From positions 6,339,648-6,403,647 of the forward strand of contig NW_002060947.1 of the NCBI RefSeq assembly GCF_000150275.1: a stretch of 64,000 bases of DNA, read 5' to 3'. Every line of letters begins with the position of its first letter. The stretch's first letter is position 1. Below, piece after piece: positions 1-64,000 of this stretch. Position numbers and translations under genes: made by a program. This stretch comes from Trichoplax adhaerens. Lineage: Eukaryota; Animalia; Placozoa. The notes under the pieces are model-generated. The model saw only the letters and a program-made list of their open reading frames with translations. It searched no databases and was not told the DNA's origin.

Positions 1-739
1 ATTATGCAAATAAATAAAAGGATTTGTATACTTTGTATCGGTTAATCTTATAGAGTAAGTAATATATTAGGTTTGTTTTGAATAATTATAAATTCATAAT
101 ACCAAGTTATAATCACTAATATTAAGCTGTACAGAAAGCTTAATTTGTGGCACGATTGCTACGATAATGCGCAAATTCTTTATCACGCAGGGGTCTAAAT
201 TAATTTAATGTATAAGTGTATTCTCCGTATGCAAATGCAGAGAATAGAAATGTCTTAACTGTTTTGAAAAAAAATTTTTAGTTGTATCGTATGATTTTTA
301 AGATTAATAAATACAGAAGTCATTTTCCGCACGTTTTTAGCGTCTTCTTAGGTCTGAGTTGAATTTTGGTGATTTTTTTATCCTATGTTTATTCTAAGAA
401 ATCCTATTCATGGTACAAATCTATTTAATACTGTTGCATTGAATGCTCATAAAAGAACTTACGTGTATAGATGCTCCTCTTCTTGTGGATTAATCGTTTC
501 CATTTTAACTCAATTTCCAACGATTATAAATTAAAATCGCTATATAGAGATGAAATCAATTTGAGTAAACTTAATTATCGGGAAAGAATTGAGTTGATGA
601 TAATTAGAAGTGCTGAGATGAAAGATAAGCATTTAAAAATGAAAAATTTTCCCTTTTTCAGACAAAAACATTGCTTAACATTAGCCTCTAATATTGCATG
701 AAAGTTCAATTTTTTACCTTCAAAATAGGTTTAGTATGC

Positions 740-1000
740 CTTTCTTCTTCAGTAGTGTAAATGTTACTTAGGGTTGTTTCGTTGAGGTATTCACAGGTTA
801 ACTAAAGTAATTTCAAGGTTCCTAAAGGAATTTATCCTTTGAACCTCAGTAAAAGTTTATTTATATTCTTGTCCAAGTAGCCAATCAATGATTTTAAATA
901 AGATATTCCAATAAATAAATCTGGCGACACCCTCCATCATTTATTCAAGGCAATGGTATTATTTTGAGTGATAATATTGTCAGTACCATGCAAGAATGCT
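740..1000 (-). pseudogene. Possible decayed leucine-rich-repeat exon
   Basis: The minus frame reads VSPDLFIGISYLKSLIGYLDKNINKL...IPLGTLKLL*L, resembling the extracellular LRR consensus (p..F.gL..L..L.L..N.i), with in-frame stops. Confidence 0.3.
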
Positions 1001-2314
1001 AATTAGTCACGAAAGTAGCACGAGCTAGTCCAATGTGATCTTTCATGATGTTGAAAGCTATACAGTGAAGGCGATATTATTAAAGTTACGTCAAATTGTT
1101 ATAGATATTGCTAAAATCGCTGGCAGGTGGTCTCTCTAGTTCAATATAGCCAATAAAAGATATGGAATGAATATGAGGTCACGGCGGAATTTATTTATTC
1201 TTGGAAGTTGTTTAGATTTTTAAGCAGCTTAGAATAACAGCAAGCTTACTGACTTAAGACAAGCATGAAATTTTACTATATGCATGAATATGCAATAACT
1301 AGTCACGTTTAGAAATAACTGCAGTATGTTTCAATTTTATGAGTATAGATAGTCCAGCTAAGAAATTTATGACGTATTCTCTCAAAATTAACTGCTAAAA
1401 AATCCATCATGCATCATTTTTTAATCACCTAATCAAGTATTGCACTTAGAACTTGTAAGTAACTAGAAGTAGTCGAGAATATCGTCTGATCTATGCTGAA
1501 GAAATCAGAAAAATTATGTACTAGTAAGTTATTAATCAGGCTGATTTAAGATAGCATATAAATTCTACAAGCCGATTATTTCTTCCTACTCTATATACAT
1601 TTAAATCGCTAGCGATTATGCCTAAATGTTATTATTGATCTCAGAAGAACTTAGCAAGCACTACTGATAATATAGGATAGATTTGGAAGCAGGCAGAATT
1701 CATAAATTGAAAATTTAGAAAGTATCGAAATCCCTTATAATAGTTTATCATATCTTTTTGCGTAATACTTGGCTGTATTTTGATTTGATAATTTTATACA
1801 CGTATAACTTCTTATGGTGTCGTAATAAATTCAAGCAAATGTTATATTCAATTTATCTGTATAAATGCTAAATATTAGTATAAAAAAGTCGTATATTACG
1901 ACTTCTTGACAGTAAACAGTTATGTCTACTTAGTTACTTAATATTGGGTAACAATTTTTTTGTAACTTCACTCTTTATAAAATAGGATTGAATTAAGAAT
2001 TAAAAAGGAAGGATTTTGTCAAAAATAGAACAAGAGTATAACTGTCAATTGTAGTCGTATCTTACTTGTCTAATTATATTCGGCTAAATCTATTATCATC
2101 AGTTAGATTGCTCAATATTGTAGTAACTTCTCCAAAATACTTTGGAATAATCAAAATACAAGTATATTAAGTATAGTCTTTGATATAATCTATTCGTAAT
2201 TATTCATCAGAGGATATTGTATCGCTTCACTTGGACAGTACGGGATTTGAGTTATCTCAGTAATAATTTAATTTTAGTTGAAAGTGATAAAAGGAAAGTT
2301 TTTAATAAACTTTA

Positions 2315-2825
2315 TCGTCGTTGTGACAAATTACGGCTTAGGTCTTACCACATTCTGATATCAGAATAGATTTTAGTTGTTATTAGCTTTTTTACGATTG
2401 ATGATGGGGAGAATTTAATTTTACAGTATTTAGATAATCTAAATAAAAATTAATATGAGATAGATAGTTGTGCGAAAGTCATAACCATGTAAATGCAATT
2501 TTACCATAAATTATTGCATTGAATTTTATAGCCTGAGTATAAAGTATAAAAAAACATTAAGTTGAATTATGGAGTAATTTGAGTATAAAATTTAACAGCT
2601 ATTTTCCTCGTTGTAACAGATTATAGTTTAGATCTTACATCATTCTGATATCAGATTAGATATTACTTATAACCAACTTTGTTTATAGTTGATGCATGAG
2701 CAGAATTTAACTTCGCAGTATTTAGATAATCTGAATAAAATTTAGTATGAGATGAATAGTTTATGATAATCATAAATGCAATTTTACCAAAAACTGCGAT
2801 CATTAAACTTTATAATCTGAGTATT
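2315..2825. repeat. Degenerate direct duplication (about 220 bp, 2 copies)
   Basis: 2315-2540 and 2606-2825 share cattctgatatcaga and cagtatttagataatct.aataaaatt. Confidence 0.8.
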
Positions 2826-5800
2826 CTGCGAAAGAATAATGTTGCAAGAATGCATTAAGAAGCCAGCTACTAAAAAATTAATTTGATATGAACGGTATTG
2901 CTTTACAGCATTTTTATTTTTAAAGCTTAGAAGAATTTTAAAATAAATATCTTAAAAATTCAAACGAGAATAGATATTTGCATTTATCGTTTATATAAAT
3001 TACATGATCTATACTACGGTATTCGATACTTAATTAACCTTACGAGATTCGTATGCAAATTTAATCAATAACTTTGGTGGAATACAAATCTGCCTCTGCT
3101 AAGCTTAGGCTTACAATAAATCGAGAATACAAGATAGATTGAAACGCTATAAAATAACTATAGGATATTGTTACCAATAGAGCACTAGCTGCGTATTGGC
3201 ACTATATTGACGATCACTAAGGTGTTCATTATTAAACAATTTCAATCAATTTGAATGCTTGATCATATTTATTATTATTGTAAGAAATTCCTTTTTAATT
3301 GGATCCTAGGATTAAACATTTATAAATCAAAAATGAAGACAATAAATTCATTGGAGGCATTCCAGCAATGATGTTTATTTATTTCCATCACATCAGTTTT
3401 CGGAATGATTAATACAATAGAGTCTTATGAAGGCAACTACTAAATAGATCGACATGCAATCTCTTTATAACTCCATACTTCAGTATTAATATATACGAGG
3501 ATTTTATATTTATGTGATACATGAATCTAGTACATATTCGACAAAAGTCTTGCATATCGTATAAATATAGCCAGTTTATAAGCAGATAAGAAAAACAGAA
3601 CAACACAAGTTATACATTCAAATATATCAATATACCAGTGATTATTATACAGAAGTGCTAAATACTTATATAGCGAGATATAAAAGTAATGCATAGTTAA
3701 TAACATATTTATAAAATTTAGGCGGCAATATGCTATTGTTTTCAATTGGTAGTTAGCCAAATGGATATGATGATGATGATACGGTATAAGGAATTAAAAA
3801 TTTTATTGTATACTGCTATACGCTGTGCTTAACCATCTAATTTAAATCCATACATAGTAAACACATTCATAAGTCTAACTTCGATTTTAATCCAATAAAT
3901 TAAGGTCATAATGTACGATTTTATGATTTTATGTTTTTAAGCATGGGTAGACAATATTTTGCTGAATTTCTCAAGATTATTATTATAAGGACTAAAAATT
4001 ATTTTACTGTACACTGATATCAGTTATCAGCTGTAATATTATTGAAAACTAATATCTCACTCCCCTTTATCGTATGAGGGTGCAATTTTTATCGCATTTA
4101 CATTTGTTAATGAGGAAAGTAAGTTAGCTTTGTAAGGTATGTATTCATTATGCTAGCAATATACAATTCTTTTTCTTTGATCATATTGTTGTCAATATCT
4201 TCAATATTCCTAGTTCCATGTATGTATATTTGAGCCATATCCTCTAAATGTCAGAAAAATACTAACTTGAAAAGCATGGTAATCCTATTTAGTCATTACT
4301 GATTGGATTATCACATGTTGCATCGTTTAATGCCTACTAATTTCAGTACTGATATACAATATTAGTAGAATTAGCAAGTAGTAAGGTCCGATTAGCTTCA
4401 TTACTTTAAGGTTCTTGTCAAATTGGTAGATAGCGATTTTACTTAATCAAATATTTTCGGCACTATATCTATTACCTAGGCTAAAAATCATGATTGATGT
4501 TAGATACTGTAATATGCATAGTACATCTTCTGCCGGATTCTATAGCAGTCTAACTGATCATTCATTCAGGAGGTTTTGTTTACCAATATTTTTAGGATGT
4601 AAATAAATGCTATATATTAGCGAAATATCATGATAAGAGACTCTAAAAGGCTGCAATTTTGAATCATTGACCTAAATATTGACATTAGCTATATCTACTT
4701 TCTTGAAGTGCGTTCCATAACTGCTTCCCAGAAATTAGTATGATAGTACTCAACGTATATTCCAAATGGTAGATCATGACATCTTGTCGTATAAGTAAAA
4801 ATAGCAATTATGAAAACATTCCCGCGTACAATACGCTGTAATGATACAATTATTTTTCTCATTTTTTCTTCAATAACACTGCAAAACATTCCCTTTGCTT
4901 AAAAACACTTGCCATTAAATAATAGCTAACAAATAATTTCCTTTTTAATTGTAGAGTAAAATTTCGAATACGTATAGGCTATGAATATAGGGTGATTTAA
5001 TTTTTTCCAATGGCGAAATAAAATTAGCAGTATAGTTGTTAAACATGATTATATTCCGATTACTGTAGTTATGAGCAATCTTCATTAGTTGTAATGTAGT
5101 CGTTAGTCATGACAATAAGCTTCTAATGTTGATATACTTGTTTTTCAGAATCAAAATTCTGAAATATATTATAAATGAAAGCTTAATAGTTCTCTATCTG
5201 CTCTATTGATAATTTAACAGCAGTTATAATAGTATACAGTAGATCAATAGACTGGAATCAAAAATAAAACAAAATGCAATAAAAACAACAAATTTTTTAA
5301 CCAGTTTTCAAAAGGATTCAATTTGGACTGATGGGTTATAATTAATAATAATAGAATATAATATACTAAAGTCATTTTTAATCATTTACCTTAGCTGTTT
5401 ATTTCATACTAAGAACAAAGCAAGTTTATCAGTTGCTTAGTTATATTAGTGTGTAAGTAAATGCTGAATATAACCAAAATATGCCAAATTTATGAAATTT
5501 ATACGTAGTTTTTTTTATAGAAGTAACAATGTCTACTTGAAGTAAACAGGCATCTACTAAAATATAAAACGATGCATCCATAAGTTATTATTTTGTATAT
5601 GTCAATGGTGAAATAAATAATAAACATTATTAAATTACGTAATACATGCAAATTTGAAAGCAACCGAATATGGTATGTATGTAGATACATCATGGTCCTA
5701 ATGCAAAAAATATTTTTCGTATTTCAGTCAATTGCATCCGAGCAGATGTTGCTTCTACGAGTATACACGAAACTTTTGTCTTGCTTCTTACTAAATATTT

Positions 5801-8519
5801 TCTAAATATGAAGAGTTATTAAAAGCTATAGTTTACTCTTTGATGTAAATAAATATAGCTCGATATTGAAGCTATCACCAAAAAATAGTAATGAATTTAT
5901 GCATGAAACGTAGGATATTAATGTATTGCCGGAAAATTATAGGAGTTATTTTTGATGTTATAGCAAATAAAGCAGTCTGGTCTGCTTAATTGAGGACTTT
6001 CCAAGTTATCGTTAACTATTTGATACAGGAAGCTCCTTCTAGTATATAGGAAAATACTGTATATTCGGGTGTCAGATGGATAAATGCATACTCGTAAATA
6101 TTTATGCGTTTAGTTTCAAAAATATTGGAGTGAGAAATACAGAAATTTGAAGGAGTGATGAAAATTTTACCCTTGACAAAGATTTATTGCTAGAATAGGT
6201 TAAAGAGTCATATAATAATGTTATTAGTATCTCAACCGTAGGTGAATTTCGTAATTGTTTCATGATATACTAGACAGACAGTAAATTAATTTATTTACCA
6301 TATAGACATAATGATAAATTTATTTCTCAATGGGGAGTATTTATCAGAAAATGCTATGCTGGATATGTGGTTGATTAAAAATAAATAATAGCTTCCATTT
6401 CAGCTTATAGTGCAGAAAGTAATGATCCCCAAATCTTAATTACAGGCATATTTCTTGATCGTAAATGATCTAGATACGTTAGTTTTATCAATTCATCTGA
6501 AACCATCAAATGGAATATCTTTTTCGACTTGCTTCAGCGGATATTGCTGTTGGTATAGATCAGCATTCGACACTTTTACAAGCATTTTGTAGCAGTAGCT
6601 ATAACCTTAACTGTATAGTATCTATTATAATTAATTATAGAAGTCACATAATGATAACAAACCTTGGAAATGCATCATTCCTAGCCAATTATGGCTAGGC
6701 TCAAGTTATAAAATAATCGTCTACTTGTAGTACTTTGTATATATAAGATGGGCGTAGCTTGCCTGGCCTTTGCAAGCTCAGCAGGTGTAAAAAATTGCAG
6801 ACAATACAGTCTTTGCCTAGAGCAGGAATTATCGAAGAGAGGTAAAGACAGACTTAAAAAAGTGCAATAGTATTTAGATGGCAGTAAATTATTTTTTTCT
6901 TTATTATATGAGGCTTGTATTATGATACTGAACCTAATTAATAAAATCAAAGATATGTGCTATGCTATAGATTTTTCATTGCATATTTTTCAGGCTATCA
7001 AGTCAGAATTAATCCTGTTTTATTATAAACTAAGTTGCAGGCGATCTCGTTTACTTCCCTTATTTTGTATTCAAGATAGCGCTTTTTTATATAATTTTAA
7101 AATGCCACCTTATCTGAAATTTTCTCGCAATTCGTGACTGAGATGATTTAATATCGTTAAATTGAAAAAGATGTAATGCTAGGGTAAGGAGAAGGCGGAG
7201 TTTGTATCATAATTATGCATTGCTTGATCTCCTTAAACGCATTATAAATATGCCATACATAAGAATAATGTATTCTATGCTCTTATATATATTATAAATG
7301 TTGTGATGCGTCTTCGTTTACGTTTGATCTTCACCCAATATAGGCATCCTGCTTGTATTGCATTCTATGCCTACCCTAATTGTCTAGTGGTGCAGCCGTT
7401 GGCTGACTATAATAATATGTAATATAATCAAATTGCATATCATATTTGCCACTATTTTATGGTAATATTAGATATGATGTGTTCTGTAGGCTTATTATTT
7501 ATTTATACACGTACGAAAGATATGGCCTACGTACTACCATTGGCAGGCTGGGTATATTCCGATAGCCTTACGAGCATGTCATGCGTATTTACGAAGTCAA
7601 TAATATAATTTAGCTTTTGAATGTTAATTTTATGCGGCTATTAATATTAAATATGAATAATATACATAGCACATCTATAGTGAGAATATTTTTTTTATAT
7701 AATACTTTAGGACTAACTAAATTAAATCCACTATATAAACTCGCACATATCCTAGGTAAATGCTAAATCAATTATTACAGCGTCTAGATGCAGACTTACT
7801 GTATTGTGTCGACAATGGATTGGTACTTTGCAGATAGTGATTTAATTGCATATACAGTCTTAGTTAGCAGTGAATTTATTTTATCCTTTTCCTTATTTTT
7901 AAGAGTAGAACTGCATGTATTTCGTTTACTGTAGCTACTGAATACTAAATACAGAGAGCATAGACAAGTATAGACTCGTAAACTAGAGTATTAGAGATCT
8001 CGCTTAGGACGATTTCGTATATTGTAGGTATTCAGTTCATTGAAATTAATATTGTTGCTCTACCTACGGCTTCCAGTTAGGATTTTTTTGCAATGCGGTA
8101 TGATCTAGCAGTTAGTTTTCCTAGATTACGTTTATTGTGTGTGATCGTGTCTTCAAAAGTATTCTGTTTAGAACTTGATTTCTTGCTGACTTTGCTTTTT
8201 ACAAAATGGGATAAAGTATCTTAAGTTGTTACTTACAGACCTTCCAATATTTTATATGACAATCGAACGTTCAACTTCATCTACTTTTCCATAATCTTGC
8301 AATTTTAATATCTAAAAGTTCGAATATATTCAGTGCCGCAAATGACTACGGTAAGATCTGTCAATATCATGACAGAATAGATACCAGCACAATCTTACCA
8401 TCCAATTTCATCTACGAGTATTTTCGTCCAATCATATAATTTTGATTTGAAGTTAATTTGGGCCCGCATTCCATGTCAGTAGGAAAATGTACTCTTAAAC
8501 CGTAGTAATCATGGACACC

Positions 8520-9090
8520 TACCCCCAACACGACGTCACCGTATAATTCGAGCTAAATTCTTCTATCTTACTGCATAGAATGAGATATTGCCACCGTAAG
8601 TGCTATAGAAATTGTAATTGTGCAGTGGATAGGCTGTCATTCAAATTAAGGCGATCTCTACGGGTGTAATTTTGAAGCAAAAAAACTGATGTGGATGGGC
8701 ACCAGCATATCAATGGACTTTCTCCATCTATGCTGCATACATCGCGAGGAAAACGAGCCCAGAAGTTGTTTTAAATTAACAACAACTACTCCCCATACCA
8801 CTTCACCTTACTATTCTAGCTAAAATCTTCCTTATTAATACACACTATGAGAAATATCGTCCATAAATGCTATCGAAATTGGAATTGTACTATGGGTATT
8901 TGAATTAAGACGAAGTTGATGGCTGCAATTTCTGCAGATAGCCTGATATGGCGGACACCTGTACATCAGTTAACTTTCTCCATTTATGTTGCATACATTA
9001 GCAGGAAAGTATGCTCAGAAATCGTTCTAATTATGGGGCAGCTACTCCCTAAACAACTTCACTTTAGTATGCTACCTAAATTCTTCTAGC
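8520..9090. repeat. Degenerate tandem duplication (about 260-270 bp unit, at least 2 copies)
   Basis: agctaaa.tctt..., actttctccat.tatg.tgcatacat and ctactccc..a.acttcac recur at about 8551, 8818 and 9074. Confidence 0.8.
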
Positions 9091-9609
9091 TTAAGCAGTT
9101 AAATCCAATCATTTTGGACGCTTTCATCATCACTTAGACATATTGCTGAATATAAAAATGTCTGCTCATAATGCAGGATTTATCTCATAGAAATCGAGCT
9201 AGGTGTATCAAACATATAAAATTGATAAGGGATTTGACTGGATTAGTTAGCTCAATCGTTCAGGCAAGATAGGCAGGCTTGCTCGGCCGTCTTGGCACAG
9301 TGCATAGAGGTACAGACGTGCGGACGGCAATGGCTTTTCCAATAGTGTTCTATGATGCCTTCGGAGCGAATAAAGTAGCAAATTGTGCCTAGAGATGTTG
9401 GCAGTAGCTCGATATTGATGCTATTTTCCTCTAATGTGAATAAGACTAGCTAGTTATGGCTTCTACTACCTTATAGACGTACAAAGCAAAGAGTGCAAGC
9501 TAAGATGAGAACTTGATCACGATTTCCAATTGCATTTACTTGCTACAAATCGATTGATTGGAATTATTACTCTTACCTAGTTCTAATTTGTACAGATTGG
9601 AAGTTGTGG

Positions 9610-12214
9610 ATGCTAGCTATGGGGCGATTAGGTCACTTTCTATCCATAAAATACTCCATCTCTGCTATAGGCAAACAAATCATCATGCCTTATCCATCAT
9701 TACGGGCTGTTGGCATCATGCCGCGATATATCGATAATAACGCATCGGCTTGGATGGTAAATCGTCGTAGTCATTATTCTAATTCAAGGCGATATGATGG
9801 CAATCGACAGATATTACGTTCTAATTGCGATCGGTATCAAAAGATTCCATCGAATCCTCTCTTTAGCATGGAACAGTACAACAAGCCGAAGAGTAGAACT
9901 TTCACTACGAAAATAGTGCAACATTTCCCGAATAATTTTCAACCCTATCTGCGATTAATCCGTTTCGATCGTCCAATTGGTACTTACCTATTATATTTGC
10001 CTTGCACTTGGAGCATCTCGATGGCCGCTACACCAGGCCACTTGCCTGATTTGAAAACGTTGGCTGTATTTGGAATAGGAGCATTAGTCATGAGAGGTGC
10101 AGGGTGTACTATTAATGATATGTGGGATTCCGATTTCGATAAAAAGGTAAACGATTCTGCGATACTACATGTTAGGGTGTTTATCTTATTTGAATCATAG
10201 ATTACTTTATACGTAGATATCGTTAATTATATGGTCTATACAGTATTCCACATAACAGTACAGTAAATGCTTGAGCAGATTTATCTTCTTGCAATTTGGA
10301 TGCCAACTGCTGTAAAGTTATTCATGGAGAAGATGGCATATGATAGCTTGGCAAGCAGTAGAGTGTCATTTGTCTATGCAGTGTTCCACATAACGATACA
10401 GTAGAATGGGTAGATGTTTGAATGGATTTATCTTGTTGTAATTTGGATGCCAACTGACGTAAAGTCATTCAAGGAAAAGATAGCTTATGATAGCATGGTA
10501 ACCAGTAAAGTGTCATTTGTCAATGCAGCGTTCCATATAACGATACAGCAGATGCTTGAACAAATATATCTTGTAATTTGGATGCTAACTGCTGTCAATA
10601 AAGAAATGGCTTACGGTAGCCTAGCAATCAGTAAAGTATCATTTGTCTATGCATTATTCCACATAGCGATACAGTAGATGCTGAAATAGATTTTATCTTG
10701 TTGTAACAATTTGGATGCCTACTGCCGTAAAATTATTTAATGAGAAGATGGCTTATGGTAACCTGGCAATCAGTACAGTATCATTGCACGTACTTTTAAC
10801 GATATCCTTTTCTACTGGCTGTGTTAAGGTGCTAGCTAGGCTGCCATAGAGTATCTACAGGACATAGCTTACATTGAATTAATGAAGAGGATATACTGTA
10901 GTATTACAAATAATAGCTATTTACATAAATGGATTGAGTTAGTAGAATGATGTATCTTATAAATGATGGCTGCATTACATAATTTACATTTAAGTAGTAT
11001 GATGCACCTGACAAATAATCGCTACATGGTACTACTTGTTGTTATTTTGTGCTAGGTTTTCCGAACCCGTGATCGTCCAATTGCTTCTGGCACTATTGCA
11101 CATAAACAAGCATTGGGATTTTTAGCCGCACAATTGACTGTGGGTCTAAGTATATTACTATCTCTTAATCAATACAGTATCATCTTAGGAGCATGTTCCG
11201 TCCCGTTTGTAATTGTCTACCCGTTAATGAAACGTTTCACTTTTTGGCCGCAACTCTTTCTTGGTAATATAGCTAATAGCGATAGAATTTGATTGAATTG
11301 ATTTACAGTCAGACTAGATTTTTACTGGCAATAATTAATTAACACGGTATTATACAGTCTACTGGTATTTCCTGTGAAGAACGCTAATTTTTATAAATGC
11401 ATACTGTAGGGATCACTTTCAATTGGGGTGCTTTGCTAGGTTATGCTGCGGTCAATGGGTATTGCGATTGGAATGTTGTTATTCCATTATATGCAGCTAG
11501 TATCTCTTGGACGTTATTTTACGATACAATTTATGCCCATCAGGTTATTTTAGATTGCTATAATGATATAACACTAATGTCCAATTAACCTATAATTCAT
11601 TTACACTATTTCCCCTTGACGAGTATATTTAATACTTTAATGAAATCATGAACTAAAATTATTGAATCAGTACATAGAATTTAATCCTAAGACTAATTTT
11701 TTATCTTTTTAAAATGGAAAGGATAAAGATGACGATCGTTTCATTAACGTCAAATCCACCGCTCTTCTGTTTGGTGATAATACCAAACATTGGTTATCAC
11801 TTTTCGCCGGTATCACTACGACTGGCTTAGTATTGTCTGGTCTATCAGCTCATCAAACTTGGCCTTATTTTGCTGCTGTTGGAGGTGGATTTGCTCACTT
11901 ACTATACCAGGTTCAATTATATCAGTGACTACAATTTTATACGTTTAATATCTTGCTACCGTACTAGGAAATATGATAACAGTGATATTTACCTTTGTCT
12001 ACCGTTTATCTAAAAACTTGATAAAGTCTTGATAGTCATTTTGGCTAACCCTTTAATTGATTTTTAGATCTACAGTGTGAACATATCTAATACCGATAGT
12101 TGTCTGAAAGTATTCAAATCCAATATGTGGTATGGCTTAATCATATTTACTGGTATTATTGGAGGTAAATTACTACTAAGGGAAGGCAAAGAAGAACAGC
12201 AAAGTAGTCAATGA
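9610..12214 (+). CDS. COQ2: 4-hydroxybenzoate polyprenyltransferase (UbiA family), mitochondrial; exons 9610-10146, 11056-11263, 11410-11543, 11722-11910, 12068-12214
   Basis: Spliced translation has [30 protein letters not shown]|[32 protein letters not shown]|DKDDD and KSTALLFG (the UbiA Asp-rich motifs). All introns are GT-AG and keep frame. The N-terminus is basic and Ser/Arg-rich, like a transit peptide; the start could also be 9685. Confidence 0.96.
10242..10786. repeat. Intronic tandem repeat (about 125-148 bp unit, about 4 copies) in COQ2 intron 1
   Basis: ttccaca/tata.c.atacag, aatttggatgc..actg and atggc.ta.g.tagc recur at about 10242, 10381, 10529 and 10654. Confidence 0.9.
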
Positions 12215-14599
12215 AATAATAAGTCTTAAAATTCCATGTTACGCATGCACAACCACTTTAAAGCTTGCGCTCTCATGCATGGATTTAAGAAATTTAATAT
12301 GAATATTTCTATAAAGATACCTTTAAGTGATAAATTAATAATAATCAACTATTTATTGTAATTTGCGATGTACTTGCATTGTTTTGAGAAACTGATGATG
12401 AAATCTCATGTAGACTAAACTAGAAAATAGCTATCTAAATAAAATTGCAGGCAGCTACACCTTTGCAGCCTCAGATGATTAGAGAGTATCACTCTGTAAG
12501 AAACTTTTTAAAGATTGTCCTTAGTATCAGCGTTGATGGTAATGAAAGTTCCTTTGTGGCTATATTGTACGCTACCACAATGCTAATTTCATAGTATTAT
12601 AACTAATAGCTTTTTGTTAGATTTTTAGTTCTGAAGCTGCATAGTCAAATTTAATTTCTACTCTTCATTCTGAAAACGTTTTAAATTTTAGAAAGGATAG
12701 TAGCAAAATATATACATTATGCTTTAATAATATGCGAATACTGTTTATAGATCACTGTGACAACTGCATATTTGTGCAACGTCTGTAAAATTTAAATAAC
12801 ATTTTATACTGCTATTTTTCGGTCTATAATTGCCATTATACCAAAGTAAAGAGTAATTTGTAATAGAAGAATTGCTGGACTATCAAATTACTGTCATAGA
12901 TGATAATAATACGTATCTTTGTTTAGCGTTATACTTTATGCTCGTAGTAGGTACTTGCAGTATACGATTGTCACAAAACAGCTTTGCAACAAGATAACGT
13001 AATCTACGATCAATAAGTCAATTCCTTGAACTACGTATCAAGGAACGATATCTGCACTATCACGAGCACTTTTCCTCTACTAGCAGACTACACAAAGACT
13101 TAAACGCCTCGTATTTTACGTTAAACACTAAGTTGGACAATTCTTCTTTATTTCACGATATACTGCATTTATATACTATTCCTCAATAGTTCATGAGTCA
13201 TAGTTAATACAATTAACATTAGAATCATTTACTGAATTAGATATTAATTTTAGCTACTGCTCTCTTAATGCAGACAACAGTATTTACGAACATAGACATG
13301 TAATAACTAATACAGAATAGTCAGATTACGATATGTCCTATCACGGAACATTTCCATGATAATTTACAGTCTATCATAAGTAAATTACAATCACAATGAT
13401 TCGAACTGTAAGCAGATGATTTGCATTCCCTATTATAACTATTATAATTTCAGTATGTGTATAAGTGTCACTGTCATAAAAAGTCAGTGCTATATTAAAA
13501 TACAGTATATCCAAATTAGAAGTTAACTAAATAAGGATAGTCTAACAGAATTATCCTAACAAAGTTATTTCTACTGTAATACAGTATTTAACACTGTAAC
13601 AACGATACCTTACGATCGTTACTTGTAGTTGCTAGTAGCACTGCAAAAAAAATCGGTCTTCTGATTGTAAAGTTGTTACCAAATGATAATATATTGCTAA
13701 AACTGATCCTTTTTAACCCTAACCTGTCCAAATTCTACCGATATGTAGTGCAAATTAATGGTATTGCCGATTAAAGTTTGCGCATTAAACAGTAATATAT
13801 TTACTGAGAACCAATTCCAGGTACTCTAGGATGACCTTAACTGCTGGATAGCAATTTTTCATAAATTTATATAGATAGATGTAATGATTGAATTGTAGTT
13901 TTATTGACTCATTATTCCTGATAATCTGCTACTACGTATATAAACGTTATTGATATTCATTTGTAAGCAAATAAAATTTAATTTTTTATATCTACGGTAG
14001 TTACAAACATTATTTATTAAAGCTTTAAATATGCTCCAATGATTACTAATATCGAGTAAACTGGAAATGCAATCTAATAGCCTTATTATGAACAATATAA
14101 AATACGTTTCATCGAATTGAAGTTGAGTTTAAGATGTGCACAGATATTATCAGTTAATTCATTAATAGAACGGAGACTTAAGAGATCTATCGCCCTAATA
14201 ATGTAGTAAACCAACTGAATTCAGATGTAAAGCAAAATTTATCATCATGAAAAGTGCATATCGAGTAAAAATATATAACAATTAATAATTTTAATTATTT
14301 TTACCATACTGAAACAGAATAGGATGTAAAAGTTCATAGAGATGCCAATCAACAAACAAGATATTGACAATTACATTAATCTACTTGAAATGAATAATTC
14401 TATCTGCAGATAGAATTGATAGCATGCAAAAAAATAAAATTGCAAGGATTCAATTATATCTTAATTGAAAAATGTCATATTCATTAGCAGAATATTTTAA
14501 CAGCTTCAAAGTAAACAAATAATAATTGAAGAAGAATGACTATTTCTGCCTATGGACAGCATTAAAATGAACTAAAAATTATAATGGAAAATTTGAACA

Positions 14600-17500
14600 T
14601 TAACAAGTCGTAAATAGCATGCTATCTCGCCAAAAAGCATGCTGTAAGACGTGCATACTAGATTTAGCCATTGGCTTGGCATTAACAATAGGTGTTGATC
14701 GATCTCTTGGAAAGATGGTAGGTGCAAGAAAATGGATCTTTTGGATATTCATGCTTTCAATGTATGCTTGCAATGAACTGTAGAACATGCCTACTTCAGT
14801 TGGGCCGTAACTACCGTCAGAAAGAGTAACATGGCCACCTAATGCGATTATTCTCTGTGATTATAAAGCAAATAGTAATATAGTACGGTTAGTATTATTC
14901 GGTAAATTTGGAAAATTATGTATCTCAAGAAAATTACTTGCAAGGTAAAATAAAAATGAATAATTCTAAGCATCATAAGTCTGGAAAATCTTGATTACCC
15001 GTAAAATATGGCGCTGTGGATAAGGATCATCTAATTCGGTTGTTAGCGCTTTACTATTGATTTCAAATAATCCACCATATTCGGCAATGTATCTTATATT
15101 TCGATCGATTTTTTCCCAAATAACTTCTGTTAATTCAAAATTTTTCCTAAAGGTGTAAATTAGATCGAATTTTCCAACCACTTCTGGATGTGTTTTAGTG
15201 ACTAATTCATATTGGCAATCGAAATATTCACAAAATAACTCTTCTGTATTGCCAACAGCTTCTTCGGCTTTCGTAAAACTATCGTTGTTTATATCGATCG
15301 GAATTCCACGAATATGACGAACCATTCCTACCACGTAATCAGGATTAAAATGCTGACGAGAGTCATTAATATCTTGGATAGAATCAGCTCCAAAGTAGAA
15401 CGTTTCCATACCGACTAATAATTTAATATGCTCTTTGTAATGATGCTGCAAACGTCTAGCTTCTCTTATGTACTTTTCAAAATTTTCTTGGAGAAATTGG
15501 ACCGTTTTCTTTGCCTAAGATGATTAAAAATTTTACAACATTGATTCATGATCAGGTTTATTTCTTCAATTTTAAAGAGAGAATTAATCTAAGCCAGTAC
15601 GAATATGAACCAAAAACTATACTACACTGATTAATAATTAGTTAGACTGAATTATCTAAGCGTAATGGGATAATAGATCTTTCAGGCAGCATAAAAGCAA
15701 TACAAAAATTTTTACAGCACTAATTTATGATCAGGTGTAATTTTAAAGTTTAAAAAGACAATAATTCATCTAAGACAACACGGAAATAACACTAATGTAA
15801 AATTAAATGAGTAGATAATATTTAATATTAATACGGAATGATTTTGCAGCTCTTGATATTGATGTGTAAGACTTAATTATGTGGAGTAGCATAGCCTGGA
15901 TTATAGCTCTAAAAATAGCTGGTAAAGTTTGCGAACTACGCCAACTAGCTATTGATAGAAATATATAAGCAAAAATTATATAATAAAAATGCTCATTTAT
16001 GAGTAAGCTACTTTTAGAGTAATTATCATGAAAAATAATATGTTTCAAATATTAGCTATAATTATTATACTAATTTTAAAATGAAGATTTTCTCCTTTAA
16101 TCGCCAACTCTGCTTGGAGGTACAAGAATTGATGAAAGATCGATTACGCTATGTGCAGTTATAGCACGTTACTAATATCGAATTAAGCTCATAACCATAT
16201 CAAAAAGAAGATGGCGCTTTTTTTAGGGGTATTACATAACTAGTCAATTGTGATGCTATAATCAATGACGAGTTAATTCTGGATTTTAAGTGCATTAACT
16301 TTTGAAATCGAAATTAAGTAGCGCAAATATTCAGAAATCAATAGTTCTCGCGAACAGTGTAACAACTAATAAAAGATACCTCTTGATCAAGATACAGTAG
16401 CATGCTAAATAGGGAAGAACTTAAGTAAAGCCTTGATTAAGTTAGTGTTAAAATATATGTTTTGTTTCAGTTTTATAATTTACATCTAATATTTTGGAGG
16501 TAACGTTGTTTGTACGAGAGCCATGTTGTAGCGATCTAAGCATATTAATATTGTAAAAATTCTTCAGAGTTAATTTACAGAAGGTGCTAGTTGGACACAT
16601 TTTATCGTGTGTAGTTCAGTAGATTTACGTTACATTTGAAATTAGAGCAGATTAGTACATTTAGAAAATTCAGTAAAGCTAATCAGACTTTAAACATGTA
16701 TTATAAGTAGAGTAGGCTATGATTAGCTCAAATAACCTGATTTATAATCTAAAAGCTATCCTTAAGGCGAGTAGCTTATTTTAATCGCAAACTGGGAGTT
16801 GATCAAAATCGATTATGGAATCAGGTCAAATTTATCGATAACTAATATGTCATTGCATGACAAAAAAACTAGTATAGTAGATTACAATGAAGTAAAAACC
16901 AAGGTCATTAAACTTTAAATTATATATCACAAGTTTGGTGGACTATTACCGGTTTAAGTGGTTTAATCTATCCTGTAAAGCTATATAATGACGAATAGCC
17001 TATTGTAATAATAAACTCATGATTAAAATTGATCGAGAGATCAAATGCAAACAGATCAATAACTTGTTACTGCTGAGGAAATATTACTATCGTAGATTGT
17101 AGCGCTTTAACTATCTTAATTTGTCATCTAGAGCTTAATTCACAAACAGATAGTATATTACAGTAGCAAATCAAAGATTTATAATGAAAATTAGATATCA
17201 TTGAATGAATATTTAGACATTATATATGAGAAATTTAAATGATGATTTTACCTATCCCAAAAACTTATTTACCATCTAGAACCTACAGTAGCTTAAGAAT
17301 CCAGTAATTCATTATAGCAATAATTCCGTGATGCTCAACTTAATCATGAAAAATATCTAATTTTATCATCTAAATCTTGACTCAAAGACAGGTAGCGCAT
17401 TAGAGTAGCAAATACATGGCTTATCATGGGATTAGATGCCATTTGATGAATGATTAAACATACTATATTACATCATCAGAGAATATAAATGATGATTATA

Positions 17501-18488
17501 CTCGTTTTATAAACTCATTTTACCATCTAGAGCCTGGTTTGCGAATGAATAACTCCAGGATGCTGCAGTTAGTCACTTTAAATATCATTCGCAGCTTAAC
17601 TCAGAGATAAATAGCGTATTACCGTGACAATCTCAAGATTTATCATGATATTCAATACCATGGAACGAATAACTAGACACACTATATAGGATAAGAGAAT
17701 TAAAATGGTGATTATATTCGTTCTAAAAAACTCATTTTATCATCTAAAGCCTAAATAAAGACTATCGTTATGAGTTTCAGCAATTACTCCAAGACATTAA
17801 AAGTTAATCATGAGACCAAAACTTGAATAATCAATACGATGTCTTATATGGTAGTATAAGGAAATATCAATTTGCACACAAGATCGATTAGTTTAACAGA
17901 TAAACTACCAACTTCTACAGAATTCTTTCGATTGGCTACGTCGAGCTATGTATACGGGATTATAGATTGCTGGTACTCTGAACAAATGCTATTTTACAGT
18001 TTAATTTTTAGGACAATTAATTTATTCTTATGAATGTCACACTTAAGCGTATCCAGCGGCAACATTAAATGAAATATTTCATTGCTGGCTTGAATAATTA
18101 TAGTTGTTACATTTAGATCACATACTATGGATTGGTGTTCTACTGCCACTAGTATCATGAATAATAAAGTGCCATATAAATCAAAGTTATCAAGATTAGT
18201 TTGATATAAATCCATGCAAATTGACGCCATTTAATGCAGACAAGGTCGTTCAAAAAAGTTTAAAAATCGAAATAATCTTACGATGAAAAACTCAATATTA
18301 TTTTAGAGCAATGGCTATTTAACCTCGACTTCTTCTTTATATAACTGCTCTTCTTTATAGCGAGGCATCGATTCGCTCATGCCAAAGTAAGCATAACCAA
18401 TTTCAATGGCACGCAAAACACATGATTCTAAATGGCCTTTACCAAATTGGCAAAATTGCCCACTATGACTGTTATAAGAGAATGGCAT
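14600..18488 (-). CDS. PHP-domain histidinol-phosphatase (HIS2/HisK-like) homologue, about 311 aa, with degenerate metal ligands; exons 18488-18324, 15514-14999, 14854-14600
   Basis: Exon 1 MPFSYNSHSGQFCQFGKGHLESCVLRAIEIGYAYFGMSESMPRY matches the fungal His2 N-terminus pattern (HHSHSGQFC..H...TEHMPR). Exon 2 has Y.REARRLQ, LVGMET, DYVVGMVRH, PEVVGKFDL, EINSKAL and PYP. Exon 3 has GGHVTLSDGSYG. Both introns are phase-0 GT-AG and there are no internal stops. Confidence 0.88.
17190..17755. repeat. Three degenerate copies (about 230 bp spacing) in intron 1 of the HIS2-like gene
   Basis: aaatgatgatt.ta...aaact.att.tta.catctaga.cct occurs at about 17237, 17487 and 17703. Confidence 0.75.
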
Positions 18489-19019
18489 ATCGTTTTTCTT
18501 CTCCTATCAAGTTGATAATGTGGTCTAATTTGTACAATAGGAGCTAATACCTGCAACAAATTAACGAATTTTTTCCCAAATCGAATGGAACTGAATGGTA
18601 TAATGTTATAAGAATAGACTAAATATTGGGGGTTAATATCGCTCTCGTGATACTCCCTACTTTAATAGCCTTATAGAACTGGCTATTGTAGATGTAGCAC
18701 TATATCATCCAAATTAAAGAATTTGTATGGCCTTCAGTTTGTTACTTAGCCCAATGGCCTATCATCATTGAATCCTCTATTTTAAATTGATGGTATAACG
18801 ATCTAGCATATGTTCATGCCATATGGTCATGAATAGATCGAATTAAAGCAACACTTTACAGCTTAAGCTGTTCTACAATCCTCATCATATCTGAGACTTA
18901 TCATATCAAAATCATTCATTCTAAGTGTAGTTGAAATCTTTCAAAGGTATGTACGAATCGAGCATATAGGATTAGGTAATTAATGTAATTTTCAACCTAG
19001 AATGCGTTATTAGCAGTAA

Positions 19020-20130
19020 GTAGATATCTTCTTTTCGGCTCAAAGATGGGCTATAGCACGGATATCAGTATACACTATTCCCGTAGAGCATAACTAACAC
19101 CATTATAAAAGGTATAAAATTCATTATGGTGCTACTTCCTGGGAGTGAATGACCATTATAATATGATACATTACAGTTGATTTTCGTTTAAACTGCTATG
19201 AAGGTGTTGGCTCTATTGGACTTTATTTCATGTCGGTAGAGAATATGAACAATTCAACATCAACCCATGTCCAGTTTTCAAAATGAATTTTATAAGTTTA
19301 GCTCTAAGATTGACTAATTAATTATCTATCTATGAAAGAAACTTATAATTTGTCTCTTGTACCTGGAATGAGGAAGCAATCTACGACAATAAAGTTTTAT
19401 TAGCAAAATCAACGATCTTGATATTATTATTTTGAGATATTTTATTGCATACTAGCCGAATCTGTACACCCAGATACAAAATAAATATATAGTATGCACA
19501 CATTACAAAGTCAGATCCGAGGCTTATAACTTCTTATAAGCTGTCGATAAGCCTGTATCCGAAGAATTTAAAGGCGATATATCATACTTATTGCTCTGGA
19601 TAGTCATTGTCAATATCATTCAGAGCTATGTATAAATTGAGCCAATTGGATTGGGTGATTAGGGTTATTATCTTTAATTTAAAATAGGCTATTAACAGTG
19701 AGTGGATATTTTCTTTTCGGCTCATAGATAGGCAGGCAGAGATATCACTATAATTATTACGGTAGAACATGATAAATACCATCATAAAAATATAAAATTC
19801 ATCTTGACGCATCTTATTAGGAATAAACGGCGATTATAATGTGATAGATTGTAGTTGATTTCGTTTATACTCTGATGGAAATACTAGCTCTACTAGGGCT
19901 TTATTTTATATCGATAGAGAATATAGGGTGCATTATAATTCAATATCATCACATATCCTTTTTAAAGTGGATTTAAAAGTTGAATTGTAATATTGACTAA
20001 TCATCTATTCATGAAAGATGCATACAATTTGTCTCTTGCATCTTGCATGAGGAAGCAGTCTGCGGCAATAAAGTTTTGCAAGAAGATCAGAGATCTTAAT
20101 ATCGTTTTCGAGATATTTTATTGCATGCAG
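19020..20130. repeat. Direct duplication of about 430 bp (19020-19450 and 19686-20130)
   Basis: Shared blocks ttcttttcggctca, agttgattt.cgttta, aatttgtctcttg, atgaggaagca.tct and gagatattttattgcat. Confidence 0.85.
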
Positions 20131-23100
20131 AAAATAAAGATGATTTATCATATAAAATACTCTGCATAGTCATTGCAAATATTTCGCAAAGAGAAGCTGA
20201 AAAGTTAAGGATATTTTATTGTATGATTTATTTGGACTACAGAATGGCAATAAAAATGCCAAATTGATCAGAGTTATATTATATCGCTTAGACCATGCAA
20301 AGGATAATTTATTTTAATATTATTCTTACACATTATCTCTTAATCATTGGACTTGTGATACTTTCTTCATTATCCAAAAAACTAGGAAAATAATATATCT
20401 TGTAAAATAATATCCGCCTTAATCGTAATTTATTCTAAATCATTAGTATAAATATGCTTATAATTCTTTTATAAGTTAATCGTTTTAACCTATAAGGCTG
20501 AAGCGATAATCTTAGTAAAATGGAATCTGATATATCACGCCAAAATAAATTGCCATCAGTTCTGAACTCTACATAGAAATACGCTTAAGAGATTAATATA
20601 ATTAATTAGGAAAATGAATTGCTAGTACTTAACTCTGCTAGTAAAATAATTTAGGATCATAAGAATGAATAAGAATGATGAATTGTGAAACAAAATTTAC
20701 TATATAGTCTCAATCTAGCAAAAGTAGTTCTAATTGTCATAAGAATTCTTTAAATTATATAGTTTGTGGGAGTTTATATAAAGCTGAACATTTACAAATT
20801 ATTGTCGTCGTACTCTCGACACAAGGCATTATAAGTGCTTTCAATGCTTCCATATACATAGTTTACTTTTCTAAGCTACAGAACTTCATAAAGCAGATTT
20901 AATTTATCAATCTTGGTTGATAAAAAATACCCAGCAAAATAAAGAAATGAATAATATAATAAATTAGTACCATTCTACAGTATTTCTAATTTATCATGAT
21001 ACGAAAGAAATTATTGCCTAACCTTAACTAAAGCTGTCAGCTAACCGATATGGTACAAAGTTTAAGTTGCCTATTCTATAAACCACTTGAATTTTTTACA
21101 ACTAAATTTGCAAGCTTTCGAAAAATTAATCATATTATTGCAAGGCTGATTAATCATTAATTAATAAACAAATATGATCTGGAAGAAGTTACCGGTTTAT
21201 ATTATCGATTACAGCGTTGTGTAATTAAAATATGAGTATAGTTAATTATCTCTTATTGATGAACTATGAACCCTTTCCCGTTCATTGTCATTGCAATCAG
21301 ATAAATTTTTAACGAGCGCAAGAATGCAATTACACTGACGTAATAGGGAATGATCAAGTTTAAATTTTTTGTCCGCTACATTATCAATTTAAAGCCACTT
21401 AATATATGATTAAACTACTAGTAAATGAGCTATCGGGTGCAATTTTCGAAGGGTAATATAAAGTTGATAATTCACTCATATATTTCTTAAAAGATATTTG
21501 CATACAGTTAAAGTTTCTATAGATTATCTAAGCTGATCATATAAATATTTAAATAAAGGTTTAGAAATACTAATTAATATTCTAAATCAAGAACTGACGT
21601 AAGGAGCTTACGCGAATGCACCAATTTAATGTAATTTTCAAATTATTGTATGATAGCCATCAATTTTTATTTACTACCGATAAATTAAGCTCGTAAACAA
21701 AAGGTTTAATATTTAAAATTGTAATTTGCTTGCTGTGATGTTTCGGAAAATTGAGAGTTCGGCATTAGTCGCAATAAAGTACAATAAAATAGTTAACGGA
21801 AGAGTAATCTTTATTGAGCTAGTGTAAGAGAATAATCGTGTAAGATTATCGTGCGAGTAACGACCTGACTAGTCGAATAATTACAGTAGTGTAGAATATG
21901 TAAAGCGAGCAAGCTTACCGTGTAACTACGAGAAATAACTAATGAGATAGGCGAAAGAAGATAGCTTTCATAATGTTAAGAGCACGGCAGGAGGAAATTA
22001 CTTATAGACACGGATGATTCATAATAATAAGTTACATCTATGTAAGGATAATGCTACGGTATAATTTAGCTAGAGTCTAAGAGATTTCCACGGTGTAAAT
22101 TGTTAAATATAAGTTAAGCATATTTAGAGTTGTGTTACAGTCTAGTGGAAATTAATGTTTCACTAAAAATGGTCTATACCGTATTTAGAAGTAAACACTA
22201 CACTTGCGTTTTTACAGATGGCAGTCAAACTATTCTTAGAAATGTGGAAGCACAACTAAAGCAAAACACTTTCGGTACACTAAAGTCCACTCGTGTTTTT
22301 AAATATGTATTTACACTTTCGGTTAATGTAGATACATTATTCCTAATCTATAATCCACATCTATTATGACTAAAAAATCAAATTGTAGGGGCGTAAAATG
22401 ATTATATGAGTATATTGTAAATATTATGCCTAATCGAAAATAAGAAAATGATATATTGCAAATATCCTTCTTAAAAAAACTTCCCGTGATAAATTTGAAT
22501 GTAATTTAATCTCTCAATGCTTAAATGCAATGGAAAAGGTAATCTGTCAATCGTTAAGACCATACCCGGTCATTCCAGTTCCTAGTAGTTTATAAATAAT
22601 GGCTAATCAATTTTTACGATATCAAATAGTTTTAATTGTTATGGCAGCGCGACTTCTAACATAGTTATAGAATGTGTATATGATAAATTAAAATTATCAC
22701 CTTCGAAAGCATTTTAAAATGTTTCAATTCTTATAGTAAGAATAATAAAATAGCCACTACTAATTCTTGTGAAACGAATTATAAGCTTGCGAAGAACAAA
22801 ACGTATAAAAATTAACCTGAAATGGTAATTATTGGGTCTAATAGAAGCAATCATTTAAGATGGGAAATTAGCTATCCTATATGTAACATAGAATAATCAA
22901 CCTCAAGGAATTTGTGATAAATTAAGCTGCTGATATCAGCATGCGAAATAATAAAAAGTCTAATCGAGTTCTTAAAAGATAGGAAATGGGCTTTTGAAGA
23001 TTTGACCTGTAAATTTAGCTTCTAAGAATTTGCAGAAAATTGAGTTTGCTAAAAGTTATACGCAAAGTACCCTGAGTTCATTTTTTATAGAGTTATTAAA

Positions 23101-23874
23101 GTAGGCAATCGATTATCTGTTCATATTTGAAAGAAATAGTGCAGTTTGCAAAATGACCGACTTCGCATACGATCACGTTCAATGACATAACTAACTCGCT
23201 TAAAAGGGTAAAACAATAAACCTTGTAAAATAGTTAGCATGATTTATTGATTATTTACCTATGAAATTTAATAATAATTGTAATAATTTGGTAGCAAATT
23301 TGACATTGTATGAAATATTGAGTAATGATTACACCTTGAGAAATACTTGAATTGTTTAACTTAATTTTCTAACGTAAGTGCTCGAATTTCTATCTGCATT
23401 CGATAAGCGAATAAAGTTAAGATCTTTAGTTAACCTAAAAATTTGCGATTAAAATCGTACAGTTTTCCAGCGTCCTTCTTTGTTGCAACTACATATAATT
23501 AAACCTTCCTATACGGAAACCTACTAAGGTATACGGTATTCCTTATTCCAAACTTCGAAAATATTTTAGATTCAGTTATTATATCGTTCTTTTACAAAAA
23601 ATGCTCAAGTAAATTCTTTCCTACCAGATTTTAAAATACGTCTAAGATAAGCAAGGTTACAGTTTATGGAAGTAGATAAACGAAGTTATTCAAAGACCAT
23701 GACGTAGTGATTCCATAAATACGAACATTGATGATAGAAATTTAATCGATTTTGTACTTTAACATAATGAAATCCACAATATGATATGACTAGAAATATA
23801 TCTAGCTAATTAGCTATAATAAACAATCATATCAACGCATTCAAATAGCATACCGACTTATTGTCTGTGGACAG

Positions 23875-23924
23875 NNNNNNNNNNNNNNNNNNNNNNNNNN
23901 NNNNNNNNNNNNNNNNNNNNNNNN
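23875..23924. other. Assembly gap (50 N)
   Basis: Run of N characters. Confidence 1.
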
Positions 23925-26900
23925 CCATAATTCATGAAATTGACATTATCACAGCAATTGTAAATTATCAGAATTACCTGCAAGAAGACAGCCAAATGAG
24001 TAAACATATATTACTAGAAGTTATCTATATCCATTTTTAGCTATATTTTTTAAAATAGTGCAGATTAGCTCACAGCAATATATATTAGGTATATTTTTAA
24101 CGCATATAAATTAATATAATTGTTATATATCTGTAATGGTACATAGGATATAAAATGTGAATATGTAGATAAGATTAATTTGTATTTATCCTGATGAAAT
24201 AATCTTAAAGTACTGGCATTTAATACCAAGTAGTTATTCGAACAATCTTGACAATATTCTCTAAGGTTAAGTACGTGTGTAAACTCGTAATTCTCCACTT
24301 TTGCAATTCAATTAAAGTGAAAACACTATGCGAATAAAGCAGCGTCTATAAGAAGTAGTATCACTAAATTAACCATTATTGATAACGAATTTTGTATTAT
24401 TGTTCTTATGGAATATTGGATCTAAACAACTACTAGGATATTTGTCAGTATTTTATGTAAAAAGCCATGAATATTTGTAATTAGGTATACATTTAATTGC
24501 TTCTGGCTCAAGCTATTAATAATCCAGTCAATAAATTAGATTTATCAATAATAAATATTGACTTCATGAAAGTATGTCAGATAGAAGCCGTTCATCAGAC
24601 TTGATTAATTCATTTTGCTACCTTTTAGTGAATAGGTTATCCTGTGTGTTCGTAGAATCAATATCAATCGCCATTCTAACGACAGTACTGATTTTCTTTA
24701 TTCCTAACTTGTATTAATATTAATTGCAATGTATTTTATTTCTTACAATGCAATCAACCATTATTACTAGCATTTTATTTACATACACGTATGTCCAGTA
24801 TCAAAAATATACTACAATTACAGTATAGTTTACACCCAGTATTTCGAGCAGGATATTATGATAGTTATAATTATTCGGTGAAGTTCGTTCTATTTTTCTT
24901 ACCAACTTATTCACTACTTGATATGTGCATAATTTTTGTATTAATCAAGCTGTTTAAAACTTAGTACAATTAAGTTATAAACTCAATTTTTTCCCCAAAC
25001 TTATTAATCCATTTGAATGTAGCATGTTATTGATCATCTCTTTAAATTGGTGAGGTAGAAATCAGTGTAATTTGTATTTGTTAATCTTGGCTGTTTATAA
25101 AATTATTTATATGAGAATAATCATTATTAATATAGTTTTAATTACTGCTAAATGTTAAAAAGAAATGATTAATAAACACTTTTCATTTATGTGGCAAAGT
25201 ATAAAAAAACTTTGAAGATAAGTTTTCACTCCTAATAAAGAATACCAAAAGATTTAACAGCCTATAGATATAATATTATTAGTGAAAATTTTTATCACAA
25301 TCTCTTATTTACACTTAATTTGTTGTAGTTCAAATTGATATATAATTTTGATTACCAATACTTAATCCAAAATTTACTAGCAAAAATGCAAAATGACTTG
25401 GATCAACTTTTATGCTTCCCAAATTTACGTGCTGGTAAGGTCAGAAAATTTATTCTGAATTAGTAGTATAGCTTTTCTTCCTTATAAATGATATTAAAAT
25501 AGTGTTGAAAATCAATTGGCATCACTAAGTCTATTCATACTAGATCCTGGACTGCTTAATTAATGTATTATGGAGAGACATTCTAATTAAAAAAGGAGAT
25601 CAGACAATTCTGTTACTATGACGACACTTGTCTAGTTCTGGCAGCGCAGCTGTTTCTAATCAAAGTCTCTTTCGAAGGAAAAATCGAAGACATGTATAGA
25701 ATTCCATGGCAATAACAACATTGTTTTTTTACTTATTCTTATCAACTATCCTCTACGTATATATATATACACTAATGGAGGTATGTTGTTGGCGTGATTA
25801 TTCACTGCCATGACTATTTGCAGCCAATTATAATAGAAGCATGGAAAAGAAGAAAGACGCGGTATTTACATATTGGATGCCTACTCTTCATGTGCTATTG
25901 AATAATACTAATCATCTTATGTTAATAAGGTTATGATGTCGACAAGCAGATAATTTAAAGAGATAGTTAACCTATTTCTTTATTAAACCAACGTTGTAGT
26001 AGTAAGATTGAATTGATCCTTTCTCCTTCTTCCTCTAACATAAATATAATAGACCACAATCCTTATTGTTACTTTTTCTTTATTGATAAAAGGATCAATT
26101 TATATATTGAAGTTAATAATTTCAATTGCTTCTTTTTTTTAATTTCTCTTTAATAATGTTATCTTAGGGATATTCTGATAACGGTCTCTTTTTACTTTGA
26201 TCTATGTTGACAATTCAATATAGCGGATCTTTATTCAACACTGTTATGATTAGACTTTGATCCGCATGTTCTGTTGCCATCGCTGAAGCTAAATTTGACT
26301 TATTTCTATACGTCATTTTAAATCATTTTTCCCTATGTAAAGGTTGTGAATTCAATCTGACTCATTTTTACTTTCAATATAATATAGAGGATAAATAAAT
26401 TAATCACTGTCCTAATTATTCATATTGTATATGAAACAACAACTACATCAATACTGACTAGTTCAAGCTTTATTATCCTCATTCAATTCTGGTATACTGC
26501 TATACTATCATCAGAAATGAAATGAAAGTTTTCATCTTTCCGCTAGACTAATTTTCATGGCTTGTATTGTAGTCTTTAACAAGTATTAAATAAAGTCTTA
26601 TACTTTGAACGGTTTCTCCCGATTTATTTTCCTTTCAGCAAGTATAACAAAATTTGTTTCAATTTGGATACCATTTAAAGTTGATCTTCTTGTCATTCTT
26701 CATTGCCTGATTTCGACGATCGAGAAGGACTTGAAGGAAAGGAATGATCGAAGCGCTCGCGTGAAAACCTCCAGATACCGTGATCTATCGGCTACCTCTT
26801 CCCTGTTTTTGTTCAAACTTGATCCACAACAAACAATTTCCTTTGTATGGAATGGATTGATATTATTAATCCGCACTGATTAATAAGACGTAGTGATCCG

Positions 26901-27519
26901 ATCATTTATTATTACTCGACTTTCCCTTTTAAGCAATTGACTATAAATTCCTTTCTCCATCCATTCAAGTTTCCATTACCAAGGCTAATATTGAATTGTC
27001 ATCCCTTATTGATTTATCGTAAAGGTAAAATAGAATTAATTCATGTTAATGCGTTCTATCTTGAATATTCCTATCACTGGAAAGCTATTAAGAAAACTTT
27101 TCGGTAGTTCTCGTCGTTATGATGTTAATGCCTCAGTGCAATCTTGAAGAATATATTTAGATATTATTTATTATGTTAAAATTATAGTGCTAATCCGTTT
27201 AATGTTGAGCATTAGTATTTTTAATAGCTGGCTGGATTATATCAGGGCTTCAAGTGGAAACAGTTTATATGTTTTATACAATGTTATCCAGAGTCATCTT
27301 CATATTGTAGTTTCAGTCATGATTGAAAATCTTCTACCTTATCATTTAACAAGAATCAAAAGTGTCGTACCGGTATATCTCAACTACTTGAATTTCTATT
27401 TAAGCTAAAATCCAAGTATGCCCTGATAGTAGTATTGGGATTCCTTTTTTTACATGGAGAAAAAGTTATGATAGTATTTGCTGTAATAATAGTGTTGCCT
27501 TAGCTTAATGGTGAAAAAT

Positions 27520-27940
27520 AGATGTTAAGGTTTTATGATATTGGGATTATACTGTTAATCCATATTTGATTTTGAGTATTGGTACTATCAGTATCTGTGA
27601 TTGAATAAGCGCTTTTGCTGGAGATAGTTTTATACGTTTAGTAACTCTACTTTAATGTTTTATTATGTGGGGATCTTAGGTTTATCCATTTCATTTTTTT
27701 ACACTAGTTCTGTAAATATCGAGACCGTATGAGCGCTTTTACTGAAAATAATATATACGTTTTATAATCGTATTTTATGATTTTATAATGTTGAACACTA
27801 GTACTATGAGTATCAGCATTGCGTAAACGTTTGTATAAAAGGTAGTTTATATGTTTAGTAATCATATTTTAAGACTGTATGATGTTGAATATTAGTACTA
27901 TAAATATTGGGTTGTATAAGAGCTACTACTGGAGATTAAA
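27520..27940. repeat. Degenerate tandem repeat (about 100-120 bp unit, about 4 copies)
   Basis: Recurrent tagtactat..gtat, gagcgctttt.ctgga and tatacgtttagtaa. Confidence 0.6.
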
Positions 27941-28439
27941 TTAGGCAAGATGATGGAAATATCATGAGTAGGATAAAATCTGTCTGAGTAAACTGGTAAA
28001 GGATAATTAGATGAATAAGAGCTACGATAGACTGATGCTTTTCTCGCCTTCTTTAGTTCTATTCCAGCCATTTTCTGTCTACGTGCAGATTATATTATGG
28101 ATACTGCGTAATTATCCATTCTGGTCATCATCAGTTATGGTGTTCAAATCGTTCCTATCCAACAGCTTAGATATTGTTTGTAACAGTGGCTCCTTTTGAC
28201 ACGAGTAAATAGCCTTTATTCACGCTAATAGCGATGAGAAATTGACCATGCGTTATTGCCAATGGTTTTTCATCTTGCTTAAAGATTGTCAGAGTGTCAT
28301 GAATGGATCGATATCTTTACCGTAGAAATTGGACAACATTTTCTGTTGCTATTGAAAGGATAAAATTGATCCATCTTCTATTGGAGTTTTCTCCAAGTTA
28401 TGTAGTAATGGAAATGGGATATTGTGCTTAATAGGTTTC

Positions 28440-29930
28440 CATGGGTGATCAAGTCTCTCTCAAATATCCAAGCTAGAACCTCGATTTCTTGTACAATTTT
28501 CTCCTTCTATTTTGCTGAATCCTCGTCGTCATTGTAATAAAGAAAATATAGGATCGTCAATGGGTGATCAGGCGTCGCTATTAAATTGTCATTTTCTCTT
28601 AAGGCTTTGCTAAAGTTAATAAGAGTACTGTATTAAGGTGATGATAACCATAGTATCCTCTAGTTGAATCCTGATCGTCCTTATATGAAGGGAAATGTAG
28701 GATCAGCTATGGATCAATAGGCATCACTATTAAATTGTAATTTTTTCTTGCAGTTGCTCTTTCATCCTAATGACGGTCTTGCAATAGTATCTTCTAGATA
28801 GGGCTTTGCCAAAATTAACCAGAGCGTTTTAGTAAAGTCATAATCGAAGCATCCTTTTTGAATCCTCGTCGTCATCATAATAAGGGAAATGTAGGATCGT
28901 CCATGGGTCATTAGGTATCTCACTATTCAATTAGTAATTTTCTCATAAAATGACAGGTCCATCCTGACGACTGTCTTTGTAATAGTATCTATTGAATAAG
29001 GCTTTGCTAGAGTTGACCAAAATGCTTTAGCAAAGTCATAACCATAACATCCTTTGAATCCTTATCGTCATGATAATAAGGAGAATGGAGAATCGTCCAT
29101 GGGTCATTAAGTATCGCTCATAATTGCATTTTTTCATAAGACTTTGCTAAAGTTAGCCAGAGTGCTTTAATAAAGCCATAACCAGAGCACCCTTTTTGAA
29201 TCCTCTTCGTCATTTATAATAAGGAGAATGAAGAATCGTCCATGCGTCATTAGATATCGCTATTAAATGATATTTTTCTGAAGGCTTTGCTAAAACTTAT
29301 TCGAATGGTTTAGTCAAGTCATAGCTAGAGCATCTTTTCAATCTTAATCATCATTATAATGAATAAGCGGTTGAAAAATCGTTTATTGATCTTAGGAGTA
29401 TAGTCATTCAATCGCTACTTTTTGTTGGAGTTACTTGTCCATTCCCTTGATAATCTTTACAATAACATTTGCTACAGAAGGCTTTGTCAAAGTTAACCAG
29501 AGTGCTTTAAGTGTTAGTAAGCCATAACCATAGCATCATTTAAATTCCCCTTTTTCATTTAAAGGGAAATGTAGGACTGCTTATGGATCGTTGGGCATCA
29601 CCATTAAATTACAATTTTTTTCTTAAAATGACACTTTTATCCCCATAACGGTCTTTATAGTAGAATTCCTTGGATATGTCTAGGCCAAAGTATAGAATGG
29701 GGCATTAGTAAAGTAATCGTCTCATCTTGATCAATCCTTATAGTCATTAGGAGAGAAATCTGGGATCATTATTAGTCGTTAGGTATGGCTATTAAACTGC
29801 AACCTATTACTTAAGATCTCCAGGCCATCCTGATAGCGGCCTTTGCAATAGTATCCGCTATATATAGGAATAAGCCAGGGTGTTTACTTATCGCCAAGCT
29901 ATTATCTTCATCAAATCTCATAATCACTAT
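28440..29930. repeat. Degenerate tandem array (about 140-195 bp unit, about 9 copies)
   Basis: Recurrent gaatcctc.tcgtcat..taataagg.aaatgtaggatcgtccatgggtcattag and aggctttgctaaagtt.accagagtgctt. The longer units carry an extra catcct.a..acggtcttt.caatagtat block. Confidence 0.9.
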
Positions 29931-31329
29931 AAAAGTGTGATGGAGGATTCAAAGAATCAACGGCTGCGGACTTAGTAGCCATTCACAGAAAATATACAAG
30001 GGATTTTAATAAAGGTGAACACTTTATTACAGATAGTAATGGAGATACATTGTGATAGCTACGGTAGATCAGCGTGTAAGCTGTCGTGAAGTAACTTGAG
30101 GAAGTACTACTACTACAAATAGTGCTACTGAACAAATCTGAGGCAGAAATCATCAGTATTTATAGTTTAGAGAAAGAATACATGCAGAGAACAGTATTAT
30201 AGAATTAGATAGATCATATACTATAAACAGGCTATATAATAGTAAACGATTGTAGGAAATAGCAAAGACTAAAAACTACAGTGAAACTAAAATACTGTCC
30301 AAAAAGCAATATTAGGCCATTCATCAACTATTGGGAATTGCCATTAAGTTACCCATTCTCCTTCATGGATTAGACCATCTTGATGGCGACTCTTGCTACA
30401 GCACCAGATGAATCAGGCTTTACAGAAGTGTAGACGATTTTTATATAATATTAAAATAGTAAAGAACAGTCATGTTTTATGGATATGCTCACTGAATTCT
30501 ACGAAAATAATTAAGAGTGACGTAGTTGATGATAACCATAGTATCAGGCTATATTGATAGTAATTATGACCGCCATTTCATTTCATTTAAATGACCGTGG
30601 CCAAGGTCGATAACCTCTATAAGTCTAATTATTTATTATTTGCTAATGTAGTCAATTGAAAAAACTCAGCAACGATTATCGCTAATAGCGGCAAGTATAC
30701 TGTTTAGACGATCCTGATTTCTATAAATTAAATCAAGTAGTATTCTTTCTAAGACAGCTATTTCCTTTGAATGATAATTCTATTCTGCACTTTAAATATC
30801 ATGATGATCATTCATGATGGAATTAAAAGTAACATGCTGTTTACAAATGGTAGTCATGAAAGGGAAGACAGGGAAAATGGTGAAATTTTATTGATAAACA
30901 TACAATTATCAAACTGTTTAAACTATATTTAACAAGCTCAATATATTTCAAATTAGGACAAGGCAAAAATTTTAAGTTAAACGATGGTGTAGTTATTATG
31001 CCGTTACGATCATGGCGTAAATCATTGTAAAAAATTACGGCAAAATTCACAATATCATCAATTAAGAACACAAGTTGTATAACCAAATATCGTCATTTTG
31101 CCACGAATTTTCTTTTATTAAGATGACCATTGTAGTCATGTCAACAAGCTTTTTGCAAATTGGAATATCATTTTCAAATAATATCTCGGTTTGCTTTTGT
31201 ACATTCTCCTTAAAATAGCAAATTATGTTATAGTAATGTCAAGATGTTATTAGCAATGATAACTAGATCCAATAACATTACTTTTGCTATTTTTATAGTA
31301 AAATAATAGTTCTACTACTGCTAGAATAC

Positions 31330-32900
31330 GTCAAGATGTCATAACCAAGCCTCGTTGTCAACTATATGGTCTAATGATATTGTCATTCTCCTCTATTTTT
31401 TCGTAAAGTCATTACTGTAATACGAACCATAATGCTAATTTGAATAGTCTTGACAATATCTATCATCTGATAATATTATTTCTCTCACATCTAATCTTAG
31501 TCTAGTAAATCATTGCCTTAGGAACAAAGGTACCATGTCCAAAGCTAATAACGTGATAGTTTCAAGATTTATTGATATCATTTCACTTCAAGAGCAAAGG
31601 CGTCATTTCCAACGCTAACAACGTGATAGTTGCAAAATTTAATAATATTATTATTTTGCTTCATGTGTATTCTTACTAAGATAATTATCGTTAGGATAAG
31701 AGCCAAGGCATCATTTCCAAAGTTGATAACTTGATAGTCTCACGATTGAAGTTTGATGATTTTATAATATTACTTATGTCATTTTTTTCGCCTCAAAGCA
31801 GTTTTCATTCGGGTAGGAGCCAAAGTAACATTTCCTATGGTGATAACATCATCGATTAAAACCGTTTTCCTCCTATATTTACGTAGTAAATAAATCACAA
31901 TAAATAAGGGTCAAAACGTCATGACCAATGCTCATAAAGTGATTGAATGATGTCATTTACAATTCATTATGATTAAAGCCATAGCGCTATTTCCAAAGCT
32001 AAAAATTGATAGTCTCCTCATCGAATAATATCATTTATTTCATTCCTATTCTTAGTAAAATAGAATCATCAGTAGAGCAGGGATTTCTAAGAAACATCTG
32101 GTTGAAAAGAGCCAAGGCGCTCTTGCCAAAGTAAATAACTTAATAGTTCCATAATCTAGTATTATTTATTTTATGTATATTCTTCGTAAATAGAATCATC
32201 GCTGGCGTACAAGCTAATGCGCCATTTTCATAGTCTCATTATTTAATAACACTGTTTTATTTCATGCATAATCTTAGTCGAACAATCATCGCCAAAGTAA
32301 GAGCCAAGGCGCTATTTCTAATAGTAATAACAGAATTTAAGAATGCTGCCTACTTTCCTCATGAATCTTGTGAGTCAATAAATCACTATAGTAAAAGCCA
32401 AGATATCAAAGCTAATAATAGGGTGCTGTGCAATAATAGTATTTTCCTCATGTATGTCCTTAGTAAATAAATCATTATAACAAAAATCAGGATATCATGG
32501 CCAATGCTAGTAATATGATCTAATAATATCATTTCCCTTATAGAATTTCTTAGTAAATAAATCATTATAGCAAGAGGCAAGACGTCGTGTTTATGACTTA
32601 TCTAATAACACCATTTTCCTCGTATATTTTCTTAGCATATTAACCCTGTTAGTGAGAGCTCTGACGCCATGACCAATACTAATAACATGATCCAATAGTA
32701 TCATTTCTCTTATTTACTGTACGTATATCTTAGTCAATAATGGCAATATCAACAGCCAAATGTCCGTAATCAAATGCTAACACTATGATCCAGCCATACT
32801 ATTTCCTTCAGATATTCATTAAGCAACATGATCATAGCAGCATCAAGAGCAAAGAAGCTTTAACCAAGATTAATAACCCAGCTTGAGGAATATTATTTTC
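31330..32900. repeat. Degenerate minisatellite-like array (about 65-90 bp unit, roughly 15-20 copies)
   Basis: Recurrent agagccaaggc.tcatttccaa.gctaataac.tgat and aataatatcattt...ttcttagtaaataaatcat. Confidence 0.85.
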
Positions 32901-34379
32901 TTCTTGTATTAAATCCAAAAGTGAATCGATAATTATCATTCTAAAGTATCAGCACTTCTGCTTAATATTAACAACACTGCCCAATCATACTGTTTTCATT
33001 ATATCATTTTCTTACTTGTAGTCTCTTTGACATGCGTCACTAATGTTAATAGTATAAATCAAATAATATTTTAGCTTTGTTATTTTTTTTAACATAGGAT
33101 AACAGTTAAGAGCATCAAGTCAAATACAGACAGTAGGAATTGAAATTCAATTAAAGCTATTCTATTCAAGTCCAGTGAATATATAAAAACCCAACAAAAA
33201 TAACATCAGACAAGTTGGTGGCAATTTCAACAAACAAGCCCTTGAAATATCCTATCTATGTATCCACTACACTACTAGTATTTCAGAACTTGAAAAAGAA
33301 AAGTACTCAACATTCTATCTTATTACTTTGCTCAATAAGGATTCGACTTACGTTAGCCAGGAGTGGATTAAAAACAGTTACAACAATTAACATAACTACA
33401 AATTCATTTAAACTTCAAGTTTCAATTTGTACCGCGGAAAAATCATCAGTTTGAAAGTTTGTTCATGGCACAACTTGATCTTACAGAATGATTAATATAT
33501 TCATAGAGTAAAATTTGAAAACACCACGGAAGCTATTTGATGAATCTCCTCTTTTCTTGGTAAATTCTATCAACAACTTGTACGTTTCAGTCGAAAATTA
33601 TCGAATAGAGTTGAATCAATCTCTCCTAAACATCAACTAAAACTTGATTAAAAAAGAATGCTCAGTTTAAAGATAGATTACTAGTTTGAACTTGAATAAT
33701 ATCAGCAACGATCCTATTCAATTAATATATAGACGGGCTGTTGTAGCTCGATTTAGTTAGAAGAGTGGATTGGGTTTCGATCCATCAGTAGCATCCAATC
33801 ATGGCAGATCGTCTTATTTAGTATTATATTTGGAGACAAGATTGGATTGCAATAGCTATTGGACAAATAAAGAAGTTATCATACTCCTTTTTCGATCAAT
33901 AGAAGATTGCATTAGCATCAGTAAAAAAACTTAAATTATAGATATCTAAAGAAGAAGAAATTTATCCTCTTTAATCTTGACAGAAATAACAACATACGAT
34001 CACTTTACGCTAAAGATAGTTGAATTACAAGATTAAGCGATCAAATTCCTACGTTACAGGTATTCAGTCTTAAAATTGACATAGAAATCAAGTTATACTA
34101 GAGCAATCACATTGAATAACTACAGCTATCAGTTCAAAGAATTAAAATCAGGGAAAAAGTTTTTAAAATATTGGAATAGCGCAACATTGGCACATCGAAT
34201 CGTATCTAAGAACATACTCTTATAGGAAATTCTAATCCTTTTGAGAGTCAGTACCGGTGTTAACACTCTACTTTGGTCTGAAATTGCTCGAATTTATTCG
34301 TTGCATTTCCCTACAAACCTTTGATTGCCATTTTTGACGCTAAAGGATTAAATTAGGTGCAATAAAAGTACCGTACCTC

Positions 34380-35405
34380 ATGCTGAAATTCACCATGTCA
34401 AATAATAGTAACATGACATGGAATCAGAGTAAAATGGCGTTAGAAAGTATGATCATCATCTGTGTATGGCTGCCAATTTATTTTATCGGTTTTTTTGCTA
34501 ATATATTTGTTTGTTTAACTATCCTAGAACATTTCAAATTTCGATCATCACTATACCGTTTAATATTTAGCAGTGCCGCATCAGATGCGCTCGGCGATGC
34601 CTGTATTTTAGCTTATTTAGGCATGACTTTACTCTTAAGCTATCTCGATCATTCATTACTATGGCCAGTAGGTAATATTATGTGTAAAGTCTTTGGGTTA
34701 TTCATCTTTGCTACTTATTTCATCTCTATATTTACATTAACGTTCCTTAGCATTGATCGTTACTATAGCGTAGTTAAATTACGTAAGCCAACATTATCAA
34801 CCAATTGGAGAACTACCAATGTCGCTTTCATTACATGGATCGGTGGTTTTATCCTTGCTGCACCATTTTATTGGATCTATCATTTACCTAAAAAGCCATC
34901 GCGGTATTGTGATTTCGGATTAATTAGCACATTATGGGGAAGATTTTATGCTGCGCTACTACTTATTGTTATTATTTTGATACCATTTATAATTATAATT
35001 TATTGCTATACTCGAGTAGCTAAAAAAATTTATGCTGTTAATCCCACGTCAAGCCTTAACCATTCACATCGATTACCTCGCGGCTATAAAGGCGCTATCC
35101 AAATGATTATGGCCGTTACAGGTATAACATTAATTTCGGCATTAACTATACAATCTACCCTCATAATAGCAGCTTTCGAATCATTTCAGTCCAAAGCAAC
35201 TCCTGCTCATCACATTCATTCTACTTTTATGTCGGTTACAATATTACTAACTGCAGCATTGCTCTTGTCAGTTATGAGACCCTTTATATACTGTAAATTT
35301 AATGCTTCATTTCGCCGCTGTTACTGCAGTACTTTAAAATTTTATTTTTATGGCTTTGCTCTAGCTTCATCAACATCTGCTGGTAATAATTATAACGATA
35401 ATTAA
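34380..35405 (+). CDS. Intronless rhodopsin-like (class A) GPCR, orphan
   Basis: 341-aa ORF with seven hydrophobic segments, N-terminal N-glycosylation sequons (NNS, NMT, NQS), TM1 N, TM2 D, W-P-x-G-x-x-x-C before TM3, SIDRY, TM4 W/P, ECL2 Cys, TM5 P...CY, TM7 PFIY and helix-8 FRR. Confidence 0.93.
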   Translation: MLKFTMSNNSNMTWNQSKMALESMIIICVWLPIYFIGFFANIFVCLTILEHFKFRSSLYRLIFSSAASDALGDACILAYLGMTLLLSYLDHSLLWPVGNIMCKVFGLFIFATYFISIFTLTFLSIDRYYSVVKLRKPTLSTNWRTTNVAFITWIGGFILAAPFYWIYHLPKKPSRYCDFGLISTLWGRFYAALLLIVIILIPFIIIIYCYTRVAKKIYAVNPTSSLNHSHRLPRGYKGAIQMIMAVTGITLISALTIQSTLIIAAFESFQSKATPAHHIHSTFMSVTILLTAALLLSVMRPFIYCKFNASFRRCYCSTLKFYFYGFALASSTSAGNNYNDN

Positions 35406-36759
35406 TCACTTTTCGTCCATAAGACTAATCAATATTCGATTGCGATCATGGATAAGTTGTTATCGCCATTGCATTTTGAAGACCAATAGTTTCATTAGAG
35501 ATGATAAATGTTGGTTTAACTTTAAATCGAATAACTCAATTTTATTCTCGGAATCGATTAGAGTACTAAACATTTTCTAGTAATTTTAAAATACGAAATG
35601 TATCAATTAATTATGCATATCCAACCAAAACCGCTTAAACTTCGAACTATGATCTATTTCAAAACAGAACTGGTTACTACTGAGCTTTGCTTATAAGTAT
35701 TATATCAACATTTTTTAAATGAACTACTGCCTTATACTATATTGAAATAACTTTTATTTTAGAAGCTTTCTAGAACATTGTGTACGATGTAGTAGTAAAT
35801 TAAGTGTATTAATACTCTTTTCGGCCAATAAAATGATATTCACATCATATTTGAATGAGTAAAATTGAATTAGGCATACAACCAGTGAGTTCTTTTATAT
35901 TTGAATAAAGCAATTCTGTTTTGAAAGGCTTCGTTGGATACCTACCTATTCATATACTAAGTAAAGAGCAAAATTTAGTTTAGTAATGCTTTTCTAGTTA
36001 TAAATGATATTAATATTACACTCTGGATAGTATAAATAAAGTTAAAAGAGAGCTTAAGTTCTTATAAATAAAAATGATTCTTATTTTCCAAGCTTGGTGA
36101 AATAGTTATTGCATAATACTCTGCAGATTAAGTGTAGCAACTCTCCTTCAACCAATAAAGGATATTAATATGGTGGTATATTCTTAATAGTAGCATTGAA
36201 ATTAAAGTACAAACAGGTAAATTTTTATTTGTTATACCGTATTTATACTACAAGGCGCGGTAGTTAATTTTTCTATAATATAGAAATAAGAGAGATATGG
36301 AACGATAGAACGAACATCTCTTATGGTAGCAAAAAATAGAATCATCTAGAAAGTAGGGATTGGCGTCGTATCTAAGAATATACAAACATGAGCAAGTTTT
36401 ATTGCATAACATGTCCCTTAGGTATTGTAGGAATAGATGAATGTTATATCATATTTAAGAAAAAACGCTGATCTATAGATAGTCATATATGTTAAAATAC
36501 AAAAATTGTATGCATTTACCTTTGATGGACGTATACTGTGTTGTAAATCTAACTGTTACTTTCAAAATTACGAGAATTAGTAACCATATAAATTATTGCA
36601 TGATTTAATCAGTGAATTTGCTGACATTGGGTTTCTCACTCTTCAATTGGAATAAAATGAGAATAAACTAATGTTCCATGCCTTATCCTTGAACTGACTA
36701 TTTCGCCAACGTGTATTCAAGGATATCCATCATAAAGGCGTACGAATACTAGCCAATAT

Positions 36760-37330
36760 GAACAAATACATTAGTGTGGTGGATTAATGCTGTATACGAT
36801 CGTATATTCTGCTGCTAGTTTAGGGCTAGGATTAGGGTTATGGTAACTTACAAATATAGATATTATTCGTAGTCTTTCATCTTACATGAAAATAAAACAG
36901 ATTATCGTGTTTGGTTGGTTGTACTACTTATAGATCCTTGTTATTATTTATAATCATTTGCCACTACCTACATTGTTACATCGTAAGTTTTCTTTACTTC
37001 TACAGTCTTAATCCCTGCTATATTCTAAAGTTATAAGTATCGCTGAGTTTTACTTCATATCGGTACTGCTGTTGCTATCATATTTGCTAATAGTGTTACC
37101 TATTGCAGTTATGTTATTTTGTGACGGCTACGCGCTGATTTGCAGTGACTTCAATCTTACACGATTTATAACTCGCAAGCAGAACTAGTTTCTTGTTAAG
37201 ACGTCTCGCAACAATTACTGATGGCTACTATATCTAACTCTACTCATATATTGAACCCTTTACTTCAATTATTTCATATTTTCTACCATTTTACGGTATT
37301 TAAGAAAATATGCTTTCGTATATAGTCGTT
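36760..37330 (+). pseudogene. Decayed class A GPCR fragment (about TM3-TM7)
   Basis: Translation with stops and frameshifts gives C-GGLMLYTIVYSAAS (TM3-like), YRYYS (compare DRYYS in the adjacent GPCR), IIVFGWLY (TM4-like), FYFISVLLLLSYLLIVLPIAVMLFC (TM5-like) and HILNPLL...FKKICF (TM7/H8-like), in the correct order. Confidence 0.5.
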
Positions 37331-40300
37331 TGTTGAACAGTATCTCATATTACATATTTATTATAGTTTACCATTACAGATTTAAAAATTATAAACTAGA
37401 ACAGAATGATCACTTCAGAAATGAAAACAAATATAGTTATACGTGTGTCACAAACCAGCTTCGTGACAAGGATAACGTAAAACAAATCTCTAAATTACTA
37501 TAGTCTCCGGGATTCAGTATCCCTTAACTACCTCACAAGAATTTAGACGCCTTTGCTTCTACGTTAAAACAACTATACATTTGAGAACTGCTTTATTCAA
37601 CTATCTGGCGGGCTTATACACCCTTCTACAGCAGCTAACATTCACAAGTCATCTTATAAAAATACTTAGGTGAGAACATCTACTAACTAGTTTTTCACAG
37701 TCGGACTACAATATGTCCATTCACAGAATCATTTCAGTGCACATTACAGCACAGCATTAAATTTACTGTAACACATTTACAATTAGAGTAATTCCTATTG
37801 TAAGGAACTAGATGTAATATATTATCACTGTATTATATTAACCAAATTTAGATAGCTATTTCTTCACGGTAGTTCGTACCGTGACAACGTGAACGAATAT
37901 TTTACGCAATTTATAGGAATCATAGCAATAAATTGATCCAATGTTTACTATACATCATGATTATGGTAAGCGATTTGTCGAACAAGAAAAAAAGGTTTAC
38001 ATAATTGTCCTTTTTCGTACGTAGTAAACACTTAATAATGTGTTTGTTGTTATCGTTAATCTCAGTAATCTCTAGGACAGGTTAACGTTTCAATATTATT
38101 GTAAAGTATACAGTATAAGCAGGTTAAAGGTGAATTCTGGAAATAATGATTTATTATCGTCTATTTTCTCACCATCAATGGTAAGTATAAATAAATCACA
38201 ATTCAGACAGGATTTCTTACGTCTAATCCATTCTTTTGTATATTTATTCTCAGATATAATTTCGACTTAATATCTAGGGCTATTTAGTACATGTCTAATT
38301 GCTGCAAAACAGGAAACATGAATGCATGCTCGGCAAAAACTATTGTGTTGCGATTGATCGTAATTGATCAATTTTGATTTAATGCTTTCAATATCCTTAA
38401 TACATTACCTTAATGACTATACGGTATAATGAATCATTGGAGTAATTGAGTGATATTAAATAACAAAATTTAACGGTAGTATTACACCTATAGCAAATAC
38501 AATCGGACGATATTTTACTACAGGCTATATTTAAATTCGAAGATATTGAGCTATCATCTTGCAAGACAGAATAATTTGAAAGCTAGTATTTTAACGAATA
38601 AGATACCGTGAAAATCAACGAGTTTGAGACTGATGTTATGTAATATAGATTCAAGGCATTTGCGATTAATATCCATTTTAAAATTTTGAGTTATAGAATA
38701 AAAAGTATTAAAAATTGAATGGCTGCATTGATATCTGATGCAATGAAAGTTCAAAACGAATAGGCAAATTAGAAATCTACAGACTATTACACCTTTCATT
38801 ATATTTCGTTTAAAATAACTTCGTTGGTAAAAGATACTTTTTTATTATTTTATGTTTGCAATATAATGCAATAAAGCTCTAAAGAGACTGATGCTATAAA
38901 TAATTGCAAAGCGAATTCAATAAGACTTCAAAATATTTTGCAGTAATGTTGATAAAATTTTGTGCCATATCTGGTTATTCATACTGATCAGGATATTGCA
39001 AAAATGTAGAGTTGATCAACATTTTCAACAAATTATGATAAGGTTTTTAGGTCGAAATATTATGTGATATTTATCAAGTTACCTCATTATCTTATTACCC
39101 ACTCCGCGAGATAACTCGATAACATACTCTGTTTAAGATTGACTCAAATAATTTAAGGATCAGAGTAGTGCAAATTTATAAGCTAACAATAAAATCTTCT
39201 AATTGTATGTGATCTAAAGGGAATGGTACAGTACTGACATGTTTACAGTTAGGAGACGAAAATAAAGATGCATTTTTAATTTTATTATAATCTGAAAGAA
39301 ATCAATTTATTCTTGATCATTATTATTACATCTTTTCTTTTATCATAACTATAATGTTCCTGTTATAGGGTATTGCATTGAAATATAAATTAGAATCTTA
39401 ATTGAATTATAGAAAGCTAGTGGCATTAAATTAATGCTCTACTATTGTTACCATCCATTTTATCGTACTACTATTCTTTCGACATAGCGTTAACAATCTT
39501 TACGTCTGATTAGTACTGTTTCTTTTATACCACAGTAAATATGCTTGCATTAGTTTTACTATTAATCAACCTTTATACTAAATGTTACATGTTGCTAATG
39601 CTAAGGATTGCCTTTGATCTAGTGTTGGTAGATTAATAGATGGCATATATAGACTTATAAAAAGTCATCAATTAATCTTTTTCTCGTGTCGATATTGACT
39701 CTTATAAAGATTTTTGATACGACGTACTTATTTTTGATCCTTGATACTGAATCCGAAATATTTCATGATAATACTACTATATCTAGGAAGAATTTTTAGT
39801 ATACCGATCTGTCAATGCTCGATTGTAATTTATGCCATGAATTCCTTCTTTCGTAGACGTTGAAACAAAGAGTCTTTATATTATTGTCCGTTGTAGAGCA
39901 GTTACGATCATAAAAGTCTTCCAGCTCACCGCAATACAGTAGTATAACTTTAATTAATTTTACTATAAAAAAATTGAAATATATTAATGCACGTTCTATT
40001 TATCAATATTCTTAAGGGCAAAAGTACGTAGAAGGTGACTAATTATATACTGGTCATGAGATAAAGTGGTGTGATCGTATACATTAGTACTTATATTTGT
40101 GTCCTTGGTATTACATATTTTTTCGTTTATGTCGTATAGAAGATGATTGAATAGTCCTGAAAATAAAAGACAATTATAAGATTTATAGTTATTTCCGAAT
40201 CATTAATTATTATTAACTTTTAGTTGATTTTATATTGAACAGCCTATTTGGTGAATATTACGATTATTTCCAACTTCAGTATTCAATTTCGTGAAATAAG

Positions 40301-41279
40301 CATAATTACTTTCATTGCATCATATATGAACAAAACTCATTCACTCGGCGCCTCACTAAAGGTCCAGGCCAAGCAATAAAGAGTTGCATTAAAACAATTT
40401 GAGAGATAAACATAACGCTTATTGCTTCACAGAGAAAGGAAAAAGTATAGCTATTGCCACTTTCAAAGACCCAAATCAAGCAGTAAAGTTTAGAATTGAA
40501 AAAATTCGTAAAACAGGTATACTTAGTTATATTGCATCATGTATGGAAAGACTTAAGTAAAAAATCGCATTGAAAACAAGTAATACATACAACTGTTTGG
40601 TTTAATTTTAATAAATGTAACATATTATGCTCTTTGCTGGTAATTATTAACAGGCAAATGCGTGAACTATATATCTAATTGCATATGCACTCACAGCTAT
40701 TATTCATGCTCATTTTTAATTTTAAAGGAATTTGAAGCATGGCATTAAACTTGAATGGTAAATGATTATCATATACATGTATATAATTTTTAGTGCTTAC
40801 TTTCTAGATTTTATTGGGCAGTTACATAAAGCAAATAAGGTAAATTGTAAATGTTCAATTTAGTATGTGCACTTGTAAGGTTATATTCAAGCCAAATAGT
40901 CGCGTGTTGTACAGTTCCATAACGTCAAGTAGATTAAGCGTGTAATGAGCTCTGTCAATAAAATTTTTGGTATCTAATTAGTATTCTGTAGCAATTACTG
41001 TTTTCAAATAATAATTTTGCATATTCCCATCAGTCCAAAGTAATAGCCTGTGCTAATAATATCGTGGCTGAAACTTTTATTTCAAAATAATTTAACACAG
41101 TGGAATCTGCAAGGATAAATTAATACGCGTCTATTTGAACTAGACATTAGCTGAGATAAAAATAGCGAGTGCAGTTTGAATTAGCCTAGACTTTTTATTT
41201 TTACTTAGCTTTACTCTTTAATCTCGCTAACGTTGCAGCTACCCTACGCCATATTTCTTTATCATATACTCTATTTTGA

Positions 41280-41985
41280 GTGATGCCTTTGTCTCCTATG
41301 CTAGTCCACAGCATAGGTTAGCATTAGTTCACTGCCGATAAGTGATACTGTACTCTAAAGCAAGTTGCTTGGCTCTCTTATTTGACTGCGATAGTATGCT
41401 AGTCAAGAATATGGGTTAGTATTAGCTCAATAAATGATATTTTACCTTACAGCACGTTTCCTTTTATTACTTTACTTTGGCTAGATGCATTTGTCTCCTA
41501 TGCTATGCTAGTCAAGAATATGGGCTAGTATTAGCTCAATAAACGATCTATTACTCTACTTTGATCAGATGCATTTGTCTCCTATGCTATGCTGGTCAAG
41601 AACATGAGTTAGTATTAGCTCAATAAACGATCTATTACTTTACAGCACGTTTCCTTTTACTATACAATTGGCGCGCTGCAGTCTCTGTGACGATTTTATT
41701 CCTCAAGCTTTTAGATTAATGATTGGTTCGGTTTATTACGATCAGAAAAATATCGCAAAAAGTGAAATTCGACATGTAACTTGATTACGTTAATGCGTTG
41801 TGGTTGCGTTGGCAAAAAGGGCATGTAGTACGTATTAACACCCTTAAGCTCATGTCCATTTTAATCCAAATTAAAACGTTTGGAAATTATATAGCATTTC
41901 AACAGTTTGCAGTATGGACTTTGATCAGATGTATTTGTCTCCCATGCTATGCTAGCCAAGAACTTGGTTAGCATTAGCTCCATAA
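41280..41985. repeat. Local repeat cluster, about 5 copies upstream of pirin
   Basis: gatgc.tttgtctcctatgcta(tgcta)gtcaagaa.atggg.tagtattagctcaataa at about 41282, 41395, 41484, 41568 and 41928. Confidence 0.85.
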
Positions 41986-42759
41986 TGAATCCAACAAAAA
42001 ATAAAATAATGCAATATAAGGCATTGACCAACCATGGCCATTGTCGAATAACGCAAGTATACTCCTAGCGGGACTGCCGGCACTAGTGCACAGTATACCT
42101 CATAGCTGTTCTTCGTTGGCCATTAATACTCTGGGATCATTTCTGCTGTACAGCATTTGTAAATAAACAACTTTATTTTTTTTCCTTACATTCATATATA
42201 CTGTACTGGGTTGATCTAGGATAAAACGCACCTTAAAGGTATAGCTATTAAGAAGGGGGAAAGTAACGTTCAAATGAATCACTAGCTTACAGTTGTAAGT
42301 AACATCGGACAACATCGTCAACTAATGCCGTTTTCTACTTATTCCAGTCCAGGCCGGCCATTGATCAATCTCCATACAGTATTTCCCTGGATAAAATAGA
42401 CAGTAGCTTACTTAAGTTACGCCTAATTTGAAATAAGGAGCTATTGACTACTAGGTGCTTTCCTTTTCTCTTCGTTAGTGACGTAGTCAAGGCAATTGTG
42501 CAATTTGCTATCTCATTATACTGCAAACGCAGAAGTCAAATCATTATAATAATAATTAATTAATCAGCTTGAGCCTTTAACCTACAGTATTACAATACTG
42601 CAAGACTTAGACGGCAAGTGAATGAGAAGTGTTTTGCTCTGGCTATTGTGGACACTCATCGACGCTTGTAGCAGCCATTCTACCATCGATCGAAATCTTG
42701 TTTCTGCTCATCGTCAACAATCTTCATTTTGTTCTAGTCCTAATTGTACTAATACAACC

Positions 42760-45665
42760 ATGTCGCGGAAAATTATCCAATCTCTCTTGTCTCATGAACA
42801 AAATGAAGGTGTAGGAGCCCGTGTTCGTCGAAGTATTGGACGGCCCCAGGTAAGTAAAAAGAAAGAGAGAATGCCTTTTGTTTTGGCCATTTTAGCTGAG
42901 TCATTTTGCTTACTGATCCAATGATGGACTGGCTTTTAGCTACGAAATTTAGATCCATTTTTAATGCTGGATGAATTTAAAGTGAGTAAACCTGCTGGAT
43001 TTCCCGATCATCCTCATCGAGGTTTCGAAACGGTAACTTATTGACTGTATACCGGTAGAATCCAATTTACCAGCATTTATTAAGCCGTTAAGAGCGCTTG
43101 AGTTAACTAAACTTTTTCATTTTCTTGTTGTCATCTGCCATCACGAACTGCCGGTATTGACTATGGATTGCATAAGGTGACCTATGTACTTAATGGTGTT
43201 TTTTCTCATGAAGACTTCTGTGGTCATTCGGGCACTCTTCGTCCAGGAGACTTACAAGTAAGATTTATTAATGCCTTATGAATAGCACTACTCTCCTAAT
43301 GACTTTTACTTCTCACTTAACTCAACGCTGTTCGTTAAAACATGATAAAGCAGTTGCACAATGTACAATATCAATGACATTGTACATTCATTAGTACTAT
43401 TATTTACCGAAAGATATTAGTTTTCTTGCTAAGATAAGATAGAAGGCAAATTATTATACATATCACAGTTCTATGATATTCATGATCGTAAGTGAAAATG
43501 AATCATTTCACCTTAATGCAACATAGTGGATGACTGCTGGTCGCGGCATCGTTCATGCGGAAATGCCCGCTTCTGATAATGAACCTGGACATGGACTCCA
43601 ACTGTGGATTAATCTACCTAAGGAATATAAGGTCGGTTGCCATTTTCAATAGTTGTAACAACAATCCATTAAACATCAGTAAGGTAGAATACAGGATAAT
43701 ATTAAATAGTGCCATTTCGCAAAAGAATCGTTTAGTAATCGCAAGTAATGCCAGATTGATGTAGTATCCCAACAAGTACAGTACCTTGCCTGCCATGAAA
43801 TGTTTTCTAATAGTTATAATCATCATAATTCGATATTTTAATAAAGCTAAGTGTGTACTAGTAAGTATAATTAATCAACTATTCATTAACAAAATGTAAT
43901 GGAAAACTTATAACGCGAAAGATCTTAGTAGTGACACGTATGTGTATTGCTACATGGAAGCTCTTTCACGTACGATAATTTATTCATACATCATGATTTA
44001 ACATCGAGTACTCTATGCATAACATAAATGATACTTCATGTCGGTAGGGTAATAAAGAAGGCAGGATTCATTTTCTTTAAATTAAATAGTGTATACGTTT
44101 TTCTTCCTTATTGTAAACCTAAAATTTTTTCGATCGAAGCGATCATACGTAAGAAGTTTCTTTATTATACAAGTATTGCTACCAACCCTTAGTGTTGTAT
44201 CTGGCTATATTGACAATTAATATGATGGTTACTGCAAACTAGTTTGCACGACTAGAGAAAAATGCTAGTTCATTAACCTTACAGACTAATAAAAATACAC
44301 GTAAATTAACATGTCTGTTGTTTTACCATTTTTCATATAGTATTTCCCTTGAAGTAAATTGATACCTTTTCAAAACAAGAAGCAGTCAATAGTTTACTTT
44401 ATCTACAATTTATTCTAGTGTAATTTATCTCCACAAGTTCTACACACGTAACATTACAGTGCATATCAAACATGGCCTTCATTTTGAGACTTAAGCGTAC
44501 TCTATGTAATAATTGTTAATCATAGATGTCCAATCCAACCTATCAAGAATTGAAAAAGAAAGAAATACCAACTGCATCTAAGGACGGAGTACATGTGGCT
44601 GTCATTGCAGGAGAAGCACTTGGAAAAAAAGTATGTGATAGTCAAGGCTATATCTCAAATTCTGCAGTGTTCAACCTATCAAATCCCTATCAATTTTTTC
44701 AATATTTCTCGTCCGTTCACCCTTGATATAGAACAGTAATGACAAAGTACAGATTCTTGAATGATTTCCCTAATACTATAATGAACTGTTAGGCTAAAGT
44801 AAGAACTCGTACACCAACCATGCTTTTCGATTTTCGGCTTGATAAAGGAGCAAAATTTTCTCAGCCTGTGACGGAAGGTTTGCATCTCATTATGTGTCCA
44901 ATTACATTTACTTACGTCAAGGATAATCTATTTATTAAATGACTTGGCTTTAAATTGGGTTGATTTATTCTGTCGCACTCCATTCGCTTCTAGAGTACAT
45001 AATATTCTTAATAGGATGTATTTTGCTATCCGTATTACAGGTTGGAACGGATTCGTATATGTCCTTAGTGGAAATGCCTATTTTGGTAATTTAATTTCGA
45101 TAGCAATAGAATAGTTTACATGAATAGTTTTGATTGTATGGGTTAAGGCTAAAAATTGGATAACGTAATCATTATAGGGCCTGCTAATGCACAGACTAAA
45201 GGCGAGGCTCATTATACTCTTGTCCTTGGTGAGGGCAATAGCCTCGAATTCGAAAACAAGGTGTGATAATGCAAGATCGTACATATTGATACTTCATTGC
45301 TTGCATCCAATTCTGATACTTGCCTCTACACCCCTCTTTTATTTGCAGGAATCTGAATCTTGTCACTTTGTTTTGATTGCTGGGCGGCCTATAAAGGAGC
45401 CTGTTGCACATTATGGTATGAAATGCGTTGATAAGAAATTTTAAATTCTCTATGTAGTTCTTTTTTAGTAGATAAAAAAGTTTATGGTGAGTTGAAGCTG
45501 CTTGTTTGTAACATTGTCGTATACATTTGATAATGACAAATTTTAGGACCTTTCGTCATGAATACTGATGAGGAACTTCAGCAAGCAATTTCTGACTTCA
45601 GAAGCGCAAAGAATGGATTTGAAAATGCAAAAAATTGGCGCTCAAAAATTGGAAATAGTAGTTAA
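42760..45665 (+). CDS. PIR: Pirin (bicupin iron protein); exons 42760-42849, 42940-43032, 43177-43257, 43527-43631, 44526-44630, 44793-44877, 45041-45085, 45178-45260, 45349-45415, 45547-45665
   Basis: Motifs [64 protein letters not shown] and YGPFVMNT. The iron ligands (H, H, H, E) are intact. All introns are GT-AG and in frame. Confidence 0.97.
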
Positions 45666-46700
45666 TAGTGTCATAAGCTGGAAAGAAGACGTGTGTTATC
45701 TACCATAAAATCGTTTTCTATAACTAGAAGACTGATTTTAGTTTAATTATTATTTGAAAATAACTCTAATTTGACTGTACTTAGTGCTTTCGACTTTGAA
45801 TACCTAGATCTAAAGGATTTCAAAAATTATCCCTATCTATTAATATATAATTATTAAGACTGAATGAAAAATTCTGTAATCAACTATAACTTGCACGCAT
45901 GATTGAGATAAGCGTCACTAGATTACACTATTTAGCTCACTGACTTCAGGAACTTGATACTTTGATTATTTCAAGTCAGTCATATTTTATTTAGCGTATT
46001 TCAAGCAGCGGGTTTCTTATTAGTTTAGTTAATCAGTTAATATACGAGTATCACAGCATAATTTAAATAGGTGATTGCTACTGGATTATTACGCCAAGTT
46101 GCTTTAATAGTTATAAGCATCCTTAAAATGCTACGTTTATCGCTTGTAACAGTGCAAATATCATTTAGCAAATTGTACGATCTATCAATAAAGGATTTGA
46201 AACGTCACTTTATTTCTGTATAAATTTTAAAGTTACATATAACTTCTTAGTTGATACATTCATACCGTATTCTTACTTGAAATTTTCTAGAGTACCTATT
46301 TATCTATCGTAGTTGCTGTATACATAAGACATTGTTCTTGCTAATCCATAGAACGGAATATTACAATAAACATTTTTAACTAGACTAATATTCTCCCATA
46401 CCCGAATAACAAAATATTCCAATGATCGTTTCATTCTACTCTTAAAGAAACTATTATATGTACTACGATTATATCATCTGTTGAACTTTACAATTACAGT
46501 CGCATTGTTTCTTCAAAAAAATATAGCATAGGAATGCTGACGTATATTGAAAAGTACTGATTACATACATAAGTAATATAATTCAAACTTTTATGGTACT
46601 TATCGATCTTTTATATACCTCTAACCTGTGTAATCTTAAAACATATACAGTAATAGTATCATATCTATATGCGCGCATACAGATAACAAAAAATAAATAG

Positions 46701-49700
46701 CTATTTACGGACTTGACGTTTAAAGCAAGATTTGAAAAATTCGTAACCGTTTGCTTTTTTCTCCTGTAACAGAATAAAATAGTATTAATCATGGTTCATA
46801 TAAATAAGGATGGACAATGTATATTTTAACAAATGGCTATACTGGTTCTTAAGTTAGTTAAAGTTCACATTACCACGTAGCGTCTTTCACGTCTACTTCT
46901 TAAGACATCGACAAAATCTTCGTAATGTAGAGTGCCATCATCTGAACATATAAGTTCAAAGTTTAAAACGATGAAAATAACAACAGCTAAATTAATCCGT
47001 TCAAGATAATCTTAAAGATTCGTTATGGTGTGGTTACTCACCATTTAGGTCGAATAAGTAGAAGATGACATTTACAATTGTAGGATCCAATGTTAAGCGA
47101 GTTGATGCTCTCAGAGCTCTATTAAATTCATCTAGATGGTAATTACACAAAGTAAGGTGAGCGAATAATCATTTCAGGAAAGTAGTTTAATGGAATGAAC
47201 ATACCTTTAGTGATGCATTGATTTGTGATAGCAAACATACGCATCGCTACTGAGAAATCATCCAAACTTCTAATAAATGTACTAAATTTTTCAAACATCG
47301 GGAATGTGATGTACTATAAAAAGATTTGTTTTATGGTTATTTGCATTGCATCATTATTTTTTAATTTCTCTATCGAAAATGTTATATTTCCTCACGTTAG
47401 TATTATTGACTTTTCCTTCTATTCGTTCGAGAAACTCCTTCCGCTCGATTTGGCTTACGTGATTGAGTAAAATTCGAGCAAAATCAGTTTCTGAGATTGT
47501 AGACATCCCTTTCGAGTATACTTGAAAGTAGAAATTGTTAAAGACAGCATTCGACAATTTGTGTTCAAATATTACAGTACGATATAATTAAAAATCGACA
47601 ATGAATACTGGTCATTAGCTATTTGAAGGATATTTCTAATTCTAAAACTTCTTTCTGTAAGTCTTCAAAGAATCTATCATTCATGAAGAAATTATCATGA
47701 TAAGAAAGAGATTCAACGTCTTTACATATTATATTACGATGAACGTATAGCTGTTAGAGTGTTTCCACCTGAAGAAATCTTCTTTATTTACTTCGCGATT
47801 AGTTTTAAACCCAAATAAGTGCGCTACTAAAGTGGATTTAAATCCATCGGTCTTTCCGTCAGCTTCCTAATATAAAAGTTGAACGTTGACATTAGATGTG
47901 CAGTTTAATCATTCTTACTGTATATGTTTGAGCTACGATGAAAAGAAAAATCATGAAATTTAGATGATATCTGTATTAAGTAGCAAGATCTGTTACCTTT
48001 GATTTACTTTCCTTCGGTGAAATCATTTCTTGTAACTGCAATGGTAGAAGATTTGAGATGTTGTGATGTTGAAATGCAGCAGATATAATTAATTTGGTTT
48101 AGTATGTTGGATTACAGATAGTAAATTATTAGCATATAAGTATCATACTCTTTGAATTACGTGTTAGCGCTTACGTTTAGAAATTCTTTAAAATCAATAT
48201 TTCCACTACAATCGGTGTCTATCATTCTAAAAGCAATATCGATGCCAGAACGAGGTTCTATAAATTCAAATAATTGAGGATTCCATTAATCAGATATTTG
48301 AAATATTTATATTGAAAGTTACTGATGTCGGAAGAATAGGTCATACTTACTTGTTAAAGCATTTACGAGAAAAAGAAACTCCGAATAGGTAATTATCCCT
48401 AAATGAAGTATATAACTATTTAATGAATAGGGCAAAGACGTTGTGAAAACATCGATAAATCCATTTCAGTAGTGCTTTAATAAACTTAAACCGCAACCGA
48501 GTAGAGGTAAAGCTTATCGTGATGCATAGCATTCCAGTTATTATTATTACTGGATGAGAGACTAATTTATAGTTAAAAATTCGTTACTCTAACTTATAAT
48601 TAGTATTAATCACGCTAATATAGTCTATAATGTTTGTTAGAAAGGGACATTTTCAATTACGACTGCATCAGATGCTATATAACATATATCTCTTACCCTC
48701 ATGGCCGATTGAACGAAATAGCTTGGCAGAACCTCGTGATGCTGGCGGTGTCTTTTTGAGCATTTCTTCTACTTCCTACGTATACAGTATTAGAATCCAT
48801 TTAGCAAAGAATGATATCTTAATCACATCGATTGTATAATTAGGTTATATAAAATGGAGAATCATAATCAACATCTTATAAACTACAGGCAAAGTAGTAT
48901 TTGATCACGAATATAAGACTATTATTAATATTATACGTAGAACAACTAACCCTTTGTGATAGTGCCATTCGACATTTACGCGCTAGAGGTAGGAAAAGGA
49001 ATCAAGAAGTGAATTGATTTACCATGTTCATGTATATATAAAACATATATGGCACGGTCAATGTAAGGATTCGGGCATTCTATAGAATGCCCGACACTCC
49101 GGGCAATGTACGAGAAAACTTCTACAGTACACTTCTTTGTAATAAAAATAAGACAGTACATTACAACATTAACATTGCTATCGTATGATGTTAAAATTGA
49201 TAGCGTCATTATCAGCATTTCAATCTGATCTACGCTAGATAAAAATTCTGTTTCTTGAATGCTTTATTTACCAGTAACGTGAGACCCTAAAAGACATTGT
49301 AAAAAATCGTGGGGCGTCATCACCGGTTCTCCCATATATTCACGTGAAGCATAGCTATTAAATCGGCGTTGGCTCTTTTTTAACTTGACAACTTTGGGTA
49401 CAGTTTCTTCTTCTTGATTTTCTTCCTCGGCAGCATAAGTGATGGGTAAAAGCGATGATAGCCAACGTTGACGGTGATGATAGAGCCATATTACACCGCC
49501 TAATCCAGCGGCTAAAACCGTGGCAACGGAGGCTAATGATGATTTACTTCTTCCACCTTGATTACTGTTGGAATTTTCGGATCGATTGAACCAGGTCGAT
49601 TGTGTAGATAATGTTCGTGATTGTGATATAAGAGATGAGCTGGAAAGGCGTAAATTTTTAACTTGTAGAGGGGAGAGAAATCTACTCCCAAATCGACAAG

Positions 49701-49707
49701 CAGACAT
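46701..49707 (-). CDS. MICU3: Mitochondrial calcium uptake protein, MICU2/MICU3 type; exons 49707-49272, 48982-48951, 48775-48697, 48398-48351, 48257-48175, 48035-47997, 47866-47769, 47673-47634, 47527-47396, 47313-47205, 47131-47042, 46941-46874, 46763-46701
   Basis: Transit-peptide-like start plus a hydrophobic segment, then RFNSYAS..MTPHDFL, TPPASRGSAKLFR (MICU3-like), GIITYSEFLFL, EF-hand DTDCSGNIDFKE, ISETDFARILL, EF-hand DLNDDGTLHYED and C-terminal FKSC. One intron is AT-AC. The symbol reflects best similarity; the gene is probably a MICU2/3 pro-orthologue. Confidence 0.9.
47528..47633 (-). other. U12-type (minor spliceosome) AT-AC intron, 106 nt
   Basis: On the minus strand the 5' end is ATATCCTT (47633-47626), there is a branch-site-like TGTCTTTAAC (47546-47537), and the intron ends in AC (47529-47528). 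Removal joins ...EVLELE|FQVYSKG... in frame, as expected for MICU2/3; retention gives a stop codon. Confidence 0.92.
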
Positions 49708-50047
49708 TTTTCTTTCGCCCTCCTACAAGAGACTTGGGCAGCAACTGCTTTACTACGTATTCGGTAGTAATCTTTATATGTCGCAGTAGAATGGTTTGAA
49801 GCCGTCTTGACGTATAGAAAAATAGATGAAAAAAGCTTCCTCTCGTACTCACTCTTACCGTGCAAATATGTGATCACCTTCTCATCTATCTGTCTCAATG
49901 TGCTATTATTAACTAGTGAAGAAGAGTAGACAATTGGGTGACACTTTATTTGCATAATGATTTTGGGCAGTTATGCCTTCTGTCCGCCCGTCTTAGTCCG
50001 GGCCGGTCTTTCAATGACAAAATGGCAGAATGATCGAACGATTTCTC

Positions 50048-50250
50048 CTTATAATATCTTCATAAACTCAATGGCATAAAGGATACACTGTATAGCATTA
50101 CTGCAACTAATTCCTTCTGCTTCTGTAGACTACTGCAACTAGCCGATTCTTGGCTAAAGGACTTTTGTATAATATCTTCATGAACTTAAGGGCATAAAGG
50201 GTGCACTGTACTGTATAGCATTAGCTAATTCCCCTCTGCTCCTGTATACT
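50048..50250. repeat. Tandem duplication (about 120 bp spacing)
   Basis: tataatatcttcat.aact.aa.ggcataaagg..cactgta..tagcatta..ctaattcc.tctgct.ctgta occurs twice. Confidence 0.85.
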
Positions 50251-52484
50251 AAAAACGCAACGATGCTGCCACTTAGCTGCAGCCCATGCAGCCACAATTC
50301 GTTGGGGATTCTGTTTTTTTTAAGCAATGAGTTATATTCCGCCAGTAAGATTTGTAATTGACTTTATTATTAAAATTACTGGGTATTTATAGATATTCCA
50401 GCATACACCTTTTGCCTTTTGCGTCGTAGCATTTAACATATACTACATCTAATTACTAACTATTATAGCTATCGTTTACTTTACAACATAGGCATATATA
50501 TATATAAATTATCAGCCCGCCTTTTACAATATAATCATGTACGGTATTACAAGACTACATATAAATCATCATATTACAAGTACTTATATGCGTGATATTC
50601 TAATCATATACTTAACGCTCTATCTAATAGCTAATGTAACGTACTGTATATCGTAATATCTAACACTATTTACAACAGATTCTTATTCCGAACACTTCTA
50701 TTAAGTAAAGAGTAAAAATCAAAAGCAATAATGTGATGGTAGATTAGAGATTGCAAAACGTAAAAATTGTTGGCTTGTACTCGAGCTAATTCATGCGTGG
50801 ACTATGCCTAAATAAGTACAATACTGTATAGTTAAGTGTATATTGTTATCATTTTCTACAGAGACTAACTACTAGATAGCAAATAACTGGCTAGGTAGTG
50901 ATTCGATAGCCAGATCCCATATTTTAATCTAGCTGTCCATCGACCACTTTAGAGACATATCCATTTATGCAGGATATCTATAACACAGGCTGTACCCTAT
51001 TCTTCGTAAACTGCAGAACACAGTAGTTTTGTGAGAATGAGTCAATCAAATCAACTTTAGATGCTTCTATGGCGTTAAATGGAAAACCAATTATCAATCA
51101 TAGATAAACATGATCAAACTTGGCAATGATGCTGGTTGATATGAGATTGCGTCTGAAAAATTGATATACTTCAATGTTTACATCCTGGATAGATCTAATA
51201 ATTGCAGTATTGTTGATAATCATCGAGAAATCTATCACCATATCTAATACAACCTTTATTATTGATTAAATACATATAATAGGTTGGATAAAGGAAGATG
51301 GAGTAGCGCAGCTATAAGAGGGTAGATACAATAACAACGAGTCGATGTAGAAGTAATTTTGAGTTTAGAGAAACCTTTTATTCAAACACAGATGACGTAA
51401 TGCGCATAGAAATACCAAGATAGAAACAAGATAGCTTGTAGAAGAGGGGAAATCCGGGAATCCGTATGTTACGATTATAACTAATACACGTATGAGTATA
51501 TCCACCATATGCCTAGCGTAATTATTGATATAGAACAGTATACGGTATAATATAACTTATTGCGGCGTTATAAGTCGAAGCTGAATTGGCTGTCAGCGCA
51601 CAGACAAAATGTATTAACTTTATAGAAACAGTTACAACTACTGTAGTTAGTTATAGTGTCTACCATGGCGTATAGCATGTACGAAAGTCTTCATTTCTAC
51701 TATACTGTATATCTATAGTGTAAATTCAAGCCCTGCTCATCAGTACTCAGTAATTAGGATTGCAATATTACTGCATAGGGATATTAAATGCAATAATGGA
51801 TTTCTAATTCGATTACGAGTACTAACTGACAACGTAAAACCGCCCTAGAATGGTGATGCAATCTACGAGTACTGCACTGTGCATTATATAATCGTAACGT
51901 CTAGAATGCAGAAAACTGAATGTCAATCCGAAGTAATTGGACAACTGTTATCATAATTTTAATTTTAAATTAATATGAAAAGAGGTTAGTTCCTATCAAT
52001 TAAAAAATAGTATTGATGTCTATTACAGAAAGCTACAGCATTATACGTTAATGCTATTCATATCTAATCACGGGTGAGCACTAGATGGTATTTATATCAA
52101 GCAATGCATTTATACATCACAGCTATTGCTTATACATGGATTTAATAATTTTGAAAAATTTAAGCATGGTATTACACATTTTTAACGCTAGAACAATGTC
52201 TAATGTCAAACTATTTAAACACATAATGAGCTTTGGCATAGGGTTTTTAGCATACGCGGTAATTTTTATGCTACTTCAGTTGATGTTGCTAGATCTTTAA
52301 TTTCTATCGCCATACTGGGCATTTCCTATCCTCGAAATGCTTAACGTTGTGAGATCTTCAGGAATAATGATTCATTTACATTTAAATGATCCCCTCTACT
52401 AATATAAAATTAAACCATGAGGCTTTCTAAATACTTTTAGCTTAGAATTATATGCGCATATATAGTTTTTAGATGGCATTGTTA

Positions 52485-53730
52485 CTATTTTTCTTTCTCG
52501 AGATGCTTTAGAGCACTAGTTCGTAACCTCTTACATGTATTATATATCTCTTTTTGTACCCAGAAGGTAGGCATAAACCTAATATAAGTATACTGCAATT
52601 CGTGAGGCCAGTATCCTGTAGTTCTATCACATAATCCAATAGTGTTAACAGCTTGCTTGGCATACGTCTCTGGTGAAGGTGCAAACAGGTTAATTTTGTT
52701 CACTTTTGAGAGTTTTGTGCATATTAGACCTGGTATAAGACTTTGGATAATGATAGAATCTTTATTATATTCGACGTTAAGGCTGCGAGAAAAAAAGTCA
52801 AGGAAAGCTTTACTGGATGAATAAACTGACATTAAGGCCATAGGAACAGAAGCCGCAATGGACGCCACGTTTACAATTGCACCCCTTTTATTCTCGATCA
52901 TTTTTGGTAGGACAAGACGAGTCATTTCCATTGCTGATATAACATTAATATTCAGTATTTGCTCTAATATTTGATCACTCAGTTCATCGTAATAACTGGG
53001 ATATTCATAGGCAATACCAACATTATTGACAAGTATACCTACGTCCAAATTTTGAATTTCTATAGTACAAGATGATTAGAAAAATGAAAGTTAATAATTT
53101 AAGATTGAAATTGATTTAGGCTTGCATATCATAACACACTGTATGCTGATTGATGCTATGATCTTGAACAGGATAGTAACCTATGTTTATTCTACTTTAC
53201 AAGTTGGACAATTTAATTAAGCTAAGCAATGTTTCGATTTTTAATTCCATTATTAAAAAACTGCTACATTTACAACAGTGATAAATAAGGTAAGTCGATG
53301 GACACGCAGCCACTACTGGGTAGGAAGGGGGAGATAGCAAACAATATACGGAATAAACATTATTGTGGTAAGGTAGATTACCTGAAGATATGGTTTGGTA
53401 AATTTTCTTTGGCTGATTGAAATCAATAGCCAATGTCTTTATCTCATGATGACAGTGGCTTTCAAGCTCTTCTTTGACTGCCTTTAATTTATCTTTATTC
53501 CTACTAATCAATAAAACATTCATGCCTCGATGGGCTAATTCCCTTGCATAAGCTTTACCGATACCATCTGTTGAACCAGTTACGATGGCCCATTGCCCAA
53601 GTTTTGTTAATCGAAGACGGAATCCAAGTTTAGGTAGAACAAATAGACGAAGAAAATGCCATAGTGTTAGGCTAATTCGAATGATTATATATGTCGCTCC
53701 CAAGTGTCCTAATATTTCGTACAAATTCAT
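52485..53730 (-). CDS. HSD17B12: Very-long-chain 3-oxoacyl-CoA reductase / 17-beta-HSD12-like SDR, copy A; exons 53730-53382, 53059-52485
   Basis: N-terminal TM segment, GQWAIVTGSTDGIGKAYA, ISRN, ILVNNVG, catalytic YSSSK and TTGYWPH. One phase-1 GT-AG intron. Confidence 0.9.
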
Positions 53731-55087
53731 AATGTCTGCGTATCAATCGCTATCATAAAATGAATCGTTATTAATTTAAAAGTCAACAATTTTGTAGCAC
53801 CTAGGACAGGTTAACTGCTGTAGATGTAGATGCGTAGATACGTGATATACTCTATTGATAATTGCTGTACGTCTGCGCGAAGACTATATATGATTACGTA
53901 AAATCGTTTATACAATTAGAGCGTATGAATGATTTATTGTTACTAAGCAGAATAGAATTTGATTACGTAATCTCGTAAAGTATTGTACTGTACAGTAGAG
54001 TATGAAATAATCTAAACTTAAGAAAGCTACTAGGTTATGGATGGAAACTTGGAAATTTGTTATTACGGGGGCGGAATACTTTTCCATTAGGTCAGCTAGA
54101 CTTTGTAGTGTTGCAATATTCCTGTACACTAATGGGCATTACACGACAGTTGATCCAGAGCATCTGCTCCTGCCCTTGATAACTGGCACGATCCCTAACA
54201 ACTACGTAAGAGTACGAGTATACTGCAGTAGTTAATAACTCAAGAGGTCAAGGAGATGTGAGCTTACAGTTAATTTAATTAACTCTTTTATAACAGTAGA
54301 CGTCTTGCTATCCTTGCCTAGCTTACAGGCCTGGTATACGATTAGACCAACTAGGCTGCTACTGGCTATGTAAACAGTAAACGAGCCGTAGTTTAACAGC
54401 GTCCTTCTAGTATACCAGCTATAAATGGAGTACTTACAGTAAAAGTAATATTTATTTATCAATTATTTGCTGAATAGTTATAACATAAAATAACAACAAC
54501 TCTTGAATATTTTACCAACAGTAAAACAGATACTACCAGTAATAAGCTACCGTAGATATAGATTAAATCCTATAATTGTAGAACAGAATTAGTGACCATG
54601 TTTTTCGTTTAAAAATAAGATGTACATCTTTACGACTAGCTGTAATTGAAAATTCGTAACCGATTTCCGCGTTATTGAATTTCTCGAAAAATTATTATAC
54701 ATCGAAGATGTAGAGATATAGATAACAAAATCAGCTATCGTAATTATCCGTGATTGAGTGGATTGATTGATCATCAGTTCTATTTCATTTAAAGAGCAAG
54801 GCATATTATAGGTTGGTCATTAGCTATAAAGACAATAATGAAATGGTCTAATTTAATTGAATATAGGAAGGATAGTTACTTCACAAATACCTATCGTATG
54901 CCATGCAATATTATAGGCTAAATATACTATTATGCATAATAATCCAACGGTAAATCAACAACATCTCAGCTAAGAATATTTAATGTTGACGTTCTATGAG
55001 AGCAAAATGATAACTTTTGCATCAATTTTTTAGAGCTACACTTGTATGCAAGAAAAAGCTTTTACTGTTTAAATTGAATTTGGTCAA

Positions 55088-56224
55088 TTATTTCTGCTTG
55101 GTAAGGTATTTTAAAGCTTTTACCCGCAAGCCAGATAATTGACTAAAGTACAATGAAATCTTTGCGGATCTCGGTAATAAATTGGTAATACATGCTTGTA
55201 ATTCATGAGGCCAATATCCATGAGTTCTATTTGCAATTCCTACAGTATTGAGTGCGCTAGTGGCGAAAGTATCAGCAGAAGGAGCAAAAAGAGACGACCG
55301 TCTTATTTTGCTCATATTAGAGCAAACAAAGGCAGGCAGTACAGATTGGATAATGATCCCTTTACTTTGATACTCCTTTTGAAATGCGAGGGTTACCGAG
55401 TCGACATAAGATTTACTTGCAGCATAGACAGCCAATAAAGGAGTCGGCGTTTCGGCAGATATCGATGCAATATTAATAATTGCACCCTTCTTTTTGGCCA
55501 CCATTTTAGGTAGAACGACTCGCGTCATTTCATTGATGGATACTATATTAACATTGACAATATTTTGAGTTACTTGCTTGTCTATGTCCAAGTAATATTC
55601 AGGATAGGCGCAACTGACACCAACATTATTAACGAGAACTCCAATATCCAAGTTAGCAATCTCTGCAAAGGGCAACATGCCAAGAAGTAAGCAAAGGCTT
55701 AGAATAGACGCATAATTTGAGATCGATATAATCTATTGGAGCTACAAATCTCTAACTAACATATCGTATTATAAAAATGGATCGTTATGCAAATTAGCCA
55801 TTTTTGAGTTACATCCTAGTCTCATAATACTACTTGTACACCTCATTGCATTGGTTAGAGGTATTGGGTTACCTGATTCAATTTGTGAATAGATATCGGA
55901 TAGCTTTGAAAAATCGATAGCAAGGATTTTAACATCAATCTTGTCATTGATTGCTTTAATTTCTTTCTCAACATCTTGCAATTTACTGTAATTTCTACTG
56001 ATTAGGTAGACGTTTAAGCCACGACGCGCTAACGCTTTGGCATAACCTTTACCAATACCATCTGTTGAGCCCGTTACAATGGCCCATTGACCTAATTTGC
56101 TTAAATTATATCGAAAGCCAGCTTTGGGAAGAACAAAGAGACGTAAAAAGCGTACAACTGCATAAAGAGCCTCTAATCCTAGAATGGCAGCAGCCACATA
56201 GCCCAAAATTAGGATCAAACCCAT
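55088..56224 (-). CDS. HSD17B12: Very-long-chain 3-oxoacyl-CoA reductase / 17-beta-HSD12-like SDR, copy B; exons 56224-55873, 55662-55088
   Basis: GQWAIVTGSTDGIGKGYA, VLVNNVG, catalytic YAASK, MSKIRRSSLFAPS and THGYWPH. The phase-1 intron is at the same position as in copy A. An acceptor-like TTTGTAG lies just before the ATG, suggesting a 5' UTR intron. Confidence 0.9.
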
Positions 56225-56539
56225 CTACAAAAGTAAATATATATATATTTATACAAAATAACCAAGTAACCTCGTTCAAAAGTCTGCTAACAACGTTCAT
56301 TTCTACTTGATTACTATCTGATAAGATCACTTCTTCAAGCCATTAAGCTTATGATTATCTTGATAAGAACAGTAGAATAATCATCGATCTCCTCTTAGCT
56401 TGTTGATCTTTTCTAGGCTACTTACTGTTGATAAATACCTTGTAATTAACCAATCTGTTTGGTGAGGATGCAGGCGATCGTCTTCTCCAGGCAAGCAATG
56501 GAAGCACCAGCTAGTGAAAAGCGCACATGCACAGTACGC

Positions 56540-57300
56540 GTAATAAAGTATAGTACAGTACTGTAGAGTACAATACGGTACACAGGCTTACGGTGGCCCA
56601 GAAGGCTCAGACGTACAGTCATTTTACGCTTAGGTCCCTGTCAAACAAGGAGGGGAATACGCAAGATGTCATACAGAGCACAGTAAAAAGCTACGCATGC
56701 GTACAGTACTTTTACGCTCTGGTCACTGTCAAACAAGGAAGGAAATACGCACGATGTCATACGGAGCACAGTAACAAGCTACACATGCATACAGTACAGT
56801 ACTTTAACGCTCAGGTCCCTGTCAAACAATGAGTCCTGAGCGTAAAGTACTGTACTGTACTGTACTGTAGAGCACGGCTCTGGTTCTCAGCCAATACTGT
56901 ACTGTACAGCAATAAGTATCGTAACATTACGCATGCGTAGAGGCAGCATGTTATTTATTGTACAGTGTACAGTACTGTAGAGCACCGCTTTGGTTCTCAG
57001 CCAATACAGTACAGTACTGTAACTGTACACTAGTGTACAGTACAGTACAGTACAGCAATAATTCTGATAAAATCACGCATGCGTAGAGTCAGCATCTTCT
57101 ACATTGTACAGTACGGCTTTGGTTCTCAGCCAATACAGTACTGTACAGCAATAAGTATCACAACATCACGCATGCGTAGAGCCAGCATCTTGTACTGTAC
57201 ATTGTACTGTACTGTACAGTACTATACAGTACAGCCAATACAGTACTGTACACTAGTACTGTACAGCAATAAGTATGGTAACATCACGCATGTGTATAAC
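56540..57300. repeat. Compound repeat: unit A (about 89 bp, about 2.5 copies), an inverted repeat, and unit B (4 copies) with (TACAG)n/(TACTG)n tracts; candidate bidirectional promoter
   Basis: Unit A at 56612, 56701 and 56795 (partial). Inverted arms at 56790-56815 and 56835-56859. Unit B is (ggttct)cagccaatac...cagcaataagtat...acgcatgcgtagag, with CCAAT at 56891, 57001, 57130 and 57235. Confidence 0.85.
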
Positions 57301-57977
57301 CAGGAGAAGCATTATTGCAACGCGCATGTGCACAAACGGCAGGATCGTGTCATACATACTGTGCATGCGCTTTGCCAACCTCACAATTTAAAAAAAGAGA
57401 GGCAGATTTAAAATCTGGAGGCCAAAATGACTATCTCCATTTTCTGTACTTCCGTCGCTTGGAAAAATAGTTTGCCTTGTCTATCTTGGTAGACTGTGTG
57501 TTGAGTATTATTTTTTCACCTTGTTGTAGACGTAGTATTCAAATCCACTCGATATCATCATTTTGAGTCATAACCAGTGTAGACAGTCTCGCTTTCGAGT
57601 TTCGACTATGGTCATCGGTCAAGCCTTGTCGATCGTAAGCAATGGAGCATCCTTGCTTGTCGCTTTCTGGAATTGAAGCATTATAGTAGTAAGTATTATT
57701 GACATTGATTAATTGACATAAAGTTTCTTCTCAAGACTGCCAATATTACTTCTATAGTACGTAAATTACCATCAGAGGATTGACCATTCATTAGTTATTT
57801 CACTGTGATTGAAATTTTGGTTGTTGACTTCACACTTAGCAAGGGATATCATGGCTGCTCGCGTCTTAGAGTCACGATAGCTTGCAATCATTTTGCCTTG
57901 CCTTACCATCATTGAGGGATTATATCAAAAGGATAATGATATCTTGGCGTGATACAATTTTTTAATCGATTTTAGTA

Positions 57978-64000
<6,023 letters not shown>

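What the first reader, a model, noticed from the sequence alone, without database searches (positions are those of the whole stretch)
14600..18488. Intact HIS2-like PHP protein with its trimetal active site largely replaced: candidate pseudo-phosphatase
Seen: a spliced 311-aa ORF with no disablements that follows the His2 motif order throughout. Known: PHP histidinol-phosphate phosphatases bind three metals through about nine ligands (HxH, a third His, (T/S)EH, Glu, VGSVH, GHxD, DxH). Here, by eye alignment, these read N-S-H (first His to Asn), FCQF (third His lost), SES (His to Ser), GMET (Glu kept), VGMVR (His to Arg), GKFD (His to Lys) and SDGSY (Asp to Gly, His to Tyr). About 7 of 9 ligands are lost while the flanking scaffold residues are kept. 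Inference: selective ligand loss with a conserved fold suggests a repurposed non-catalytic protein. Arg and Lys in former metal positions could bind a phosphorylated or anionic ligand directly, as a metabolite sensor or scaffold.
Basis: partly seen in the sequence, partly recalled or inferred. Interest (0 to 1): 0.85.

Follow-up and report, generated by a model that had tools for sequence, protein, structure and literature searches.

The report
Metal-site-ablated His2-type PHP protein, Trichoplax
Trichoplax, an animal that cannot make histidine, keeps one expressed and strongly conserved copy of a fungal-type histidinol-phosphate phosphatase gene in which seven of the nine metal-binding residues are replaced, so it is most likely a "dead enzyme" put to another use.

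Summary
A three-exon, 311-codon gene on the minus strand (18488-14600) belongs to the HisJ/His2 PHP family. It is the public Trichoplax adhaerens gene TRIADDRAFT_25985, annotated at 309 aa.

Seven of the nine trimetal ligands are replaced: N6, F15, S40, R121, K170, G241, Y243. H8 and E92 remain. These columns are near-invariant in 149 relatives. 33 of 41 conserved family columns are kept.

The gene is not decaying. A divergent second placozoan lineage keeps every substitution, with dN/dS about 0.05 and dS about 1.2. It is the only PHP locus in the genome, and IGPD, histidinol dehydrogenase and HisG were not found.

An unidentified intron-rich relative with all canonical ligands has the same three-exon structure. 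It groups with a choanoflagellate and an ichthyosporean. This favours descent within opisthokonts, though the tree does not resolve it.

Best reading: a metal-free PHP barrel that acts by binding, with Arg and Lys filling the metal site as in E. coli Pol III alpha. Loss of catalysis is inferred, not shown. The ligand-sensor idea is untested. This is a new variant of a known kind.

The parts
18324..18488 (-). Exon 1, 55 codons, ATG at 18488. It carries former ligand positions N6 (18471-18473), H8 (18465-18467, kept), F15 (18444-18446) and S40 (18369-18371).
   Evidence: RNA joint 15514|18324 in three studies. Orthologous exon 1 in L007/L008 and L009 keeps N6, H8, F15, S40 and the GT donor after codon 55.
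15515..18323 (-). Intron 1, 2809 nt, GT..AG, phase 0.
   Evidence: Skipped in the contigs of X5, X6 and X7. An intron at the same position and phase occurs in the canonical-ligand relatives L011 and L012. No Rfam family matches inside it.
14999..15514 (-). Exon 2, 172 codons, the core of the PHP barrel. It carries E92 (15404-15406, kept), R121 (15317-15319, family His) and K170 (15170-15172, family His). F94 and M119 replace the family's E/D and S.
   Evidence: TIGR01856 122.5 bits. The orthologue in L003/L004 is 84% identical with R, K, F and M kept.
14855..14998 (-). Intron 2, 144 nt, GT..AG, phase 0.
   Evidence: Skipped in the contigs of all four runs, including X10 which is on record as RNA-seq. 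The same position is used in the second placozoan (239 nt, not alignable) and in L011 and L012, and within about one codon in the Hyaloraphidium-like fungus L010.
14600..14854 (-). Exon 3, 84 codons plus TAA (14600-14602). It carries G241 (14813-14815, family Asp) and Y243 (14807-14809, family His), and the C-terminal hairpin with the family's conserved Trp.
   Evidence: 94% identical to the second placozoan, dN/dS 0.021.

Best explanation
This is the single placozoan descendant of the opisthokont His2-type (PHP, K04486) histidinol-phosphate phosphatase. It has been kept after the rest of the histidine pathway was lost and converted into a metal-free PHP barrel.

Shown:
- The gene is real, spliced and transcribed.
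- It is single copy.
- Its fold is predicted to be the histidinol-phosphatase (beta/alpha)7 barrel.
- Seven of nine metal ligands are replaced.
- The replacements were fixed before the sampled placozoan lineages split, and the protein has since been under strong purifying selection.

Inferred:
- With no ligand left for the gamma metal, one of three for the beta metal and two of four for the alpha metal, the trinuclear centre cannot form. Canonical phosphomonoester hydrolysis is therefore lost. (The ligand-to-site assignment is from memory of the L. lactis enzyme and was not checked here.)
- The Arg121 and Lys170 side chains fill the space and charge of the missing metals and pair with the retained Glu39, Glu92 and Asp240. 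[quoted passage not shown]
- The protein now works by binding a partner protein or a small, probably anionic, ligand in the conserved cleft, not by catalysis.
For: Family and fold: TIGR01856 122.5 bits on exon 2. The AlphaFold model has pLDDT 91.3 and pTM 0.89. The best Foldseek matches are histidinol phosphatases: 2YXO at TM 0.73/0.84, then 3DCP/6NLR and 4GYF.

Ligand loss. 33 of 41 conserved family columns are kept, and the changes concentrate on ligand columns (p = 1.2e-4).

Constraint: dN/dS 0.052, dS 1.23, 275 of 311 residues identical. The introns are unalignable but their positions are kept. All substituted residues are conserved. The former catalytic face differs at 7.6% of positions against 13.2% elsewhere, which is not significant.

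Expression: spliced contigs in three studies. No base differences at any ligand codon, so RNA editing does not restore His.

No pathway and no paralogue.

Precedent: metal-free PHP domains with Arg in the metal sites (PMC3666897). Complex corals keep the K04486 homologue alone, without the rest of the pathway (PMC6214176).
Against: No biochemical data exist. H8, E39, E92, H122, D172, N208 and D240 are retained, and with N6 they could still hold one metal or support different chemistry. The model was also built from an alignment of canonical enzymes, which biases it toward the canonical fold. dS is close to saturation, so the dN/dS value is approximate. No binding partner or ligand is known.
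Confidence: 0.6

Rival explanations
1. It is still an enzyme, with new chemistry. This would be a mononuclear-metal or metal-independent hydrolase or transferase. It would use the retained H8, E92, D240, H122 and D172 and the new R121, K170 and Y243 on a substrate unrelated to histidine synthesis.
For: Strong constraint on the former catalytic face. Several polar cleft residues are retained. Complex corals keep the canonical homologue without the pathway, so animal members may already have had a second substrate (PMC6214176).
Against: All characterised PHP hydrolases cited here depend on the full metal cluster (PMC3666897). Only 2 of 9 ligands remain. The family's conserved Lys at the column of Thermus R197 is also lost.
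Confidence: 0.27
2. It is a working histidinol-phosphate phosphatase, as the automatic UniRef name says.
For: Family membership by sequence and the UniRef name.
Against: 7 of 9 ligands are lost. IGPD, histidinol dehydrogenase and HisG were not found in the genome, so there would be neither substrate nor use for the product.
Confidence: 0.03
3. It is a neutrally decaying relic, or an annotation artefact.
For: The pathway is lost and intron 1 is long.
Against: dN/dS is 0.05 with dS about 1.2. The frame and splice sites are intact in two lineages (three for exon 1). Spliced transcripts occur in three studies.
Confidence: 0.02
4. On origin only: the gene entered the placozoan lineage by horizontal transfer from an early-diverging fungus, rather than by descent from the opisthokont ancestor.
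For: The nearest rows by path length are chytrid and monoblepharid fungi. A first AU test of placozoa + Salpingoeca + Sphaeroforma gave p = 0.033.
Against: With better sampling the fungi form a clade that excludes the placozoans (91/82). A holozoan-type clade including the placozoans is not rejected (p = 0.18), nor is placozoa + L012/P0284 (p = 0.27). The 55-codon exon 1 and both phase-0 intron positions match the L011/L012/P0284 organism, which groups with a choanoflagellate and an ichthyosporean. Corals carry K04486 homologues.
Confidence: 0.2

Closest known systems
His2/HisJ PHP-type histidinol-phosphate phosphatases (TIGR01856, K04486; yeast His2, L. lactis HisK 4GYF, T. thermophilus 2YXO, Listeria 3DCP/6NLR)
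   Same: Clear homologue with the same motif order. The same (beta/alpha)7 barrel is predicted (TM 0.73-0.86 to 2YXO). 33 of 41 conserved family columns are kept, including the eukaryote-type C-terminal hairpin.
   Different: Seven of nine metal ligands are replaced, as are the neighbouring Ser (now Met), the Glu/Asp (now Phe) and the conserved Lys (now Thr). The host genome lacks the other histidine-pathway enzymes searched for.
Variant (metal-free) PHP domain of E. coli and other proteobacterial DNA polymerase III alpha (PMC3666897)
   Same: A PHP barrel that lost most metal ligands (5 of 9 in E. coli) but kept its structure. Basic side chains replace ligands and occupy the metal sites. The role is structural or binding.
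   Different: That one is a domain inside a polymerase and binds the epsilon subunit. This one is a stand-alone protein of the histidinol-phosphatase subfamily in an animal. Different ligand positions carry the basic residues: 6 and 7 here, 1 and 9 in E. coli.
K04486 homologues kept in complex corals that lack the rest of the histidine pathway (Ying et al. 2018, PMC6214176)
   Same: An animal keeps only the PHP-type histidinol phosphatase gene after losing the pathway.
   Different: The ligand state of the coral proteins was not examined here. The unidentified three-exon relatives I could read (L011 exons 1-2, L012, P0284) keep the canonical ligands, and the placozoan protein does not.
RNase P/MRP protein Rpp30/Rpp1 (PHP-like barrel used as an RNP scaffold)
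   Same: A eukaryotic PHP-like barrel working without a catalytic metal cluster.
   Different: Only a distant structural match (TM about 0.40-0.44) and no sequence relationship was detected. Not the same family.

Membership tests
HisJ/His2 PHP histidinol-phosphatase family (TIGR01856 / K04486) | Sequence match above the family's curated cut-off | tested here: met
   Exon 2 alone scores 122.5 bits against a cut-off of 90.2, E 2.3e-35. Exon 1 scores 21.6 bits on the N-terminal part of the same model.
HisJ/His2 PHP histidinol-phosphatase family (TIGR01856 / K04486) | PHP (beta/alpha)7 barrel fold | tested here: met
   AlphaFold2 model with pLDDT 91.3. The Foldseek top hits are all histidinol phosphatases, with TM up to 0.74/0.86. 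The prediction used an alignment of canonical enzymes.
HisJ/His2 PHP histidinol-phosphatase family (TIGR01856 / K04486) | Nine residues that hold the trinuclear metal centre (H, H, D/H, H, E, H, C/H, D/N, H; PMC3666897) | tested here: not met
   Only H8 and E92 remain. The others read N6, F15, S40, R121, K170, G241 and Y243.
HisJ/His2 PHP histidinol-phosphatase family (TIGR01856 / K04486) | Histidinol-phosphate phosphatase activity (EC 3.1.3.15) | not testable with these tools
   Needs an enzyme assay or yeast his2 complementation.
HisJ/His2 PHP histidinol-phosphatase family (TIGR01856 / K04486) | Histidine biosynthesis pathway present in the same genome | tested here: not met
   Six-frame searches of the 105.6-Mb assembly found no IGPD, histidinol dehydrogenase or HisG. 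The same type of search found the PHP gene.
Pseudoenzyme (catalytically dead homologue under selection) | Homology to an active enzyme family with loss of residues essential for catalysis | tested here: met
Pseudoenzyme (catalytically dead homologue under selection) | Maintained by purifying selection and expressed | tested here: met
   dN/dS 0.052. Spliced RNA contigs in three studies.
Pseudoenzyme (catalytically dead homologue under selection) | Demonstrated lack of catalytic activity | not testable with these tools
   Needs biochemistry.
Variant metal-free PHP domains (Pol III alpha type) | Basic side chains physically occupying the vacated metal sites | not tested

The most novel reading that the evidence does not exclude
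Placozoans turned the last relic of the animal ancestor's histidine pathway into a stand-alone, metal-free PHP-barrel receptor. Its Arg/Lys-lined cleft binds a phosphorylated or other anionic metabolite, or a partner protein. This would be the first eukaryotic stand-alone PHP pseudoenzyme, and a case of an amino-acid-biosynthesis enzyme surviving pathway loss through a binding function.
Probability: 0.35. Interest if true: 0.7.

Novelty: new variant of a known kind. Interest (0 to 1): 0.55.

Why it matters
Animals are textbook histidine auxotrophs. Finding one pathway gene kept for a very long time in Placozoa, with its catalytic metal centre dismantled yet under strong constraint, has three uses.

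- It gives a clean natural example of enzyme-to-pseudoenzyme conversion in a stand-alone PHP barrel.
- With the coral data, it suggests the His2-type protein had or acquired a second role in early animals.
- It corrects a misleading automatic "histidinol-phosphatase" name and a 2-residue error in the public gene model.

The protein is small, soluble-looking and single-domain, so the hypothesis is cheap to test.

Tried and rejected
1. Shifted ligands. Three independent alignments gave the same map. Rejected.

2. Pseudogene. Rejected by dN/dS and spliced RNA.

3. RNA editing restoring His codons. The contigs show only three differences in exon 2 (two synonymous, plus N131S) and none at ligand codons.

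4. A canonical paralogue elsewhere in the genome. TIGR01856, PF02811 and the canonical protein P0284 all find only this locus.

5. An intron-hosted RNA gene. The Rfam scan was empty.

6. A burst of change on the placozoan stem. The stem is long (0.97-1.18), but the root-to-tip length is similar to the Salpingoeca, Sphaeroforma and L012/P0284 branches. I make no claim of acceleration.

7. Naming the organism behind L011, L012 and P0284. The cluster look-ups gave no names. "Probably cnidarian" is only an inference from GC of 39-40%, kilobase introns and the coral paper.

8. The paper on the L. lactis enzyme (PMC3570733) is not held. Statements about substrate-binding residues and about which ligands serve which metal site rest on memory and on the alignment to 2YXO.

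9. Pocket superposition. The model's coordinates are not exposed to scripts.

10. Papers. Searches for the locus tag, "Trichoplax" + histidinol and "Trichoplax" + PHP domain found nothing on this protein.

11. A word-index protein search with exon 2 found only the Trichoplax protein and one placozoan fragment. The profile search and the representative search were needed to reach relatives.
Full report
WHAT IS THERE

On the minus strand lies a three-exon gene:
- exon 1, 18488-18324, 55 codons
- intron 1, 18323-15515, 2809 nt
- exon 2, 15514-14999, 172 codons
- intron 2, 14998-14855, 144 nt
- exon 3, 14854-14600, 84 codons plus TAA

Both introns are GT..AG and phase 0.

The window lies at G000:C1410:6339648-6403647 of a 105.6-Mb, 1414-contig assembly. 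The encoded protein is the public [quoted passage not shown], which UniRef names histidinol-phosphatase (P0154, 309 aa).

HOW THE SPLICED MODEL WAS HANDLED

For whole-protein steps I used the database protein id P0154. The joined 311-aa model itself was never sent to any search or folding tool. Exons were joined only inside local scripts, read from the files, for dN/dS and trees.

EXPRESSION AND SPLICING

Contigs from runs of three different studies (X5, X6, X7) run through all three exons. They show a 144-base skip (14854|14999) and a 2809-base skip (15514|18324). A fourth run, X10, is on record as RNA-seq and carries the 144-base joint.

The GT after codon 55 is also conserved in two other placozoan-like sequences.

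The contigs differ from the window at only three exon-2 positions: two synonymous changes and N131S. None lies at a ligand codon, so editing does not restore the lost histidines. Contigs cannot give expression levels.

FAMILY AND FOLD

- Exon 2 alone scores 122.5 bits (E 2e-35) on TIGR01856 hisJ_fam, cut-off 90.2, and hits Pfam PHP.
- The AlphaFold2 model of P0154, built with 17 relatives, has mean pLDDT 91.3 and pTM 0.89.
- Its best Foldseek matches are the solved histidinol phosphatases: T. thermophilus 2YXO (TM 0.73/0.84), Listeria 3DCP/6NLR and L. lactis 4GYF.
- YcdX, PolX PHP domains and Rpp30-type RNase P proteins follow far behind.

THE METAL SITE

PHP enzymes hold three metals with nine residues: H, H, D/H, H, E, H, C/H, D/N, H (PMC3666897). 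In an alignment with 149 relatives from a 1.8-billion-protein search, the family columns are near-invariant:
- first His, 62 of 65
- third-position His, 66 of 72
- the (S/T)EH His, 76 of 80
- Glu, 145 of 147
- the VGSVH His, 148 of 149
- the GHFD His, 148 of 149
- Asp, 89 of 105
- last His, 88 of 106

The Trichoplax protein reads N6, H8, F15, S40, E92, R121, K170, G241, Y243 in 311-aa numbering. Subtract 2 after residue 53 for P0154 numbering. Two ligands are kept and seven are lost. HMMER's alignment to 2YXO gives the same equivalences for the last five.

Of 41 family columns conserved at 85% or more, 33 are kept. The eight changed are four ligands in exon 1 and exon 2's two (N6, F15, S40, R121, K170), two immediate neighbours (G16, M119) and T214. 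T214 replaces a Lys that is 93% conserved and aligns with R197 of the Thermus enzyme. G241, Y243 and F94 fall just under the 85% threshold. Counting the nine ligand columns against 34 other conserved columns gives 7/9 versus 3/34 changed, p = 1.2e-4. Among the best 150 representatives, only the second placozoan shares R and K at these columns.

IS IT DECAYING? NO.

Logan contigs of an unnamed sample (L003/L004 for exons 2-3, L007/L008 for exon 1) carry an orthologue with the same exon boundaries. An ENA metagenome contig (L009) adds a third exon 1.

Between Trichoplax and this second lineage:
- 275 of 311 residues are identical
- dN = 0.064 and dS = 1.23, which is near saturation
- dN/dS = 0.052 overall (exon 1: 0.03, exon 2: 0.08, exon 3: 0.02)
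- intron 2 is 239 versus 144 nt and cannot be aligned

Every replaced ligand residue, and F94 and M119, is identical in the lineages seen. The former catalytic face differs at 7.6% of positions against 13.2% elsewhere, and all those changes are conservative. The difference is not significant, p = 0.18. A stretch the model leaves at low confidence (PRDRSTPIV) is identical in both lineages.

GENOMIC SETTING

Six-frame searches of the whole assembly give these results:
- This is the only match to TIGR01856 and PF02811, and to a canonical holozoan-type relative.
- There are no matches to IGPD, histidinol dehydrogenase or HisG.

So there is no histidine pathway and no canonical paralogue. An assembly can always miss genes.

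ORIGIN

Named relatives are fungi of every major lineage, a choanoflagellate (Salpingoeca urceolata), an ichthyosporean (Sphaeroforma arctica) and Desulfobacterota-type bacteria.

Two metagenome contigs (L011; L012 at 40% GC, with introns of 1.2-2.1 kb) and a transcript-derived 313-aa protein (P0284) come from an unidentified organism. L012 and P0284 carry all nine canonical ligands; L011, which ends before exon 3, carries those of exons 1 and 2. The gene architecture is the same as in Trichoplax: a 55-codon exon 1, a phase-0 intron after EE(V/I/T)(E/A), and a phase-0 intron after IL(K/E). A Hyaloraphidium-like fungus has an intron within about a codon of the second position.

In the better-sampled tree the eukaryotic sequences form a clade (97/91) of three groups:
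- the placozoans
- a group of L012/P0284 + Salpingoeca + Sphaeroforma + one unknown (92/92)
- the fungi (91/82)

AU tests do not reject a holozoan-type clade that includes the placozoans (p = 0.18), nor placozoans + L012/P0284 (p = 0.27). An earlier, poorer sample gave p = 0.033 for placozoans + the two protists alone.

Ying et al. 2018 (PMC6214176) report a full fungal-like histidine pathway in robust corals. They also report that the K04486 histidinol phosphatase homologue alone persists in complex corals that lack the pathway. Together this favours descent from the opisthokont ancestor over transfer from a fungus, roughly 0.8 to 0.2, but does not prove it.

The placozoan stem is long (about 1.0). 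Its root-to-tip length is like that of the other holozoan branches, so I claim no rate burst. The changes simply fall on columns that are otherwise invariant.

HOW IT MOST LIKELY WORKS

Shown: an intact, transcribed, single-copy, strongly constrained PHP barrel whose trinuclear ligand set is gone.

Inferred:
- The trimetal centre cannot assemble. By my recollection of the L. lactis enzyme's site assignments, no ligand is left for the gamma metal, one of three for beta and two of four for alpha. Canonical phosphomonoesterase activity is therefore lost.
- Arg121 and Lys170 replace the two His of the beta site. They probably fill the space and charge of the missing metals against Glu92, Glu39 and Asp240. 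This is the solution documented for variant PHP domains of Pol III alpha, where Arg is the commonest replacement and sits in the metal sites.
- The conserved cleft now serves binding.

I put about 0.6 on a non-catalytic binding or scaffold role. I put about 0.27 on altered catalysis (one metal or none), about 0.03 on a working histidinol phosphatase and about 0.02 on decay. The loss of the conserved Lys at the Thermus R197 column argues against the canonical phosphate-binding mode.

NOVELTY

The gene is already in public databases, and automatic annotation misnames it. No paper in the searchable library mentions it. Metal-free PHP domains are known from bacterial polymerases. Retention of this gene without the pathway has been reported for complex corals.

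What I have not seen described is a stand-alone His2-type protein with the metal centre dismantled and fixed under purifying selection in an animal phylum. That makes it a new variant of a known kind. It is of moderate to good interest and easy to test.

Noticed in passing
window 18318-18329: The public gene model (P0154, 309 aa) ends exon 1 six bases earlier than the RNA contigs do. The contigs skip 2809 bases, not 2815, so the protein has two more residues (Val-Glu) than annotated.
   Followed up: yes
window 15793-15834 (inside intron 1): A 41-base AT-rich piece matches moderately to highly covered contigs in all four runs laid. Those contigs continue with unrelated sequence on both sides. 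This is probably a dispersed repeat or a low-complexity match. No Rfam family matches there.
   Followed up: partly
window 15288 (exon 2, codon 131): A T>C difference in the contigs of two studies (X6, X7) changes Asn131 to Ser, which looks like a polymorphism. Two further differences (15236, 15251) are synonymous.
   Followed up: partly
window 14684-14710 (residues 276-284): The model's low-confidence stretch, PRDRSTPIV, is identical between the two placozoan lineages. A conserved flexible loop with an RxRS/TP-like sequence could be a modification or docking site. This is speculation.
   Followed up: no
window 9604-10200 (+): An open frame that looks by eye like part of a UbiA-type prenyltransferase (COQ2-like). 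This fits an ordinary animal nuclear neighbourhood. It was not tested with any tool.
   Followed up: no
L012:7727-11077; L011:2557-4492; P0284: An unidentified eukaryote with kilobase introns has a three-exon His2-type gene with the same intron positions as Trichoplax. L012 and P0284 show all nine canonical ligands; L011 ends before exon 3. It groups with a choanoflagellate and an ichthyosporean. It may be a cnidarian, but no tool named it.
   Followed up: partly
L005:3857-4747; P0002, P0158, P0162: A small bacterial group, including Deltaproteobacteria bacterium TL4 and a contig with oxaloacetate decarboxylase and ABC-transporter neighbours, carries a His2-type protein. It branches next to the eukaryotic clade, apart from the main Desulfobacterota group. 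This may reflect transfer between domains.
   Followed up: no
window 13098-14399: RNA contigs carrying the gene run on for 460 to 1300 bases past the stop codon. This is either a long 3' UTR or a merge with a converging neighbour's transcript. Contigs cannot tell the two apart.
   Followed up: no
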